From: Trueperaceae bacterium
Lineage (GTDB): Bacteria > Deinococcota > Deinococci > Deinococcales > Trueperaceae
DNA: 64,000 nt
Assembly (NCBI GenBank): GCA_965213925.1
Contig: OZ243927.1
Coordinates: 1,216,001 to 1,280,000 of the forward strand
Reading direction: 5' to 3'
Position 1 is the first letter of the stretch; the number at the start of each line of letters is the position of its first letter. A model generated the notes under the pieces. That model had not been told where the DNA came from. It saw only the letters and a program-made list of their open reading frames with translations, and did no database searches. This document shows, piece after piece, positions 1 to 64,000 of this stretch. Made by a program: the position numbers and the translations under genes.

Positions 1-1101
<1,101 letters not shown>

Positions 1102-1141
1102 AGGAGTTCCTTTCGAGGAAAGAGGTCTTTTCCTTGCATTC

Positions 1142-1160
1142 TATATCCCCTAGGGGTATA
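1142..1160. promoter_or_regulatory. CsoR/CstR-type operator candidate
   Basis: TATATCCCCTAGGGGTATA: C/G-tract inverted repeat with AT-rich flanks, about 40 bp upstream of the MBL/rhodanese gene. Confidence 0.6.
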
Positions 1161-1173
1161 AATCAAGTTAAGA

Positions 1174-1418
1174 TAGCAGGCATCATCTGGTCAGCTACAC
1201 TCTCACTAAAAAGAACATCGCCTAGCACGCACTTTCAGGGATGACCTGTTCCCGGTTACACCGTTTTCGCGAATGCGAAAGGGAAACTTCGTAAGCGTCG
1301 CGTGGTTCACGAAGTACTTCCGAAGGAAACCGCTCCCGCTAGCTGCTTTAGCGGGTATATCTGCGGAGAAGTGTTGCTTCGCATGGCTTCGCCCAAGCAA
1401 CGATAAGTGAAACTGCTA
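1174..1418 (+). mobile_element. Family-B MITE-like element with nested inserts
   Basis: TA-GCAGGCATCATCTGG...GTGAAACTGC-TA; 1212-1373 is identical to 19154-19315. Confidence 0.75.
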
Positions 1419-1474
1419 AGCTATGCCGAGATGTAATAACGTGAAGGGTAGGGGAGGGTCCGGCAAGCTAACCC

Positions 1475-3592
1475 TTATCCCCCGAGCGGCACCCTCGCGC
1501 TGACGGTAGTGCCTCTGCCGAGCGTGCTCTCGATGCGCAGCGAGCCGCCCAAAAGCTCCAAGCGTTCACGCATTCCGGCGAGCCCGACGTGATCGGTCGT
1601 GGAGAGTTTCGCTAAGTCAAACCCTTTGCCGTCGTCCTCGATGATGAGGTGAACACGCTCGCGCTCTGCGGTGATAATGACTGACGCGTTCTCCGCCTCC
1701 GCGTGGCGCACCACGTTGGTTAGAGACTCCTGCACCACGCGGTAGATGACCACTTCCACGTTGCGCGGGGAGCGCTCGGGCAGCCGCGCCAACACGTCAA
1801 TAGCCACGCCGCTCTGCGCAGCGAGTTCGCGGGCGAAGCGCCCCAAAGCTGCCTCTAAACCAAGTTCGTCCAACAGGGCGGGGCGCAGGTCGCGCGAGAT
1901 GCGGCGCACGTCCTCTAAGGTCTTGCTCGTCAGCTCTCTAAGGTGCCCTAACTTGCCCTCGCCGGGTCTCTCTTCTAACCGTTTGATGTTAAGTAGCATC
2001 GCCGTTAGGGACTGCCCGACTTGGTCGTGCAGGTCCCTCGAGATGCGTCCCCGCTCCTCCTCTTGCGCGGTTAAGAGTGCCTCTAACGCCCGCTGCCGCG
2101 CCGTCACGTCGAGGGCTAAAGCGGCGACGCGCACGGTCTCGCCGAGGTCGTTCTTGAGGAGCGTGTTATACCACTCGCAGGTGATAATGCGCCCGCCTTT
2201 CGTGATGTTGCGATTCGTGCTGCGGTAGCCGCCCGCCTCGAATTGCCCTTGCCAAACCCCGCTGAGTTGCTCCTTGACCTCTTTAGAGACGAGTAAGTCG
2301 GTAGTCTTTTTGCCCACGACCTCATCCGCGCGGTAGCCGAAGATGCGCTCGGCGGCGGGATTCCAGGCGGTCAGCACGAAGCTTTTGACGTCCCACTCGA
2401 TGACCGCTAGGGGCGTGTGCTCGACGTGCAGCGCCACGCGATTCTCGCTCTCGCGCAGCGCCCTTTCTGCCGTCACGCGCTCGGTAATATCCAGAATGAC
2501 GGCTGCGAAAAGGGGTGGCTTTTCGTCCTTGAAGAGCTGCAGATGCACCTCGGTAGGGTAGTGGGTGCCGTCTTTGCGGCGGTGCAAGGTGTTGAATAAG
2601 AGGGCGGCTTGCTCGCCCGTGCGGAGCGGACGAATCAAGTTCTCGAAACGTTCTTTAGAGAATTCCGGCTCGAGGTCAACGGGCGTGAGCGCCCTGAGTT
2701 CGACCATGCTGTAGCCCAAGTTGCGCCGCCCGCCCTCGTTGACGAGCGTGAAGTGGAGCGTCTCGGCGTCGAAGAGGTAGATTTCGTTTAACGAACTCTC
2801 CAAAACGCGCCCCAAGCGTGCCACCTTCGCCTCCGCCCGCTTGTGTTCGCTCACGTCGCGAATCGCCGCTGAGATAAGCGTTCGCCCGTCGGTTTCTAGG
2901 GGTGTGAGGCTAATTTCGACGGGAAACTCCGCGCCGTCCTTGCGCAGCGCGAGCAATTCCAAACCCGTCCCCATCGGGCGGGCGTGGGGATTGGCGAAGT
3001 AGTTCCGGTGATGCCCCTCATGCCTCGTCCGAAAGCGCTCAGGAATCAAGAAGTCCATGCGCTGCCCGATAAGTTCATCCCTTGTATAGCCGAACATCAG
3101 CGCCATCTGCGCGTTGACCATCGCGATAACGCCGCGCTCGTCCACGACCATGAGCGCGTCAATGGGGGCCTCCAAAAGCCGCTTAAACTTCGCCTCCGCC
3201 GCTTTGATTTCGGTCACATCTAAGTGCGTGATGAGCGCCCCGCCCGCCTCGCCCGTCAGCGGCGAGACGCTCATCATGTAGGCGTGGACGCCCGAGGCTA
3301 AGTCCCTTTGGTAGTCGAAGCGAAAGCCAGGCAGTGCGCCGCTAAGGACCGCCCGGACGCCCCGGCGACAGGCGCTCGTTTTCTCGTCACTCAGGTTTTG
3401 CAGGGGTTCGCACACGTCGCTGTAGTGCTGTCCGACGAACCCGTCAGACTGCGCCTGACCTTCGCAAAACTGCCACCACGCCGCGTTGACCACCGTGATG
3501 ACGCCGTCCGCGTTCACGATGACGGTCGGTCCCGCCAGAGCGTCGAGGACGTTCTGCGCGGCGACGGACAGAGATGTAGTCTTTCGCATCAT
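1475..3592 (-). CDS. Multi-PAS sensor histidine kinase (HisKA_3/NarX-type)
   Basis: Four PAS-like repeats, EEERGRISRDLHDQVGQ H-box, DDGKGF and GLAGMRER ATPase boxes. Confidence 0.92.
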   Translation of the reverse strand: MMRKTTSLSVAAQNVLDALAGPTVIVNADGVITVVNAAWWQFCEGQAQSDGFVGQHYSDVCEPLQNLSDEKTSACRRGVRAVLSGALPGFRFDYQRDLASGVHAYMMSVSPLTGEAGGALITHLDVTEIKAAEAKFKRLLEAPIDALMVVDERGVIAMVNAQMALMFGYTRDELIGQRMDFLIPERFRTRHEGHHRNYFANPHARPMGTGLELLALRKDGAEFPVEISLTPLETDGRTLISAAIRDVSEHKRAEAKVARLGRVLESSLNEIYLFDAETLHFTLVNEGGRRNLGYSMVELRALTPVDLEPEFSKERFENLIRPLRTGEQAALLFNTLHRRKDGTHYPTEVHLQLFKDEKPPLFAAVILDITERVTAERALRESENRVALHVEHTPLAVIEWDVKSFVLTAWNPAAERIFGYRADEVVGKKTTDLLVSKEVKEQLSGVWQGQFEAGGYRSTNRNITKGGRIITCEWYNTLLKNDLGETVRVAALALDVTARQRALEALLTAQEEERGRISRDLHDQVGQSLTAMLLNIKRLEERPGEGKLGHLRELTSKTLEDVRRISRDLRPALLDELGLEAALGRFARELAAQSGVAIDVLARLPERSPRNVEVVIYRVVQESLTNVVRHAEAENASVIITAERERVHLIIEDDGKGFDLAKLSTTDHVGLAGMRERLELLGGSLRIESTLGRGTTVSARVPLGG

Positions 3593-3695
3593 AAGGTCAG
3601 ACCCGCTTCGAGCAATTCAAGGTCTCTGGTACGCTTTAGTCTAGCAAATTCTATCTCGGAAGCGATTTGCTAGAAGCCAATAGCCCCTTATATCC

Positions 3696-3992
3696 TTGCA
3701 AAGCGTGGAAATAGAGCAGCTCGGACTTAGAATCTACCCCGAGACCTTAGCGCAGCTTTCCTGGACGGAACCGCGCCGTAAAGAGGTCGGCAGCGAGACG
3801 GGCTGGGAAGCCGACACCGTCCACGCCGACCAGTTTGGCGACCTGGTGACGAACCTGCACCGCTCGCTTTTAGAGCCGGAGGTGTCGCGGTGGCACGTCA
3901 GGCTCGACTACATCGACATCGGTCCCATCCGCCGCACCTTTACCTCGCCCAGCGAACACACCACAACTTTCGTAACTTTCAGTATTGATTAA
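3696..3992 (+). pseudogene. Fragment resembling the C-terminal domain of SAM hydrolase/chlorinase (DUF62)
   Basis: VHADQFGDLVTNL...IGPIRRTF resembles the HIDxFGNxxTN motif; N-terminal domain is missing. Confidence 0.45.
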
Positions 3993-4013
3993 AAGTAGTA
4001 AAAGAACTACACT
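3985..4013 (+). promoter_or_regulatory. Sigma70 promoter of the MarR-ABC operon, overlapping an imperfect inverted repeat (candidate operator at about 3975-3996)
   Basis: TTGATT-N17-TACACT; ACTTTCAGTATTGATTAAAAGT; SD AGGAGG before GTG 4031. Confidence 0.6.
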
Positions 4014-4030
4014 GACTGTAGGAGGTTTTA

Positions 4031-4525
4031 GTGATTTCTGAACTGTCTGAAGAAAAGCAGGTGTACATCGAGGAGTTAGCGATGGTCTTGGAGGGGTTCG
4101 GTATGACCCGCATCGCGGCGCGTGTCTTGAGTGCGCTCTTAGTCGCCGACCCGCCCGAGCAGACCGCCGAGCAACTCGCCGCGACGCTTCAGGCGAGCCG
4201 GGGAGCCATCAGTGGCGGCACGACGATGCTCACGACGATGGGGCTCATTGAACGTCGCCGCCGCCCCGGAGACCGCAAGGACTACTTCCGTAACAAATCC
4301 AACGCTTGGCTCGAGGCGACCAAGCAGCAAGTGACGATGATTTCGCAGCTGCGTAACTTGGCAGAACGAGGTTTGGAGGTTATCGCCAGTGACGATCCTA
4401 AAGTCACCGAGGGCTTGCGCGATATGCGCGACATGCTCCGCTTCTATGAGCGCGAGTTACCCGAGATGCTAGCGCGGTGGCAAGCCAAAGTAGAAGCAGA
4501 AAGAGCGAACGAAAGGAACGGATGA
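4031..4525 (+). CDS. GbsR/MarR-family transcriptional regulator
   Basis: GMTRIAARVLSALL...SRGAISG...PGDRKDYF winged-helix pattern. Confidence 0.88.
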   Translation: MISELSEEKQVYIEELAMVLEGFGMTRIAARVLSALLVADPPEQTAEQLAATLQASRGAISGGTTMLTTMGLIERRRRPGDRKDYFRNKSNAWLEATKQQVTMISQLRNLAERGLEVIASDDPKVTEGLRDMRDMLRFYERELPEMLARWQAKVEAERANERNG

Positions 4526-5748
4526 ACACCTCTATCTCCAAACTCGCCTGGCGCAATCTGTGGCGACACAAGCGGCGCACGCAGCTCTTGCTGGCAGTCG
4601 TGGCTTACGCAACCGTCGCCATCATCTTTTTCTGGGGCTTTTACGACGGCTTTGTCAACGTCCTTTTAGGCGGACAAGCCCGCTACTTGAGCGCTCCAGT
4701 CATGGTGCAGAGCGAGGCGTATCGCACCGACCCTGACCCGGAAAACAGCTTGCCGACGTTGGACTTCACGGACGAACTCACGCAGGTTGAAGGCGTGCGC
4801 GGGACCGCGCCGAGGTTAGAGTTTCAAGCCTTGATGCGCTCACCTTACCGGACGCTGGGCTCGCAGGTAAGAGGTATCGACCCCAGCTTAGAGCCGCAAG
4901 TCAGCGACATCCCCGGTGACATCGGTGAGGGGCGTTTTATTGAAAACTCCGGCGAACTGGTGCTGGGTATCGAACTCGCCCAAGACCTCGACGTGCGCGT
5001 TGGAGAACGCTTGGCGCTCGACGTGCAGTCGCTTGCCGGGGCTCAGGGGACGGGTTTGCAAGTCGTTGGCATCATCGACAGCAACATTAATCCGGTGGAT
5101 GAAGGGGTCGTGCTGGTGCATTTAGACGACGCGCGAACGCTTACGGGTGTAGACACCGCAACGGGTGTGGCGCTCGACGTGCAGCAAGGAGGTGAAGAAG
5201 AGGTTGCAGAAGCGGTCAATACCGCGTCGGTCTTACCTCAAAACGTCGGGGCTTATCCTATCTCTGAACTCTTGGGCGGTCTTTTAGCGGCGATTGAAGA
5301 CAAACGCGCCTCGATGATCCCTATTGTCCTGATGATTGCGCTGTTCGCCGCTGTTACGGTCATGAGCACCGTAATCGTGAGCGTGATTGAGCGCACGAGG
5401 GAGTTTGGCGTCATCACCTCTTTAGGGCTCGACCAGGCGCAGCTCGCGCGGATGGTGACGTTGGAAGCGGTTTACACTACCTTTATCGGCTTCGCCTTAG
5501 GCGCGGTTCTCGGGTTTAGTCTGAACGCGCTCATGTCCGCCACCAACCTGATGGGGCCTTTTATCAACACCTTTTACGGCGCGTACCTCTCGGGCTTGGC
5601 GCTCAGCGACACGTTTGTGTTCGCCTCGAGCCTCGCCTACCTCGCCTGGGCCGCCGTGACGATTCTCATCGCCGCCGTTTTAGCGATTACCGTACCCGGC
5701 AGGCGCGTACGCAACCTCAACCCCGCTGAGGCGATGCGGGCGAATTAG
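4522..5748 (+). CDS. ABC transporter permease (FtsX/MacB/LolE family)
   Basis: LAWRNLWRHKRRT start, periplasmic domain, ERTREFG motif; ATGA overlap with the regulator. Confidence 0.92.
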   Translation: MNTSISKLAWRNLWRHKRRTQLLLAVVAYATVAIIFFWGFYDGFVNVLLGGQARYLSAPVMVQSEAYRTDPDPENSLPTLDFTDELTQVEGVRGTAPRLEFQALMRSPYRTLGSQVRGIDPSLEPQVSDIPGDIGEGRFIENSGELVLGIELAQDLDVRVGERLALDVQSLAGAQGTGLQVVGIIDSNINPVDEGVVLVHLDDARTLTGVDTATGVALDVQQGGEEEVAEAVNTASVLPQNVGAYPISELLGGLLAAIEDKRASMIPIVLMIALFAAVTVMSTVIVSVIERTREFGVITSLGLDQAQLARMVTLEAVYTTFIGFALGAVLGFSLNALMSATNLMGPFINTFYGAYLSGLALSDTFVFASSLAYLAWAAVTILIAAVLAITVPGRRVRNLNPAEAMRAN

Positions 5749-5750
5749 AG

Positions 5751-5805
5751 GCAGAAGCAAGAAGCAAGAATCTTCTCTCTTCCTGCTTCTTGCTTCCTAC
5801 TTCTA
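5751..5805. repeat. Inverted heptamer arrays (empty)
   Basis: (AGAAGCA)x2-AGAA then TTCCTGC TTCTTGC TTCCTAC TTCTA. Confidence 0.85.
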
Positions 5806-5825
5806 CATTCTTAGAAAGGAATGCC

Positions 5826-6563
5826 ATGAAGTTCATCTACCTACTGTTAGCCATTTTTCCTCTCAGCCTTGCCAACGCTCAAGAGGACGCGGCGAGTATC
5901 CTAGACACCATTGTGAACAACCTGCGCGGCGAGTCGCAAGCGGCGACGCTGAACATGCAAGTGATTCGTCCGGACGAAGAGGACACCTACACCATGCGCA
6001 TCTACAGCGAGGGTGAAGAGCAGGGCTTAACCAGAGTGATTGCGCCGCCACGCGACGCCGGACAAGCCTTTTTGAACGACGGCGATAACGTCTTTATCTA
6101 CAACCCACGCCTGCGCCGCGTCTTGAGGCTACCGCCGAGCGGTCAGAGCGATTCGTTTTTGGGTTCGGACATCTCGTATAACGACCTTGCAGGCGACGAC
6201 TTAGAAGAGGACTACCGAGCGAGCGTCTCCGAAGAGACCGACGATAGTGTGACGCTCGAGCTTGTTCCTAATCCGAATGCACCCACCCCCTACGGCAAAG
6301 TCGAGCTGACCGCTATGAAACCCTCGTACGCGCCGACGAATATCACCTACTACGACCAAAGAGGTAACGCGGTGAAAGAAAACATCCTCTCCGACTACGC
6401 CGAGGTGGACGGGCTCAACATTCCGCAGCGTTTTGAGGTGACGGACTTACTCGAGGAAGGCCACCGCACCGTCGTCACCTGGCAGGACGCCGAGTTCGGC
6501 GTGGATATCCCGCAGGGCTGCTTTACGCAAAACGCTTTGGAGCGTGAGGGGGCGTGCGAATGA
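5826..6563 (+). CDS. Outer-membrane lipoprotein-sorting (LolA-like) protein
   Basis: Signal peptide; SFLGSDISYNDL motif; typical partner of these ABC operons. Confidence 0.8.
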   Translation: MKFIYLLLAIFPLSLANAQEDAASILDTIVNNLRGESQAATLNMQVIRPDEEDTYTMRIYSEGEEQGLTRVIAPPRDAGQAFLNDGDNVFIYNPRLRRVLRLPPSGQSDSFLGSDISYNDLAGDDLEEDYRASVSEETDDSVTLELVPNPNAPTPYGKVELTAMKPSYAPTNITYYDQRGNAVKENILSDYAEVDGLNIPQRFEVTDLLEEGHRTVVTWQDAEFGVDIPQGCFTQNALEREGACE

Positions 6564-6567
6564 GGGT

Positions 6568-6647
6568 AGAAGCAGGAAGCAGGAAGCAAAAAGCAAGAAT
6601 GGAAGGGCCTTTCTTCCTGCTCCTCGCTCCTTGCTCCTTGCTTCTCG
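6568..6647. repeat. Inverted heptamer arrays (empty)
   Basis: (RRAAGCA)x4-AGAA then TTCCTGC TCCTCGC TCCTTGC TCCTTGC TTCTCG. Confidence 0.85.
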
Positions 6648-6684
6648 ACTCCGCTGACATCGCAAATAGGCGGACAGCCCCACT

Positions 6685-7911
6685 ATGCTAGCCCTCGCTT
6701 GGCGCAACCTCTGGCGGCAGGGGCGGCGCAGCCTCATCTCGCTCGTCGCCGTCGCCATCGTCGTGCTCTTCGCCATCGTTATGTACAGCTTCGGCGGGGC
6801 GATGACGAACGGCATGTACGGAGATTTGACCCAAGAGGTGGGCAACGTGCAGATTCATACCCAGGGCTACCGGGACGCGAGGGGTTTTGGAGACGGGCTC
6901 TTGGAAAACGCGCAAGAGGTCAGAGAGACGGTCTTTCAAGTGTTGCCGGACACTGTTTCTGTCGGCTCCTTACAAGTTCCCGGACTGATTGCGGGGGAGG
7001 ACCGCTCGAGAGGCTTAGCGGTGCAAGGGCAGGACTGGCCCGAGGTTGTGCGTGAAGACTTCGTGGACTACCTAGCAGAAGGCACCTTTGTCGAGGGCGA
7101 TAACATCACCGGCATCATGTTGGGGCGTTCTTTGGCAACAGCGTTAGAGGTCAGCTTAGGCGATGACGTGTACGTCTACGCCCCCGGCACCGAGGGCTAC
7201 GGCGCAGCCGCGTATACCGTCGAAGGTCTGCTGGATTTCGACGACCCCAACCGCGAGATCAACGCGGCGTACCTCTCGCTCATAGCGGCGCAGGAGTTGG
7301 CTGCGCCGGACGCGCTCTCAAGGCTCGAGCTTCACTTCCCCGGCGTCAACACCTTAGCGCAAGACGCGCAGACGGCGGACGACCTAGCCGCGCTCAGAAA
7401 CGCGCTAGGGGACGGTGTGGTTGTAGAAGGTTGGCGAGACATCGACCCCAGCCTCGCCACGCTGGTTCAGTTCTTCGCACCTGTCATCGTGGTGATGTCG
7501 CTGATCTTCTTTGTGCTGGCAGGTCTGCTCGTTCTGAACACGGTTTACCTCAGCACCTTAGAGCGCATCCGCGAGTTTGGCGTCATCATCAGCTTAGGGG
7601 CGAGAGGTCGGCAGGTTATGGGCATGGTCACGTTAGAGAGCTTGCTCTTGTGCCTTTCGGGTGCGGCTGTCGGTCTCGCTATCGGCTTAGGCATTGTGGC
7701 GCTCGGTAGAAACGGTCTCGAACTACCCGGCTACAGCGAAGAGATATTGGCAGAATTTGGCTTGCCCAACGTCTTCTACCTCTCCATAGAGCCCTGGCAA
7801 GTGCTCATCGCCGTAGGTTTCGCCGTGCTCACCGCTATCCTCGCCGCGCTATGGCCCGCGCGCATCGCAGCGAATACTGAACCAGCCGAAGCGATGAGGT
7901 ACACCGCGTGA
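6685..7911 (+). CDS. ABC transporter permease (FtsX/MacB/LolE family)
   Basis: LAWRNLWRQGRRS, ERIREFG, PAEAMR C-terminus. Confidence 0.92.
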   Translation: MLALAWRNLWRQGRRSLISLVAVAIVVLFAIVMYSFGGAMTNGMYGDLTQEVGNVQIHTQGYRDARGFGDGLLENAQEVRETVFQVLPDTVSVGSLQVPGLIAGEDRSRGLAVQGQDWPEVVREDFVDYLAEGTFVEGDNITGIMLGRSLATALEVSLGDDVYVYAPGTEGYGAAAYTVEGLLDFDDPNREINAAYLSLIAAQELAAPDALSRLELHFPGVNTLAQDAQTADDLAALRNALGDGVVVEGWRDIDPSLATLVQFFAPVIVVMSLIFFVLAGLLVLNTVYLSTLERIREFGVIISLGARGRQVMGMVTLESLLLCLSGAAVGLAIGLGIVALGRNGLELPGYSEEILAEFGLPNVFYLSIEPWQVLIAVGFAVLTAILAALWPARIAANTEPAEAMRYTA

Positions 7912-8299
7912 ATCAGGAGCGAGGAGCGGGAAGCAAGGAGCAAGAAGATAGGGCAAAAACGTTTAGAGACCTCGTCGTGTGGCAGAAAGCTCACGCCTTT
8001 ATCCTAGACGTTTACCGCTACAGCGAAACGTTCCCGAAAACCGAGATGTACAGACTGACCTCCCAGTTACGCCGCGCGGCGGTGTCTGTCGCTGCCAACA
8101 TTGCAGAGGGATTCGCCAAAAGGGGTGTCGCTGATAAACTTCGCTTTTACGCTCAAGGTTCCCTCGAGGAGTGCAGCTACTACCTTATACTCGCTCGAGA
8201 TTTGGGATTCGGCGAAACAGCAAACTCAGCGAACAGCTTTTCGAAGTCGGACGGCTCCTCGGCGCATACATGAAAGCCATTCAAAAGCAGCGGACGTAG
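7908..8299 (+). pseudogene. Four-helix-bundle protein (23S rRNA IVS-protein/bAvd-like family), frameshifted, flanked by heptamer arrays (7915-7946 and 8316-8348)
   Basis: FRDLVVWQKAH...LTSQLRRAAVSVAANIAEG...QGSLEE; the canonical C-terminus LSEQLFEVGRLLGAYMKAI continues in another frame after about 8224 to TAG 8297-8299. Confidence 0.8.
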
Positions 8300-8362
8300 C
8301 ATGAGAGATTGACCATTCCCGCTCCTCACTTCTTGCTTCTCACTTCTACGAAAGGAATTACT

Positions 8363-9055
8363 ATGCCCCTTTTCAAGGTTAAATCTCTAAAGAAAACCTA
8401 TCAAATCGGCGAGGTCAAAACGCACGCTTTACAAGGTGTAGACCTTACGGTAGATAAAGGCGAGTTCACCGCCATCGCTGGACCGTCGGGCAGCGGTAAG
8501 AGCACGCTCTTGCACCTCATGGGCGGGCTCGATACGCCCACCTCGGGCGAGGTTTATTTGAACGACAAGCGCATCGACCAGCTCAGCAAGAAAGAGGCGG
8601 CGGCGGTGAGGTTGGATAAACTTGGGTTCGTCTTTCAAGCCTACAACCTCATCCCGGTGCTCACAGCCTTGGAGAACGCCGCGTTCGTTTTGGAGTTGCA
8701 GGGTGTGGGTAAAAAGGAGCGAGAAACGAAGGCGCTCGCGTCCTTAAAAGCCTTAGGTATGGAAGAATTCGCTGACCGCCGCCCCAACCAACTTTCCGGC
8801 GGGCAGCAGCAGCGCGTGGCGGTAGCGCGTGCCTTCGCCGCTAGCCCGGACATCATCCTAGCCGACGAACCTACCGCCAACTTGGACAGCAAGTCAGGGG
8901 GCGACCTCATCGAACTGATGAAGCGGCTGAACGAAGACGAGGGCGTGACCTTTGTGTTCTCCACGCACGACCCAAGACTTTTGGACCATGTGAAGCGCAC
9001 CGTGAATATGGAGGATGGGCGCGTCTTGCGCGAGGGGGCGTTGCAAGCGGCATGA
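8363..9055 (+). CDS. ABC transporter ATP-binding protein (LolD-like)
   Basis: GPSGSGKS, LSGGQQQR, DEPTANLD; SD AAAGGA before ATG 8363. Confidence 0.95.
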   Translation: MPLFKVKSLKKTYQIGEVKTHALQGVDLTVDKGEFTAIAGPSGSGKSTLLHLMGGLDTPTSGEVYLNDKRIDQLSKKEAAAVRLDKLGFVFQAYNLIPVLTALENAAFVLELQGVGKKERETKALASLKALGMEEFADRRPNQLSGGQQQRVAVARAFAASPDIILADEPTANLDSKSGGDLIELMKRLNEDEGVTFVFSTHDPRLLDHVKRTVNMEDGRVLREGALQAA

Positions 9056-9996
9056 GGTACGCCGCTATCCTCTTTATATCCTCTATGTTATTTACGTCCC
9101 TCTCCTTTGCGCAACTGAATTACAGAGGTGAGCTGGAGGTCGCCGAAGATGCAACTGTCGTTCTTGACTCAGGCGAAGAGGTCGGCTGGACGGTAGCGGC
9201 GCACGTCGAAGCGGACTACCGCTTGGAGCCCGTGACCTTGAACCTCGAGCTAGACCCCAGCCTCCGCTTTAGCGAAGAGGTCACAGCGGAACCTGGACTT
9301 ACTGAGCTTTACGCCGCAACCTCGTTAGGCGACGTCGAACTGAGCGCGGGGCGCGAACGACTTGCGCTCGAGTATGGACGCATCACGCTGCCGTTTGTGG
9401 TCGAGGAACTCAACGATAGAGGGGTGCGGTTGGGCGTGCCTGGGGTGCGGGCGACCTGGTTCCCGGAGAACTACCGGGTGCGTGGGGCGCTCTTCTATAG
9501 AGACACCGTAATCCCACTTATCAACGTGCGGCGGACCTTTGGAGCGTTCGAGTTAGAAGCGACAGCCCTGTACCAAGACCGTTTTGTGGCAGGCTTAGGC
9601 GGCAGCGGCTCCGTCGGCGACCTCGTCGTGTACGGTGAAGGTTGGCTCCTCACTGATCCGGTGAATGCTCGGGGTGCGCTTGGCGTAACGGGCTATCTGG
9701 GCGACAGGCTTTGGACGGTAGAAGGGGCGTATGCACCTCTTGAGCCGGACGCTTTAGCGCCCGAACTCGGTCCAGCGGCGGCGCGTGTGGCGGGGCAACT
9801 CACCTTGTTACAAAACGAGGACTCGAGCCTGCAACTAGACGCCCGCGTGGGCTTTCCAGAGACCGGCGTCGAGGTCAGCCCGACGCTGAACTACACCGCG
9901 CTAGGCGACCAGGAACTCACGGCGGCTTTCGGCGGACGCTTCAGCGAAGCGGCGACGGTACTCACCTTGAATGTAAGGATTCGGGCGTTTTTCTGA
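9052..9996 (+). CDS. Putative outer-membrane beta-barrel protein
   Basis: Signal peptide, alternating beta-strand pattern, C-terminal Phe; last gene of the operon. Confidence 0.65.
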   Translation: MRYAAILFISSMLFTSLSFAQLNYRGELEVAEDATVVLDSGEEVGWTVAAHVEADYRLEPVTLNLELDPSLRFSEEVTAEPGLTELYAATSLGDVELSAGRERLALEYGRITLPFVVEELNDRGVRLGVPGVRATWFPENYRVRGALFYRDTVIPLINVRRTFGAFELEATALYQDRFVAGLGGSGSVGDLVVYGEGWLLTDPVNARGALGVTGYLGDRLWTVEGAYAPLEPDALAPELGPAAARVAGQLTLLQNEDSSLQLDARVGFPETGVEVSPTLNYTALGDQELTAAFGGRFSEAATVLTLNVRIRAFF

Positions 9997-10003
9997 AACT
10001 GAT

Positions 10004-10235
10004 TACACCGTTAAGTAAAAAATGACTCATGTCATTCTGAACGGAGCCCTACGGCGAGCGTAGGATAGACTCCGCCCTACGGTAAACCATAGGATAGACT
10101 CCGTGAAAGAATCTCTGCCCTTGCTGACTCCTCTGATAGAGAAGGAAAGTTACGTAGTTTTGGCATAGCCAACCGAGACCCTCACGCCTTCGGCTCAGGG
10201 TGACAACAATGGCGCAGAATTTACTTAACGGTGTA
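10004..10235. mobile_element. Family-A MITE
   Basis: TIR TACACCGTTAAGTAAA / TTTACTTAACGGTGTA; CTGAT on both sides; internal GTCATTCTG...AGAATCTC and GAGACCCT...CAGGGTGAC hairpins. Confidence 0.85.
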
Positions 10236-10239
10236 CTGA

Positions 10240-10469
10240 TAGCGTTTCCACTTGAAGCTGCTACAGCAGCTTCAAATGTGAGCGGAAAAGAGCCTTTAGC
10301 TGGAGGTAGCGTTACGGGCAGCCGCCCTGCCGTTGCATCTTCAAATCAACGCACGTAGATAACGGCTCACTGTGCGTCGCGTGGTCCCGCTCCCGCTAGC
10401 TGCTAAAGGCTTCTCTGCGAATAGAAACAAACGCTGTCAGTGGTGTAGCAATGACTCGTGGAAATGCTA
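10240..10469. mobile_element. TA-flanked MITE (family-B-type ends) with a nested family-C element at about 10288-10414
   Basis: TAGCGTTTCCAC / GTGGAAATGCTA ends; internal AAGAGCCTTTAGC...GCTAAAGGCTTCT. Confidence 0.75.
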
Positions 10470-10485
10470 TGAAAGTAGACGACTA

Positions 10486-10596
10486 TAGCAGGTATCATCT
10501 GGTTTGAGCCAATCTCACAAGATAGAACATTGTGCAGCACACACCTTAGGGGATGATATCTGCGTGATTCAAGCTCAGTAGTTATGATAATTGCTT
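10486..10596 (+). mobile_element. Family-B element, minimal form
   Basis: TAGCAGGTATCATCTGG...GATGATATCTGC...TTGC. Confidence 0.7.
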
Positions 10597-10736
10597 TAAT
10601 ACGAGGTTGCGCGGCTTAGTTTGCAAACTAAGCCGTGCCCTTCACGGATGGGACGTAAACTCGGCGCTTCGCTTAGACGCTCGTAGCGATCGGCAGCGCC
10701 ACCCGAAACTCCGCCCCGACCCGTTATGATGTGCTC

Positions 10737-12041
10737 ATGGAGCGTGAGAACATAGGGCGCAAGAGGCAAGAGGCTATTTACATCGGCGGGGTGGCGGGCG
10801 ACAAGCCGGCTGTACCCGTTGACGTGGCGAAGCTCGAGGCGGCCGCCCGCCGTAAGATGAGCGCCGAGGGCTACGCCTACGTCGCGGGTGGCGCGGGCGT
10901 AGAAAGCACCGTGTCGGAGAACCGCCAGGCGTTTGAGCGCTGGCGCATCGTGCCCAGGATGCTCAAGGGCGTGCAGGAGCGCGACACCTCGGTCGAGCTT
11001 TTCGGTCATACGTTACCGAGCCCTTTTTTGCTCGCGCCGATAGGCGTTTTAGAGATGGCACACAAGGAGGCTGATCTCGCCGTCTCGAGAGCCGCCGCCG
11101 CCGAAAACGTCCCCTTCATCTTCTCCAACCAAGCCTCCGCGCCGATGGAGCGGTGCGCCGAGGTGATGGATGAGGTGATAGACAACATGACGGACCGTGG
11201 CGCAGGCAGGACTCCGCGTTGGTTCCAGCTCTACTACAGCCGCAGCGCCGACCTGGTCCTGAGTTTCGTGAGGCGCGCCGAAGCCTGCGGTTGCGCGGCT
11301 ATCGTCGTCACCCTCGACACGACGCTGCTTGGCTGGCGCACCCGCGACCTCGACCTCGCCTACTTACCCTTTTTGCGCGGCAAGGGAATCGCGCAGTACA
11401 CGAGCGACCCCGTGTTTGCACAGCTACTCGAGCAAGCGCCCCCAGCGCAGCGTAGAGGGAGGGTGACCTTCGCCTCCATCCGCGCACTCTGGCAGATGAT
11501 GAGGGCGCACCCCGGCACGTTTCGTACCAATTTGCGCTCCGGCGCACCGATTAAAGCCGTGCAGAGCTTTATCCAAGGCTACTCCAAACCCTCGTTAGAC
11601 TGGGACGACATCGCCTTCTTGCGCGAACAAACCGAGCTACCACTCTTGCTCAAGGGCGTGCTGCATCCAGACGATGCGAAAAAGGCGCTCGAGTATGGCG
11701 TCGACGGGCTCATCGTTTCCAACCACGGCGGGCGGCAGGTCGATGGGTCCATTGCCGCCTTGGACGCGCTACCTAAGATCGCCGAGGTCGTACAAGGCCG
11801 CGTCCCAATTCTCATGGACAGCGGCGTTCGCGGTGGCGCGGACCTCTTCAAAGCGCTCGCATTAGGCGCGACAGCCGTTTGCTTAGGGCGTCCTTACGTC
11901 TACGGCTTGGCGGTGGCGGGCGAGCGGGGCGTGCGCGAGGTGATCCAGAACCTCAAGGCGGACTTCGACCTGACGCTGGGCTTAGCAGGTTGCAAAAGCG
12001 TGCGGGAGATAGACCGAAATAGCCTCTCGGCTAGGATGTAG
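10737..12041 (+). CDS. FMN-dependent alpha-hydroxy acid oxidase (lactate 2-monooxygenase-like)
   Basis: LAPIGV, WFQLY, SNHGGRQ, DSGVRGG motifs; TATGAT 6 nt before ATG 10737. Confidence 0.9.
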
Positions 12042-12067
12042 CCTCCTCCGGTCGGGTGAACGACTAG

Positions 12068-12458
12068 TGCAAGTTTTGCAGTACTGTTGTCACCCTGTTC
12101 ACGCAGTACGACGAAGTCCGGCGAAGGCGTAAGGGTCTCGTTTGGCAATAGCCAAAACTCTGTAACTTTCAATCTCAGCAAGAGGAGTCAGCAAGGTCAG
12201 AGATTCTTCGACTCCGCTTCGCTCCGCTCAGAATGACATGATTCATTATTTGTCCAACGATGTACTAGTACAGCGTCAACTAAGTATTGATACTTCCTAC
12301 TGATGTCACCCTGAGCGAATGCGTAAGGGTCTCGTCCTCCAATCTCGGCTAGGCAAGAAGGCGAATGCAGAGATTCTTACACTCCGCTTCGCTCTTCTTC
12401 GAAGGTGCTAACGCGAACCGTTCAGAATGACATCACTCATCTTTTAATTTACAGAGTA
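12068..12458. mobile_element. Two tandem family-A MITEs (about 12068-12264, left end truncated; 12269-12458)
   Basis: CTAG at 12064, 12265 and 12459; GTCACCCTG/GGGTCTC and GAGATTCT/CAGAATGAC hairpins. Confidence 0.8.
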
Positions 12459-12554
12459 CTAGGGTCGGTTTCTCTGCGTACTGACGCCCATCTTCTGATG
12501 CCGCCTCGAGTTTCTGTTACGCTACGGTATAGAGAAGAGAATCGGGGCGAGGCT

Positions 12555-15500
12555 GTGTCAGAAGAAGCCGGGTTAGACAAAACCGAGGTAGATGAAACTG
12601 GGGTGGATCAAACCAAGCCAGATCAGCGTGAGTCGGAGGATGAAACGAGCGCGCAGCCGGGCGCATCCTCAGATTCATCGCTGAGCATCGTCGGGCTAGG
12701 CGCGTCGGCGGGTGGCTTGGGAGCGTTGCAGCGCTTCTTTAAGCACACGCCTGCGCAGAGCGGACTCGCCTTCGCCGTCGTGATGCACCTCTCACCCGAG
12801 CACGAGAGCCACCTAGCCTCCCTCTTGGAGGGACACACCGACATGACGGTGGTGCAGGTCAACGAGACGTTGCCGATGGAAGCCGAGCACGTCTACGTGA
12901 TTCCGCCGAACCGTAACCTCTCGGCTATCGACACGCACTTGCGCTTAGACCCCCTGGAGAACGAGCGGCGGCAGCGTGCGCCCATCGACCACTTTTTCAG
13001 AACCCTCGCCCGGATGCACGGCGAGCGGGCTGTGGCTGTCGTTCTGTCCGGCACGGGCTCGGACGGCGCGGTAGGGTTGGGGCGCATCAAAGAGGCCGGG
13101 GGGCTCGCCGTGGTGCAAGACCCCAAGGAAGCCGAGTACGATAATATGCCGCAGAGCGCCATCGCGACGGGGCAAGTCGATCTCGTTTTGAAGGTCGAGG
13201 CGATGCCGGAGCGGATCGTCCGCTACACCAGGGAGCGGCGCGAGTTGCGGCTTCCCGAGAGTGACGAGTCCTTAGAGCAAGATGAACTCGAGGTGTTGGG
13301 GCGCATCCTCGCGCAGCTTCGCGCCCAGACCTCTCACGACTTCTCTCAGTACAAGCGCTCCACGCTCTTGCGCCGCATCGCCCGCCGGATGCAGCTTCAC
13401 CACCTGGAACGGCTGCTGGACTACCTGGAACGGCTGCGCACCGACCCCGATGAGGTCGCGCTGCTCTACCGCGACCTGCTCATCACCGTCACCAACTTCT
13501 TCAGGGACGAAGAGGCGTTCGGAGCACTGGAGCAGCACGTCGCTACGCTCTTTGAGGGCAAGGGTCCCGGCGACAGCGTGCGGGTCTGGAGCGTCGGCTG
13601 CGCGACCGGAGAGGAGGCGTACAGCCTCGCCATTTTACTCCTCGAGCACGCGCACCGGCTTTCCGCTCCGCCCAGCGTGCAACTCTTCGCCACCGACGTT
13701 CACCCGGACGCGCTCACGCGGGCCCGCGAGGGGATGTTCCCCAAAGGGATCGCGAGCGACGTCGGCGAGGCGCGGTTGCGGGAATTTTTCGTGGAGGAGT
13801 CGGGCGGCTACCGCATCAGCCAAGCGGTGCGCGAAAGGGTGGTCTTCGCGCCGCACAACCTCCTTTCCGATCCGCCCTTCGCCCACCTCGACCTGGTGGT
13901 GTGCCGCAACGTGCTCATCTACCTTAAACGCGAGGTGCAGCGCAAGGTCTTCGAGCTGTTCCACTACGCACTCCGCGAAAACGGCACGCTCTTTTTAGGC
14001 ACGTCGGAGACCGCCGACGACGCGCTCTTTGACATGGTGAGCAAAAAGCACCACCTCTACCGGCGTAAGAACAAGCGTGTGGGGTTGCATCTGCCTCAGC
14101 TCCCCCTCTCGCCGCCCAGCGCGGCGAAACCGTCAGGGACGCGCAGAGACGAGGAGGGCACATCTCATATACCTTCTGGCGGTGCGTCCTCTGACGGTGC
14201 CTCCTACGGGGCGCAGCACGCCCGCGCCGCCGAGCGCTACGCCCCGCCCAGCGTGCTGATCGGCGAAGACCACGACATTCTGCACTTTTCTGAACACGTC
14301 GGGCGCTACCTCGAGCAGCCCGGCGGCGACCCCACCGACAACCTGTATCGGCGCATCCGCGCTGAGCTGCGCGACGGACTCCGCGCCGCGCTGCAAGCTG
14401 CCGAGGACCGGTCAGCTCGAGATAAAACGGGGCGGAGTCGTCCGGTAACGCTCCGCATCGAGGGCGAGAGGCGGCAGGTCGCCCTGCAAGCCTCACGTAC
14501 TCAAGACGACGACCTTCAAGGGGCCACCCTAATCCTGTTCTACGAGTGGGAGCCCGAGGGAGACGAAGCGGCGCGTGCGAAGGGTGACGCCGAGGGCCCT
14601 AGCGCCGCTGATCCGGTGGTCGAACGGCTCGAGGCGGACGTTGCCGGGCTCCGCGAGCGGCTCCGCGCCGCCACCAGCGAGTACGAGACCTCGCGCGAAG
14701 AGATGAAAGCGAGCAACGAAGAGTTGCAGTCGATGAACGAAGAGCTGCGCTCCACCGCCGAGGAGCTGGAGACCTCCAAGGAGGAGTTGCAGTCCATCAA
14801 CGAAGAACTCGCTACTCTAAACCAGGAGAACCGGCACAAGGTCGAGGAACTGTCACAGCTCACGGGCGATTTGCAAAACCTGCTCGCCGCCACGGATATC
14901 GCCACGCTCTTTTTAGACCGCAAGCTGCGCATCCGGCGCTTCACGCCCAAGGTGGACGAACTGTTCAGCATCCGCGCAGGCGACGTGGGCAGACCGCTCG
15001 CGGACCTCACCCACCGGCTCGGCGACCAGACGCTCATCGCCGACGCCGAGGCGGTGCTGCGCACGTTGCGCCCTCTGGAGCGTGAGGTTAGGGGGGGAGC
15101 GAACGCGGCGGAGGATACGCCCTGGTATCTCATGCGCATGTTGCCTTACCGCACGCCCGAGGACCGCATCGACGGGGTGGTCCTGACCTTCGTCGAGATC
15201 ACCCGCTTGAAGCGTGCGGAAGAGACGCTGCGCCGCTCCGAGGAGCGCTACCGGCTGCTCGTCGAGAGCGTCAGCGAATACGCCATTTTCACCACCGACG
15301 AGCGCGGCGAGGTCACCACCTGGAACACGGGTGCGGAAAGGCTCCTCGGCTACACCGAGGAGGAAGCGGTAGGCAGGAACGCTGACCTCATCTTCACCGA
15401 GGAGGACCGGGCGGCGGGCGTGCCCCGGCGAGAGTTGGAACGTGCGGCGGAAGAGGGCCAAGCGACGGACGAGCGCTGGCACCGCCGGGCGGACGGGTCA

Positions 15501-16364
15501 CGCCTCTGGGCTAGTGGCGTGGTGACGCCGCTCCAGGGACTGGACGCGGGGCTGCGCGGCTTCGCCAAGGTGATGCGCGACAACACCCGGCGCAAGAGAG
15601 CTGAGGAGGAGCGCGAGGGCTTACTGAACGAACTCGCCGCCGAGCGCGAAGAGCTGAGAAAGCTGAACGAGACGCTCGAGACCCGCGTATCTAAACGCAC
15701 GCTCGAGGTGCGCAAGCTCGCGGCTCAGCTCACTCTAGCTGAGGGGCTCGAGCGCAACCGCGTCGCGCAAGCTTTACACGACGAACTGCAACAGCAACTC
15801 GTCGCCCTCCAGTTCCCGCTCAGCAACCTGCGCAAGCGGGTGACGGGTGAGGACGCCGAGGTGCTAAAAGAGGTGTCCGAACTGCTTAGAGGTGCGATCA
15901 CGACGACCCGCCAGGTGACGAGCGACCTGAGCCCGCCCGTGCTGCGCGGCGAAGGGCTCGTCGAGGCGCTGCGCTGGCTCACCCGCCGCTTGGAGGAGCG
16001 TTTCGGCCTGCGTATCAGCTTGGAGGCAGAGGGTGAGATCGGCGTGCAGGGCGAGGCGGTGCGGGCGCTGCTCTTCTCGCTCGTGCGCGAACTTCTCTTT
16101 AACGTCGCCAAGCACGCGGATATCGACCAGGCGAGCGTCACCGTGCGCGAAGCGGAGGACGTGCTCACGCTCACCGTCGCCGACGGGGGTAAGGGCTTCG
16201 ACCTCGCGGTGCTCGGTACCGACGGAAATGGGACCGGCTTAGGGCTCAGGAGCGCCCGCGAAAGGTTGAGGCTCTTCGGCGGCGACATTGAAATTGTGAG
16301 TCAGCCCGGCGACGGTACACACGTCACTATCACCGTGCCCGTCTCGTCGCTTACACTGAAGTAA
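12555..16364 (+). CDS. CheB-CheR-PAS-histidine kinase fusion
   Basis: CheB GASAGG/VMHL/GSDG triad; CheR VGCATGEEAYS; coiled coil NEELQS; PAS domains; ERNRVAQALHDELQQ. Start moved to GTG 12555 because the longer ORF begins inside a MITE. Confidence 0.9.
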   Translation: MSEEAGLDKTEVDETGVDQTKPDQRESEDETSAQPGASSDSSLSIVGLGASAGGLGALQRFFKHTPAQSGLAFAVVMHLSPEHESHLASLLEGHTDMTVVQVNETLPMEAEHVYVIPPNRNLSAIDTHLRLDPLENERRQRAPIDHFFRTLARMHGERAVAVVLSGTGSDGAVGLGRIKEAGGLAVVQDPKEAEYDNMPQSAIATGQVDLVLKVEAMPERIVRYTRERRELRLPESDESLEQDELEVLGRILAQLRAQTSHDFSQYKRSTLLRRIARRMQLHHLERLLDYLERLRTDPDEVALLYRDLLITVTNFFRDEEAFGALEQHVATLFEGKGPGDSVRVWSVGCATGEEAYSLAILLLEHAHRLSAPPSVQLFATDVHPDALTRAREGMFPKGIASDVGEARLREFFVEESGGYRISQAVRERVVFAPHNLLSDPPFAHLDLVVCRNVLIYLKREVQRKVFELFHYALRENGTLFLGTSETADDALFDMVSKKHHLYRRKNKRVGLHLPQLPLSPPSAAKPSGTRRDEEGTSHIPSGGASSDGASYGAQHARAAERYAPPSVLIGEDHDILHFSEHVGRYLEQPGGDPTDNLYRRIRAELRDGLRAALQAAEDRSARDKTGRSRPVTLRIEGERRQVALQASRTQDDDLQGATLILFYEWEPEGDEAARAKGDAEGPSAADPVVERLEADVAGLRERLRAATSEYETSREEMKASNEELQSMNEELRSTAEELETSKEELQSINEELATLNQENRHKVEELSQLTGDLQNLLAATDIATLFLDRKLRIRRFTPKVDELFSIRAGDVGRPLADLTHRLGDQTLIADAEAVLRTLRPLEREVRGGANAAEDTPWYLMRMLPYRTPEDRIDGVVLTFVEITRLKRAEETLRRSEERYRLLVESVSEYAIFTTDERGEVTTWNTGAERLLGYTEEEAVGRNADLIFTEEDRAAGVPRRELERAAEEGQATDERWHRRADGSRLWASGVVTPLQGLDAGLRGFAKVMRDNTRRKRAEEEREGLLNELAAEREELRKLNETLETRVSKRTLEVRKLAAQLTLAEGLERNRVAQALHDELQQQLVALQFPLSNLRKRVTGEDAEVLKEVSELLRGAITTTRQVTSDLSPPVLRGEGLVEALRWLTRRLEERFGLRISLEAEGEIGVQGEAVRALLFSLVRELLFNVAKHADIDQASVTVREAEDVLTLTVADGGKGFDLAVLGTDGNGTGLGLRSARERLRLFGGDIEIVSQPGDGTHVTITVPVSSLTLK

Positions 16365-16419
16365 CTTAGGAGCGTCGAAGACCACCAGTGCACCATACGA
16401 CTCTTTTGGGGGAGGGCGT

Positions 16420-16824
16420 ATGAACGATCAAACCATCTTTATTTTAGAAGACCACGACCTCGTGCGGCGGATGCTGCGCAGGCTCTTGGAGGATGACGGC
16501 CTTACCGTCGTCGGCGAAGCGGTCTCCGCCGAGGACGCCCTGCGTGCGCCCGAACTCAGGCGCGCCGCGCTCGTGCTCGTCGACCTCTCGCTCCCCGGCA
16601 TGAGCGGCTTAGACTTCATCCGCTCACCGCGCACCGAAGCGAGCCGCTGCTTGGTGGTCTCGGCTCACACCGAGCCCTTCTACGCTCAAGCTGCTTGTCA
16701 AGCGGGCGCGGCGGGGTTCGTGGCGAAGGACGACCCGGACGCGATTTTGGAGGCGGTGCGGCGAGCGCTAGCGGCTGTGTCGCCCAACATGAACGGCTCA
16801 CACGGCGTCCACCGTTCAACCTGA
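16420..16824 (+). CDS. Single-domain response regulator (NarL-like REC)
   Basis: EDHDLVR, DLSLPGMSG, GFVAK; SD GGGAGG. Confidence 0.9.
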   Translation: MNDQTIFILEDHDLVRRMLRRLLEDDGLTVVGEAVSAEDALRAPELRRAALVLVDLSLPGMSGLDFIRSPRTEASRCLVVSAHTEPFYAQAACQAGAAGFVAKDDPDAILEAVRRALAAVSPNMNGSHGVHRST

Positions 16825-16825
16825 G

Positions 16826-17217
16826 TACAGTGTTAGGTAAACAATGAAGCATGTCATTCTGAGCCCTACAGCGAGCTATAGGATAGACTCCACGCAGTGG
16901 AGCGTAAGAATCTCTGACCTTGCTGACTCCTCTGACAGAGAACGAAAGTTACGCAGTTTTGGCACAGCCAACCGAGACCCTCACGCCTTCGCCGGACTTC
17001 GTCTGACTGCGTGAACAGGGTGACATACCATCCCTGATGTCACTCTGAACGAAGCAACGCGAAGTGAAGAGTCTCTGCATTCGCCTTCTCCTTAGTGAGA
17101 GAGCACAGGGCGAGACCCTTACGCCCCTATCGTTCTCACTCCGTTCGGACCCGCCGGACTTCGTCGTACTGCGTGAACAGGGTGACAACAGTTTCGCGTT
17201 CTTTGCTTAACAGAGTA
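16826..17217. mobile_element. Family-A MITE with two internal hairpin pairs
   Basis: TACAGTGTTAGG...CTTAACAGAGTA flanked by CTGAG on both sides. Confidence 0.82.
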
Positions 17218-17291
17218 CTGAGCCAGTGTCCTGCTCCTTTTACCCCACCTCGAGCACTATCTTGTGTACGCGCGTCCTATACACTTAAACC

Positions 17292-19043
17292 ATGACCTCC
17301 GCACCTCGAGACGAAACGACGCTAGAGAATATTGCGGCGGTGACGCGCCAGTTGGGGCGGCTCGAGGCGCAGCTCGTCACCTACGTGCAGGCGCTAGGCC
17401 ATGTCGGGGGCGAGCAGGCGACGCTCGTCAGCAACACCCTAGAGGAGTTGCGGCTCACCTACGAGGAGCTGCGCAGCCACAACGAGGCGCTCTCGGGCGT
17501 GCAGCGCAGTCTGCGCGAGGAGCGCCAGCACTACCAGGACCTCGTCGAGTTTGCGGGTGAAGGGCTCGTCGTCACCGACCCGGCGGGCATCATCCGCGAG
17601 GTCAACCGCGCGAGCGTTCAACTCCTCGGCATCGAGCGGCGCTCCCTGGTGGGGCGGCCCCTGCTGGCCTACCTGCGCTCCCCAGCGGGGCGCGAACTCG
17701 CCTGGACGGAACTGCGCGAGCGCGTGGCGGCGCTCGGGCCGGGCGAGCAGGTGCAGTGGGAGGGTCGGCTTAACGCCTGGCGCGAGGTCGAGCCGGAGGT
17801 CGCCGTCACGGTGGCGCGTATCGCCCGGCCGGGCACGGCTGAGGTCAGCGGGCTGCACTGGTCGCTGCGCGACATCAGCGCTCAGAAGCGGAGCGAGGCG
17901 GAGGCGCGGCGGCGTCTGCTCGAGTTGGAGGCGCTCTACGCCGCCGCCCCCATCGGCCTCAGCTACTTAGACCGCGAGCTGCGCTACTTGCGCGTGAACG
18001 AACAGATGGCCGCCATCAACGGTTTTTCGGCCGCTGAACACCTCGGTAAGCGCGGCCCCGAGCTGATGCCTGACCTCGAGGAGACGCTCATACCTACGCT
18101 GCGCGAGGTCTTAGCGCGCGGCGAACCCCGCTTGAACCTCGAGGTCAGCGGCGAGACGCCCGCGCACCCCGGCGAGGTGCGCCACTGGCAGGTCAGCCAC
18201 TACCCGGTCAGGTGCTTAGACGATGAGGTTATCGGCGTCGGCTCGGTGGCGCTCGACATCACCGAGCGCGTGCGCTCGGAGGAGGTTGTGCGGGCGCTTA
18301 ACGAAACCTTGGACGCGCGCGTCCAGGAGCGCACCGAGGAACTGCAGGATGCGAATAAAGCGCTGCGGCGCAGCGAGTGGCGCTTCTACCAAGCCTTCCA
18401 CGCCGGGCCGGTGGCGGCCTGCTTGACCACCCTGGGCGAAGACCGCTTCTTAGAGGTCAACCGCTCGTTCGAAACGCTGACGGGCTACGCCCCGGACGAG
18501 GTCGTCGGCTACACCGCCGAGGAACTCGGCATGTGGTCGTCGCCAGCGGACCGGGCGAAGCTGGCGCGGGCGCAAGAGGCGGACGAAGGGTTTTACGACC
18601 TCGAGCTGAGCTTGCGCACGGAAGCGGGCGACCTGCGCACCGTGCTCCTCTCCGGCGAGGTCATCCAGCTCGACGGCAACGCCGCGCAGCTCAAGTTTTT
18701 TTACGACATCACCAAGCGTAAGCGCGGCGAGCGAGACTTGCTAGAGGCGATTGAGAGCACCCTGCAAGACGCCTCTTGGTTCAGCCACCAGGTCGTCGAG
18801 AAGCTCGCCCAGATTCGCTCGGGTAACCTCGACCAGACCGAGATCGCCGAGCTGACCCCCCGCGAGCAGCAGGTGCTCATACTCGTCGCCAAGGGGCTGA
18901 GCAACGCCCAGATCGCCGCCGACCTCGGCTTAGCGCCGCAGACGGTGCGCAACTACCTCGCGACGCTCTACGACAAGATCGGTATCCACTCTAGGGCCGA
19001 AGTTATCGTGTGGGCGCGGGAGCGCGGCTTGGTCGGACCTTGA
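17292..19043 (+). CDS. Multi-PAS LuxR-family transcriptional regulator
   Basis: Three PAS-like domains; LTPREQQVL...GLSNAQIA...TVRNY HTH; TACACT 6 nt before ATG. Confidence 0.9.
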   Translation: MTSAPRDETTLENIAAVTRQLGRLEAQLVTYVQALGHVGGEQATLVSNTLEELRLTYEELRSHNEALSGVQRSLREERQHYQDLVEFAGEGLVVTDPAGIIREVNRASVQLLGIERRSLVGRPLLAYLRSPAGRELAWTELRERVAALGPGEQVQWEGRLNAWREVEPEVAVTVARIARPGTAEVSGLHWSLRDISAQKRSEAEARRRLLELEALYAAAPIGLSYLDRELRYLRVNEQMAAINGFSAAEHLGKRGPELMPDLEETLIPTLREVLARGEPRLNLEVSGETPAHPGEVRHWQVSHYPVRCLDDEVIGVGSVALDITERVRSEEVVRALNETLDARVQERTEELQDANKALRRSEWRFYQAFHAGPVAACLTTLGEDRFLEVNRSFETLTGYAPDEVVGYTAEELGMWSSPADRAKLARAQEADEGFYDLELSLRTEAGDLRTVLLSGEVIQLDGNAAQLKFFYDITKRKRGERDLLEAIESTLQDASWFSHQVVEKLAQIRSGNLDQTEIAELTPREQQVLILVAKGLSNAQIAADLGLAPQTVRNYLATLYDKIGIHSRAEVIVWARERGLVGP

Positions 19044-19050
19044 TACGTTA

Positions 19051-19339
19051 TAGCAGGTTCCTTCGCTTACGAAGTTTCCCTCCGGGAAGGCTGCGCGCAA
19101 TCAAAATCTGTCTCACTAACGTTCGGAGCTGGTTTGAGCCAATCTCACAGGGTAGAACATCGCCTAGCACGCACTTTCAGGGATGACCTGTTCCCGGTTA
19201 CACCGTTTTCGCGAATGCGAAAGGGAAACTTCGTAAGCGTCGCGTGGTTCACGAAGTACTTCCGAAGGAAACCGCTCCCGCTAGCTGCTTTAGCGGGTAT
19301 ATCTGCGGAGAAGTGGTGCAATGTCAAGTGGAAATGCTA
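19051..19339 (+). mobile_element. Family-B element with multiple nested inserts
   Basis: TA-GCAGGT...GTGGAAATGC-TA; shares 162 identical bp with the copy at 1174. Confidence 0.78.
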
Positions 19340-19448
19340 GTTAGTTTGATATAGATGTACCAAATACTCAGTACATCTATCTCTATCCCTCGAGGTCGAG
19401 GATGCGTTGTAATGCTGAGGGACGCGCTAACGGTCTCTCTGCCGGGGG

Positions 19449-20510
19449 GTGGAAGCGAGATGGGTTGCTCCTACGCACCCATCTTTTTTGTTTACGCCGC
19501 GCAAAAGAGGTATCTCTGCACGTCACGGGAGGCAGCCTTTGACGCAGCGCGCAGCGAACACACCTGATCATCAGTGGGGCGGGTCAGACAACCCCACACC
19601 AGTTTCCCTTGCCAACGTGTTGGGTGAGCCCGCGCTGCTAAGCCGAGCGGCGCTCGACGCGCTCGAGCAGCCCCTCGTGGTGGTGGACAAGCAGGGGACG
19701 ATTAGGGCGACCAACTCAGCCTGGCGGCGCTTCCGCCGGGCGCTGGGTCACCCCGCCGACGCCCTCGTCGGCAGGTCGTTCGCGGAGACGTGCTTGCAGG
19801 ACGCGACTGCGGGCAAAGGGGCGAATGAAGGGGCGAACCGCGAGGACGCCGCGTCGCTCTACGCTGGGCTTATGGCGGTCTTATCAAACCGCTTAGCGCG
19901 GTGCTCGCTCGAGCTGACCTACGCCGGGCGCACCTTCGCGGTCACCCTCACGCCGCTGCCGGACACGGCTGGGGCCGTGATCGCGTACTTCGAGATCACT
20001 GAGCGCAAAAACTATGAGGCGCGTATTGAGCGTCTCGCGAACCACGACCCCTTGACCGGGCTCTTCAACCGGCGCTTCTTCACCCTAGAAGCGGAGAAAA
20101 CCCTGGCGCTGGCTCGGCGTGAAGGGGGCGATTTCGCCCTACTCTTCCTCGACTTAAACTATTTCAAAAAGGTCAATGACGGCTTCGGTCACGTTTTTGG
20201 AGACGCGCTTTTAGGCGAAGTTGCGAAGCGGCTGAGCGCGTGTACACGCGCGAGCGACCTCTTGGCGCGGCTTTCGGGCGACGAGTTCGTGGTGCTTTTA
20301 CAGCACGTCTCGCCCCGTGACGTGCAGAGGGCAGTGACGCGCTACCAGGCGTGTTTCGCGCAGCCTTTTTTGGTGCAGGGGGAAGAGGTCGGGCTCGGAG
20401 GAAGTTTCGGCGTAGCCCACTATCCCGGCGACGGCAGTACCCTGGTCGACCTACTGGGTCAAGCTGACCGGAGGATGTATAGGGTGAAAAGGGCGGGTGG
20501 TCGAGGGTGA
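19449..20510 (+). CDS. PAS-GGDEF diguanylate cyclase (start uncertain)
   Basis: HDPLTGLFNR, DLNYFKKVND, RASD I-site, SGDEF active-site variant. Confidence 0.85.
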   Translation: MEARWVAPTHPSFLFTPRKRGISARHGRQPLTQRAANTPDHQWGGSDNPTPVSLANVLGEPALLSRAALDALEQPLVVVDKQGTIRATNSAWRRFRRALGHPADALVGRSFAETCLQDATAGKGANEGANREDAASLYAGLMAVLSNRLARCSLELTYAGRTFAVTLTPLPDTAGAVIAYFEITERKNYEARIERLANHDPLTGLFNRRFFTLEAEKTLALARREGGDFALLFLDLNYFKKVNDGFGHVFGDALLGEVAKRLSACTRASDLLARLSGDEFVVLLQHVSPRDVQRAVTRYQACFAQPFLVQGEEVGLGGSFGVAHYPGDGSTLVDLLGQADRRMYRVKRAGGRG

Positions 20511-20793
20511 ACAGCGCCCAAACGCAGAGGTTGCCCAAGCGCGTGCTCCGCGACGCGCACTTAGCCGCCCTGACGCGGACCTTTCGGGGGCTGGAGGACC
20601 TCTTGGGTGCCTCCGCGCGCTTGCCAGCGAAGCTGCCTACCAGGACGCCGCGCAGAGGGTCGCAGCCTCTAAAGAGGGGGCAGCGGCGGCCTACCTCGAC
20701 CTCGCTGAACTCACGGCGCTAAAAGATGAGGTCGAGCGCTTTACGGTTGCGCTCGCTCACAAGGTAGAGGCGCGGCGCGGGCGGGTCAACTGA
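20507..20793 (+). pseudogene. Small helical hypothetical protein, apparently frameshifted near 20605
   Basis: MNSAQ...GLEDLLG in one frame continues as CLRALASEAAY...RRGRVN in another; GTGA overlap with the GGDEF gene. Confidence 0.4.
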
Positions 20794-20993
20794 GAAAGGT
20801 CTGCAACTAATAAGGTGTCCTGTTTTATTATCAGCATTTCCATGTGTCGCTGCAGCGTGACTGAGACGGTACCCAAGCAGGTCGGCGTGCCTGTGGTGCT
20901 GGTGCGGGGAGTGATACCGATGTAAACGCCCGCGTCAACGTCATTCGAATAAAAACGTTTAACAAACCCGTTCATCACGCGAAAGGAAAACGT

Positions 20994-21200
20994 ATGGCTA
21001 TCATCAAGGTAATCGAAGTGCTCGCTCAGTCCCCCAACAGTTTCGACGACGCGGTTAAAGAGGCGCTCAAAGAGGCGTCTAAGTCGGTGCAGGGCATCCA
21101 GAACATCTACGTCAAGGAGATGCAAGCGGTTGTCGAGAACGACCAGATCACGATGTACCGCGTCAACGCTAAGGTCTCGTTCGCGGTGGGCGAAGCGTAG
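20994..21200 (+). CDS. Dodecin-family protein
   Basis: KVIEVLAQSPNSFDDAV...YRVNAKVSF; SD AAAGGA. Confidence 0.9.
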   Translation: MAIIKVIEVLAQSPNSFDDAVKEALKEASKSVQGIQNIYVKEMQAVVENDQITMYRVNAKVSFAVGEA

Positions 21201-21317
21201 AGTAAAAAAGCACAGTCAAGCGCAAAAGAGCAGCGAGTCGCGCCTCGAGGCAAGCCGAGAACGCCCTGCTCACCACGGTGGCGTACAGCGAAGGTTGAGC
21301 AGTCGCGAATAAGTAAA

Positions 21318-21344
21318 GCGCCCCGAACTCTGAGTTCGGGGCGC
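21318..21344. terminator. Hairpin between convergent genes
   Basis: GCGCCCCGAACTC-T-GAGTTCGGGGCGC. Confidence 0.65.
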
Positions 21345-21400
21345 AAGGCATCAGCAGTGCGGACTACGGGACGCTACCTATCACGGTTCGGTACAGATGG

Positions 21401-21883
21401 CTACTCGTCGTAGGTCGCCGCTCTCGACTCGTCTTTGGTGTCGGGCCGGTCCCCCTCGACGAAGTTCTTGATGGACTCCAGCGCCGAGACCAGCCCCTCT
21501 TGTACGTCGTCGCGGTCGGGCGCTTGTTCGGAGGTGTTGTCCCCCGGCGGGTCGCCCTCCCCGTGCGGGGGCGCGCCCGTAAAGGTCAGGTGCACCGTCA
21601 CGTCCGAGCCGTTCCCGTTCTCCGCGATCTCCAGCCAGCCCGAGTAGTACCCCTCGTCCGCGCCCCACTCGAGCCGGTAGTTCTCCCGGTCCTCCCGGAA
21701 GTAACCCTCCGAGTCGTACTCGTGCCCTTGGGCTTCGCCTTTGACCTCGACGCGCTCGCCTTGCGCGGGCTCGGCGCTGTGGGTCGTCGGCAGGTACTTG
21801 GGCAGGTTGCGCACGTCCGCGACGAAGTCCCAAACCCTGTCCGGTGACGCCTCTACGTTGGTGGTGTGTTCAAATTCGCTCAT
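21401..21883 (-). CDS. SRPBCC-family protein
   Basis: VEASPDRVWDFVADVRNLPKYLP; SD GGAGG. Confidence 0.85.
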   Translation of the reverse strand: MSEFEHTTNVEASPDRVWDFVADVRNLPKYLPTTHSAEPAQGERVEVKGEAQGHEYDSEGYFREDRENYRLEWGADEGYYSGWLEIAENGNGSDVTVHLTFTGAPPHGEGDPPGDNTSEQAPDRDDVQEGLVSALESIKNFVEGDRPDTKDESRAATYDE

Positions 21884-22282
21884 GCTACCCCTCCGACGCC
21901 AACGTAGACCTTTCGGGAAGAACCGTTATGATTCGCGCCTACAGTCTCTGCACGGGTTTCTGCACAAGTTTTTATAATAGCGGCTCACTATAAGACCTTG
22001 CGCGGCGTCGCACTTTCCTAGTCTCGGCTGGGTTTAGAGTGGGTGTAGCGGCACGCAGACCTCGAGCGTCTACGTGACGAAGATTTAGAGCGGTATGGGT
22101 TCCAATACGCTGTCTTAGATAAGTCCACAACGACAGTGACGTCTTCAGAAGCTGAGACCGCGAGGAGTTCGGAACGTGTTCGAAGCTGTCCCTGCCATCA
22201 GCGATGTGGAGGCTGAAGGGCTGTGAGATAACAGCCACGGTAGAGGGGTTGTAGGCGAAAGCTAGACGGCGCTGAAGAGAAA

Positions 22283-22314
22283 GAGGAGGCTCCACAGTTG
22301 GTGGAGCCTCCTCT
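22283..22314 (-). terminator. Intrinsic terminator of sodC
   Basis: AGAGGAGGCTCCAC / GTGGAGCCTCCTCT stem followed by a U-rich tail on the minus strand. Confidence 0.7.
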
Positions 22315-22326
22315 TCTTAGGTACAG

Positions 22327-23427
22327 CTACTGCGCCCGCTCGAGCACCCCGCAGGCGATACGCGAGCCCGCCTTGCCGCCTGGGTCGGTCTCCTTGTTGT
22401 CAACCCCCGCGTGGATGATGAGCGCCGTGCCGCCGGGCTTGAGGAACGGGTTCTCGCCCTCCAGACTCGCCAGGGGGAAGCGCACCTCTAAGACGGCGCT
22501 GCCGTCCCCATTAAAGGCGTAGTTATAGTTCTCGCTGTCGCCCACGTGCGGGCCGTTGTCCTCGCCGTGCCCCACGTTTGTCGGGTTGTAGTGCCCGCCC
22601 GCCGCGCCCGCTGCCTCTAGGACGCCGTCGCCGTCTGTATCAGCCGCCTCACAGGAACCGTTCTCGTGGACGTGGACGGCGTGCAGTCCCCCGGAGATGA
22701 CGTCGTTGGCGGAGAGGTCAAGCGCCATCAGCACGCCGCCCCCCTCGGCTTCGCTGAAGGTAGCCGTGCCGAGCGTGTTGGACAGGTCCTCGGCAGAGAC
22801 GACGGAGGCGTTAGCGCCGACCTCCACGTCGTCGTCACTCGTCACGACGACGTAACCCTGCTCCGACTCGCTCGCTTCGCCTGCAGCGTCCGTGACCTCA
22901 GCGCCGAACACGTAGGCGAACTCGTCCCCCGCGCCTTCTAGCTCAGTGATATTGAGCGCGTCCTCGTCCACCCTGACCTCGTAGATGCAGGTGACGCTCG
23001 TCGGGCTGTCCGAGAGTTCGCAGTCGCTCGTGGGCTCGCTGATGCCGGTAGGCTGCCCTAAAGTGAAGAAGCTCTGGGCGGGGTCCAAGGGACCGTTCAG
23101 CCCCTCGGGTAGGTCGTTGAGTAAGCTCACCTCGATGTCGGTGATGCCGTCCGGGTCCTCGTAGTTGACCTGTACGTAGAACGCGCCGCCCGGTGCGACC
23201 CGGATGACGCGGCTGTCCGAGGCGTCCGTGATGTTCCCCTCCGCGTCACTCAGGTAGGGACCGCCGTAGCTCTCGCTCACCCCGAAGCTGCCCGCAGGGG
23301 CGTCTTCGCTGACGTCCTCGCCAGGCTGGGTGACGTTCGAGCCGCCCAACTGGTCGCAGGCGACAAAGAGTAGCGGAAACAGAATTAAAAGTAGGTGTAG
23401 AGATGACAATCGGAAGAAACGCTGCAT
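22327..23427 (-). CDS. sodC: Lipoprotein Cu/Zn superoxide dismutase with an extra N-terminal domain
   Basis: Lipobox FVAC; HAVHVH, GGHYNP, GH, HVGD, IIH and GSRIACG ligands intact. Confidence 0.88.
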   Translation of the reverse strand: MQRFFRLSSLHLLLILFPLLFVACDQLGGSNVTQPGEDVSEDAPAGSFGVSESYGGPYLSDAEGNITDASDSRVIRVAPGGAFYVQVNYEDPDGITDIEVSLLNDLPEGLNGPLDPAQSFFTLGQPTGISEPTSDCELSDSPTSVTCIYEVRVDEDALNITELEGAGDEFAYVFGAEVTDAAGEASESEQGYVVVTSDDDVEVGANASVVSAEDLSNTLGTATFSEAEGGGVLMALDLSANDVISGGLHAVHVHENGSCEAADTDGDGVLEAAGAAGGHYNPTNVGHGEDNGPHVGDSENYNYAFNGDGSAVLEVRFPLASLEGENPFLKPGGTALIIHAGVDNKETDPGGKAGSRIACGVLERAQ

Positions 23428-23713
23428 AGTGCCCCCCATAGGCTATAAGTGGAAGTTGCGCCGCCCCTCGGCGGTGTGTGATGGTGCAGTGCTGATAGAG
23501 TCTCAGTGTGCTCTATAAAAGACCAAAAGGACAAGGGGGCAGCCTACACAAGGGGTAATTGCTGAACGGTATTTTAGGACCGAGCGCTTACACGAGAGAT
23601 GCTCCGCAACTTTGAAGACGCTCCAACCCAATGAGTGCTGCGGCGCTGTCCCCCTCGCTCCTCTTCCGTATGCTCTTCCTGAGGCGTCAGCCTCAACTCA
23701 AGGGGGAGTAGCT

Positions 23714-24187
23714 ATGAACGAAGACAACCTTAAACAACTCTTAGCCGATGGACTGTTGGCCCTCAAAGCGGGCGGGCGCATCGCCGCCGAGTCAGCCGAC
23801 GAGATCAAGGGCTCAGCGTCCGACGACGAGCTGAAGTCGCTGCTGGAGGAAGGCAACGAAAAGTCTAAAGAGTGGAGAGCGCGCGTGAACCGGGCGATGG
23901 AGGAAGTGGGCGCGAGCGGCGAGGGCGAGAACCCGATCATGAGGGCGCACTACGACGTCTCGAAGCAGATTCGCGAAGCCGCGCCGGACGACCAGGTACG
24001 CGACCTGGGCATCATCACCTCGGGGCAGCTGGTGTTGCACTACTGGATCGCGGCGTTCGGCACGATGGCGGCGTACGCGAAGCAGCTTGGGCTGGAGACG
24101 ACGAAGCAGGAGCTGGGAAGCTCTATGGAGGAGGCGAAGCAGGCGGACGAGGCGCACACGCAGCTCGCCGAGCGCATCATGAGCTAA
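23714..24187 (+). CDS. Ferritin-like DUF892/YciF-family protein
   Basis: RDLGIITSGQLVLHYWIAAFGT...EEAKQADE; SD GGGGGAG. Confidence 0.75.
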   Translation: MNEDNLKQLLADGLLALKAGGRIAAESADEIKGSASDDELKSLLEEGNEKSKEWRARVNRAMEEVGASGEGENPIMRAHYDVSKQIREAAPDDQVRDLGIITSGQLVLHYWIAAFGTMAAYAKQLGLETTKQELGSSMEEAKQADEAHTQLAERIMS

Positions 24188-24288
24188 GACGCCGGACTGA
24201 CGGGAGACAAGGAGGGGCTCATGGTGAGCCCCTTCTCTCATATTTGGTCGGGTCGACGGCAACGTGAGGCTGTTACACTAGTCGCCGA

Positions 24289-24810
24289 ATGATCTTCTTC
24301 AACTCCTGGGCAGATATAGGGCGCGTGCTGCTGGTCGGTCCGCTCGCCTACCTCACCCTCCTGCTGATGCTGCGCGTTTCGGGCAAAAGGACGCTCTCGA
24401 AGCTCAACGCCTTCGACTTCATCGTCACGGTCGCTTTGGGCTCGGTGCTGGCGAGCACGCTCTTGAGTAAAGATGTGGCGCTCGCCGAGAGCGTCGCGGC
24501 GCTGGCTGTACTCATCGTCGGTCAGTTCATCATCACCTACTTGTCGGTGCGTTCAAAACGCTTCCAGGACTTCGTCAAGGGGGAGCCAACGCTTCTCTAT
24601 TACAAACAGCGCTTCTTAGAGGCGCAAATGAGGCGTGCGCGTGTGACGAAAGAGGAGGTGAGGGCGGCGGTGCGGGCGAGCGGGCAGGGGTCGCTCGAGC
24701 AGGTCGGGGCGGTGGTGCTCGAGACAGATGGCAGCTTGTCGGCGGTAGGAGATTCAGAGAGCAGCGCTAGCGGGTGGCTTGCGAACGTCGCTGAGCCTGG
24801 AGAGGGATGA
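24289..24810 (+). CDS. DUF421/YetF membrane protein
   Basis: GKRTLSKLNAFDFIVTVALGS...LETDGSLS. Confidence 0.9.
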   Translation: MIFFNSWADIGRVLLVGPLAYLTLLLMLRVSGKRTLSKLNAFDFIVTVALGSVLASTLLSKDVALAESVAALAVLIVGQFIITYLSVRSKRFQDFVKGEPTLLYYKQRFLEAQMRRARVTKEEVRAAVRASGQGSLEQVGAVVLETDGSLSAVGDSESSASGWLANVAEPGEG

Positions 24811-25104
24811 ACCGTAGGGCCGAGCAAGGCTTCTGCAACAGACGCGCGCGTTAGTCGCACTGTAGTTCAGGACGTGCGACGGTATCATGGATTTGCGGCT
24901 TAATAAAGTGGCCGAACCGTTTTGACCCCCCTGCAGCGTCAAGCGCCCATAGCTGGGTTCAAAGCACCGCTTGTCGACATGCTCGAGCGCTTCCATTACG
25001 TAATTTTCGCACACCGCGCCAACAACTTGGCTGACCTTCCTTTTGTCGCGCCTCGCTGCTCCGATTTGAAAAGTTGCATCCTGCCCGCATAGGTTACACT
25101 TCAT
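24754..25104 (-). CDS. Hypothetical protein (CxxC N-terminus)
   Basis: Purine-rich SD-like sequence before MKCNLC; no recognised family; overlaps the convergent gene. Confidence 0.3.
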   Translation of the reverse strand: MKCNLCGQDATFQIGAARRDKRKVSQVVGAVCENYVMEALEHVDKRCFEPSYGRLTLQGGQNGSATLLSRKSMIPSHVLNYSATNARVCCRSLARPYGSSLSRLSDVRKPPASAAL

Positions 25105-25124
25105 TGCCTCTTTACCCTCTCGAC

Positions 25125-26740
25125 TGGCATTGGTCCATCGCCTTGGACAAAGTTAGTAGGAATAGACTTTGCTAAGGAGGAAGACAATGGCAGAAGGTAA
25201 AAGGGTTGTTCGGCAATATCCAGTCGAGTTCATACCCGCTGAAGCAGGGCACAGGAATTGGCGCGGTGGAACTGGTAGAAAAAAAGGGCTATCCAGTCAA
25301 GCTGGCGGCTTTAGCTTCCGCAGGAACGAACGGTGGCATCACTGAGGCAGCGAGAAGTCTGGGTATTTCCGAGTCGAACATCCACAAGTGGCGTAAGCAG
25401 TACCGGGAAGGGCGCTTAGTGATGGGGCATAAACGGGCACAGCCCACGGCTGATGAAGCTGAGTTACGGCGCTTGCAGGCGGAGGTGAAGCGGCTCGAGA
25501 CGGAGATTGGCGATTGTAAAAAAGGCCGCGAAGAGCCCTCAGCGAGAGGTTCCTTCGGAAGCTTCGCGCAATCATCTTTCAATCTAAGCGCGTAGATAAC
25601 GGCATGCTACGCAGTCGCGTGGACCGCTCCCGCTAGCAGCTGAGGCTCCTTTTTACTTTGCGAAACAGACGACCTAAAATGCACCTTCATCGAGGGGCAT
25701 CAAGGCGAGTTTTCCTGCTGTGTGAGGTGCTGGGCGTGGCTAGGAGCAGCTATTACCACTGGCGGGCGCGTCGGCAACGAGAGCCAAGCGAACGCGAGCG
25801 CAAGAACACCGAGCTACTGGAGAAGATCAAAGCGGTATTCGAGAAAAACAGGGGCAGGTATGGTAGCCCTCGGGTCCACCTAGAACGGGCAAAGCCCGCC
25901 CCTTCGGGGCTAGTTCGCTGAGCTGAAAAAGCAACAGGTCGCCTGCTCTTTGGGACGGGTCAAGCGGTTGATGCGTAAAGAAGGGCTCTTTGCTGTGAGC
26001 AGCAAGAAGGTCCACTTCAAACGGGAGCGGTGCGACCTCGAGACCCAGAACTTGTTGCTAGAGCAGCCACGCCCGACGGCGATCAATCAGGTGTGGCACG
26101 TCGATATCACGTACATTCCTACTGCCGAGGGCTGGCTCTACCTGGCGGGCGTCATGGACGCGAAGAGTCTTTAACAGCAGGTAGCATCTGGTCATGAACG
26201 CAGCAGGTTGGAAACGGCATGGTACGCCCTGTTAAAGACTTCTCTCCAAGCGCATTGTCGGCTACGCCATCCAGTCAAGCTGGACGAACGGTGAGCGACA
26301 ACATGAAGACCGACCTGGTGCTGCAAGCTCTACGCTCAGCCACGACCCGGCGCAAGCCCCCACCCGGCTTGATCCATCATAGCGACAGGGGGAGCCAATA
26401 TACTTCCTACGCCTATGGGCGTGAACTCGCCGCTTGTAAGATGTTGCCGAGTTTCATAGGTAAGGGCGCGTGCTTCGATAATGCGGTGATTGAAAGCTTC
26501 TGGTCAACGCTGAAAAGAGAACTCGTCTACCCAATAGGGCGCTTCGACACCCGCGATGACGCCCGAGTTGCAGTGTTTGAGTACATCGAGGTCTATTACA
26601 ACCGCGAGCGGCTGCACAGCTCGCTCAACTACGAGACGCCTGACACCTTCGAACTATCCCAACAGCAAAGAGAGAATCAGGAGGTGAGCCTAGCCGCTTA
26701 GCTGTATACTTTGGCTGTCCAAGGTTTTAAGCCAAGCCTA
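25125..26740 (+). mobile_element. Decayed IS3-family element interrupted by several micro-insertions
   Basis: orfA from ATG 25187 (YPVEF...AARSLGI); A6G slippery site at 25518-25524; orfB YGSPRVH, WHVDITYI, HHSDRGSQY, DNAVIESFW, YYNRERLHSSL; imperfect IRs sharing CCTTGGACA. Confidence 0.92.
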
Positions 26741-26865
26741 TCCGTCACCTTGACCTTGCGACTGGGCACGCGCTCTAGCTGCTGGACCAGCTCGAAGGCT
26801 TTGTAATCTTCGCCTGCCCTAAGGTATTGGTAGGAGGTGTAGCCGTCGCAGCGTTTGCGCTGCGT
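26741..26865 (-). pseudogene. 5' remnant of a membrane dipeptidase (M19-like) gene truncated at the IS3 end
   Basis: SD AAGGAG then ACG (mutated start) QRKRCDGYTSYQYLRAGEDYKAFELVQQLERVP; family assignment is from memory. Confidence 0.45.
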
Positions 26866-27147
26866 AGGTCTCCTTAAAAACGTAGCGATTAACTGCGCGG
26901 GTCGAGCACGTCACGGAGGGTGTTGCCAAGTAGATTAAAAGTCAATACGGTAATGGCGATGAAAAGCCCCGGCCAAACCGCCAACGTCGGTTCTAAAAAG
27001 AGGTACTGCTGCGCGTTTTGCAGCATGTTCCCCCAGGAGGCTAAGGACTATCGCCGAGGCTTTTTCTCGGTGATAGGGAATTAAACGGAATCCGTATCAC
27101 CCGTCTCGGCACAGCGCGCTTCACCCGAACGGTTTAGACTGTCAGCC

Positions 27148-27771
27148 GTGCGCACCCACTCTTTCGATAGGCTCACCTCGACCCGCTTCTGGCGGCGGCT
27201 TGTGCAGCTCAACCTCGGGCTCGCAGGTCTGGCACTCGGGATCGCCCTAGTTCTCACCGCGAATATTGGCTTGGGTCCTTGGCCCGTTTTTCACGAGGGC
27301 GTCAGCCTGCGCTCGGGTCTCTCGTTCGGGCGGGTTATGCAGCTCACGGGGCTGCTCGTTATCGTGCTCGGCTACCTCCTTTCGGGAATTAAGCCGGGGC
27401 TCGGCACGCTGCTCAACATGGTTCTAGTTGGATTGTGGGTTGACCTCTTCACGGCGCAAGGGTGGTTCCCGGTAGCAAACGAACTTCTCTGGGGAACGGC
27501 GCAGTGTCTGCTCGGTATTGTCTTGGTCGGTCTCTCGAGCGGGCTCTATATCACGGCGGGGTTCGGCGCGGGACCGAGAGATGGGTTGGTGCTGGGGCTC
27601 TCCCGAACTCTGAAGCTGAGCGTTCGGAAGGTGCGGGCACTGCTCGAGCTTTCCGTCTTGGTGACCGGCTTTCTCCTGGGCGGTTCGGTCGGACTGGGAA
27701 CGGTGCTATTCGCGCTCTTCATCGGGCCGCTGATGCAGTTTGCATTGCGGCTCTTTAAGGCGGGGACGTGA
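27148..27771 (+). CDS. YczE/YyaS-family membrane protein
   Basis: ANIGLGPWPVFHEG, GAGPRDGL, GGSVGLGT; TAGACT 7 nt before GTG. Confidence 0.88.
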   Translation: MRTHSFDRLTSTRFWRRLVQLNLGLAGLALGIALVLTANIGLGPWPVFHEGVSLRSGLSFGRVMQLTGLLVIVLGYLLSGIKPGLGTLLNMVLVGLWVDLFTAQGWFPVANELLWGTAQCLLGIVLVGLSSGLYITAGFGAGPRDGLVLGLSRTLKLSVRKVRALLELSVLVTGFLLGGSVGLGTVLFALFIGPLMQFALRLFKAGT

Positions 27772-28437
27772 CGCGCCGAGTTTCGTTCGGGTTGACCTGA
27801 CCTAATACACTTCGGGTGAGCCCGCCGGGTGCGTCCCTGACGGTCAGACACAATCGGCACTGCCTCGCTCAGGCGGCAGCGCCCACCATCTGCGACCGGG
27901 TCAGGTTGCTCCGGATGCGCGCCTCCGACACGGCGAGGTAGCGCTCGAGGCGCGGGTCCGCCGCGCCGACCTGCCTCAACATCCGACGAAGGGGCAGGAT
28001 TTGGTCGCAGCGGTATACTAAAGGGTGTCGGCCCCATCTTCTCTCCACGACGCCGCGCGCCACCCGGTGCTCGCTTCGCGCCCCGCACGGCTGGGGTGAA
28101 CGCGGAGCCCGATGTACTGGACGCGTGGGCGGGGGCTACAGCCCGAACCGACTGGCGGCGGACCTGCTGGAGCAGGCGGGACGGCGGCTGAGCACCCCGC
28201 GATAGGCGCTCACGTCACGCTCAATATACAAGCCAATAAAAGTTTTGACCAAAACAATTGATAAATCGCTCAGCCTTGCTGCGCTCGCTCTTTGCCCAAT
28301 TCACGTTTCAACGCAGCGTAGTTTAGCAGCGGGACTACTAGGCCTGTTGAAAGCCGCTTCGAGGTCATTCCTAGATTAGACAAAAAAGTAGTGGTAAGCA
28401 AAGAAGCCACGTTTTAGGGAGTATTTACTGTGCTAAG

Positions 28438-28720
28438 ACCAACTGTTCCATCGTTGTCTCTATCTTTGACATATAAAGGGGTTCTACCTGCGAGCTATAG
28501 GATAGACTCCGCCCTACGGCGAGCGTAGGATAGACTCCTCTGAGAGAAAGAATCTCGTCTTCCACTCTCAACTAGTTGAGAGTGCGAGTTACGAAGTTTT
28601 GGCAGTAGCCAATTGCAGAGTTTTAGCGTAACTAAACAAGACCTTTACGCCTTCGCCGGACTTCGTCGTACTGTGTAGACAGGGTAACATTCCATATTGT
28701 AGAACTTAATTGACAGTGCG
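28438..28720. mobile_element. Degenerate family-A MITE with tandem 28-nt modules
   Basis: AGAATCTC and ACGCCTTCGCCGGACTTCGTC...CAGGGTAAC; right end TTAATTGACAGTG; CTAAG/CTTAG flanks. Confidence 0.65.
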
Positions 28721-28880
28721 CTTAGTGCTTAAGGTGTGAGAGGCCTTGGGCTCGAGCCTCGCCCTTGCTCAGCTAACGCGACCCCGACTGATTACGACAC
28801 CGACTTTATGCATCAGGACCGAATTTCAGACTGGATAGGCGTGGTAGGTTAGCCCTCGAGATGAATTCGAGGGGGACATC

Positions 28881-31379
28881 GTGGATTTTGTCGAACGCAT
28901 TACACGCTTAGAGGTTGGACCCGACTTACAGACGCCCGGCACGCTCCAGGGCTACGAGCAGCGCGGCAGAACCGTGGAGGCGAGCTTTGAGCGCGGCAAG
29001 CTGCGCGTGACCTCGTTTGCCGAGGGCATCGTCCGGGCGCACTTTTCACTCACGGGAGAGTTTGCGCCGCGCCGCCCGTGGTCGATTACCGAGCCAGAAG
29101 CGAGCTTTGACGCGCCTGACTGGACCGTGCAAGAGGTGACGGGCGGGCTCGTGCTGTCAGCGGGGCTTCTGAAGGTTCATCTGGCTAAAGACGGCAGGCT
29201 GAGCCTCGAGCGAGATGGCGTCACGTTCGCCGAGGACGCGCTGCCCCCGCGCTGGCGCGAGATTCGGGCGCAAGACACCGACATGCGGCTGCGCAAAGGG
29301 GACGAACTGCCTGAAGGACGTGCCCGCTTAGAGGTGCGCTCGACGAAAACGCTGCCCTTGGACGAGGCCGTGTACGGTTTGGGCGAGCGCATCGGCAAAC
29401 TCGGGCGGCGCGGGCGCGTCCTGTCGAACTGGAACTTCGACCCCGATTGGGGACACGGACGCCACCAGAGCAACCTCTACCAGTCGCACCCGGCGCTCTT
29501 AGCGGTGCGTCCCGGCTTGGCGTGGGGGCTATTCTTAGCGTCGAGCTTTTACAGTCAGTTCGACGTGGGTCAAGCCAACTGGGAACGTCTGGAGTCGCTC
29601 ACGCTAGGCGGCGAACTCGACCTGTACCTCTTCTGCGGTCCGACGCCCGCCGAGGTCACGGAGCAGATGACGCGCCTGACCGGGCGTCCCTTCATGCCGC
29701 CCCTATGGGCTTTGGGCTACCACCAGTCGCGCTGGGGCTACCGCAGCGACGAGGAGATGCGCCGCTTGGTGCAGAACTTCCGGGGCGGCGACATCCCCCT
29801 GGACGTTTTGCACTTCGACATCGACTACATGCGCGGCTACCGCGACTTCACCTGGCACCCGGAGCGCTTTAGCGACCCGAAAGAACTGCTGGACGACCTG
29901 CGTGACGAGGGCGTCCGCGCGGTGACGATTTTGGACCCCGGCGTCAAGAACGACCTGGACGGATATGGCGCAGCCGAGCGCGGCGCGGAGCGAGAGGTCT
30001 TTATCGAGAACGAGGACGGCTCGCGCTTCGTGGGCTACTGCTGGCCCGGCGAGGCGCTCTTCCCCGACTACACCCGTGAAGAGGTGCGGGCGTGGTGGGG
30101 TGACGAGCTAAAGGAGAGCCATATCGACACGGGCGTCGCGGGCGTGTGGGTGGACATGAACGAGCCCTCCATTTTCGACGCGCCTTTCGACAGCGAAGAG
30201 ATTCCCGTCCAAAAGCCGCTGCCCCTCGCGACCCCACAAGGTGGAGGGCAAGGAGGCGACGAAAACGTCACGCACGCCACAACACATGCTGAGGTGCATA
30301 ACCTCTACGGTCACTTGATGGCGAGGGCCACCTTCGAGGGTCTTTACCGTCACCGCCCGGACGAGCGACCTTGGGTCTTGACGCGGAGCGCCTTTATCGG
30401 CACGCAGCGCTACGCCGCGAGCTGGATGGGCGACAACTCGTCGTGGTGGGAGCACCTGGAGGCGAGCTTGCCGCAGCTCTCGAGCATGGGGCTCGTCGGC
30501 TCCCCCTGGGTCGGCGTGGACATCGGCGGCTTCTTTGAAAACGCTCATCCCGAACTCTACGCCCGCTGGGTCCAACTCGGCACCTTCTACCCCTTTATGC
30601 GCACCCACACCTGCCAGGGCACGCACGCCCAGGAGCCCTGGTCGTTCGGCAACGACGTTGAGGAGATCGCGCGGCAGGCTATCAAGCTCCGCTACCGCTT
30701 GCTGCCGTACCTCTACACGCTGGCGCACCACGCCCACGAACGCGGCGAGCCCTCCTTCAGACCGCTCGTCTTCGACTTTCCCAACGACGCGCACGTCTAC
30801 CAGCTCCAAGACCAGGTGATGGTCGGTCCGCACCTCTTAGTCGCGCCCATCTACCACCCCGGCGAGACCCACCGCATGGTGTATCTGCCCGCTGGCACCT
30901 GGTACAACTTCTGGACAGGGCAAAAGGTCACCGCAGGGCACCACACGGTCCAAGCGCCGCTCGGGCGCATCCCCGTTTTCGTGAGAGGGGGCGCGGTCTT
31001 GCCGCTCGGCAACGAACGCGACTCGACGACGCAGCCTATGAGCGAACTCACGCTGAACGTCTACCCGGCCGGCGAACGCGCTTGGACAGTCCTGGAAGAC
31101 GACGGGCTCAGCTTCGCGTACCAAGAGGGCGAGCTAGCGCGGCTAGAGACGCACGTCAGCGAGACGGACGACGCGGTTCACGTGACCGTCACGCCCGATT
31201 ACGAGAGGTTCGAGCCCGCGCCGCGCGTTCTCGTCCTGGCGATCTGTCTGGCGTCGCCGCCCGAGCGCGTCACCCTGGCGGGCGAAGAGGTTGAGGGCGA
31301 CTGGGACGAAACGCGGCGCATGGCGAGCGTGCGTTGGCAGGATGACGGGCAGGCTAAAGAGGTCGTGGTGACGCGCTGA
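28881..31379 (+). CDS. GH31 alpha-glucosidase
   Basis: PPLWALGYHQSRW, DIDYM, WVDMNEP nucleophile, WMGDN acid/base. Confidence 0.93.
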   Translation: MDFVERITRLEVGPDLQTPGTLQGYEQRGRTVEASFERGKLRVTSFAEGIVRAHFSLTGEFAPRRPWSITEPEASFDAPDWTVQEVTGGLVLSAGLLKVHLAKDGRLSLERDGVTFAEDALPPRWREIRAQDTDMRLRKGDELPEGRARLEVRSTKTLPLDEAVYGLGERIGKLGRRGRVLSNWNFDPDWGHGRHQSNLYQSHPALLAVRPGLAWGLFLASSFYSQFDVGQANWERLESLTLGGELDLYLFCGPTPAEVTEQMTRLTGRPFMPPLWALGYHQSRWGYRSDEEMRRLVQNFRGGDIPLDVLHFDIDYMRGYRDFTWHPERFSDPKELLDDLRDEGVRAVTILDPGVKNDLDGYGAAERGAEREVFIENEDGSRFVGYCWPGEALFPDYTREEVRAWWGDELKESHIDTGVAGVWVDMNEPSIFDAPFDSEEIPVQKPLPLATPQGGGQGGDENVTHATTHAEVHNLYGHLMARATFEGLYRHRPDERPWVLTRSAFIGTQRYAASWMGDNSSWWEHLEASLPQLSSMGLVGSPWVGVDIGGFFENAHPELYARWVQLGTFYPFMRTHTCQGTHAQEPWSFGNDVEEIARQAIKLRYRLLPYLYTLAHHAHERGEPSFRPLVFDFPNDAHVYQLQDQVMVGPHLLVAPIYHPGETHRMVYLPAGTWYNFWTGQKVTAGHHTVQAPLGRIPVFVRGGAVLPLGNERDSTTQPMSELTLNVYPAGERAWTVLEDDGLSFAYQEGELARLETHVSETDDAVHVTVTPDYERFEPAPRVLVLAICLASPPERVTLAGEEVEGDWDETRRMASVRWQDDGQAKEVVVTR

Positions 31380-31406
31380 ACCTCTAACCAACTTCCTCTA
31401 CCTTAG

Positions 31407-31594
31407 TACACTGTTAAGTAAGTTTTGCGACCTTGTTGTCACCCCGAGTGGAGCGCAGCGTAATCGAGGGGTCTCGCCTCGCATTCTCTGTTAGACAAGA
31501 AGGCAAATGCAGAGATTCTTTCACTCCATAGCCTGCCCTGAGCAACGTCGAATGGGTTCCGTTCAGAATGACATGTTTCTTATTTGACAGTGTA
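31407..31594. mobile_element. Family-A MITE
   Basis: TACACTGTTAAGTAAG / CTTATTTGACAGTGTA with CTTAG on both sides. Confidence 0.85.
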
Positions 31595-31641
31595 CTTAGG
31601 GGCACACCCGGCGCAATATGTCATACTCTTTCGGAGGAACG

Positions 31642-32874
<1,233 letters not shown>

Positions 32875-33005
32875 GTCGCCGTAAGTCACCGGACCTCTCG
32901 TCTGCCAGGTCATCTCGAGCACGACAACATCCGATTTCGGAGGATTGCTCGAGCTGGCGCACCCGTAGCGCGTGAGTCTCGGCGTTTACCTGGCGACTAT
33001 CCCCG

Positions 33006-33578
33006 TCAGTGCTCGATCCCGCGCTGCGCAGGCACATCCGCGTCAAAGGCGTGTTTGATTTTCTTCATTTCAGTCACGGTATCGGCAGCTTCGACGAGCT
33101 TCTCGTGGGCGTCTCGCCCGGTTAAAACGACGTGCATCTTAGTGGGTCGGCTGCGGAGCGTGTCCACTACGTCATCCACTTCTAGCCAGCCCCACATCAC
33201 CGGATAGGTCACTTCGTCTAAGACCACCATGTCGTACTCACCGCTTAATATCGCTCTTTTCGCGCCCTCCCAGCCCTCCTGAGCAATCTTTTTAGAGCGC
33301 TCCAAATCTTGACTTCGCCAACTGAACCCGTCGCCGAGCCCCGCGAAGGGGATGCCCAGCGTTTCGAAGCTCCGGTGCTCGCCGAACTTCGCGCCCTCGT
33401 GTTTGATAAATTGGAAGAGCCGCGTGCGCAGCCCGCGCCCGTGCGCCCGCACCATCAGCCCGAGCGCGGCTGTCGTCTTGCCCTTGCCGTGACCCGTGTT
33501 GAGGATGACGAGCCCGCGCCGCTCGCCCTGGGCTTTCTTGGTCTTCTTGTTTGTAGGGGGTGCTTTGGTATCGCTCAT
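33006..33578 (-). CDS. cobO: Cob(I)alamin adenosyltransferase (CobO/BtuR)
   Basis: [26 protein letters not shown]...GIEH. Confidence 0.93.
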
Positions 33579-33693
33579 GGAGTTCCTTTCAGAAGGGGTG
33601 CTAGCGGTTAGCTGTTAGTTGAAGGCGTTCTTGATGACAGTAGATGGACTTCGGAGTACGAGCCGAGTCACGAATGAGGATCGAAAGAGAAAC

Positions 33694-34434
33694 TCAAAAT
33701 AGCGTCGCCACGACCAGCATCACCGCCTCGCTGCTCTCGACGAGTGCGCCGTAAGCGTCGCCGCCTAAGCCCGCCATCTGCCGGTTTAGCCAGGTGGCAA
33801 TGATGAGCGTAGAGAGTGCAGCGCTGAGGATGAGGAAGAGGAGGGCGGGCAGCTCGAGCCAAAAAACCGCGATAAAAAGCGAGAGCACGACCCCGAGGCT
33901 AGTAGGTAAAAAGGTCTCGTCAAATCTGAGATTTGTGCGCCGTCCCAAGAGGCTTACGTCGTAAACCGGATAGCTCGCCATCGCCCACGTCACCGCGCTC
34001 CGGCTCAAAATAGGAATGATGAGAAGCGTACCCGCGTTACTTAGCGCTCCGACCGCGGCAGCTTTGGTCAGAATCAACAAGCTCCCCGCCGCCAATGCGA
34101 ATGCGCCCACACGCGGGTCCTTGACGATGCGCCAACGCTCTTCAGGAGGTTTGGGCGCAAAGGCGGCGTCGGCGAGGTCGCAGAAGCCGTCGAAGTGGAG
34201 TGCGCCTGTAATAAGGAGCCACAGCGCTGTAATGAGGACGCCGCGCAGCATTGGCGCAAGAGGTGCGAAGAGGATAAAAGCGAGTGCTAGGAGAACGCCG
34301 ACAACAAGCCCGACGAGCGGATACGCTTTCACCGCTAAACGTAAATCATCCTCGCGCCACTCCTTGACGAGCGGGACGGGCAGCGTAGTGAGAAAGCCTA
34401 AAGCGACGCGAATCGCTCTGAGGTAAGAGGTCAT
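33694..34434 (-). CDS. cobS: Adenosylcobinamide-GDP ribazoletransferase
   Basis: FLTTLP, TGALHFDGFCDLADA, KDPRVGAF, GGDAYGA. Confidence 0.92.
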   Translation of the reverse strand: MTSYLRAIRVALGFLTTLPVPLVKEWREDDLRLAVKAYPLVGLVVGVLLALAFILFAPLAPMLRGVLITALWLLITGALHFDGFCDLADAAFAPKPPEERWRIVKDPRVGAFALAAGSLLILTKAAAVGALSNAGTLLIIPILSRSAVTWAMASYPVYDVSLLGRRTNLRFDETFLPTSLGVVLSLFIAVFWLELPALLFLILSAALSTLIIATWLNRQMAGLGGDAYGALVESSEAVMLVVATLF

Positions 34435-34456
34435 GATGAAGAGGGTGTAAACGTCA

Positions 34457-35224
34457 TCAGAGTTTAGGTAAGACGACGGGAACGTTTGTGTCCGGCTGCG
34501 TGAACACGCTGAGGTCCGCGCCGTAGACCTCTTCCAACCGCTCCTTCGTCAGCACGTCCTCGGGGTCGCCTAGCGCGGCGCACGCGCCGCGCTGCATCAC
34601 GAGCACGCGGTCGCACACTCGCGCTGCTAGGTTGAGGTCGTGCAAGACGATAAGCGCCCCCAAACCCCGCGCGACCTCCCTTTTGACGAAGCGGAGCACT
34701 TCGACTTGATACTTGAGGTCGAGGTGACTGGTGGGCTCGTCCAAGAGTAAAAATTGAGGTTCTTGCGTCAGTGCCCTAGCGAGAAGGACGCGCTGACGTT
34801 CGCCGCCCGAAAGAGAACCAACGGTCCTATCCCGAAATTTCCAAACGTCGGTGCGGCGCATGGCAGCCTCAGCGATGTCTACGTCTTTTTGCGTTTCGGA
34901 CGCTAAGAAGCCTAGATGGGGCGTACGCCCCATCATGACGACCTCTTGAACGCGGAAGCTTTCGGGTAAGTCGCTCCCTTGTGGCACCACGGCGGTCAAG
35001 CGGGCAAGCTCGAGCCGCCCCACCTCTTGAATCTTCTTTCCGAAGACCCGCACCTCTCCACGCGCAGGTTTCAAAAGCCGTGTGAGGAGCCCTATAAGCG
35101 TCGATTTGCCCACGCCGTTCGGTCCGACGACGCCCAAAACTTCCCCCTTTTGTAGCGAGAAGCTCAGGTCTTTTACGACCTCTTTTTGGTCGTAGCGAAA
35201 GTGCAAGTTAGAAACTTCGATCAA
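34457..35224 (-). CDS. btuD: Corrinoid ABC transporter ATPase
   Basis: GPNGVGKS, LSGGERQR, DEPTSHLD; TTG start overlaps the permease stop. Confidence 0.85.
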   Translation of the reverse strand: MIEVSNLHFRYDQKEVVKDLSFSLQKGEVLGVVGPNGVGKSTLIGLLTRLLKPARGEVRVFGKKIQEVGRLELARLTAVVPQGSDLPESFRVQEVVMMGRTPHLGFLASETQKDVDIAEAAMRRTDVWKFRDRTVGSLSGGERQRVLLARALTQEPQFLLLDEPTSHLDLKYQVEVLRFVKREVARGLGALIVLHDLNLAARVCDRVLVMQRGACAALGDPEDVLTKERLEEVYGADLSVFTQPDTNVPVVLPKL

Positions 35225-36276
35225 GCGACGCCCCCCTTCTGCCGCCGCATCAAATAGAGGAAAAAAGGTCCGCCCACGAGCGCCGTCACTACACCTACGG
35301 GCAGTTCTGAGGGTGCGATCACGGTGCGGGCGAAGAGGTCGGCGAGTACCATGAAGAGTGCGCCCCACACCGCTGCCAAGGGTACGAGCGTGCGGTGGTC
35401 GGGTCCCACCGCCAAGCGTACCGCATGCGGCACCATCAGCCCGACGAAACCGATGATGCCCGACACGCTGACCGCCGCTGCCGTCGCTAAAGTCGCCACG
35501 GCGATGAGCGCGACCTTGAACGCTTCGACGCTCAGCCCGAGCTGCGCCGCTTGCGCTTCGCCGAGCTGCAAGAGGTTCAAAGCGCGCGCTGAAAGCATCG
35601 TCGCGACGCCTGCGATGAGAATAAAGGGGAGAACCGACGCGATTTTGGACCAGCTCGAGAGCGCAAAACTCCCCAAGAGCCACGCTAAGACGCCCACGGC
35701 TTGCTCCTGCGCCAAAAGCATCATGAACGAGGTCGCGGCGGTGAGACTCGAGCCCACCACCACCCCCGCCAAGATGAGCGAGACGAGCGGCACGCGCCCG
35801 CCTTGTTTGGCGAAGAGGACCACGAGCGAGACGGCTAAGAGCGCGAAAACAAAGGCGACTAAGGGCACGCCGAGTTGCGCCAGCAGAGGAAGCGAGGTTG
35901 TAAAGACCAGGACCAGCGTCGCCCCGAAGCCCGCGCCGCTCGCCACACCCAAGAGGTAAGGGTCGGCGAGTGGGTTGCGAAAAACCCCCTGAAAGGCGAC
36001 GCCCGAAAAGGATAAGGACGCGCCGACGAGACCCGCTAGGAGGACTCTGGGCAGACGAATCTGCCAGATGATGACGTCGTTCGTCCCCGAAAGCTCACCC
36101 GCCGCGCCGCGCCACACCGCGCTCACGACCTCGAGTGGCGCAATCCGCACCGCCCCGACGCCCGTCGCTAAGACCAGGACGCCGCCGAGTACGAACAGCG
36201 ACGCCAGTAGGGGCGTCCAGCGCACGCCCGTTCTAACAGTCGCTCTCGCGCCACGCCGAAATAGATTGCGCTGCAT
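35221..36276 (-). CDS. btuC: Corrinoid ABC transporter permease (FecCD/BtuC)
   Basis: IRLPR, RNPLADPYLLG, IGFVGLMVPH; operon with cobS/cobO under a B12 riboswitch. Confidence 0.85.
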   Translation of the reverse strand: MQRNLFRRGARATVRTGVRWTPLLASLFVLGGVLVLATGVGAVRIAPLEVVSAVWRGAAGELSGTNDVIIWQIRLPRVLLAGLVGASLSFSGVAFQGVFRNPLADPYLLGVASGAGFGATLVLVFTTSLPLLAQLGVPLVAFVFALLAVSLVVLFAKQGGRVPLVSLILAGVVVGSSLTAATSFMMLLAQEQAVGVLAWLLGSFALSSWSKIASVLPFILIAGVATMLSARALNLLQLGEAQAAQLGLSVEAFKVALIAVATLATAAAVSVSGIIGFVGLMVPHAVRLAVGPDHRTLVPLAAVWGALFMVLADLFARTVIAPSELPVGVVTALVGGPFFLYLMRRQKGGVA

Positions 36277-37187
36277 CAGTCGAACACCTGTTCGAATTCA
36301 GCAGGGTGAAGGATGCTCGCTAAAAGCCTCGTAGCCTCCGCGATGCGCGGTCCGGGGCGGTTCATGATGTTGACTTGTTCTTCGGTCAGTTCTACGACGC
36401 GCCCGCTTCTCATAGCGCTCAGACTCCCGAAGCCCGGACGCGCCGCCAAGGTCTCCATACTCTCACCCGACGGCGCATTCCCCAGGATGACGATCTCAGG
36501 GTTTGCGGCGACGATGTATTCAGGCTCGAGCTGCGGAAAGTCGCCCTGCTCCGCCGTTACAACGTTGTCCCCTCCGGCTTTTTGAATCAGCGTGCCGATG
36601 AAGGATTCCGGCCCCACGCTGTAGGGCGTCGCGTCGATTTCGTAGTAGACGCTCGGCGCGTCCAAACCCTGCGTGCGCCGCTCGACCTCTTGAAGCTCGA
36701 GCCGCGTGTCCGCGACGAGTGCCTGCGCCTGCGCCTCCCGGTCCAGCAGTTCGCCCAAAATCTCGAAGAAAGCGAAGGTGTCTTGGACGGTCTGCGGGCT
36801 GCCCGCGTAGACGTTCAAGCCTAAGTCGCGGAGCGTCCCCGCCAACTCGCCGTATTCGGAGACCAGGACGAGGTCGGGCTCTAACGCCACGATCGCCTCG
36901 ATGTTGGCTTCCTCCAAACTGCCGCCCAACGTCGGCAAACTCTTCACCTGCGCCGGAAAGTCGCTGTAGCGGTCCACACCCACGAGCGTGCCACACGCCT
37001 CCAACGCGCAGAGCGTTTCGGTGTGGCTTGGCAGCATCGAGACGACGCGCGTAGGCTCAGCAGGGAGCGTCACCTCTACGCCCAACTCGTCCGTCAGCGT
37101 GAGCGGGTAGGTGGTTGCAAAGGTGATACTTAGAAAAAAGACGAGGGAGAGAAGTCGAGCTAGCTTGATAACACCAATGACGTACAC
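36276..37187 (-). CDS. btuF: Corrinoid ABC transporter substrate-binding protein
   Basis: RVVSMLPSHTE, EAIVALEPDLV, NRPGPR. Confidence 0.85.
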   Translation of the reverse strand: MYVIGVIKLARLLSLVFFLSITFATTYPLTLTDELGVEVTLPAEPTRVVSMLPSHTETLCALEACGTLVGVDRYSDFPAQVKSLPTLGGSLEEANIEAIVALEPDLVLVSEYGELAGTLRDLGLNVYAGSPQTVQDTFAFFEILGELLDREAQAQALVADTRLELQEVERRTQGLDAPSVYYEIDATPYSVGPESFIGTLIQKAGGDNVVTAEQGDFPQLEPEYIVAANPEIVILGNAPSGESMETLAARPGFGSLSAMRSGRVVELTEEQVNIMNRPGPRIAEATRLLASILHPAEFEQVFD

Positions 37188-37213
37188 AAAAGCCTCCAGG
37201 CTCTTGCAGGGAA

Positions 37214-37240
37214 CAAAAAATCCACCCTCATGAGGATGGA
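37214..37240 (-). terminator. Attenuator terminator of the cobalamin riboswitch
   Basis: TCCATCCTC-AT-GAGGGTGGA-TTTTTTG on the minus strand just before the btuF SD. Confidence 0.7.
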
Positions 37241-37305
37241 CGCGCGGCGGCGAGCGTCAAGGACGCCTACCGTGATCGCCCTTCCTTGTGCCTCGCAAGG
37301 AATTA

Positions 37306-37418
37306 CAGCAGGTATTATCTGGTCACAAACGCTCTCAGACGAGAGAGTATCGCTTAACACGCACGTTCAGAGATAATACTTGCGTGATACAAGCTCAGTG
37401 ACTGCGACAACCGCCATA
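37306..37418 (+). mobile_element. Family-B copy in the riboswitch expression platform
   Basis: CAGCAGGTATTATCTGG...AGATAATACTTGCGTGATACAAGCTCAG. Confidence 0.7.
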
Positions 37419-37422
37419 GGTC

Positions 37423-37636
37423 TGTTCCAGCTTGGCATTCGGGCTTCTTGAAGAGGTCATCATCGTTCAGATTGAATCACGCAGATTTCATCTCTAAAAG
37501 TGATTGCTAAAGGATGCTTTATCTGCTAAAACTGGCTCCGACCAGATGAAATCCAGCTAGCCTATCGGCTGAGACCTACAAGTTACCGTTGCGGGACAGC
37601 GCCGGACTCGCACCGGACTTTCCCAAGGTTGGAACA
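37423..37636 (-). ncRNA. Cobalamin riboswitch containing a family-B insert (37466-37559) in its peripheral stem
   Basis: GGGAAAGTCCGGTGCGAGTCCGGCGCTGTCCCGCAACGGTAA...AAGCCCGAATGCC; closing stem TGTTCCAACCTTGG / CCAAGCTGGAACA. Confidence 0.9.
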
Positions 37637-37641
37637 AAATC

Positions 37642-37670
37642 AGCTTACGGGGCTTTGGGGGAGGTGTCAA
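37642..37670 (-). promoter_or_regulatory. Sigma70 promoter of the btu/cob operon
   Basis: TTGACA-N17-TAAGCT immediately upstream of the riboswitch. Confidence 0.75.
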
Positions 37671-37685
37671 GCTGTGTCCTCGAGT

Positions 37686-38111
37686 TTAGCGTGCCTCAAG
37701 TAGCCCCTCGCGCTTCTCCTCCTCGTAAAGCCGCTCTTGCACAAAAGCTTTCAAGAGCGTTTGGTAGCCCATCCCTTTGCGCTCAGCCAATACCTTGAGC
37801 CGCGTCACCGTATCGTCTTCGAAGCGCACCGCGATGGGACCGGAGCGCTTGGGCTTGGGCTCCTCCAAGGTTCTGAGCAAGCGCCGCACCGATATTCCCC
37901 TCTCCTGCACAACCTCTCTAAGTTTTTCCAAGACCTCTTCAGGTAGGTCCAAGGTGACGCTGCGCTCGCGCGGCGGGGGCAACTCGGGGTCGTCTGCGCT
38001 GGGTCTATGAAAAGCAATGCTGTCGCCAAACTCGTGCTCTTCCCAAAAGCGAGCTTCCTCTGCTTCGCTCATTCCCTGCGGAATTTCGCTCAAGTCGTTG
38101 ATGACCTTCAC
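37686..38111 (-). CDS. BrnA/CopG-like antitoxin with two ribbon-helix-helix segments
   Basis: EAEEARFWEEH...IAVRFEDD...KGMGYQTLLK. Confidence 0.8.
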   Translation of the reverse strand: MKVINDLSEIPQGMSEAEEARFWEEHEFGDSIAFHRPSADDPELPPPRERSVTLDLPEEVLEKLREVVQERGISVRRLLRTLEEPKPKRSGPIAVRFEDDTVTRLKVLAERKGMGYQTLLKAFVQERLYEEEKREGLLEAR

Positions 38112-38429
38112 TTCTTCTCCCTTCGCATCCTCTTGTAGCGCTCGACTTCCCTAAGTTTGACCTGCACCGAGAAAGGGCGGACGGTTTCGCTCCGCACTGT
38201 GTAGATGACTGTAATGATGTCGCCGCAGCTCGTTTGCCCTGTAATCGCCCGACGCTTCTCGAAGGCTGTATTGTAAGCGTCGGTGCGGATTCGGTAGGGG
38301 TCGGCGAAGACCTCTTCAACATCCTCTGCTTCCCACAGGTTAAGGCTCGCGCCGTAGCACTTTACGTGCTCACCTGTTACCTCATTTAGCGATGTGCTCC
38401 AGGTTGGCATCATCCCAGACGAACCGCAT
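38108..38429 (-). pseudogene. BrnT-like toxin disrupted by a structured insertion of about 45 nt
   Basis: MRFVWDDANLEHIAK-stop; continues as EAEDVEEVFADP...GQT...TVIYTVR...EVERY in another frame. Confidence 0.72.
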
Positions 38430-38435
38430 AACTTA

Positions 38436-38546
38436 TAGCAGGTATCATCTGGTTTGAGACGCTCTCACTATAGAAAACACTGTCTAGCACGCACGTTAAG
38501 AGATGATATCTGCGGCGCTCTGTCTCAGTATGTTCTGGAAGTGCTA
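38436..38546 (+). mobile_element. Family-B element, minimal form
   Basis: TA-GCAGGTATCATCTGG...AGATGATATCTGC...GGAAGTGC-TA. Confidence 0.78.
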
Positions 38547-38581
38547 TTAGTATGTATTATCGTGAATACTAAAAGGTTTGT

Positions 38582-38806
38582 TTAATCTCTGCCATAATCG
38601 TTCAGATGCTTAGGATTGGTCGCTAAGTCACCCGGTCCGCCCTCCACACTGCCCACCAGGTCTCCCGCCAAGTCCAGCGCAGACCCATGTTTGCCCAAAG
38701 GCTTCTGAGACCTGCTTCCTAAAAACTCCACGAAATCCAGCACCTCCCGCTGCCGCTCCGGTGGCAACGTGCGCAACTTTTCCAAAACCGCTTCTTCAAT
38801 ACTCAT
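38582..38806 (-). CDS. DUF2281-like orphan antitoxin
   Basis: LRTLPPERQREVLDFVEFL...GPGDLATNPKHL. Confidence 0.75.
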   Translation of the reverse strand: MSIEEAVLEKLRTLPPERQREVLDFVEFLGSRSQKPLGKHGSALDLAGDLVGSVEGGPGDLATNPKHLNDYGRD

Positions 38807-39099
38807 TGCCTTACCCCCAATACCACCTCAGGATGCTTCGCCGCAATTTTAAGGAGAGTACGCGCCGCCCCGCTCGGCACACGCCGCCCCTGCTCCCAAC
38901 CGATAACCGTGTGCTTGCTGACCCCTAAGAGCGTGCCGAACTCAGCTTGAGAGAGCCCGAGGGTGCGCCGCACGTCGGAGACTTTAGGTGTACCATCTTC
39001 CAGTACCGTCACCCTGGCGGGTTCTAGCTCGCCCTTCTCAATCGCTTTCATCTGTTTAACGCTAGTAATGAGGTCATCAAAAAGTTTGTCTTCCATCAT
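38803..39099 (-). CDS. HigA-like HTH antitoxin
   Basis: LGLSQAEFGTLLGVS...WEQGRRVPSGAA. Confidence 0.88.
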   Translation of the reverse strand: MMEDKLFDDLITSVKQMKAIEKGELEPARVTVLEDGTPKVSDVRRTLGLSQAEFGTLLGVSKHTVIGWEQGRRVPSGAARTLLKIAAKHPEVVLGVRQ

Positions 39100-39410
39100 T
39101 CCTCCTCGAGAGTGTTCCGCAAAATCTTGACCTGCCTCGGGGTCAAGTCGTCCTGAACGTCTTTGCTATAAGCGAGTAATAAGGTGATACGTTCTCCTTG
39201 AACCGCGTAAATAACACGAATGCCGCCCCTTTTGCCCTTGCCGCGTGAAGGGTCGGTAAAGCGCACCTTACGAAGCCCGCCCCCGCCACGAATAACCGTG
39301 CCCTTCTTAGGGTTCTCGAGCAACTCATTTTGCAGGGCACGCAACCCCTCATCATTTAGAAGTTCGCCGATGAGCCGGTGGAAGATGGGAGTTTCAACAA
39401 AAACGCTCAT
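39096..39410 (-). CDS. RelE/HigB-family toxin
   Basis: FVETPIF...GGGGLRKVR...GKRGGIRVIY...LLLAYSK. Confidence 0.9.
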   Translation of the reverse strand: MSVFVETPIFHRLIGELLNDEGLRALQNELLENPKKGTVIRGGGGLRKVRFTDPSRGKGKRGGIRVIYAVQGERITLLLAYSKDVQDDLTPRQVKILRNTLEEE

Positions 39411-39422
39411 CAATTAGATTAT

Positions 39423-39450
39423 AGTACATAGGATTATAAGTCAATGTACT
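39423..39450. promoter_or_regulatory. Operator and promoter of the higBA-like pair
   Basis: AGTACAT...ATGTACT inverted repeat overlapping TTGACT and TATAAT on the minus strand. Confidence 0.6.
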
Positions 39451-39465
39451 AAGTCTACTCGAGGC

Positions 39466-39687
39466 TCACCCCGCCACCGCCGCCTCCACAATCCCTACCT
39501 CTTCCTCCGTCAGCCCATAAAGCTCATACACCAAGCTATCTATCTGCTCGTCCAACGCCGCAATCTCTCCCGTTAGCCGCTCCAACTCCGCGCCCGCCGC
39601 GCCCGCCTTCTGTTCATGCAGCCCCAACATCTCGTCCACCAGCCGCGTCATACGCTCATGCTGCTCTTTTTCGGTTGGGTTGGAGAG
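39466..39687 (-). repeat. Direct repeat 1 (222 bp), encoding the C-terminal tail of a type IIG R-M enzyme
   Basis: LSNPTEKEQHERMTRLVDEML...IDSLVYELYGLTEEEVGIVE; one mismatch to 40323-40544. Confidence 0.9.
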
Positions 39688-39725
39688 ATTGAGGATGACT
39701 TAATAGGCAGATGCTAAACTGTCCC

Positions 39726-39941
39726 ATGCGCACTGTAAAAGCTCTCATCAACGAGCACGGCAAAGTAGAACTTTTAGAGCCCGTCACGCTGAGTGAAGAG
39801 CGCCAAGCTCTCGTCACCATCCTCGACGCGCCCACCCGAGAGCCGCGTCCCTTCGGGCTCTGCAAGGGCGAATTCAGCGTGCCGGATGACTTTGACGACC
39901 CTCTACCCGACGACATTCTGGACGATTTCGAGCGTGCATGA
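39726..39941 (+). CDS. Antitoxin (VapB-like)
   Basis: RPFGLCKGEFSVPDDFDDPLP; TAAACT just upstream of ATG 39726. Confidence 0.82.
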   Translation: MRTVKALINEHGKVELLEPVTLSEERQALVTILDAPTREPRPFGLCKGEFSVPDDFDDPLPDDILDDFERA

Positions 39942-40321
39942 AGCTCCTCTTGGACACGCACGTGTTCTTGTGGTACATCAGCGGAGATAGCCGCCTACCC
40001 ACCGCTATGCTGAACGCTATACGCGACCCCAATAACGAGGTCTACTTGAGCGTCGTTTCGGTGTGGGAGTCCATCATCAAGTACCAACTCGGCAAGCTGC
40101 CCCTGCCATCTTCCCCTGAAGTCTACTTGCCCTTACAGCGCAGGCGACACCTCATCTACAGCCTGGATGTTGACGAAGCGAGCGTCACCGAGCTTATCAA
40201 GCTGCCGCCGCACCACCGCGACCCCTTTGACCGCTTGCTTATCTGCCAAGCCACTGCGAACAAGATGGTCTTAGCCACCGTAGATAGTGTCATGAAACGT
40301 TACAACGTCAGTACGCTCTGA
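39938..40321 (+). CDS. vapC: VapC/PIN-domain toxin
   Basis: MKLLLDTH, SVWE, HRDPFDRLL, TVD. Confidence 0.92.
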   Translation: MKLLLDTHVFLWYISGDSRLPTAMLNAIRDPNNEVYLSVVSVWESIIKYQLGKLPLPSSPEVYLPLQRRRHLIYSLDVDEASVTELIKLPPHHRDPFDRLLICQATANKMVLATVDSVMKRYNVSTL

Positions 40322-40322
40322 T

Positions 40323-40544
40323 TCACCCCGCCACCGCCGCCTCCACAATCCCTACCTCTTCCTCCGTCAGCCCATAAAGCTCATACACCAAGCTATCTAT
40401 CTGCTCGTCCAACGCCGCAATCTCTCCCGTTAGCCGCTCCAACTCCGCGCCCGCCGCGCCCGCCTTCTGTTCATGCAGCCCCAACATCTCGTCCACCAGC
40501 CGCGTCATACGCTCATGCTGCTCTTTTTAGGTTGGGTTGGAGAG
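40323..40544 (-). repeat. Direct repeat 2 (222 bp), type IIG R-M C-terminal tail
   Basis: Near-identical to 39466-39687. Confidence 0.9.
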
Positions 40545-40642
40545 TTAGGAAGTTTTCTACAGAAGGGAATGCTTGAAGATAGCTTTTTCACTCCTCTATG
40601 ACAAGTGTCATCTTCTATAGTTCTTGACTCAGGGCGCGTCAT

Positions 40643-42538
40643 TCAGCTTCGGTACGCTTCGCATTGCTCAATAAAGCTCGTGAGTTCCTGTATAAAATCC
40701 TTTGGGTGATCTGGCTTGTTGTTTAATAGCCACCTAGTGAGCGCCTCGGAGTGCCTAGTCTTTTTATACTCGAGGCGATTTTCCGAAAGCTCCTGAAAGA
40801 GATGTTTAAGCAACTTGGCTGCGTCAACTACGCCGTACCACGGTCGCGTTTCGTTAGCTGCTGATTTTGATGGCATGAAACTATTTTTGTTCTGCTCTAG
40901 CCATGTTTCGACTTGAGCTGTATTCGCTCGAGTCTCCCCGCTAGGGTCAGCGGCATTAAGTACCTGAGTTATCGCTTCAGCGTCGAGGAGGTAATTTTCG
41001 TAGTGACGAAATTTTGTGAATTCAATTTTGCCTGCTTCGAGCCTCTTGAGTGAAGTAATCTTCTGATTCGAACGTTCTTCACGGTCAACAAAGAAACCAA
41101 GTGCTGGCGGATAAAGTGAGTCTGGCTTGCCGCCCTTACTCATCCGTCGATACGTCTCCACAATGCGCTTTAGCTGCTCTTCCTTTCTGTCGAGGTCGCT
41201 CGTTTGATAAATGCGGAGGAAGCTCGTTCGATAAAGAGGGCTTCCCGCGTACCTCAGGAGAATGGGAAAGCACCGCTCCTCGGTTTGCCCTTCGACCCAG
41301 AGCACCGTCTCAGCACCGAAAACGTCAGCAAGACCAACGCCAATGTCAGCGAGCATCTCGTGCCTTTCCTGCGCTTCATCGGGGTCGACTGCGACAAAAA
41401 TTGATTCTTGATTGTTCTCCGCGAAGACAACACGCATAATAGTGTCAGGATCAGCCGTGCTAACGACGATAGGGTCGTGTGTACCAATAAAATACTGGTG
41501 CGTATCGTGCTGCTTAAAAATTTCAATCAGAGCTTTTGTGGCTGCGGGATGTAAGAAAGACGAGGGCTCATCAATCACAAGCACTTTAGGTGTCTGAGAG
41601 ATGTAGACAACATAGAGCATCGCAAGTACTTGACTGACGCCTGTCCCACACTTTCTTAAAGGTACGGTCAAGTCAAAGCGCTTTCTTGCTGGATCAATAG
41701 AAGATACCTCTATTTCGGTTGTGCTGTTTGATCGGTTGACTGAACGCACGGAGCGTATGTGTGGCAGAACGGTTGATACAAGTTCGTTGTACTCACGAAA
41801 ACTCTCTATATCACTCTGTAAGTTCTGTATGACCTCAGGTAAGTTGCGGGCGTTCGAAGCGAGGTCTCTTGACATACCGACCGAAGACTCACTAATGTTC
41901 AAACGCTCAGCGTCGAATCGATACGTTTTTGAAGCAAGATCGCTGAGCATTCTGCTTTCGAACCACAATTCTGATCGAAGAGCGGTCGAACTACCCGTTT
42001 TTTCCGAAAGCCCCTGATCTTTTGTCACCGCATATTTGTGAAATTGTCTTTGCTTTTGTCCATATTTTGCTAAAGAAGGGTCAAAGTACAGCCCGAAAGA
42101 GTTTCTAAGCACGGCTCGCTCTAACGAATGAAAGCTACCACCACGCCCAGAAGTTCTCAGCGAATAATCAATTTCATGAGTACCTTTTCTGTCTTCCAGA
42201 GAAAAGCCGTGGATAACCCTTCCCGTTCTTCGATCAATAGGAAGCTCAAGGATTGTTGAATCCCTATTTACGCTGAGGTAGTTTATAACCTCTGCTTTGC
42301 TTGCGGCTATGGATAAGAAAACCTCAGATTGCAGATACTCAGGTTTATCGCCGACTTCAAGAATTGTTGACTCGCTCTTGTGTGGTTCACTATCTAACTC
42401 GAAGGCAAGAGCTTTCATGAGTGCTGTTTTCCCAGCACTGTTTTGACCTGTAATAATATTTATGCCCGCTTGAAACCGCGCCTCACCGGAATCTCTGAAC
42501 GAGAAGTAGTTCTTGACTTGGATTTTAGAAATGTACAT
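40643..42538 (-). CDS. OLD-family ATP-dependent nuclease (ABC ATPase + TOPRIM), putative defence protein
   Basis: GQNSAGKT, GTGVSQ, VIDEPSSFLHP, THDP, VEGQTE, VDRE, ENYL; visibly AT-richer than its flanks. Confidence 0.82.
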   Translation of the reverse strand: MYISKIQVKNYFSFRDSGEARFQAGINIITGQNSAGKTALMKALAFELDSEPHKSESTILEVGDKPEYLQSEVFLSIAASKAEVINYLSVNRDSTILELPIDRRTGRVIHGFSLEDRKGTHEIDYSLRTSGRGGSFHSLERAVLRNSFGLYFDPSLAKYGQKQRQFHKYAVTKDQGLSEKTGSSTALRSELWFESRMLSDLASKTYRFDAERLNISESSVGMSRDLASNARNLPEVIQNLQSDIESFREYNELVSTVLPHIRSVRSVNRSNSTTEIEVSSIDPARKRFDLTVPLRKCGTGVSQVLAMLYVVYISQTPKVLVIDEPSSFLHPAATKALIEIFKQHDTHQYFIGTHDPIVVSTADPDTIMRVVFAENNQESIFVAVDPDEAQERHEMLADIGVGLADVFGAETVLWVEGQTEERCFPILLRYAGSPLYRTSFLRIYQTSDLDRKEEQLKRIVETYRRMSKGGKPDSLYPPALGFFVDREERSNQKITSLKRLEAGKIEFTKFRHYENYLLDAEAITQVLNAADPSGETRANTAQVETWLEQNKNSFMPSKSAANETRPWYGVVDAAKLLKHLFQELSENRLEYKKTRHSEALTRWLLNNKPDHPKDFIQELTSFIEQCEAYRS

Positions 42539-42574
42539 CTTTTTGGTTCTTTGCTATTTGAATTGCTCCATACA

Positions 42575-42716
42575 GCTCCTTAGATTCGTTAGTATTAACC
42601 TGCTCTAAAGGCGTGTAGAGTTGCACCTCGAGGGTCTCGAGGTCGCCGCGACTAGGCTTAACCTTTCTGAACGCTTTATTGAGCGCGTGCTGAGGTGTGT
42701 GCAAGTTCGGGCGCAT
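42575..42716 (-). pseudogene. N-terminal remnant of a type IIG restriction-modification enzyme
   Basis: PQHALNKAFRKVKPSR...NTNESKE resembles the ALNKAFLKVKPNR...TESEE N-terminus of type IIG enzymes (recalled, not searched). Confidence 0.6.
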
Positions 42717-42965
42717 GATGGTCATCCCCATCTTAGAATGGGACACCATAACGTCTAAGAAGATGAAGGCGTCGTGAAGGATGTCACTGTATACGGGTAA
42801 GACGTGGACGCTTGATGAAGAGCATCAAGTAGCGTCCTCTAGCCATTTCAGAGGCGCGAAGCGGTACGCTTAGGCAAGGTGCGCCCTCGAGCGCGTGTAA
42901 GGTCATGACAGCGTGAAGATAGAAGACCATGTCAAGAAAACTATGCTAATGGTTGGAGAGATACC

Positions 42966-43238
42966 GTGGACGATAGAAACGCCTTAGCAGACCCTCCGAA
43001 AAGGGTAGACGCTTACGATGATATCTATGAAACAGCTCAGCCGAGCGTCAGCGGTGAAGACCAGCGGAGACCGCGTGCCGACAATCCTGAACCCCGCTCC
43101 CCGGCACCCCACTCTGAAGACATCCGCAAAATCCAAGTGGACGACGAGGACCGCCTAGCCTTCCGCGTCGGCGTCAACGCCTTGACGCTTATCCTCTTAG
43201 GCTTCGGCATCTGGCTTCTCATCACCTACGTTTTTTAG
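42966..43238 (+). CDS. Small protein with an acidic disordered N-terminus and a C-terminal TM helix
   Basis: SD GGAGA; terminal hydrophobic helix; 12 bp upstream of the next gene. Confidence 0.65.
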   Translation: MDDRNALADPPKRVDAYDDIYETAQPSVSGEDQRRPRADNPEPRSPAPHSEDIRKIQVDDEDRLAFRVGVNALTLILLGFGIWLLITYVF

Positions 43239-43250
43239 GGTCTCAACATT

Positions 43251-44852
43251 ATGCTGCCTTTTAACCTCACTACCTTCGCCGCCATCCTTATCGCCATCGT
43301 CCTTTTAGGACTCCTCCCCAACCTTATCCGCCGTTACGCCGTCGCTGACAGTTCCTCTCACTTGGGCTCGCTCGTGCAGCTTCTTTTGGGTTTGGGCGCG
43401 TTGGCGCTGACCACTTACGTCGTGCTCTACTTCCTGAGTCTCATCGGCGGCTTCTACGAGTCTTTAACCTGTAAAGTCGTGACGATTCCCTCGTGCGAGG
43501 ACCCGTTAGGGCTTCCCGCGTGGCTCAGGCTGCCCGCGCAGAGCGTCGGCGGGGTGATGGGCGTCTTACCCCTGATTGCGGTCTTTCTCGCTAAAGTTTT
43601 GCAGCCGACCCCGCCACCCCTACCTGACTTTTCGGACAAACCTCTTTGGGAAGGGCTCACGCGCCGCAGCTTGGCGTGGCTGGGTAACAACATGGGGCTC
43701 ATTTTTATCTTGGGGCTCGAGCTGTGGCTTGCCTGGTTGCGCGGCGCGGCGGAGGCGTCGGACAGGCAGCTCCGGTTGCAGCTTGGCTTAGATAGCGAAT
43801 TGCCCCAAGCCTATCTCTCAGTCGCGCAGTGGGGCGCGGTGGTGCTCGCGCTGGGTCTAAGCGCCGTCGTCATCTACTTGGGCATCGTCGGGCGGCACAG
43901 CCGCCTTCTCTTGGTGCGTGCGCTCGGTGACTTGCGCTACGGCGCAGGGCTCATGGACATTCTGAGCGCCCTCTTTCGTGCGCTCGCCACAGCGGTCGTT
44001 GCGCTCTGGACGATAGCGGCGATTACGCTCGGGCGGCTTCTCTTAAAGACGCAGAGCGCTGTATTCCGTGTCTGGGCGATGCTGATGATTGCCTTTGGGC
44101 GACTTCTCTTAAAGACGCAGAGCATCCTCTATAGCGCGTGGGCGTTTTTAGCGACGACGGTAGGCTGGACGCTCGTGTGGCTAGGCCGCATCGGAAGGCG
44201 CGGCGGAGGACGCGGGCGCACGGTTGAGGTTCTTGCGTTCATGCTCATCCTGAGCGGTTGGGGCGTTTCCTACGCCGCAACATATGTTGTTTTAATCGAC
44301 GCGACGGGCTCCGAAGCCGAGCGCATTCAGGAGACGAACCAAACGGTTCTTTCCTGGGCGGACCCGTCGCCGCAACGCGCCCTCCTAGGGAGGGGCGACA
44401 GGCTCATCGTCATCCCGATTCGTGCGCCGGGGAACCTCGACCCCACGTACAGTGCTCTTTTCAATGCGACCTATCCGAGCAGTCAGTTGGAGCGCTACGA
44501 CTTCTTCATCACTCTGCGTGACGCGCTGCCAACCGAGGTAGATACGGACTTCGGCACAGGCTTGAGCGAAGCATTGCGAGCCGCCGCGTTTTATCTGCGC
44601 GAAGCTGAAGGGGAAAAGGTGCTCGTGGTGTTTGGCAACGGCGAAGACCATTCGCCAGCGGCGCTCCAACCCGCTGAGCTTCCTTTAGAAAATACGACGG
44701 TGGTGCACCTCAATTTGGGGTTAGAAGAGCGCGACAGGTGGCAAAATGTGTATCAGCAAGCGGGCGCGGCGGATACGCTTCTCTATGACCTTGCGGCGAC
44801 TCGCTCGCTTAGACAGGCGGAGTTGCAAGAGGATTTGGAGTCATCTAACTGA
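43251..44852 (+). CDS. Polytopic membrane protein with a C-terminal vWA-like domain
   Basis: Many hydrophobic helices; VVLIDATGS, GTGLSEAL, KVLVVFGNGED. Confidence 0.7.
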   Translation: MLPFNLTTFAAILIAIVLLGLLPNLIRRYAVADSSSHLGSLVQLLLGLGALALTTYVVLYFLSLIGGFYESLTCKVVTIPSCEDPLGLPAWLRLPAQSVGGVMGVLPLIAVFLAKVLQPTPPPLPDFSDKPLWEGLTRRSLAWLGNNMGLIFILGLELWLAWLRGAAEASDRQLRLQLGLDSELPQAYLSVAQWGAVVLALGLSAVVIYLGIVGRHSRLLLVRALGDLRYGAGLMDILSALFRALATAVVALWTIAAITLGRLLLKTQSAVFRVWAMLMIAFGRLLLKTQSILYSAWAFLATTVGWTLVWLGRIGRRGGGRGRTVEVLAFMLILSGWGVSYAATYVVLIDATGSEAERIQETNQTVLSWADPSPQRALLGRGDRLIVIPIRAPGNLDPTYSALFNATYPSSQLERYDFFITLRDALPTEVDTDFGTGLSEALRAAAFYLREAEGEKVLVVFGNGEDHSPAALQPAELPLENTTVVHLNLGLEERDRWQNVYQQAGAADTLLYDLAATRSLRQAELQEDLESSN

Positions 44853-44862
44853 ACCTCTTGAT

Positions 44863-45150
44863 ATGCTCGATTTCTTTTTGTTGACTGACTCGAACGATTC
44901 TGTCGGACACTTGACCATACAAGATGCTAAATGGTTGATAAAAATGAACGTCGCCGAAGTTAGAGACCTCCCTTTTGATGATTTTAAGTGGTCATCAGTG
45001 CAAGTTAGACATAAATACGTTCACTGCAAAGCTCGAGCTAAAGAACTTCGCAAAGTTCCGGGATTTAGCAGCACTGCGCTTCAAGCCTATGAGCGAATTT
45101 TGCAAACTGCTGTAGATGAAGAGTGCGGTCTCAAAGCTGTCAGCGATTAG
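44863..45150 (+). CDS. Hypothetical protein (AT-rich)
   Basis: ORF starts 10 bp after the vWA gene; no family recognised. Confidence 0.45.
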   Translation: MLDFFLLTDSNDSVGHLTIQDAKWLIKMNVAEVRDLPFDDFKWSSVQVRHKYVHCKARAKELRKVPGFSSTALQAYERILQTAVDEECGLKAVSD

Positions 45151-45667
45151 AACTCGAGCTATCTCGCAACATCCGTACCGTCACCAAAAGCTGTCCCACG
45201 TGCCGCATCGTATGTTCGGCGGCGTGCGTATAGAGCCCTATGACGGTGGAGGGCAAACGCTGGCGTCCGACCTCTCTCGCCCCTAACAGCACCCCTTCAT
45301 CCACCTCTCGCAGCGCCGCCAACGCCTGCTCGACCTCTTCGCTAAATTCTCTGTAAAGGTCTTGCGCTGTAACGTTCGCAACTTTACCCTCTGCGCGCAA
45401 CGCCTCTAACTGCAGCTCACTAAGCTGCTCACCTCTCGCGTAGGTGAAAAGCCGCCCTAGCACACCTCTTAAATGCTGCAAATGAAACCCCACCGACGCG
45501 GCGCCAGCGGGCTTCTCCCAGAGTAGATCATCGGGGAAGTCTGTGGTGAGGGCAAAGACCTCTTCTCTCGCTTGCAAGAGGGCGTGCGCAACGCCTTGCA
45601 GATGCGGCGGTATGTCGGGCAGGGGTCCGCGCAGCCAGACCTCCAGGGTCTCTTCTTTATTCGGCAC
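45140..45667 (-). CDS. DinB-family protein
   Basis: SVGFHLQH...HAAEHTMRH His triad. Confidence 0.85.
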   Translation of the reverse strand: MPNKEETLEVWLRGPLPDIPPHLQGVAHALLQAREEVFALTTDFPDDLLWEKPAGAASVGFHLQHLRGVLGRLFTYARGEQLSELQLEALRAEGKVANVTAQDLYREFSEEVEQALAALREVDEGVLLGAREVGRQRLPSTVIGLYTHAAEHTMRHVGQLLVTVRMLRDSSSSNR

Positions 45668-45703
45668 GTTTTACGCCTCGCTATCCCTTAACGCGAGGTT
45701 ACG

Positions 45704-46024
45704 TTAGGTTCCTTTAGTTGCGAACATCACGTCGTTCGCCCCGTCCATGCCGCGCACCATCAGCGGCAAGTCGGTGACGACGCTCGTACCCTCGCGACCT
45801 TGGTCGTAGACCTCACCCGAGTAGTGCACCAGGGCGTCTTCACCGCTATTCGCCTGCTCTCGCATGGCGTTTTGCAGTGGACCTATCGCCTCGTCGGGCA
45901 CGTGCAGCTTGCCGCGCACCACTTCGCCGGTGCTCTCGACTTTGAACCGCTCCAAGTCGCCGGTGCACTCGAGCCTGCGCTCCTGTCCGTTATCCGTCAA
46001 TGTAAGCGTTCCTGAAACTGACAT
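45704..46024 (-). CDS. Hypothetical protein
   Basis: Host-like codon usage; TAGAGT 6 nt before ATG. Confidence 0.65.
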   Translation of the reverse strand: MSVSGTLTLTDNGQERRLECTGDLERFKVESTGEVVRGKLHVPDEAIGPLQNAMREQANSGEDALVHYSGEVYDQGREGTSVVTDLPLMVRGMDGANDVMFATKGT

Positions 46025-46197
46025 GCGTTTACTCTATAGCGCCCTGCGCTCCGCACATTAGGGCGCGGCTTACAGCGCCAGCCGCCCTGAAGTTGCTCTA
46101 GGCACGTTACGCTACGTGAGTACTTGTGATACCTTGATGTGTTAGTAAAACGTGTTGGTTCTGGTGGTGAACTCTATCTAGCGTTTGGTGGTGGGTT

Positions 46198-47604
46198 GTG
46201 GAAAGCTCGGACAGAAAAAAAGTCGGTACGCAGCAAAAGGCGTTTGACCTGAATATGGATAATAACCGCTACGGCACCTTTGCCGAAATCGGCGCGGGGC
46301 AAGAGGTCGTGCGGTGGTTTTTCCAAGCAGGCGCGGCAGCGGGCACGATTGCGAAGTCCATCTCGGCGTACGATATGACGGTCAGCGACGCCATCTACGG
46401 CGAGTCGCCGCGCTACGTATCCAGGGCGCGGCTCGAGACGATGCTCCAATACGAATACGACTTACTCACCGATAGGCTCGCCGAGAACCGCGACGCGCCC
46501 CAGTTCTTCGCCTTTGCCAACACGGTGCGGGCGAGGACGTACAGGGGTAGCGACGAGTGCCACGGCTGGATGGGCATCCGCTACCAGGCGACGCCGGGGG
46601 GCGAGCCGAGCCAAATCCTGACCCACGTGCGGATGCTCGACCGCGAGAACCAAGTGCAGCAAGAGGCGCTAGGGGTTTTGGGCGTCAACCTCATCTACGC
46701 GGCGTTCGAGCACTTCGAGAAGCCTGACAGACTCTTGCGCTGCCTCTTGGACGACCTCTCCACCGAACGCATCGAGGTGGACATGGTCAAGCTCTCGGGT
46801 CCCGCCTTTGAGGACGTCGACTCGCGCATCATCAGCCTCAAGTTGGTGCAGTTGGGGCTCAGCCAAGCGGCGATGTTCGCTACCGACGGCAGCGTACTTC
46901 ACGCCGCTGAAGTGCTCTACAAAAAGCCCATACTGGTCGAGCGGGGGCGCTTTCGCCCGGTGACGTACGTCAATTTGGATATTTTAGAGAGCGCACGTCA
47001 GCAGTTCTCGCGCCGCTTCGAAGAGGACAATATCGTCCCTATCATGGAGCTGACCCTGCAAGATTTGCGCGCCGACGGCGAGCTTGACTACCGGGACTTC
47101 TTAGACCGGGCGGACGTTTTAGAAGCCACCGACACCATCGTGCTCGTCTCGAATTACTTCGAGTATTACCGCCTAGCCGCCTATTTGCGGCGCTACTCAA
47201 ACCAGCCTATCGCGCTGGCGATGGGCATTCCGAGCATCGGCGACCTCTTCGACGAGGATATTTATGACGACCTAGATGGCGGCGTACTAGAGGCGTTCGG
47301 GCGGCTTTTCAAAGGCGACCTCAAGCTCTACATCTATCCGACTAGAAATGGGGAGACGGGCGAGCTTGTGACCACCGACACATATGAGGTTCCCGCTCAT
47401 CTGCAGTACCTCTATAAGCATCTGCGCCACAATGACTACCTCGAGCAGATCGACTGCTACAACGAAGAGTACCTGCATATCTTCTCGCATGAGGTCCTCG
47501 CTAAAATTCGCTCTCAGGATGCCTCTTGGGAAGAGATGGTGCCATCCGAGGTGGGACAGCTCATCAAGGAGCGCGAACTCTTCGGGTACCAGAGCGGACG
47601 TTAG
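46198..47604 (+). CDS. Conserved protein with a nucleotidyltransferase-like C-terminal half
   Basis: YGTFAEIGAGQEV, SAYDMTVSDAIYG, RGRFRPVT, LEAFGRLF, W...VP motifs; soluble, no signal peptide. Confidence 0.75.
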   Translation: MESSDRKKVGTQQKAFDLNMDNNRYGTFAEIGAGQEVVRWFFQAGAAAGTIAKSISAYDMTVSDAIYGESPRYVSRARLETMLQYEYDLLTDRLAENRDAPQFFAFANTVRARTYRGSDECHGWMGIRYQATPGGEPSQILTHVRMLDRENQVQQEALGVLGVNLIYAAFEHFEKPDRLLRCLLDDLSTERIEVDMVKLSGPAFEDVDSRIISLKLVQLGLSQAAMFATDGSVLHAAEVLYKKPILVERGRFRPVTYVNLDILESARQQFSRRFEEDNIVPIMELTLQDLRADGELDYRDFLDRADVLEATDTIVLVSNYFEYYRLAAYLRRYSNQPIALAMGIPSIGDLFDEDIYDDLDGGVLEAFGRLFKGDLKLYIYPTRNGETGELVTTDTYEVPAHLQYLYKHLRHNDYLEQIDCYNEEYLHIFSHEVLAKIRSQDASWEEMVPSEVGQLIKERELFGYQSGR

Positions 47605-47806
47605 CGGTTTCGCAATAGGTCTGCGGCGCGAGGTGACGATCGGCTCGACATTCGGAGGTGAGCCACTGCTGACGCCATCTCCAAATATCGCTTTGACGGT
47701 AGAAAATACGGCGATATTCGTACGATTTTGCATTCGTGGGCATGAAAATACACGTTTGTGTGAGCAATTCGGCGCGGTCGCGGTCGGTTCTCCTTAGCAT
47801 GGAGGT

Positions 47807-48013
47807 ATGACGCAGCTCGAGGGGTTCACCTCACTCAAATACTACGCTCAGCACGTGTCCTGCCTGAACGGTTCGCAACGTGCCGAGGGCAAACGGCAAC
47901 TCAAAGGGTGGATGCTCCTCTTCATCCGCAAGCACGGTCTTTTAGAGGTCGACGAAACCTGGCGCTCGCTCGCGCACGCGCTCTTCGACGTTTACCCGAA
48001 ACAACTCAATTAA
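47807..48013 (+). CDS. Small hypothetical protein
   Basis: GGAGGT directly before ATG; 68 aa. Confidence 0.5.
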   Translation: MTQLEGFTSLKYYAQHVSCLNGSQRAEGKRQLKGWMLLFIRKHGLLEVDETWRSLAHALFDVYPKQLN

Positions 48014-48089
48014 TGACCGCGCTCGCTGTTCTGTTCTGATCTTCACGTTGTCACCAACCCCGGTTTTTCCAGCCGCTTTGCCTCTCCTC

Positions 48090-48163
48090 GTAAAAGCGCT
48101 GCACAAAAGTGTGCTGCCCGTACGCTGTGAAAACCAAATGGTGTAGGAACGCTTCGGTCTCAC
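48090..48163 (-). pseudogene. 5' fragment of an Stf0-like sulfotransferase
   Basis: SYTIWFSQRTGSTLLC PAPS-binding motif, after which the similarity is lost. Confidence 0.5.
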
Positions 48164-48164
48164 G

Positions 48165-49691
48165 CTACGACTGAATCAGCGACTCTCCTGTCATCTCTTC
48201 GGGCTTATCTAGCTCCATCAACCTCAAAACTGTCGGTGCGATGTCGCCCAGCACGCCGCCCGAACGTAGCGTGACCTCTTGCTCGCTGCCAATGAGCACG
48301 CACGGTACCGGGTTCGTCGTGTGCGCGGTGTGCGGACTGCCGTCTTCGGTCAGCATCTTCTCGGCGTTGCCGTGGTCAGCGATGACGATGACCGCGCCGC
48401 CCTTCTCGGTGAAGGCGTCGACGATTTTGCCTAGACCCTTGTCTGAGGCTTCGCACGCCCTAATCGCCGCCTCGATATCGCCCGTGTGTCCGACCATGTC
48501 GGGGTTAGCGAAGTTGATGAGGATGAAGTCGTCAGCGAACTCCTGGATGCGCTTGACCGTCGCTTCGGTCAACTCGGGGGCACTCATCTCGGGTTGGAGG
48601 TCGTAGGTCGCGACGTCCGGGGAGTCGATGATGTCTCGCGTCTCGCCCTCGAAGGGCGTTTCGACGCGAGCGTCAAAGAAATAGGTCACGTGCGGGTACT
48701 TCTCCGTTTCAGCCGTGTGGTACTGCGTCTTGCCCGCGTTGCTCAAGACCTCGGCTAAAGGAAGGGTGATTTCGGGCAGCGCCAACGCAAAAGGTACGCC
48801 CAGCTCCTGGTCGTATTCCATCATCGAAGTGTAGTGAATCTCTACCACCTTGCAGCGTTCGAACTTGTCCCAATCCTCGTCGCCCAAGAGCGCGTACGTC
48901 ATCTGCCTAGCTCTGTCAGCGCGGAAGTTAAAAAAGATCACCGCGTCGCCGTCACTGAGGCGCGGGGCGGGCTCGCCGCCACTCGTGATAACGGTCGGCT
49001 TGATGAACTCGTCCGTTTCATCGCGGTCGTAGGCACTCTGGACCGCCTCTTTCGCACCTTCCGCCGTAAATTCCGCCTCGCCGCACACAATAGCGTCGTA
49101 CGCTTTCTTCACCCTCTCCCAACGGTTATCGCGGTCCATCGCGAAGTAGCGCCCCGAGACGGTGGCAATCTCAACGTCGTGGTCCAAGTCGTCAATCTTT
49201 CCTTGCAACTCCTCCACGAAGCCGAGCGCCGAGTCCGGCGCGGTGTCGCGTCCGTCGGTAAACACGTGGACGTAAACGGGCGCGGCCCCCTTGCGCTTGG
49301 CGAGTTCTAAAAGCCCGTAGAGGTGCCCCATGTCGCTATGCACACCGCCGTCGCTGACTAAGCCCATGAGGTGGAGCGCGTTGCCCGCGCCGTACGCCTC
49401 GTTCAAAACCTCGTTCCCGAACAACTCGCCGTTGTCGATGAGCTTCTGGATATAGGTGAGACTCTGCATCACCACGCGCCCCGCGCCTAGGTTCATATGC
49501 CCGACTTCGCTGTTGCCCATCTGTCCGTCCGGTAAACCTACGGCTTCGCCCGAGGCGGCAAGTTCGGCGTGCGGGCATTCGTTCCAGTAGCGGTCGAAGT
49601 TGGGCGTGTTCGCACGGGCGACGGCGTTGCCTTCGCCTTCCGGGGCGAGACCGAAGCCGTCCAGGATAACGAGCATGACAGGTTGGCTCAT
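48165..49691 (-). CDS. gpmI: 2,3-bisphosphoglycerate-independent phosphoglycerate mutase
   Basis: ILDGFG, MGNSEVGH, DGRD, NFRADR, NPDMVGH, ADHGN, HTAHT. Confidence 0.96.
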   Translation of the reverse strand: MSQPVMLVILDGFGLAPEGEGNAVARANTPNFDRYWNECPHAELAASGEAVGLPDGQMGNSEVGHMNLGAGRVVMQSLTYIQKLIDNGELFGNEVLNEAYGAGNALHLMGLVSDGGVHSDMGHLYGLLELAKRKGAAPVYVHVFTDGRDTAPDSALGFVEELQGKIDDLDHDVEIATVSGRYFAMDRDNRWERVKKAYDAIVCGEAEFTAEGAKEAVQSAYDRDETDEFIKPTVITSGGEPAPRLSDGDAVIFFNFRADRARQMTYALLGDEDWDKFERCKVVEIHYTSMMEYDQELGVPFALALPEITLPLAEVLSNAGKTQYHTAETEKYPHVTYFFDARVETPFEGETRDIIDSPDVATYDLQPEMSAPELTEATVKRIQEFADDFILINFANPDMVGHTGDIEAAIRACEASDKGLGKIVDAFTEKGGAVIVIADHGNAEKMLTEDGSPHTAHTTNPVPCVLIGSEQEVTLRSGGVLGDIAPTVLRLMELDKPEEMTGESLIQS

Positions 49692-49888
49692 AAGGGTGTT
49701 CCAAGTCTAGTCTGGTTAAGAGGTCGGTTCATTATGCCAGCACTCTAACCCTAAGCGTCCCTAAAGAAAAGGTCGCGCTGTTTGCAAAGTGAGCCCTCAC
49801 GCGCTACTTAAAGTGAAATTTCACCGCTACATGCTCCTGAGGGCTTGTTTAGATAGGGTTATGTGGTTGACCTCATGGAGAGAGGAGA

Positions 49889-50527
49889 ATGATGAAAAAG
49901 GTAGTGATGTTTGTGGCGGCTTTAGGCGTCGCGGCGGTTTTAAGTGCTTGCGGGTCGTCGAGTGTAAGCGGCGAGGCAGCCGGGACGATCTCGGGGCAGG
50001 TGGCGGATTACAGTGGACCGGCGGGGGTGCTCGAGGCGACCTCGATTCTCGGTGGCAAGGCTTTAGGTACAGGTTCTATTGATACCGATGGAACCTTCTC
50101 GCTCGAGCTGGATAAAAACCCTTCTAACCTAGCAGGTGGCGCGGTTGTTCCTACAGCTAGCGCCTGCCCTAATGTGAACGTCTCAGACGCTCAGGTCAAA
50201 GGAACAGGCGTAACGGAAGTTAATATTATCGCTGCTGGAGAAGTTGTGGGTCAGCTTTATCAAAGCAGTATTTTTGATGAAGACGCCGGGGACTCTTTCT
50301 CCGTGGTGACACGGCTTTATGTGGATAGAGACGTGCTGGTAAAAGGAAATTGTACGTTTAGAAGTGAGGGAACTGAATTCAGGGCGACTTACGATGCTGA
50401 TTATCGGCAAGGGTGGAATGTCGCGCTGGCTGAGACGACAACGGACATTGACACGAGTACATATACCGCGCGTTACACCAATGGTTCCCCGGCTGACGTT
50501 GCTTGGTACTACATCTCTTTGGAATAG
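49889..50527 (+). CDS. Hypothetical lipoprotein
   Basis: Lipobox LSAC; SD GAGGAG. Confidence 0.75.
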   Translation: MMKKVVMFVAALGVAAVLSACGSSSVSGEAAGTISGQVADYSGPAGVLEATSILGGKALGTGSIDTDGTFSLELDKNPSNLAGGAVVPTASACPNVNVSDAQVKGTGVTEVNIIAAGEVVGQLYQSSIFDEDAGDSFSVVTRLYVDRDVLVKGNCTFRSEGTEFRATYDADYRQGWNVALAETTTDIDTSTYTARYTNGSPADVAWYYISLE

Positions 50528-50593
50528 AGAAATATCCGCCGCTTTAAGCCTCGCTACGCGGGGTTTTTCTTTTGATATGTCACAATAAGAGTT

Positions 50594-50971
50594 GTGAAAG
50601 AGATTCCGACAGGCCTCTTGGAAAAGAGCACGAAGCGGCTCGTTGACGAATTCGACCCGGAGGCTATTTACCTCTTCGGTTCGCATGCTTGGGGCGTACC
50701 CACCGAGGACAGCGATGTCGACTTAGCTGTTATTGTCGCTTGGGAGGACGCGCCGACACATAGAGATTTCGTGCGGGCGCGTGAGTGTTTGAATGATGTG
50801 CATATAGCTAAAGATGTTTTGATTAAAAGGCAAGCTCGCCTCGAAAGGTATCGCCACGTACCCGCGTCGCTAGAGCATAAGATTACTGAGAAGGGCAAGC
50901 TCCTCTATGAACGAGCAAGAGATTCTAAAGGCGAAAAACGAACTCGTCCAAGAATGGTTAGTCAAAGCTGA
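50594..50971 (+). CDS. Minimal nucleotidyltransferase (MNT)
   Basis: LFGSHAWG...DSDVDLAV. Confidence 0.88.
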   Translation: MKEIPTGLLEKSTKRLVDEFDPEAIYLFGSHAWGVPTEDSDVDLAVIVAWEDAPTHRDFVRARECLNDVHIAKDVLIKRQARLERYRHVPASLEHKITEKGKLLYERARDSKGEKRTRPRMVSQS

Positions 50972-51323
50972 GCGTGATCTCGCTTCGATGCGCGTTCTAA
51001 GTCGAGAAGGATTCTTCGATACGGCGCTCTATCACGCTCAGCAGGCGGCTGAAAAGGCTATCAAGGGACTTTTACTTTTTTATGGACAAGCATTTGAAAA
51101 GACGCATGACATAGAAAAGCTCGTTCGTTTGGGTGTACCTTTTGTTGCAAAGCTTGAACTTCAGCTTCCTGAAGCCAAGCTGCTCACCCCTTACGCGGTT
51201 AGATTTCGTTATCCTGATAATCTTTTAGACCCTGACGAAGAGGAATTTGGCAGAGCTGCGCAAGCCGCTACCAAGTTTTACGGCTTTGTCCTTTCTCAAC
51301 TGCCGAGAGAGGTTCATCCGTGA
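50907..51323 (+). CDS. HEPN-domain protein
   Basis: WLVKAERDL, HAQQAAEKAIK, KTHDI, RYP. Confidence 0.88.
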   Translation: MNEQEILKAKNELVQEWLVKAERDLASMRVLSREGFFDTALYHAQQAAEKAIKGLLLFYGQAFEKTHDIEKLVRLGVPFVAKLELQLPEAKLLTPYAVRFRYPDNLLDPDEEEFGRAAQAATKFYGFVLSQLPREVHP

Positions 51324-52624
51324 TCGAGCGCTACACCACCCCCGAAATGAAAACCCTCTGGAGCGAGACGAGGAAGTACCAGGTCTGGTTGGAGGTCGAA
51401 CTCGCCGCCACACGTGCTTGGGAAGACTTAGGCGACGTTCCGACCGGCACGGCGGAGCGCATCCGCGAAACGCTGAAAAGTAGACCCCTCGACGACGCTT
51501 TTGCGGAGCGGGTCGCAGAAATCGAGGCGCAGACCCGTCACGACATCGTCGCGTTTACGAGAGCCTTGACGGAGCGCGTCGGCGAAGAGGCGAAGTATAT
51601 CCACAAGGGCTTGACGAGCACCGACGTGGTGGACTCGGCGCAGAACCTCCTACTCAAAGAGGCGTTGGAGATCATCTTGCGCGACGTTCGCGTTCTTCAA
51701 GAGGTCGTGAAGGAGAAAGCGGTCGCGCACAAATACACGCCCTGTATTGGACGCACGCACGGTATCCACGCGGAGCCGATGACCTTTGGACTCAAGTTTC
51801 TCAACTTTTACGCGGCGCTGTCGCGTGACGTGGAGCGCTTAGAGAGGGCTAAAGACGCTGTGAGCGTGGTGATGCTCTCGGGCTCGGTCGGGACGTACGC
51901 GCACGTGCCGCCGGAGGTCGAAGAGAGGGTCGCCGAGCGTTTAGAGTTGCACATTGACCCCGTCACCAACCAAACGGTCGCGCGTGACCGTCACGCCGAA
52001 CTGATGAGCGCGCTGGCGATTTTCGGCACGACTTTAGAGCGCGTCGCCGTCGAGATTCGCCACCTTCAGCGCACGGAGGTGCGCGAGGCGCAAGAGGGCT
52101 TTAGGAAGGGTCAGACGGGCTCGTCGAGTATGCCGCACAAGAAAAACCCGATTGCCACCGAGAACATCTCCGGGCTGGCGCGGCTCATGCGCTCGAACCT
52201 GCAAGCGGCTCTGGAGAACGTCGCGCTGTGGCACGAGCGCGACATCTCGCACTCGTCGGTGGAGCGCGTCATTTTGCCCGACACGACGACGCTGGCGAGC
52301 TACGCGGCGCGGCGGCTGGCGAGGGTCGTCCAGAACCTCGTCGTCTACCCCGAAAACATGCGCGAAAACTTGGACGCCCTACATGGGCTCGTCTATTCCC
52401 AGCGCGTCTTGCACCTACTCATCGACAAGGGGATGACGCGCGAAGAGGCGTACGAGGTGGTGCAGCGCAACAGCCTGACCTCTTGGGAAAATAGCGTGCC
52501 CCTTAGAGACCTCATCCACGCGGACCCCCTGAGCCCCTTGACCGAAGACGAGCTAGCCGAAGCGTTCGACCCCGCATGGTATTTGCGGCAGGTGGACGCA
52601 CTTTACCTACGTTTCGGTCTATGA
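51320..52624 (+). CDS. purB: Adenylosuccinate lyase
   Basis: MIERY, GRTHGIHAEP, GSSSMPHKKNP. Confidence 0.97.
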   Translation: MIERYTTPEMKTLWSETRKYQVWLEVELAATRAWEDLGDVPTGTAERIRETLKSRPLDDAFAERVAEIEAQTRHDIVAFTRALTERVGEEAKYIHKGLTSTDVVDSAQNLLLKEALEIILRDVRVLQEVVKEKAVAHKYTPCIGRTHGIHAEPMTFGLKFLNFYAALSRDVERLERAKDAVSVVMLSGSVGTYAHVPPEVEERVAERLELHIDPVTNQTVARDRHAELMSALAIFGTTLERVAVEIRHLQRTEVREAQEGFRKGQTGSSSMPHKKNPIATENISGLARLMRSNLQAALENVALWHERDISHSSVERVILPDTTTLASYAARRLARVVQNLVVYPENMRENLDALHGLVYSQRVLHLLIDKGMTREEAYEVVQRNSLTSWENSVPLRDLIHADPLSPLTEDELAEAFDPAWYLRQVDALYLRFGL

Positions 52625-52677
52625 CGAGTGCCTGACGTTCTGCCGCTTGGAGGCGCTTTTACCGCGTTCCAATAGCG

Positions 52678-52710
52678 AAGCAACGCAGCCGTCACAGTGC
52701 TGCGTTGCTT
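52678..52710. terminator. Hairpin between purB and a convergent ORF
   Basis: AAGCAACGCAGC / GCTGCGTTGCTT. Confidence 0.6.
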
Positions 52711-52759
52711 ACGTGGGTTTCTGAGTTGGATTAAATATCTCGTTTCGTGGTCCGACCAC

Positions 52760-52942
52760 CTAGAGCCAGAGTCGCCGCGCTAGCTCCTGCTGGGCGAGAA
52801 CGAACGCCTCGTAATCTTCGATGCGGGCCGTGCCCTCGGAGATAGATTCTTCGCAAGTGGCGATGACCTCGCGAAGCTCTTGGTTGGAGAGCTGCGGAAT
52901 GCTCTCATGTACGCTGCTGTGCTCGATGCGCTGTACCATCAA
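52760..52942 (-). CDS. Small hypothetical protein
   Basis: SD GGGAGG; helical 60 aa. Confidence 0.6.
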   Translation of the reverse strand: MMVQRIEHSSVHESIPQLSNQELREVIATCEESISEGTARIEDYEAFVLAQQELARRLWL

Positions 52943-53127
52943 ACAACCTCCCTTATGTAGTTAGAGAGTAGCAGAGCGACTCTTACAAAATTCTCACGGT
53001 AAGGTTTACGGGCTTTAATCTTGCTCTGTAATGAACGTTTGGTGAAAGAAGGTGCCGTCCTCTCGAGTCGACCCTAGACAACACTTTTAGACGCTAGTTT
53101 GGTGGGCTCGAGAAGGAAGAAAGCAAT

Positions 53128-53221
53128 GTGCCGTCAACCGAATATCGCCACCTTCTTACTCGTATCACCCCGAACGCCTGTGAAGGGTCTCGTCCTCCGA
53201 TCCCGGCTAATCGAGAAGGCG
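53128..53221. mobile_element. Truncated family-A MITE half
   Basis: CCGTCAAC...TCACCCCG...GGGTCTCGTCCTCC similar to 12269-12363. Confidence 0.55.
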
Positions 53222-53337
53222 TCAGTACCAAGCTGACCGTGTAGTAGAAGAGCAAACGAAAAAAAGACGCGCATCGGCTCCCTTTAAGGGCGCACCGCGC
53301 AAACGAATAGTGGGAAAAAGCCGTGTATGCTAAACCC

Positions 53338-54096
53338 ATGACCGACACCCACTGCCACCTCGACTACTGCGAAGACCCCGAACGCGCCGCCGCCGCGGAC
53401 CTAAGCGCCATCGTCAGCATCGGCACGACCTTAGAGCGCTGCAAAAGGACGCTGCAACTCGCCGAGAGGTTTGAGCGCGTGTGGGCGGCGGTGGGTATCC
53501 ATCCGAACGACGTAGAGGAGGCGGACGAACCCCTCGTCCGCGAGCAGATAGAAGACCTTGCGCGCCACCCTAAGGTCGTCGCTATCGGCGAAACGGGCGT
53601 GGACACCTACTGGGACAAGCACCCCGTAGAGGCGCAGCGCGAGAGCTTTCTCTGGCAAGCCGACCTCGCGAAACGCCTGGACAAGCCGCTTATCTTGCAC
53701 GTGCGCGACAAAGAAGGGCAGGAGGACGCCTCACAGGAGGCGCTCAGGCTCATCACCCGAGCGGCGCATCCCAAAGGTATTTTGCACTGCTTTAACGGTC
53801 ATGAAGCGCTGCTGGAAGGTGGCTTAGAACTCGGCTGGTACGTCTCTTTTGCGGGCAACCTCACCTACAAAAACGCCGAACTCATTCAGGCAGCCGCGAA
53901 GCGCGTTCCGCGCGAGCGGCTCCTCGTCGAAACGGACAGCCCCTACCTCACCCCCCAAGCGAAGCGCGGCGAGCGCAACGTCCCCGCGAACGTGCGCTTT
54001 ACCGCGCAGTTTTTAGCGGAGTTGCGCGAGGAGAGCTTGGCGAGTATCGAAGAGGTCACGGACGCCAATGCGAAGCGCGTGTACGGCTTGTCGTGA
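53338..54096 (+). CDS. tatD: TatD-family deoxyribonuclease
   Basis: DTHCH, GIHP, IGETG, LHCF, VETDSPYL; TATGCT 6 nt before ATG. Confidence 0.92.
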   Translation: MTDTHCHLDYCEDPERAAAADLSAIVSIGTTLERCKRTLQLAERFERVWAAVGIHPNDVEEADEPLVREQIEDLARHPKVVAIGETGVDTYWDKHPVEAQRESFLWQADLAKRLDKPLILHVRDKEGQEDASQEALRLITRAAHPKGILHCFNGHEALLEGGLELGWYVSFAGNLTYKNAELIQAAAKRVPRERLLVETDSPYLTPQAKRGERNVPANVRFTAQFLAELREESLASIEEVTDANAKRVYGLS

Positions 54097-54188
54097 TGTA
54101 GAAAAAGGGGCGAATAAGAGGTAATGGGTCAAGGTCACGCGCCTCATGAGCAGAATCCAACTCCCGCTATAGACATATTCATATTCAG

Positions 54189-54399
54189 TACGTTGTCAAC
54201 TAAAAAATGAGTGATGTCATTCTGTTCACGTAGTCGGGCGGAGCCTTGCGGAACGAAGTGGAGCGTAAGAATCTCTGACCTTGCTGACTCCTCTGACTGA
54301 GATTGAACGACGAGACCCTTACGCCTTCGCCGGACTTCGTCTGACTGCGTGAACAGGGTGACATCAGTAAGAAGGTATCAATACTTAGTTGACGGTGTA
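54189..54399. mobile_element. Family-A MITE
   Basis: TACGTTGTCAACTAA / TTAGTTGACGGTGTA; TTCAG/TTTAG flanks. Confidence 0.82.
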
Positions 54400-54485
54400 T
54401 TTAGTGAGCATTCTAGAGAAAGCCACGACCCATACAGAGTAGAAGCGTCTATAGTCTACCTTTTCACTCCGACTGTTTTGCTCAG

Positions 54486-54893
54486 CTACGACCTCAGCTC
54501 ACGTCCGATCAGCTTCACGTTCTCTTGCTCCTTGGGCGCGCGGTCGTAGCGCAGCATCTGGGCGAGGCGTTCGCGCGAGATAACGTGGTGGGCGTCTTTG
54601 GGAATAAAGGCGGTGACGACGTCTACCCATCTCGGCTTGGCGTACTCGAGCACCACATGGAGCGGTATCTGCACCTCCGCGCTCGGGCGGATATAGCCCA
54701 AAACTAAGAGCCGCTCGTCGTGAACGTAGCGTAGCAGCTCGCGCCCGTAGAGCACCGTGCCAATGATGTCGCGCTCAGTAAAGCCCTCACACGCGGCGTG
54801 TTTGACGGCGTGCGCGCCTATGCGGTAGTCACCGCGCTTCACCAAAGGCTGAAGCTCCTGGAGTGTGCGAACCCTAGGTCGTTTGGTTTTCAT
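54486..54893 (-). CDS. DUF4258-like protein
   Basis: HAVKH...RLLVLG...PLHVV...VVTAFIP; SD GGAGGA. Confidence 0.7.
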   Translation of the reverse strand: MKTKRPRVRTLQELQPLVKRGDYRIGAHAVKHAACEGFTERDIIGTVLYGRELLRYVHDERLLVLGYIRPSAEVQIPLHVVLEYAKPRWVDVVTAFIPKDAHHVISRERLAQMLRYDRAPKEQENVKLIGRELRS

Positions 54894-55436
54894 GTGTTCC
54901 TCCACGCTGAGGAAGATGTTCGTTTGGAAAAGCCCCCGCCCTTCGCCCGCGTTCCCCGATTTACATCTGCGGATCAACCCACGTGAATCAACCCGCATAA
55001 ATCAACCCAAGGTCACATCAAAAAGCAGAGTGCTGCCGTAAGCGGTAAACAATGTATGGGTTACATAGTTTAAGGTAGCACATTTCTGGCGCAAGTATTT
55101 GAGATGGTTCACAAAGCGAGTCAAATTTCCCCGTAAAAAGGCGCTCTAAGCGCACTAGGCAAACGCTTCATCGCCATAGGTCCCCTAAAAGCTAGCGGGA
55201 GCGAAGTGTGCGCGTCAGCCTCCGATTACGTAGTCTTCACGAATGTGAAAGGGACGGGCGGTTCGCTGAACTGAAAGGGGATTCACGCTACCGCGTTCAG
55301 ATTGGTCTTGCTTACCGTTCAAGTGACAGTGTACTGGGCGCAAAAGTTTGAGGTAACGAGGCTGTCCGCTCCGTATGAAGAGTCACCGGCGAAGCTGGGC
55401 GCGTCCAAGGCGGCGTTGTCTCTTGCGCGCAACAAG

Positions 55437-55465
55437 CTGACGCAAGAATGAAATTGGCGTATTAT
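55437..55465 (+). promoter_or_regulatory. Sigma70 promoter of the S8 peptidase
   Basis: CTGACG-N17-TATTAT. Confidence 0.5.
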
Positions 55466-55576
55466 ACTAGAAGTGAAAGAGCAGCGGTGTGAAAAACTTC
55501 AAATCATCTGATTTGGCGCTTCTGACGCTCGAGCAGGTGGTGAGCCGGTAGCGGGACCGGCTTAGGAGGAGGGGAC

Positions 55577-56887
55577 ATGAAAGACGCGGGGCTGAAACAA
55601 TCTGAACGCAGGGCGAGGAAGCGTGCGGACATCGGTATAGCCTTCCTTGTCGCGCTTCTTCTTACCTTGACGGCGTGCGGCAGTCCGAGCGTGTCGCCGC
55701 CCCAAAGAGAACCCGAACGCTTCGACTACTCGCTCAGCGTAGATATCTCCCCCCAAACGAGCCGAGCTGAACTCGAGGCGAAGTACGGCGCTAAAATCGT
55801 CGTGTGGCGTCCCGAGGCAGGCTTCGCCGTGTTAGGTCTGCATGATACGGGCGGACTGCGCACGCAAGGCGCGAAGAAGAATGGGGATGCATTCGAAGTA
55901 CCCGAGGTTACAAAGAAAGTTACCCATGGGAACGGACATACTTCGTGGTCGGGTGGACGCAATGCCTGGAGCGGAGGTCGAAACGCCTGGAGTGGCGGGC
56001 GCGACGCTCACGGCAGCGAGCTAACAACGTTTACAAAGAACTTAGCCTATTGGGACCAAGTCAACCTACCTGAAGCGCAAGCGCTCGCGCCGAGTCTAGG
56101 CAAGGGGGTTGTGGTTGCCGTCATCGATACGGGCATCGACCTCGCCCATCCAGCTTTCGCCGATAAGCTCACCCCCGCTCACGAGTGGAAGGATTTTGTA
56201 GACGGCGACGCCCACCCGCAAGAGGTAAAAGGGACGAACTACGGGCACGGCACGGGGGTCGCTGACCTCATCCTTCAGGTCGCCCCTAACGTCACCCTCT
56301 TGCCGATTCGGGCGCTCGGTCCTGACGGCGCAGGCGATACGCTCGACGTCATCGCCGCCATTGACTACGCCGTTCAACAGGGCGCGGACATCGTCAACCT
56401 GTCGCTCGGCACGGACACCCAGGAGAAGGTGCTCAAAAAACTCGTCAAGTACGCCACGAAGCAAGAGGTACTCATCGTCGCTTCGGTAGGCAACAGCGGC
56501 GCGAAGAACATCATGTTTCCCGCTCGGTACGGCGACGAGGTGCTCAGCGTCGGCAGCGTGAACGGGCAGGACGAATTCTCGACGTTTTCAGCCTACGGCA
56601 AGGCGCTCGACCTGACAGCCCCCGGCGAGACGCTCCTCACCGCTAGCCCTGAGCGAGGCGTCATGTTTTGGAGCGGCACCTCCTTCTCCACCCCTATTGT
56701 CTCAGGCGCGGCTGCGCTAGCATTGGGCGAAAACCATCCCAAGGTGAAGGCTAAAACCCTCGGCAAAAAGCTTGCCAACACCTCTGACGATATAAGGAAC
56801 GTGGGTGGAAATGGACTTTACAAAAAGAACCACCTCGGTGAAGGGCGTCTCGATATCGAAGACTTTCTAAAGAAAGTTCTCAAGTAG
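55577..56887 (+). CDS. S8 subtilisin-like serine peptidase lipoprotein
   Basis: Lipobox LTAC; IDTG, HGT, GTSFS triad; WSGGRNA repeats. Confidence 0.92.
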   Translation: MKDAGLKQSERRARKRADIGIAFLVALLLTLTACGSPSVSPPQREPERFDYSLSVDISPQTSRAELEAKYGAKIVVWRPEAGFAVLGLHDTGGLRTQGAKKNGDAFEVPEVTKKVTHGNGHTSWSGGRNAWSGGRNAWSGGRDAHGSELTTFTKNLAYWDQVNLPEAQALAPSLGKGVVVAVIDTGIDLAHPAFADKLTPAHEWKDFVDGDAHPQEVKGTNYGHGTGVADLILQVAPNVTLLPIRALGPDGAGDTLDVIAAIDYAVQQGADIVNLSLGTDTQEKVLKKLVKYATKQEVLIVASVGNSGAKNIMFPARYGDEVLSVGSVNGQDEFSTFSAYGKALDLTAPGETLLTASPERGVMFWSGTSFSTPIVSGAAALALGENHPKVKAKTLGKKLANTSDDIRNVGGNGLYKKNHLGEGRLDIEDFLKKVLK

Positions 56888-57288
56888 TGGGGTGCGCCGC
56901 CCGTTGGTGCTCTTTGAGGGGTCTGATCGTCCGCTTAGGGCGCAAACCCGAGCTAGGCATCAGGTACCTCGTCTGCTCGAGGCGGGGTTCCTGCTTCGCC
57001 ACGCAAGGTGGAAATTGCGCGCTAAGGGTGATATACTTCACATCAACATAGGTGTTGTTTAGTCCTGAGTCGCTCGAGGAAGAGGAAGCACGCTTTTACG
57101 GTGTGACTTTGGTAACAGAGGTCCCTCAAAGGTGACACCCTTTGTTTCACTCCGCCCCTACGGACTTTTAGACTGCGTAACAGCCTTCAGAAGAACGTGA
57201 TGCCAGCTTGGCCACTACGAACGTCGTGTACGAACAAATGTCAATGCAGCCTGAACACCCACCGAGACCGCGTATCTGAGGACTAACT

Positions 57289-59082
57289 ATGATGGACATG
57301 AGCGTCGAAACGTCAGCGGAGGGGCGCGAAGCGCCGTCCATCCTCCACGTTGATGAGCTTAACGCGCTCGCCTGGGAGCTGCGCCGCACCGACCCGAAGC
57401 AGTCGCGGAAACTCAGTGATGAAGCACTTCAAGGCGCGCGGGTGGTTGGCTACGCGCGGGGTCAAGCGTACAGCCAACTCGTTCTCGGCTACAGCGCGAT
57501 GCGCTCGTCTGACTTTCAAGTTGCGTTGGACAAGTTGCACGCGGCTTTAGAGTACTTTGAGCACTCAGGGGATAAAGAGGGGAGCTGTCAAGCACTCAAC
57601 ACGCTAGGCATTGTGTACGGTCAGTCTGGTAACTACCCGGACGCTCTCAAAACGTTTCTTATCTTGCAGCCCCTTTGCGCTGAATTGGGCGACCCCAAGA
57701 GTCTAGCTGACGCGATGAACAATACAGGTATTGCGTACTTTAACCTCGGGGAATACGCGAACGCGCTCGATTATTATCTGCAGGCACTTGAAACCTTCAA
57801 GACGCTGCATCATCTCAGTGGTGAGGTCGAGGCTCTCGTCAATATCGGACTGGTTTACTTTGAAAGGGGCAGCTTCGAGGAAGCGCTAGACGCCTTTTCA
57901 CAAGTTCACTTAGACGAGGTTAAAGACAGCCACACGAAAGCACTACTTCTCAACCATCTAGGCCGCACCCACTTGCAACTCGGTCACTTCGAGGAGGCGC
58001 TCGCTCACAACGAGGAAAGCTTCGCGCTTATGAACGCTTTAGGTGACCGCCTAAACGCGAGCTACGTTCAAGACGACTTCGCCGCTATCTACCTCAAACT
58101 CGCTCAGCCGGAGCAAGCCGAGCACTATCTGCACCAGAGCCTTGGGGTCAAGAGGGACGCAGGCGACACGAAGGGCGAAGCCGAGACCTGCTTGCAACTC
58201 GGGCAGCTCTACTTGCATATGGGTAGGCTCGAGCCCGCTTTAGACACGCTCCACGAAGGTCTGGCGAGCGCCCAGCGCAGCGGCGCGAAGGTCGAGGTGA
58301 AAAGAGCGCACCGCGCCCTCGCCGAAGCGTACAAAAGGAACCGGCAGTTGCGCGAAGCCTGCTTGCACTTCGAACTCCACGAGCAGCTTACAGAAGAGGT
58401 CTTTAACCGCGCGTCCGACCTGCGGCTGCAGGCGCTGCGCGTCCACTATGAGGTCGAACAGACCGAGCGTGAAAAGGAACTCTACCGCCTTAAAAACGTT
58501 GAGCTTGCGCACGCGGTCGAGGCGCTCCACGAGCTGACCGCCTCTTTGCAGGCCGCCAACGACGAGAAGGCGGTGCTCGTGGACACGCTCGAGCGGCAGT
58601 CGCGTGAAGACGCCCTGACGGGCCTCTACAACCGCCGCTACGCCGACCAGCAGCTGGAGCGGGCGTTCTCGCAGGCGCAGCGCTACAGCCGCCCGCTGAG
58701 CGTCGCGGTCTGTGACATCGACCACTTCAAGCGCGTCAACGACACCTTTTCACATCAGATGGGCGACGCGGTTTTGAAAGAGGTCGCTAGGCTCCTGCAG
58801 ACGGGTATCCGCCAGGGCGACATCGCCGCGCGGTACGGCGGCGAAGAGTTCATCTTGCTCCTACCCGAGACCGCCGCCCCGGACGCGGCGCGCATCGTCG
58901 AGCGCATCTTGGCTGAGGTGGCGCGTCATCCTTGGCACGCCCTCCACCCCGACCTCGCAATAACGATGAGCGCGGGCATCTCCGACGACCTCTCCGCCCG
59001 GAGCTACGAAGGGCTCGTCGGGCGCGCGGACATCAAGCTCTACGAGGCGAAGCACGGGGGCAGAAACCAAGCGAGAGTGTGA
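57289..59082 (+). CDS. TPR-repeat diguanylate cyclase
   Basis: TPR array; DALTGLYNRR, RQGD I-site, GGEEF. Confidence 0.92.
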   Translation: MMDMSVETSAEGREAPSILHVDELNALAWELRRTDPKQSRKLSDEALQGARVVGYARGQAYSQLVLGYSAMRSSDFQVALDKLHAALEYFEHSGDKEGSCQALNTLGIVYGQSGNYPDALKTFLILQPLCAELGDPKSLADAMNNTGIAYFNLGEYANALDYYLQALETFKTLHHLSGEVEALVNIGLVYFERGSFEEALDAFSQVHLDEVKDSHTKALLLNHLGRTHLQLGHFEEALAHNEESFALMNALGDRLNASYVQDDFAAIYLKLAQPEQAEHYLHQSLGVKRDAGDTKGEAETCLQLGQLYLHMGRLEPALDTLHEGLASAQRSGAKVEVKRAHRALAEAYKRNRQLREACLHFELHEQLTEEVFNRASDLRLQALRVHYEVEQTEREKELYRLKNVELAHAVEALHELTASLQAANDEKAVLVDTLERQSREDALTGLYNRRYADQQLERAFSQAQRYSRPLSVAVCDIDHFKRVNDTFSHQMGDAVLKEVARLLQTGIRQGDIAARYGGEEFILLLPETAAPDAARIVERILAEVARHPWHALHPDLAITMSAGISDDLSARSYEGLVGRADIKLYEAKHGGRNQARV

Positions 59083-59083
59083 C

Positions 59084-59308
59084 GTGCTAACCATCTTCTT
59101 CGAGCGTTCAGGAGGAGGGGCTAAGGCTGATTTAGAGGCGTTTCGCGCGACCCTTCAGGATAGCCGAGGCTGTCAAGGTGTTCGGCTGTTAGCGAGTACA
59201 CAGGAGCGCGGGCTCTACCTGCTCGTAAGCACCTGGACGCCCGGCAGCGAACCGCCCGCCGCGCCGGAAGGGACGAAGGTGTGGATGTTTCGCGACGCCG
59301 AAGGCTAG
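59084..59308 (+). CDS. ABM-like (antibiotic biosynthesis monooxygenase fold) small protein
   Basis: GVRLLAS...LYLLVSTW; 1 bp after the upstream gene. Confidence 0.6.
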   Translation: MLTIFFERSGGGAKADLEAFRATLQDSRGCQGVRLLASTQERGLYLLVSTWTPGSEPPAAPEGTKVWMFRDAEG

Positions 59309-59353
59309 GGATGCGCTACAGCGTCTCCGTTCCTGCACCCTTAGAGTACGCCT

Positions 59354-60235
59354 ATGGCTGATTCGAGACCAGCAGAACCCTCTTTCGTCGATACGGCGTA
59401 CCGTTTAGAAACTGAGGGGGCCGAGCTTTACTTAGAAGTCGTCGGACCTCAGGGCGCGCCGCCCCTCTTCTATTTGCATAGCGGACCCGGCTACAACAGC
59501 TACTCCTTTCGCGACCTCATGGGCGACGAGTTGGAGCGCTACCGCGTCGTCTACGCCGACCAGCGCGGCGCGGGGCGCAGCCCGATAACAGGTCAAGGGG
59601 GCGACGCGCTTAACTTAGAGCGGCTCGCGGACGACGTGGTGGCGATTTTAGACGGGCTCGAGCTGGAGTCCGCTACCCTCTTGGCGCACGGCTTCGGCGC
59701 GACCATCGCTTTGAGCGTCGCCGCCCGGTACCCAGAGCGCGTGACGCGCCTCCTCTTGGTGAACCCCTGGGTGGATATGTCGCTCTTGGCGCTCGCTATG
59801 CAGCGCGAGGCGGCGCGGCTCAGCGACCACGAAGACGAAGTGGAGGAGATGTCGCCAGCGGAGCGCGTCGAGCAGGCGACCACCTGGCTGAGTGCAAAGC
59901 GGCTTTTCGATGCGATGGAGTTCCCAAAGGCGGGGAGCCGCTTGCGGCTTGAACACGCCGACGCCGAGTCGTTCGCCGGTCTGAGCGAGAGCGTCGCCGC
60001 CGACCCCGGCGACGCGGACATCTGGAACCTCAGCGTGGACCCAGCCGGTATAAGCCACCCCACCGTCGTCCTCATCGGCAAAGACGACAAGACCTGCTAC
60101 CCCGACCAAGCCGAGCGCATCCTGTCCGCGATGCCGCACGCGCTCACAAGCCTTCTGGACGCAGGGCACTACCCCTGGCTCGACGACCCAGAGACCTTCA
60201 CGAGTTTGCTCCACGAAGTGATGGCGCTGAGCTGA
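59354..60235 (+). CDS. Alpha/beta-fold hydrolase with an atypical nucleophile elbow
   Basis: HSGPG, DQRGAGRS, AHGFGA (no Ser), AGHYPW. Confidence 0.85.
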   Translation: MADSRPAEPSFVDTAYRLETEGAELYLEVVGPQGAPPLFYLHSGPGYNSYSFRDLMGDELERYRVVYADQRGAGRSPITGQGGDALNLERLADDVVAILDGLELESATLLAHGFGATIALSVAARYPERVTRLLLVNPWVDMSLLALAMQREAARLSDHEDEVEEMSPAERVEQATTWLSAKRLFDAMEFPKAGSRLRLEHADAESFAGLSESVAADPGDADIWNLSVDPAGISHPTVVLIGKDDKTCYPDQAERILSAMPHALTSLLDAGHYPWLDDPETFTSLLHEVMALS

Positions 60236-60481
60236 CGCAGCCACGTCCGCAAGGAGCACGGTGAGCTGCCCCCGGTCTCCGACTCGCGAGTATCGGTCCT
60301 AGTCGTCATGTGTGAGCGCTCGAGCTAGAACGCCCGCCGCAATATTGGAAGCGGATGAAATTTTGGTTAAAGAGTGCTTAGCTGTTGCACACAGTCCAGA
60401 AAAGCGCTCGGGGGCGCTTTGCCTCTCCTAGTCGTCACACAGAAGGTCTTAGGACCTTAGTCTTAGCTGAGTTTTGGGACC

Positions 60482-60510
60482 TTGACACGTTCATAATTCG
60501 ACGCTACACT
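60482..60510 (+). promoter_or_regulatory. Sigma70 promoter followed by a leader of about 300 nt
   Basis: TTGACA-N17-TACACT. Confidence 0.7.
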
Positions 60511-60812
60511 ACCCTTGTTCGTGTGACATTCTTCGCAGACCATCCTGATTTTCTATGGTAGCGCTGTGCCTGAAAGCGCCTATTATGCCTGAAATCCCGC
60601 GAAGAGCGTCTGTAGCAGACAAGAAAGGCGGTCACTTTTGAGTACCCCTATCATCATGCGACCGAACAAGAAAGGGGGGCAACGGGTGAGATGCAACGTG
60701 ATGCATCAGAGGTACTTACCCATTGTAAACGTAGCGAAGGAGGTTTTGGTAAGAACGGTCATCAGTTGAGGACAACGTCAAACTTGTGTTGTAGCTTTAA
60801 GAGGAGAAAACA

Positions 60813-62690
60813 TTGAAACACGCGAAACGCTTTTTAGCCCTACCGTTCCTGATCATTTTCTTAGCAGCGTGCGGAACGTACAGCGAACTTCCCGAGCAGG
60901 TCGCCGAGGCGGATGTAGAAGAGATTGTTGCGGTTGCTGAGTTAGCACCGGACGCCGAAATCGGATCGCAGGGATATAAGAGAGATAATCTCGTGCTCCG
61001 CGTCGAGAAGCAGGTTCTTCCCGATGACCACGCAGACCCACACCCCGCCAAGTACGACATTGATCTCATCTGTAAGAAAAAGGGTGGCGGCAAACTTGTA
61101 ATCGACTTACCTACGTTCACTAAGTCTGGCGCGAAGACCTACAACGTGAGCAAGAGCAAGATCAACTACTATCTCGGCAACACCAAGCACTGCTTTGTCC
61201 GTGAAAGGGGCACGGTAGGCACCAAGCTCGTCCGGTTCAACGTCACAAAAGACGCGAAGACCGTGTCGGGTTTCCCCCAGACGGTTCTCCCCAAAGACTA
61301 CGCTAACAAGAGAACGGTCAAGTCGAAGAAGTTCGACCTCGAGCACGTAAACAAGAAGATCGTCATCAAGGTCGTCAACAAGTTCGAGGAAGAGAAGAAG
61401 GAAGAGAAGGACTTTGAGCTTGTCGTCGAGAAGAAGTTCGTTGACGCGCACGGCAACGAAGTCAAGCCCGAGCACTACTACCTCAGCGTGGACCTCGAGT
61501 GTAAAGAGGGTAAAAAAGATGTGATCGATGAGACCCTCCTCACTGCAGGTAAGCTCCACTTCTCGGATCACGATTTCAAAGACTTAGGCGGCTTAAAGTG
61601 CGAGATCGAGGAGAAGTTCGCCTCGGACGATCTCAAGCTGCATGAGGTCATCGTCAAGTTCGAAGCTTCCGAACACGGCAGGCACATCGCCAGCGGCGAG
61701 AAGAAAGACAAGCACATCGAGGACAAGCACTACAAGGGCAAAGAGGTCCAGTGGGCTAACTCCGGCTACTTCCACGTCCCCGAGAAGGCTGACAAGCTCG
61801 TCATCATCATTATCGACGTCGTCAAAGAGGTCGAGGACGACTTCGAGCTTGTCGTCGAGAAGAAGTTCGTTGACGCGCACGGCAACCCGGTTGACGTCAA
61901 AGACTACTACTTAGAGGTGGACCTCGAGTGTAAAGAGGGTAAAAAAGACGTGGTCGATGAGACCCTCCTCACTGCAGGTAAGCTCCACTTCTCGGATCAC
62001 GATTTCAAAGACTTAGGCGGCTTAAAGTGCGAGATCGAGGAGAAGTTCGCCTCGGACGATCTCAAGCTGCATGAGGTCATCGTCAAGTTCGAAGCTTCCG
62101 AACACGGCAGGCACATCGCCAGCGGCGAGAAGAAAGACAAGCACATCGAGGACAAGCACTACAAGGGCAAAGAGGTCCAGTGGGCTAACTCCGGCTACTT
62201 CCACGTCCCCGAGAAGGCTGACAAGCTCGTCATCATCATTATCGACGTCGTCAAAGAGGTCGAGGACGACTTCAAAATCATCGTCAACAAGGAGTTCAAA
62301 GAAGGAAATTACAACGGTCACGTCCTCCATCTCGACCCTCACGCCTACGACCTCAGAGTGGCTATCGTTTGTGAAGACGGTACAAGGGTCCACGTCAATC
62401 TCGGCAACGATCTCCACTTCTCGGACCACGACGCCGAGGACCTGAGAGGCAAGAAGTGCTACGTCGAAGAGTACTTCAAGTCCGACTATTACGATCTCCT
62501 CAGATTCAGAACCACGTATAGCACTGACAATCACGACGATTACAGAGTCTCCGCCGGTGTCTGGAAGAGCGAGAAAAACGGCTATCAGTACGTGAACAAT
62601 GATGATAAGCCGTTCCACATCTCTAAAGACGCGGATGAACTCGTGATTGACCTCGTCAACGCTGTTGAAGAAAGCAAGTACTACCACTAA
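60813..62690 (+). CDS. Surface lipoprotein with four tandem beta-sandwich (CnaB-like) domains
   Basis: Lipobox LAAC; SD GAGGAG; 429-bp internal tandem repeat. Confidence 0.85.
   Translation: MKHAKRFLALPFLIIFLAACGTYSELPEQVAEADVEEIVAVAELAPDAEIGSQGYKRDNLVLRVEKQVLPDDHADPHPAKYDIDLICKKKGGGKLVIDLPTFTKSGAKTYNVSKSKINYYLGNTKHCFVRERGTVGTKLVRFNVTKDAKTVSGFPQTVLPKDYANKRTVKSKKFDLEHVNKKIVIKVVNKFEEEKKEEKDFELVVEKKFVDAHGNEVKPEHYYLSVDLECKEGKKDVIDETLLTAGKLHFSDHDFKDLGGLKCEIEEKFASDDLKLHEVIVKFEASEHGRHIASGEKKDKHIEDKHYKGKEVQWANSGYFHVPEKADKLVIIIIDVVKEVEDDFELVVEKKFVDAHGNPVDVKDYYLEVDLECKEGKKDVVDETLLTAGKLHFSDHDFKDLGGLKCEIEEKFASDDLKLHEVIVKFEASEHGRHIASGEKKDKHIEDKHYKGKEVQWANSGYFHVPEKADKLVIIIIDVVKEVEDDFKIIVNKEFKEGNYNGHVLHLDPHAYDLRVAIVCEDGTRVHVNLGNDLHFSDHDAEDLRGKKCYVEEYFKSDYYDLLRFRTTYSTDNHDDYRVSAGVWKSEKNGYQYVNNDDKPFHISKDADELVIDLVNAVEESKYYH
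61410..62267 (+). repeat. Intragenic tandem duplication, 2 x 429 bp
   Basis: 61410-61838 vs 61839-62267; differences are confined to about the first 120 nt. Confidence 0.95.
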
Positions 62691-62743
62691 GCTACCGAAT
62701 TGAGACGCTAACAGCGTAGCAGCCAGGTACTAAGGACTCCACT

Positions 62744-62781
62744 AGAAGCAGGTGCTCTCGAGCACCTGCTTCTTATTTTTT
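62744..62781 (+). terminator. Intrinsic terminator
   Basis: AGAAGCAGGTGCTC / GAGCACCTGCTTCT followed by TATTTTTT. Confidence 0.8.
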
Positions 62782-62798
62782 ACGATGCTAAAACTAAG

Positions 62799-63074
62799 TA
62801 CTCTGTCAACTAAGTATTGATACTTCTTACTGATGTCACCCTGTTCACGCAGTCAGACGAAGTCCGGCGAAGGCGTAAGGGTCTCGTTTGGCTACTGCCA
62901 AAACTTTGTAACTCGCATCTCGGCTGGTTGGGAATGAAAGACGAGATTCTTTCATCAGGCGAAGCCTATCCTGTAAAGGGCTCCACTTCGTTGCGTAGGT
63001 GAAGGCTAAGAGCCTTTGAGCTTTGCTCTAACCTGGTTCAGAATGACATCACTCATTTTTTAGTTGACAGAGTA
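62799..63074. mobile_element. Family-A MITE
   Basis: TACTCTGTCAACTAA / TTAGTTGACAGAGTA with CTAAG on both sides. Confidence 0.88.
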
Positions 63075-63137
63075 CTAAGCGGCGCGTGTACGATGGCGGA
63101 CCTTATCGCTTACGCCTTGAGGCAACCACTAAACATA

Positions 63138-63169
63138 AGAAGAGGCGAGCGTCACGCTCGCCTCTTCTT
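63138..63169 (-). terminator. Terminator of the CAP-domain gene
   Basis: AAGAAGAGGCGAGCG / CGCTCGCCTCTTCTT. Confidence 0.7.
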
Positions 63170-63188
63170 TAATCTTGAGAAGGTTTAT

Positions 63189-64000
63189 TTACCGAGCTGC
63201 AGCGAAATTCTGTACCCAGACGTTGCCAGCTAAGCCGAGACCAAGCTCTTTGTACTGCGGGCGCATGATGTTGGCGCAGTGACCGGGGCTCTTGAGCCAA
63301 CCCTGCATGACGGCTTCTGGGCTGCGGTAGCCTTTGGCGATGTTCTCGCCGACGGTGCGCCAGGTGTAGCCTTCGCGGGTGACGCGGACACCGACCGAGC
63401 TGCCGTCGCGACCCGTGTGGCTGAAGTAGCCGTAACGGTCCATGCTCTCGGCATGCTTCTGGGCGGCGCGGTTCAAACGGGTGTTGAGCGTGAGGGCGGG
63501 GGCGGGACCGAAGCGTCCGGAGCTGCCGCAGCTATAGCCAGTTGCGCGTACTTCGTTGACGAGCTTGAGTATCTGTGCGAAGTCATTCGAAGGCGCGGGT
63601 GCGGGGGCAGGTGCGGGTGCTGGTGCGGGCTTAGCCTTGACCGTCACTTTGACGTCGTCGCGGCTCTGGAGCTTCCCGTCCGTCGCGGTGAGGCGTAAGG
63701 TGTAGGTGCCGGCTTTTGAAAAGCTTGCTTTCGTATCTTGAGCGTTTTTGTTGCCGAAGGTAACGGTGCCGGGACCACTTACTTTGCGCCAGCTCACCTT
63801 CAAGGTGCCGTTCGGTTGACCGTCGTCCGTGACGATCGCGTCCAACTCCACCGAGCCGGGCAGCGTGACAGTTTTGTTAGGGCCTGCATCGACTTCTGGG
63901 GCTTGGTTGTCCGCTGCGGGCGGCGTGCTGGGGGGTGTGCTGGGGGGTGTCGGCGTCGCCGCGTCGCCGTTGTCGACCGTGAAGCGTGCGTGACCTACGT
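63189..64000 (-). CDS. Secreted PKD-like + CAP (SCP) domain protein; 5' end lies outside the window
   Basis: WRKVSGPG...GTYTLRLTATDG; PAPA linker; HAESM...FSH...GENIA...WLKSPGHCANI. Confidence 0.88.
   Translation of the reverse strand, partial: VGHARFTVDNGDAATPTPPSTPPSTPPAADNQAPEVDAGPNKTVTLPGSVELDAIVTDDGQPNGTLKVSWRKVSGPGTVTFGNKNAQDTKASFSKAGTYTLRLTATDGKLQSRDDVKVTVKAKPAPAPAPAPAPAPSNDFAQILKLVNEVRATGYSCGSSGRFGPAPALTLNTRLNRAAQKHAESMDRYGYFSHTGRDGSSVGVRVTREGYTWRTVGENIAKGYRSPEAVMQGWLKSPGHCANIMRPQYKELGLGLAGNVWVQNFAAAR

Follow-up and report, generated by a model that had tools for sequence, protein, structure and literature searches.

The closest described relatives of the locus analysed here are the ORF-bearing intervening sequences (IVSs) of 23S rRNA, which have been found in helix 45 of Coxiella burnetii, where the encoded protein is S23p, and in Leptospira and other bacteria. 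Passages of PMC4990558 describe the Coxiella IVS as carrying three tandem heptamers 5' of the S23p start codon and a 28-bp terminal stem, with RNase III cutting at the first repeat, a repeat number that differs among strains and an ORF that is decaying. The IVS ORF belongs to PF05635, a family of four-helix-bundle (4HB) proteins that, according to a passage of PMC10053308, resembles Avd (bAvd) and shares a related fold with it, a pentameric relative having been solved as 2GSC.

Intergenic heptanucleotide repeats have been described separately. Those reported as STRR and long SSR in cyanobacteria, as TAACTGA in Beggiatoaceae and as GGGAATC in Xanthomonas are, in the published portions available, similar to the arrays reported below in being short intergenic 7-nt arrays near gene ends, and they occur in the same phyla. 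In those portions, the repeats are treated as regulatory sites or G-quadruplexes, have unit sequences that differ from ours, and are not linked to 4HB genes, IVSs or insertion polymorphism. For Xanthomonas, 70-75 convergent (inverted) repeat pairs are reported in passages of PMC4679880 and PMC4692102. Supplemental Table 7 of the former lists genomes matching a hypothetical protein with 29 close matches in its own genome, and may help to identify the family of that protein.

The stretch that we analysed, hereafter the window, comprises 64,000 nt of a Trueperaceae bacterium (GCA_965213925.1, contig OZ243927.1, positions 1,216,001-1,280,000, forward strand). It contains an operon of the order MarR/FtsX/LolA-like/MacB/ABC-ATPase, with heptamer arrays at three stop-to-start junctions (Table 1). 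The operon neighbours that were scanned encode ABC transporter proteins, a PAS histidine kinase, an FMN dehydrogenase and a CheB/CheR kinase, and the profile search found no transposase domain among the genes of the operon.

Table 1. Features of the array-bearing operon, in positions of the window
Feature	Position	Strand	Remarks
FtsX-type permease gene	4477..5748	+	PF02687, E 5.5e-12; stop TAG 5746-5748, 4 nt 5' of the site 1 array
Site 1 left arm	5753..5770	+	AGAAGCA x2 plus AGAA, purine-rich
Site 1 loop	5771..5779	+	9 nt
Site 1 right arm	5780..5806	+	Complementary pyrimidine-rich heptamers, end CTTCTAC
GAAAGGAAT, Shine-Dalgarno-like 9-mer	5814..5822	+	Precedes ATG at 5826; identical 9-mer 3' of the site 3 right arm
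LolA_like (outer membrane lipoprotein-sorting) gene	5826..6563	+	PF17131, E 1.2e-43; stop TGA 6561-6563
Site 2 left arm	6568..6599	+	AGAAGCA, GGAAGCA, GGAAGCA, AAAAGCA, AGAA
Site 2 loop	6600..6613	+	14 nt
Site 2 right arm	6614..6652	+	Complementary pyrimidine-rich heptamers
MacB/FtsX-type permease gene	6685..7911	+	PF02687 and PF12704; stop TGA 7909-7911
Site 3 left arm	7912..7949	+	ATCAGGAG right after the stop codon, then five heptamers (7915-7949)
4HB (PF05635/TIGR02436) pseudogene	7950..8299	+	Between the MacB/FtsX permease and ABC ATPase genes
Site 3 right arm	8316..8349	+	Complementary pyrimidine-rich heptamers, end CTTCTAC
GAAAGGAAT, Shine-Dalgarno-like 9-mer	8350..8358	+	Precedes ATG at 8363
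ABC transporter ATPase gene (LolD/MacB-like)	8363..9055	+	PF00005, E 5.9e-35

A two-unit RGRAGCR pattern, allowing at most one mismatch, matched 18 times in the 64 kb, compared with 2.81 in shuffled sequences (sd 1.59, largest 7), and none of the 100 shuffles reached this number. Seventeen of the matches lay within 5753-5804, 6568-6645, 7915-7942 and 8320-8347, and the remaining one, with one mismatch, was located inside the ATPase gene (8715-8728). Tandem Repeats Finder reported period-7 rows at 5753-5770, 5779-5803, 6568-6599, 6615-6652, 7915-7941 and 8325-8347; the sole further row of this period in the 64 kb was at 10759-10774 (2.3 copies). With head-to-tail 7-nt units in 2.6-5.4 copies per array in three intergenic spacers, the arrays are heptanucleotide tandem repeats. 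At each of the three sites a purine-rich array faces its complementary array. The inverted pair spans 17 nt at site 1 (94% complementary, 9 nt between the arms) and 32 nt at site 2 (75%, 14 nt between the arms), and site 3 contains, in arms at 7915-7947 and 8316-8347, pairs of 18 nt (89%) and 26 nt (73%) that lie 374-383 nt apart. The pattern and pair searches thereby confirmed the initial annotation, in which inverted arrays had been placed at three operon junctions, with the third pair surrounding a 4HB gene. The inner boundaries were the same at all three sites (GCAAGAA ... TTCC[T/C]GC, left arms ending in AGAA and right arms beginning with TTCC), and sites 1 and 3 have in common an outer end of CTTCTAC followed by GAAAGGAAT.

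As plus-strand RNA, sites 1 and 2 were predicted to fold at -32.1 kcal/mol (z -4.0 relative to shuffles) and -42.7 kcal/mol (z -2.6), respectively, and for both of these short hairpins the antisense RNA folds better than the sense RNA. The arms of site 3 (476 nt) were paired in the minimum-energy and centroid folds, with a whole-segment z of only -1.3, and their duplex energy of -43.1 equalled the median of 1000 random segment pairs from the same G+C-rich window. Because this energy is unexceptional, the signal at site 3 resides in the common heptamer family and its opposite orientation rather than in energy. In Rfam no model passed its threshold, the hits below it being look-alikes with hairpins, from microRNA precursor models and one plastid 3' UTR model, and no rRNA match was found in 5600-8500. 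Stable stem-loops in intergenic spacers might also be intrinsic transcription terminators or attenuators. We consider this extremely improbable, since the coding strand lacks T-runs 3' of all three right arms, and the 7 terminator-like sites in 3900-10200 compare with 6.1 in shuffles, those on the plus strand being away from the arms. The lone such site within the array regions, at 6617-6601 in the loop of site 2, has minus-strand orientation, which is not that of the operon, and expression has to continue into the downstream genes, as these belong to the same transporter.

The gene between the site 3 arms scored 101.4 bits against PF05635 (cut-off 33.8) and 92.4 bits against TIGR02436 (cut-off 24), which places it in this family. 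It has AGG at 7950-7952 in place of the start Met of its relatives, a deletion of two residues (NI) near 8151 (RFYAQGS versus RFYNIAQGS in relatives) and a frameshift in an A-run near 8215-8218, and the conserved C-terminal helix lies in another frame that runs to TAG 8297-8299; an intact frame of ~120 residues with all four helices is absent from site 3. As a pseudogene, this copy cannot itself supply the protein, and a local profile search of the 64 kb retrieved no second 4HB gene. Its nearest relatives were only ~80% identical, some of them being named homologues in other phyla, and the family comprises at least 7952 homologues at E ≤1e-5 among 8000 scored candidates. To our knowledge, the 4HB protein has no known catalytic motif. 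The intact relative P0003 matched PDB entry 2GSC (E 2.1e-16). The published resemblance of PF05635 to Avd, and a weak match to NF033474 (DivGenRetAVD, E 0.0013), could suggest that the gene is an Avd accessory gene of a diversity-generating retroelement, or a remnant of one. However, the NF033474 score was 19 bits against a cut-off of 80, no reverse transcriptase was present among the scanned neighbours and, unlike in Avd systems, neither a template repeat nor a variable repeat accompanies the 4HB gene of the window; a phage collection queried with the intact relative gave no match at E ≤1e-6. These results contradict this reading at the locus, and we regard it as scarcely credible.

To compare the flanks of 4HB genes elsewhere, we assembled 22 genes with both flanks available, consisting of the window gene, 5 genome loci and 16 plasmid loci from five phyla; the lineages represented are Deinococcota-like, Cyanobacteriota, Bacteroidota, Verrucomicrobiota, Gemmatimonadota, Firmicutes-like and Alphaproteobacteria. 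Comparison of the 90 nt 5' of each gene with the region of its stop codon gave an inverted-complement score of at least 12 for 15 of the 22 genes. A score of at least 14 was found for 12 of 20 genes, compared with 8 of 2997 random 360-nt segments (99th percentile 11), and fewer than 1% of random segments reached the inverted-array score of the flanked 4HB genes. Direct, rather than inverted, short-period arrays flanked three more genes, and four (L016, L127, L140 and L141) had no clear flanking array pair. Repeat units differed among cassettes, the arms within each remaining mutually complementary, and the period was not always 7, as the L143 cassette consists of octamers.

A 25-nt RGRAGCR pattern was used to select 119 loci; a 4HB gene was present at 7 of them, and the searched array directly adjoined it in only 2. 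Thus, the association of arrays with 4HB genes is strong only when approached from the gene and weak when approached from the array, and the co-location expected in the initial annotation held in the first direction and only weakly in the second. RGRAGCR arrays of other genomes were polar with respect to genes: 32 of 71 began within 40 nt past a same-strand stop codon of a frame of at least 100 codons, compared with 6.7% of random positions, and the other-strand control gave 7 of 71 against 7.5% random. In hairpin pairs among 101 loci, the purine arm came first in 17 and second in 5; left arms hold GGAG/AGGAG motifs and right arms CTCCT. The loops of ORF-less hairpins contained no ORF remnants, only the arrays matching, so that descent of these hairpins from filled cassettes is not supported by their loops.

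Passages of PMC4692102 and PMC4679880 that cite Mrazek 2007 state that many bacteria have an excess of heptanucleotide repeats, and they mention slippage of the polymerase as a proposed cause. Were the arrays no more than simple sequence repeats produced by slippage, it would be a coincidence that they face each other and surround a 4HB gene. We judge such a coincidence very improbable, as all three sites are inverted pairs at the junctions of one operon, with none elsewhere in the 64 kb, and as inverted arrays flank 15 of 22 4HB genes at scores that random segments so rarely reach; the window pattern counts, the 4HB flank scores and the post-stop polarity all contradict it.

One of the 22 4HB genes proved to lie in a true 23S rRNA IVS. 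This locus, L144 on a plasmid of Azospirillum lipoferum, was identified as a 23S rRNA gene by the LSU model (2456.7 bits), and inverted heptamer arrays enclose the 4HB ORF in its IVS. Comparison of site 3 with L144 and with the available description of the Coxiella IVS upheld the IVS-type architecture proposed for the filled site: a PF05635 gene is present, terminal inverted repeats close a stem-loop around it (at site 3 of unexceptional energy), and tandem heptamers with a purine-rich, ribosome-binding-like motif stand just 5' of the start, AAGGAG in the site 3 left arm being ~11 nt 5' of the former start codon. As described in part, IVSs are also similar in their variable repeat number, in the tendency of their ORF to decay and in a sporadic distribution, which has been read as horizontal transfer. 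Unlike the 23S IVSs, the window elements reside between protein-coding genes of an operon rather than in rRNA helices 9, 25 or 45, and ORF-less mini-versions with loops of 9-14 nt stand beside the filled one. RNase III cutting has been demonstrated for the Coxiella IVS only.

Orthologous operons of Nostoc plasmids provided a direct comparison of junctions with and without a cassette. Five of them have a stop codon, 3 nt and ATG, and three have arrays plus ORF (~415 nt) at exactly this position. The cassette-free junction has no arrays at all in its 3 nt between stop and ATG, which shows that arrays and ORF come together. In L136 a different 4HB cassette is present at the next junction, and at a third junction L125, L132 and L133 carry ORF-less hairpins with the same arrays, which are absent in L129. 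No target-site duplication was found at the filled/empty pair (TAG GTT ATG versus TAA [cassette] ATT ATG), and no recombinase or reverse transcriptase was found. The same cassette also occurred in unrelated contexts at 82-84% identity, the similarity stopping at the outer ends of the arrays. Histories of cassette and flanks disagreed among the plasmid loci: dS was 0.15-0.25 in the flanks and 0.86 in the ORF for L124/L125, and 0.32-0.53 in the flanks and 0.05 in the ORF for L123/L125, whereas L123 and L136, with and without the cassette, have a downstream gene 99.6% identical. Between diverged cassette pairs the ORF had a dN/dS of 0.10-0.20, indicating purifying selection. The Nostoc plasmid cassettes hence combine presence/absence at a conserved junction with a history decoupled from that of the flanks, and, as judged from these sequence comparisons, mobility of the cassette appears well supported. 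Gain, loss and exchange between junctions and hosts were seen in other organisms and would apply to the window operon by extension.

These results bear on most of what the initial annotation had proposed. That arrays and 4HB gene form one cassette was borne out by the inverted flanks and the Nostoc operons, which also showed ORF-containing and ORF-less versions with the same arrays sharing operons, and placement between stop and start codons recurred in the window, in Nostoc and in the post-stop arrays of other genomes. Operons with and without the cassette were found in Nostoc plasmids. Overall, the interpretation in the initial annotation is partly supported, on the basis of comparison with other organisms. 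Its remaining parts, in which the 4HB protein would drive mobility or bind the hairpins and the stems would be cut in this mRNA, are hypotheses.

The polarity of the arrays raises an alternative in which the host selects the hairpins as mRNA elements that act in processing, stability or translational coupling. They would consist of Shine-Dalgarno/anti-Shine-Dalgarno-like heptamers, the arrays would not belong to a mobile unit, and the 4HB gene would be a passenger prone to settle or persist in the loops. The sense-strand bias past stop codons, the purine-first order of the arms and the GGAG/AGGAG and CTCCT motifs are all as this reading would have it. In contrast, the cassette-free Nostoc junction lacks any array; where cassettes in unrelated contexts resemble each other, the resemblance includes the arrays and goes no further than their outer ends; the ORF-less hairpins, too, vary in presence among orthologous operons; and 23S rRNA, for which translational coupling has no meaning, contains the same architecture. 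We regard this alternative as rather unlikely, while noting that it is compatible with the explanation that we favour and does not exclude it.

The complementarity of the arms is strand-symmetric, wobble pairing being better in the sense RNA of 7 of 15 cassettes and in the antisense RNA of 8. This could instead point to elements acting at the DNA level, as cruciforms, single-strand hairpins or, in the purine/pyrimidine tracts, H-DNA, in recombination or replication, with RNA pairing incidental. Unit turnover in the arms, which proceeds without a base-pair-preserving order, and cassette exchange at one junction would fit such a role, as would the loops of L037 and L071, which harbour further palindromes, and that of L133, which harbours a second array pair, as if loops were insertion hot spots. 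However, a role confined to DNA gives no reason to expect that the orientation is so strongly biased with respect to the coding strand, and the stem of the homologous IVS is processed as RNA (PMC4990558, in the passages seen); we consider a DNA-only role quite unlikely.

The explanation that we favour, and consider probable on the basis of the sequence comparisons, is that the window elements are IVS-type cassettes and their ORF-less relatives, gained and lost as discrete units and transcribed within the operon. The three sites would be copies of one kind of palindromic cassette, in which a purine-rich, Shine-Dalgarno-like array begins a few bases past the upstream stop, is followed by a short loop or a 4HB gene, and ends with the complementary pyrimidine-rich array shortly 5' of the ribosome-binding site of the next gene. 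The copy at 7912-8349 would be an old insertion with a decaying 4HB gene, and the two short hairpins would be ORF-less relatives. All three would be transcribed in the operon mRNA, where the arms may pair as an imperfect duplex, 20-30 bp in length, with many possible registers because of the 7-nt period. By analogy with the Coxiella IVS, this duplex is a likely RNase III substrate, and cleavage at the junctions would then divide the polycistronic RNA and loop out the ORF. The left array presumably supplies the ribosome-binding site of the 4HB gene, and GAAAGGAAT past the right arm may serve the downstream gene, so that insertion would not be polar. The cassette might move by recombination through its arrays or by some activity of the 4HB protein. 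Against this explanation stand the lack of strand asymmetry in wobble pairing, so that complementarity itself is no sign of selection on mRNA, the unexceptional energy of site 3, the loops without ORF remnants, the missing target-site duplication, recombinase and reverse transcriptase, the many array loci at which no 4HB gene was found, the octamers of L143 and the four 4HB genes with no clear flanking array pair.

Mobile elements of other types share part of this organization. REP/REPIN elements are many short, ORF-less extragenic hairpins together with a RAYT gene that has inverted copies of the same repeats on its two sides; their positions include operon junctions, and they can alter the stability of mRNA. 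The cassettes resemble them in comprising ORF-less hairpins plus a gene flanked by the same inverted repeats. Unlike RAYT, which is a Y1 transposase, the gene here encodes a 4HB protein, and unlike REPs, which are conserved single palindromes in a given genome, the cassettes consist of tandem heptamers with variable units. Likewise, MITE-type elements are similar in being short and ORF-less with inverted ends, presence/absence polymorphism and a larger gene-bearing relative, but the cassettes have no target-site duplication at the Nostoc filled/empty pair and no transposase, and their ends are tandem repeats with a unit that changes between copies. Neither a transposase relative among the operon domains nor a target-site duplication at that pair was found, as a REP/RAYT or MITE-type element would have.

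A literature search that placed subscription journals outside its scope found no paper tying 4HB genes to heptamer arrays beyond the Coxiella IVS. The link of the cassette to operon junctions was likewise not found in the literature searched, the 23S rRNA IVS being the only described form. The cassette inserts exactly between a stop and a start codon with no evident recombinase, and the design of its repeats may leave expression of the operon undisturbed. These findings would bear on the function of PF05635, one of the largest uncharacterised small-protein families, and on the origin and mobility of 23S rRNA IVSs, which a passage of PMC4990558 called unclear 25 years after their discovery. They also bear on the meaning of intergenic heptanucleotide repeats, on which, in the words of a 2015 passage, no detailed literature existed. 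As testable material, culturable Nostoc plasmids offer filled and empty alleles that occur in nature. A broader hypothesis, which we offer tentatively and hold to be possible rather than probable, is that 4HB genes in inverted heptanucleotide arrays are a phylum-spanning, transposase-free mobile class, that the protein itself makes, moves or maintains the arrays, that 23S IVSs are copies that landed in rRNA, and that the intergenic heptamer repeats of cyanobacteria, Xanthomonas, Beggiatoaceae and many others are ORF-less progeny.

Finally, the arrays affect annotation. Gene callers begin the site 3 4HB gene at GTG 7908, reading through the left arm, and reading through arrays in this way creates false N- and C-terminal tails, while decayed copies are called as genes.

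The three hairpin junctions (sites 1-3) lie in one co-directional gene series, whose LolA_like product has its closest named homologues in a MAG of the Trueperaceae and in a bin designated Deinococcus-Thermus, further homologues being up to 92% identical. By these matches, the DNA probably comes from a Trueperaceae-like member of Deinococcota. The initial annotation had described inverted heptamer arrays at three junctions of this operon, one of them filled with a four-helix-bundle (4HB) gene, and our results confirmed the arrays. Allowing at most one mismatch, the two-unit RGRAGCR pattern gave 18 matches in 64 kb compared with 2.8 in shuffles (18 or more in 0 of 100 shuffles), and 17 of the 18 fell at the three junctions. 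The period-7 arrays reported by Tandem Repeats Finder were exactly the six arms, with one further weak period-7 row in the window. These arms form inverted pairs of 17 nt at site 1 (94% complementary, spacing 9 nt), 32 nt at site 2 (75% complementary, spacing 14 nt), and, at site 3, of 18 nt (89%) and 26 nt (73%), with a spacing of 374-383 nt. At all three sites the left arm starts 3-5 nt past the upstream gene's stop codon and has AGAA as its end, and the right arm begins with TTCC. Sites 1 and 3 are alike in two further respects, the outer end CTTCTAC and the GAAAGGAAT ahead of the next ATG, which is identical in both.

Features of the operon and a separate duplication, in window positions
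Feature	Position	Strand	Remark
Gene row, whole	4031-9996	+	one co-directional series
MarR regulator	4031-4525	+	
FtsX-type permease	4477-5748	+	
LolA_like lipoprotein-sorting protein	5826-6563	+	
MacB/FtsX-type permease	6685-7911	+	
Small PF05635/TIGR02436 4HB gene	between MacB/FtsX-type permease and ABC ATPase	+	
ABC ATPase	8363-9055	+	
ORF	9052-9996	+	no family match
ORF of 625 residues	60813-62690	+	contains the duplication
Tandem duplication, 429 bp	61410-62273	+	2.0 copies, 96% identity

The 4HB gene enclosed at site 3 is a pseudogene. Intact relatives begin with MAKTF and the window's copy with RAKTF (AGG at 7950-7952), two residues are missing from the conserved RFYNIAQGS stretch, the frame is lost after GFGE in an A-run near 8215-8218, and the conserved last helix, EVGRLLGAY, is found in another frame, which runs to a TAG at 8297-8299. 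The protein-database version of this gene (P0001, 121 aa, 7908-8273) is read from a GTG at 7908, in overlap with the permease stop codon, and continues through the left heptamer array. Several homologues, among them P0008, P0004 and P0009, likewise carry N- or C-terminal tails resembling translated arrays, and such tails are an annotation artefact that recurs in this family. When the 64-kb window was searched with a local profile of 119 homologues, no second 4HB gene was found.

We then considered 4HB genes elsewhere. Those met by chance in array loci of other genomes, where enough flank was available, each lay between short-period arrays of their own: GTCAGTG/CACTGAC in L052, GGGAAGC/GCTTCCC in L074, AGTGTTC and its complement in L045 (between metK and ahcY, by eye), weaker complementary arrays in L016 (the downstream ORF start is CysN-like, by eye) and direct GGGAYTR arrays in L026. 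An independent sample came from a tblastn search of plasmids with an intact relative, which gave 29 records, of which 18 were taken, plus one more. The scored set comprised 22 4HB genes with both flanks, leaving out L121, L123 and L125, whose junctions duplicate those of L120/L124, and L044 and L104, which are cut by the locus end. When the 90 nt upstream of each 4HB gene were scored for inverted complementarity with its stop region, 15 of the 22 reached 12 or more, the score of the window's site 3 being 12 and the 99th percentile of random 360-nt segments being 11. A score of at least 14 was found for 12 genes of a 20-gene subset; among 2997 random segments of 360 nt taken from these loci, 8 scored as high. 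Direct arrays took the place of inverted ones in three cases (L026, L128 and L143), and a clear array pair was absent from four (L016, L127, L140 and L141). The unit varies by cassette (TCAGGAG, AGGAGAT, GGGAAAA, AGGGTGT, AAAAGGG, GGTTYAA and others), and the two arms match within each.

Typical cassette sites are tight co-directional junctions, e.g. in a conjugation operon, between an integrase and a hypothetical gene, and within CRISPR-cas operons, where three plasmid cassettes (L126 1495-1851, L128 1498-1857 and L139 1480-1848) sit once at cas10/cmr3 and twice at cas6/cas4. In a Gemmatirosa plasmid (L143 1330-1900) the units flanking the 4HB gene are of 8 rather than 7 nt, and immediately upstream there is an inverted pair with no ORF. 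In Table 5 of PMC5524665, two genomes of Flavobacterium columnare have a gene of 366 nt, named "four helix bundle protein", between gmk (guanylate kinase) and nadD. The gaps on its two sides measure 35 and 33 nt in one genome and 35 and 88 nt in the other. The region is classed there as a phage element, and from the coordinates alone the gene looks like another junction cassette.

The same anatomy occurs in rRNA genes. Positions 286-3264 of L144, an Azospirillum lipoferum plasmid locus for which PLSDB gives no feature there, are a 23S rRNA gene (LSU model, 2456.7 bits) with an insertion in which a 4HB ORF lies between CAGAGGA-type heptamers and their complement. According to PMC4990558, the Coxiella 23S rRNA gene's intervening sequence (IVS) has a purine-rich motif and three tandem heptamers ahead of the start of its gene, S23p, terminal inverted repeats that form a 28-bp stem, and an RNase III cut at the first repeat; repeat number differs among strains and the ORF is decaying. 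Site 3 shares this anatomy with the Coxiella IVS, but is located in an mRNA.

In an array-first survey, a 25-nt RGRAGCR pattern retrieved at least 119 loci from a genome collection, 80 of these with 4-kb flanks. The matches listed come from Gemmatimonadota, Acidobacteriota, Cyanobacteriota, Planctomycetota, Bacteroidota, Verrucomicrobiota, Chloroflexota, delta-proteobacteria and others, and the arrays among them are mainly intergenic, often beside arrays of different heptamers. Among the 101 listed loci flanked by 290 nt or more on each side, 17 had a complementary array downstream and 5 had one upstream. Array starts lay within 40 nt past a same-strand stop codon (of a frame of at least 100 codons) in 32 of the 71 listed loci with enough flank compared with a random expectation of 6.7%; the opposite-strand control gave 7 of 71 (random, 7.5%). 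The local profile detected a 4HB gene in 7 of the 119 listed loci, the searched array directly adjoining it in two (L074 and L104), and thus most of these arrays are ORF-less. The association between arrays and 4HB genes was strong when approached from the genes, and weak from the arrays.

One groundwater delta-proteobacterial contig (L012) resembles the window in having several hairpins in one operon: at two successive junctions (~3990-4160 and 4640-4760) AGAAGCA-type arrays face TCTTGCA/ACTTGCA arrays, flanking an ORF in which a WCHPC motif of the thioredoxin type was read by eye. In L037 and L071, palindromes made of perfect or near-perfect inverted repeats of ~20 nt are nested in 170-180-nt spacers between complementary arrays; such spacers may collect further insertions.

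Gain and loss of cassettes could be followed with a 2.3-kb query around a cassette of a Nostoc punctiforme plasmid, which identified orthologous operons in 15 records. Among those compared, five have an empty junction (stop codon, 3 nt, ATG), whereas three carry ~415 nt of arrays and ORF exactly at this stop/ATG gap. The empty allele reads TAG GTT ATG, and the filled one TAA, an insert running ATCAGGAG ... GGATTCTG, then ATT ATG; the window's site 3 cassette likewise opens with ATCAGGAG straight after the stop codon. In L136 that junction is empty, and the next one is occupied by a distinct 4HB cassette whose arrays are of the GGGAAAA type. At a third junction, L125, L132 and L133 have an ORF-less hairpin with the TCAGGAG arrays of the Nostoc cassette, and L129 has none. 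The loop of the L133 hairpin (530-821) contains another, nested array pair, and this inner pair encloses an insert of ~100 nt.

In Aulosira, Trichormus and Scytonema the Nostoc cassette recurs by itself, in unrelated contexts and at 82-84% identity, and the similarity stops at the arrays. Between L124 and L125 the flanks are 94-96% identical (dS 0.15-0.25) and the cassette ORF 77% (dS 0.86); between L123 and L125 flank dS is 0.32-0.53 and that of the cassette ORF 0.05; and L123 and L136 have a downstream gene 99.6% identical, with the cassette present in L123 and missing from the same junction in L136. By these comparisons, cassettes and flanks of the Nostoc plasmid operons have different histories. 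Diverged cassette ORFs showed dN/dS of 0.10-0.20; where intact, the 4HB protein is thus under selection. No target-site duplication was seen in the Nostoc filled/empty pair, no transposase in the window operon, no reverse transcriptase among the window neighbours, and no close 4HB relative in a phage collection queried with an intact relative. The loops of ORF-less hairpins have nothing in common with the 4HB ORF.

Do the arms act in RNA or arise in DNA? Plus-strand folds were better than shuffles at site 1 (z -4.0) and site 2 (z -2.6), and minus-strand folds were better still (z -4.2 and -4.1). At site 3, the arms paired around the 4HB gene in both minimum-energy and centroid folds, with z only -1.3 and an arm-to-arm duplex energy at the median of random segment pairs; the evidence at this site thus comes from a repeat family shared in opposite orientation rather than from thermodynamics. 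Wobble pairing of the arms showed no asymmetry, the sense strand being better in 7 and the antisense in 8 of 15 cassettes. The coding-strand polarity speaks for a role, or a filter, that acts on RNA or translation, and the strand-symmetric pairing for arms that originated at the DNA level; both may be true.

Heptanucleotide repeats and inverted pairs were known from Xanthomonas, cyanobacteria and Beggiatoaceae (PMC4679880, PMC4692102), and ORF-bearing IVSs from PMC4990558. The literature searched yielded no paper uniting heptamer repeats and IVS as a 4HB cassette at operon junctions with ORF-less relatives, and we therefore describe the window feature as an IVS-type cassette in mRNA. Reading the window's sites as cassettes is well supported by analogy; RNA processing and a mechanism of mobility are what we infer for them. 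PMC4679880, which deals with heptamer repeats of the TAACTGA type, refers in its BOGUAY_0693 passage to a hypothetical protein for which its own genome has 29 close matches. Elsewhere in the window, the 429-bp tandem duplication corresponds to a repeated 143-residue protein segment.

Follow-up and report, generated by a model that had tools for sequence, protein, structure and literature searches.

A decayed IS3 element in a Trueperaceae genome interrupted by very small and possibly mobile repeats

The stretch of 64,000 nucleotides analysed here (the window) contains, at 25144 to 26721 on the forward strand, a pseudogene copy of an IS3-family insertion sequence. It is bounded by TGGACA and TGTCCA, in agreement with the TG..CA termini that define IS3 elements, and its fragments match the Pfam families HTH_Tnp_1 (in OrfA), rve, rve_2, rve_3 and HTH_21, giving the HTH of OrfA and the rve (DDE) domain of OrfB. 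Intact relatives are 87 to 94% identical and carry the domains PF01527 and PF00665/PF13333/PF13683/PF13276. A search of the element against plasmids at the DNA level returned short and distant IS3 matches only, with no usable relative, and the comparison loci that we fetched (699 kb) contain no IS3 relative. The copy is 1578 nt long, of which 1255 nt are left after subtracting 322 nt of inserted blocks and a single nucleotide. OrfA lies in four frame-shifted pieces (25187 to 25680, +), delimited by tblastn of the relative P0123 and by three-frame translation. Between OrfA and OrfB is the slippery site A AAA AAG (25518 to 25524, +), which we take to be the usual programmed -1 frameshift motif of IS3. 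Just upstream of it, a change of frame between ETE and LAIVKKAA reveals a 1-nt insertion near 25506 that the initial annotation had not recorded.

Six larger inserts interrupt the element, all read on the forward strand. Block (a) has 22 nt, possibly 23 (25233 to 25254), and consists of a bulged hairpin and the tail CACAG(G), inserted after VEF. There, MAEGKRVVRQYPVEF stops at 25231 and the reading of the relatives (..IDAVELVEKKGY) resumes past the block, where the window has RIGAVEL. Block (b) is a 42-nt composite (25292 to 25333), inserted in frame within KKGY^GITEAARS and made of a 22-mer that is split 14+8 by a 20-mer. The nested 20-mer (25306 to 25325) is best read on the minus strand, as a T, a TCC/GGA mini-stem and a tail. 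Block (e), of 120 nt with imperfect terminal inverted repeats (25531 to 25650, +/-2 nt), splits KKAA^(I)YFAK and carries a further unit of the 20-mer type on its minus strand (25533 to 25551). These positions in OrfA were set by tblastn of P0123, and those in OrfB by tblastn of P0004. In OrfB, block (d) has 37 nt (25880 to 25916), splits PRVH^AELKK and contains two adjacent GC mini-hairpins framed by CTAG..CTAG. Block (f) is a hairpin element of about 79 nt (26163 to 26241, +/-3 nt) that splits VMDA^xSKRIVGYA and includes a 12-nt perfect inverted repeat, AGTCTTTAACAG. Finally, block (c) is the 22-mer without interruption (26270 to 26291), within GYA^MSDNM.

Alignment to the intact relatives shows that they lack every one of these inserts. 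Among the printed relatives, all eight for OrfB are free of blocks at the three OrfB sites, all nine for OrfA are free of them at sites (b) and (e), and so are the eight that cover site (a). Removing each block recovers the reading of the relatives. This bears out the proposal, made from the DNA letters of the window, that a dead IS3 has been broken by discrete blocks whose excision restores the transposase motifs, with the 1-nt insertion as an addition. The alignments support the view that an IS3 pseudogene received the blocks as secondary insertions. Since the copy has six insertions and one point frameshift but no nonsense substitution, the tally suggests that insertions of this kind are possibly a leading route by which neutral DNA decays in these genomes.

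The blocks differ in size and kind. They had been described as ultra-small (20 to 37 nt), which is right for the units of 20 to 23 nt but not for blocks (e) and (f), both MITE-sized. Nor do the latter form one family, as had been thought, for they match two different families of repeats. Block (e) has matches at 1250 to 1343, 19192 to 19285 and 10354 to 10400 of the window, and the first ~28 nt of block (f) are common to the D1/D17 family of MITEs (at 1172, 10484, 19114, 37304 and 38434), to which, judging from this similarity, the core of block (f) is related. All blocks other than the 22-mer were counted within the window and the fetched 699 kb. The 37-mer of block (d) had been put forward as a mobile element; it is a singleton in this DNA. 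A short hairpin had been claimed for each block. The 22-mer indeed has a 5-bp stem (-3.5 kcal/mol, with 8 of 200 shuffled versions folding as well), but the 20-mer as written folds no better than its shuffles (-0.6 kcal/mol, equalled by 150 of 200).

Several of the small units recur at unrelated sites and lie within one another, as the initial annotation had anticipated. Block (a) has a copy with one mismatch inside a MITE of locus L034 (17261 to 17282, minus strand), and the paralogues of that MITE at 10552 and 38502 of the window are empty. An element of the same type lies in a MITE of the D1 family (1245 to 1357, minus strand) and is itself split by an (e)-like element of about 90 nt that carries a 23-nt unit of the 20-mer type (1306 to 1328); the whole arrangement occurs a second time at 19187 to 19299. 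The 20-mer family has the core AGCTTCCGMAGGA followed by AC, prefers TGG^AC as target, and was found in at least five contexts, with relatives at 1306 to 1328, 19248 to 19270 and 25533 to 25551 (minus strand) of the window and inside 22-mers of loci L034, L035 and L056. In L056, which belongs to a Trueperaceae metagenome-assembled genome (MAG), the 42-nt composite appears again, with one mismatch and in a different context (6298 to 6339, minus strand). A paired-HSP search that set the window against the Trueperaceae loci, to find further pairs of filled and empty sites, gave four events only.

The 22-mer has two copies in the window, one of them the split one, against none expected from 100 shuffles. 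We scanned the species-representative genomes in one pass for exact matches; the source genome of the window is outside that collection, and the comparison data are almost all MAGs. The pattern was found at 69 sites on 45 contigs of 25 assemblies, so that the unit clearly exists beyond this insertion sequence. By our own arithmetic, chance would yield about 2 sites of the gapped pattern and 0.07 of the ungapped; the uninterrupted form makes up 49 of the 69 sites and occurs in 20 assemblies. The label Chloroflexota applies to 21 of the 25 assemblies (15 of them of Anaerolineae type), and one assembly is a Trueperaceae MAG that has repeats in common with the window. The 22-mer is thus chiefly an element of Chloroflexota (Anaerolineae), with few copies in Deinococcota. 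Numbers are low everywhere: the pattern has 5 sites in the entire Trueperaceae MAG, and no assembly has more than 15. The identity of the 22-mer across phyla is in part a matter of ascertainment, because the scan demanded exact matches. Sister units, with other hairpins and the same tail (ACGAACGG, ATGAACGA), were found in both phyla. Searches of the 42-mer against plasmids and phages gave partial matches at chance level only.

Both copies in the window (GGGCTA^TGGC and ACGCCA^TGAG) follow the initial reading of insertion at A^TG, with only the T ambiguous. The same holds more generally. The 40 non-tandem sites fall into 21 distinct flank contexts, of which 18 have A at position -1, 19 have T at +1 and 14 have G at +2. 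The preference is therefore for A^TG, often GSGA^TG with a degenerate left flank, and there is no target duplication. For six of the 40 filled sites, the fetched DNA also contains an empty counterpart, paralogous or orthologous, as the hypothesis of insertion had predicted; the clearest, CACAGAACGCAGGA^TCTTCGAGAGGCGA, is empty nine times and filled three times in one Chloroflexia MAG. The 22-mer also lies inside an IS630-like transposase gene (L013, SWLN^MVEIEF), antisense to it, and inside an IS1182/IS5-like one (L010, YGYLNRI^RSSR), and it forms head-to-tail tandem arrays of 2 or 3 units in L031 and L014. Conversion driven by homology is unlikely, because the two IS3 sites have nothing but A^TG in common with the flanks of other sites. 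Hairpins that end immediately at the target show only a weak enrichment (6 of 21 contexts, versus 11 to 12% of control A^T sites), and GC skew, used as an indicator of the replication strand, was near zero and uninformative. When units were removed in silico, the frame was open on both sides at 11 of 71 sites; we do not take this as a count of genes hit, because GC-rich DNA makes such a test a weak one.

In 20 of the 69 sites the 22-mer is interrupted by an extra 3 to 26 nt, always at CTGG^ACGA, a position fixed by the gapped search pattern, and the interruptions of 3 and 5 nt are probably chance matches. A further 22 copies of the 14-nt head in the 699 kb have variant tails or one mismatch in the head. 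The ends required in cis are probably the head of 14 nt and the tail of 8 nt, because internal segments always fall precisely at the junction of the two and the 42-nt composite is found again as a whole.

Mobilisers of kinds proposed at the outset were searched for in the window and in a sample of the related Trueperaceae MAG amounting to 89.5 kb, and no candidate emerged: the Pfam domains of reverse transcriptases, HUH enzymes and IS110 transposases are absent from the 46 ORFs of the former and the 85 of the latter. A wider search for RAYT/HUH proteins, with a motif expression and phmmer over all ORFs of the 699 kb and the window, gave two marginal fragments (E 0.003 to 0.006) and one clear match, in L055. 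This RAYT-like ORF was rejected as a mobiliser, being flanked by REPs of its own that are unrelated to the units described here.

Taken together, we consider it rather probable that the dead IS3 has collected several families of tiny non-autonomous repeats, moved in trans, as well as two ordinary elements of MITE size. The tiny units consist of a T, a GC hairpin with a stem of 3 to 5 bp and a tail of 6 to 12 nt, and measure 20 to 23 nt, the composite reaching 42 nt. They are discrete, enter in a fixed phase with at most one ambiguous nucleotide duplicated, and sit in one another and in dead transposase genes. The IS3 would have lost its function and then accumulated these insertions, and an enzyme encoded elsewhere would copy the units, perhaps as a single strand, into new sites in trans. 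We tentatively suggest that units of 20 to 30 nt with a hairpin and a tail form a class common to Chloroflexota and Deinococcota, inserted at targets of 2 or 3 nt without duplication by a trans-acting machinery to which a head of 14 nt and a tail of 8 nt alone would suffice for recognition. It is more doubtful that a nuclease of HUH/Y1 type or a similar one cuts and rejoins hairpin-bearing single-stranded DNA, so that the units would work like REPs and represent the same phenomenon as the small dispersed repeats (SDRs) of cyanobacteria. A precedent for such chemistry is the Y1 transposase TnpA-REP, which, as described in part of PMC3333891, cuts the DNA of REP hairpins in vitro and recombines it.

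Other explanations can be weighed against this one. An origin of the blocks in faulty assembly, or their presence in this IS3 lineage from the start, is scarcely credible, given that the 22-mer and related units are present in independent assemblies and that all printed relatives are free of the blocks. We also rejected spliced mini-introns: with its 1-nt frameshift and its MITE inserts the copy is plainly a pseudogene, and we know of no bacterial mechanism for mini-introns of such kind. A process in which small RNAs with a structure of their own, or portions of longer transcripts, are reverse-transcribed into DNA at nicks or forks seems improbable. It would fit the strict head-to-tail polarity of the units and the C(TTCG)G loop, which as RNA is the very stable UUCG tetraloop and which closes four of the eight types of hairpin that we distinguished in the window and among the Trueperaceae loci (block (d), the nested units of L034 and of L035, and the 23-mer at 1306 of the window together with block (e)). 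Yet the scanned ORFs encode no reverse transcriptase domain, signatures of poly-A or priming are absent, and Rfam has no family at the units in the window and seven unit-rich loci, where its only match is one fluoride riboswitch. Moreover, the 20-mer type is antisense to the 22-mer in the IS3 and the 22-mer of L013 is antisense to its host gene; because of this placement, host transcription is not the source.

The 22-mer could instead be a minimal internal-deletion derivative of an autonomous transposon, with 14 nt of its left end and 8 nt of its right, moved by the transposase of the latter. The recurrence of the composite as a unit in L056 would agree with this, as would the extra nucleotides at one and the same point in 20 of 20 interrupted sites, a point that the search pattern itself sets. 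We nevertheless hold this to be quite improbable: the 699 kb contain no long master element with these ends, the other heads simply running into variant tails; many internal segments are units of the same hairpin-and-tail superfamily, which fits nesting; and the 22-mer lacks terminal inverted repeats and target duplication. Very unlikely, in our view, is a by-product of repair or replication, in which template switching, at a stalled fork or in the repair of a double-strand break, copies short patches of hairpin-rich repeats with no dedicated enzyme. In its favour, Deinococcota repair broken DNA through extensive synthesis, the units cluster beside other hairpins (in L025 there are chains of CC..GGA hairpins), and many targets end in GGA, resembling the foot of the units themselves. 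Such patches would not be expected to have identical boundaries of 22 nt in contexts that share only 2 or 3 nt (the IS3 twice, the IS630, the IS1182 and an attC-like repeat), to keep an exact phase even within coding DNA, or to occur in two phyla.

If the class tentatively suggested for the two phyla is real, its members would be the smallest units of mobile DNA that bacteria have; at the least, they look like being among the smallest seen there. To our knowledge, there are hardly any accounts of mobile DNA shorter than about 50 nt, and SDRs are its sole bacterial precedent, reported in Nostocaceae only and with no mechanism since 2008. SDR-like behaviour now extends to two more phyla, with a defined unit, target and ends. 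If such a class exists, the phenomenon would be widespread and directly testable, with dead transposase genes as natural traps. Because a pseudogenised insertion sequence with near-identical intact relatives gives breakpoints exact to the nucleotide, searches for the enzyme and trap assays become feasible. There is also a hazard for annotation, as inserts of 22 nt make genes resemble frameshift pseudogenes.

How do these units compare with known systems? They are like REPs and REPINs in having a short hairpin, a conserved unpaired tag at one end and mosaic clusters of many hairpin units, and for single-stranded DNA of this sort there is a known HUH enzyme that cuts it and joins it again (PMC3733652; PMC3333891 in part). 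REP tags are GTAG or CGTC, stems of the CGTC family have 8 to 9 bp (PMC3733652, section 6), and Di Nocera et al. found CGTC repeats in five phyla, Chloroflexi and Deinococcus-Thermus not among them (PMC3733652). We considered membership of this family because the minus strand of the 22-mer has CGTC at the junction of tail and stem, and rejected it, the stem being too short. That strand reads CCGTTCGT followed by CCAG..CTGG, with a stem of 4 to 5 bp rather than a tag with at least 8 bp. The units, with stems of 3 to 5 bp overall, stand head to tail and not in inverted pairs, have few copies per assembly where REPs are numerous and mostly extragenic, and showed no link to a RAYT in the 699 kb and the window.

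Miniature elements of the IS200/IS605 group have two distinct hairpin ends, exceed 100 nt and insert 3' of a fixed tetra- or pentanucleotide. The resemblance lies in the mode of insertion, which takes place 3' of a specific short sequence and duplicates no target, in hairpins as recognition elements and in a single-stranded intermediate (PMC3333891 in part), whereas here one hairpin is the whole 22-nt unit and the GSGA^ preference is degenerate, which sets the 22-mer apart from that group. MITEs resemble blocks (e) and (f), of 79 to 120 nt, with their terminal inverted repeats and their repeat families in the window; the units of 20 to 23 nt, devoid of such repeats and of target duplication, fall outside that definition. 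The GC clusters of yeast mitochondria are also very small GC-rich hairpins that behave as mobile DNA by an unresolved mechanism (as described in part of PMC4478555). They differ in belonging to a eukaryotic organelle and in their sequences and target rules.

The closest parallel is with the SDRs. Elhai et al. reportedly described them in 2008 in Nostocaceae as repeats of about 21 to 27 nt that are dispersed, tandem, nested and precisely inserted, with no known mobiliser. They are also treated in parts of PMC2884548 and PMC5861425, the latter of which, in the part concerned, gives them as absent from HIP1-enriched cyanobacterial genomes outside Nostocaceae and does not address other phyla. Our literature searches returned no description of such units in Deinococcota or Chloroflexota. 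The units described here differ from SDRs in occurring in these two phyla, with the same 22-mer in both and at low copy number, in combining a hairpin with a shared tail of 7 to 8 nt, and in lying inside three dead transposase genes. The likeness is one of behaviour. In this sense the parallel drawn by the initial annotation is apt, since the size of 20 to 23 nt, the dispersal of the 22-mer pattern over its 69 sites, the nesting, the tandem arrays and the precise insertion seen in filled and empty sites all agree.

The IS3-family insertion sequence at 25144-26721 (+ strand, ends TGGACA...TGTCCA) is broken by inserts, and this feature is genuine. Its fragments match HTH_Tnp_1 (OrfA) and HTH_21, rve, rve_2 and rve_3 (OrfB) in Pfam; the 135-aa C-terminal OrfB fragment is 87-94% identical to full-length relatives (P0001-P0007, 275-282 aa), and the 65-aa OrfA fragment is 81-91% identical to relatives that are mostly 101-103 aa long (P0122-P0133). 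Breakpoints were placed by tblastn of P0004 (OrfB) and P0123 (OrfA) against the window. The copy is collinear with its relatives in pieces, and the frame switches at sharp points, occupied on the + strand by block (a) (22 nt, 25233-25254, after VEF), block (b) (42 nt, 25292-25333, in KKGY^GITE, ^ marking the insertion point), block (e) (120 nt, 25531/2-25650/1, in KKAA^(I)YFAK), block (d) (37 nt, 25880-25916, in PRVH^AELKK), block (f) (about 79 nt, 26163-26241, in VMDA^xSKR) and block (c) (22 nt, 26270-26291, in GYA^MSD). All the block coordinates and restored peptides of the initial annotation are correct; it had overlooked a frameshifting single extra base (+ strand) at about 25506, between ETE and LAIVKKAA. 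The aligned pieces contain no stop codons, which leaves six insertions plus the single extra base as the visible lesions. Once these are subtracted, the element measures 1255 nt. Among the relatives listed, all eight OrfB proteins lack the inserts, as do the OrfA proteins at sites (b) and (e) (9/9) and at site (a) (8/8 of those covering it).

Block (c) is a 22-mer that recurs in block (b), split there 14+8 by a nested 20-mer; the 64-kb window holds these two copies and no further one, even with 3 mismatches allowed. We scanned a genome collection lacking the source genome for the pattern head + N{0,30} + tail, retrieving each match together with 10-kb flanks. The scan returned 64 loci (L numbers) with 69 sites, the two window sites not among them, on 45 contigs of 25 assemblies (698,727 nt of nonredundant DNA), where chance would give about 2 sites by our own arithmetic. 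Uninterrupted 22-mers make up 49 of the 69 sites and occur in 20 assemblies. Going by their record titles, 21 assemblies belong to Chloroflexota (15 Anaerolineae-type, 4 “Chloroflexia,” 2 “Chloroflexota”); one is a Trueperaceae MAG (CBDBZX01, 5 sites), whose repeat families shared with the window are 85-96% identical, and one is labelled an “Alphaproteobacteria” MAG, where an exact copy sits in a typical context. The two sites expected by chance are probably the oddest ones, which come from an Albidovulum and an Aminicenantes MAG and have gaps of 3 and 5 nt. On the 783-kb Trueperaceae contig CBDBZX010000008.1, all four sites (L013, L018, L034, L035) lie on the same strand, a number too small to test.

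Three genomes each carry the 22-mer within a transposase gene, and the three genes are unrelated. Besides the IS3 copy, it splits an IS630-like transposase (HTH_32 + DDE_3) of the Trueperaceae MAG at SWLN^MVEIEF, antisense to the gene, and an IS1182/IS5-like transposase (DUF772 + DDE_Tnp_1_6) of a Chloroflexota MAG at YGYLNRI^RSSR (L010, 1-1283). The latter insertion may be recent, since the frame stays open for 426 codons downstream. The flanks of these transposase sites have just 2-3 nt in common, which argues against homology-driven conversion. For the target statistics, 40 nontandem sites were grouped by flank, giving 21 contexts: A occupies position -1 in 18 of them, T position +1 in 19 and G position +2 in 14, with a tendency to GSGA on the left. 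Among seven Deinococcota sites, six are A^TG and one T^TG. No target duplication was seen at 22-mer sites, the sole ambiguous nucleotide being a T. Empty counterparts exist in the fetched DNA for 6 of the 40 filled sites; in one Chloroflexia MAG, a repeated module occurs nine times without the unit and three times with it, at exactly GGA^TCT. Head-to-tail arrays occur as runs of 2 and 3 in L031 and of 2 in L014. In all 20 interrupted copies, 3-26 additional nt lie at CTGG^ACGA; the gapped pattern permits additions nowhere else. One Chloroflexia MAG contig (L025/L044) has an array of about 1.1-kb period, with 8 copies of the 22-mer in about 9 kb; its repeated intergenic modules start with GCCTAAC, are built of chained short CC..GGA hairpins and resemble integron attC sites.

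The other blocks were traced in the same DNA. Block (a) has a 1-mismatch copy in L034, within a MITE of the D1 family; the window paralogues at 10552 and 38502 are empty (GATGA^TATCTGCG), and L034 and window 1245-1357 and 19187-19299 are filled, and in each of the latter two a ~90-nt relative of block (e) divides the unit. The nested 20-mer, for which we found no solo copy, is one of a family whose core, AGCTTCCGMAGGA, precedes AC. Members lie inside 22-mers of the IS3 copy, L056, L034 and L035, occur as a 23-mer at GTGG^ACCG in (e)-like elements (1306-1328 and 19248-19270), and are present on the minus strand of block (e). Because the 42-nt composite recurs in L056 with 1 mismatch and in a different context, either it is mobile as a unit or elements of the 20-mer type have a strong preference for TGG^AC. 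The 37-nt block (d) is an insertion; a search of the 64 kb and the 699 kb that tolerated 5 mismatches found no second copy. Blocks (e) (120 nt) and (f) (79 nt) have inverted ends and belong to two different window repeat families; these two of the six blocks are ordinary MITE-sized elements. The window also contains two identical (100%) 222-nt direct repeats (39466-39687, 40323-40544) around a PIN-domain ORF (39938-40321), 300-nt direct repeats at 80% identity (61316-61615, 61745-62044) in a 625-aa ORF without Pfam match, and a GAAGAG-rich 21-nt periodic repeat (14696-14809) in a 1319-aa CheB/CheR-PAS-histidine kinase ORF.

Folded as DNA, the 22-mer is predicted to form a 5-bp stem with a 7-nt tail (-3.5 kcal/mol; 8/200 shuffles as good), block (a) a bulged stem (38/200) and block (d) two mini-hairpins (10/200); the nested 20-mer folds no better than its shuffles (150/200). 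The same loci contain many units made of T, a CC..GG hairpin and ACGAACGG, with quite different hairpins, and variant tails include ATGAACGA, GCGAACGG and ACGATCGG. One Chloroflexia MAG has entire intergenic stretches built from chained hairpins of this kind. Units of the 20-mer type also take the T-hairpin-tail shape when read on the opposite strand, and in several of them the loop is C(TTCG)G. In the Trueperaceae MAG, a D1-family MITE (L034) carries a 44-nt insert (17192-17237) that the window copies lack; the insert holds a CCCCTTGCGGGG hairpin and an ATGAACGA tail. L018 has the member CCCCTTTCGGGG + GCGAACGG. Another micro-repeat family, of 28-29 nt (CCCTACGG..CGTAGG hairpin, tail ATAGACTCCR), lies at window 10047-10103 (tandem), 16865-16892 and 28483-28511; the second is an insert relative to the paralogue at 12221-12226, and the tail also occurs in L018 near 17510.

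No mobilizer for the units was found in the window ORFs, the Trueperaceae MAG ORFs or the 699 kb of fetched loci. The 46 window ORFs are ordinary chromosomal genes, and the 85 MAG ORFs (89.5 kb) include IS fragments only, with RT, HUH and IS110 absent. The one clear RAYT-like ORF in the 699 kb (L055) was rejected, as it borders its own unrelated REPs; two other fragments were marginal (E 0.003-0.006). Around this ORF (907-1698, minus strand) lie ~33-nt palindromes of its own (868-1555), and one more copy sits inside it at about 1277-1307. Rfam gave no matches at the units, and the GC skew was too flat for inference of strand bias. In the window, an ORF for a PF05635 “23S rRNA-intervening sequence protein” (7908-8270, +) interrupts a group of ABC-transporter genes; a second such ORF, in the Trueperaceae MAG (L018, 10055-10480, -), has its end some 30 nt away from a 22-mer and adjoins an EAL-domain gene broken into two ORFs. 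DGR Avd proteins are members of this family.

The initial reading of tiny, precise, nesting, trans-dependent repeats exposed by a dead insertion sequence is correct in kind, and it overreached in calling the system active and in proposing a mechanism. Full-text searches, whose coverage leaves out most subscription journals, returned no published description of such elements in Chloroflexota or Deinococcota. The small dispersed repeats (SDRs) of Nostocaceae reportedly behave as our units do (Elhai 2008). PMC5861425 reports no SDRs outside Nostocaceae in HIP1-enriched cyanobacterial genomes. In architecture, the nearest well-studied relatives are REPs. The CGTC and GTAG REPs have 8-9-bp stems and different tags, unlike our units, and Di Nocera et al. 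do not list Chloroflexi for CGTC repeats or Deinococcus-Thermus for any REPs (PMC3733652). TnpA-REP cleaves and recombines REP DNA in vitro (PMC3333891).
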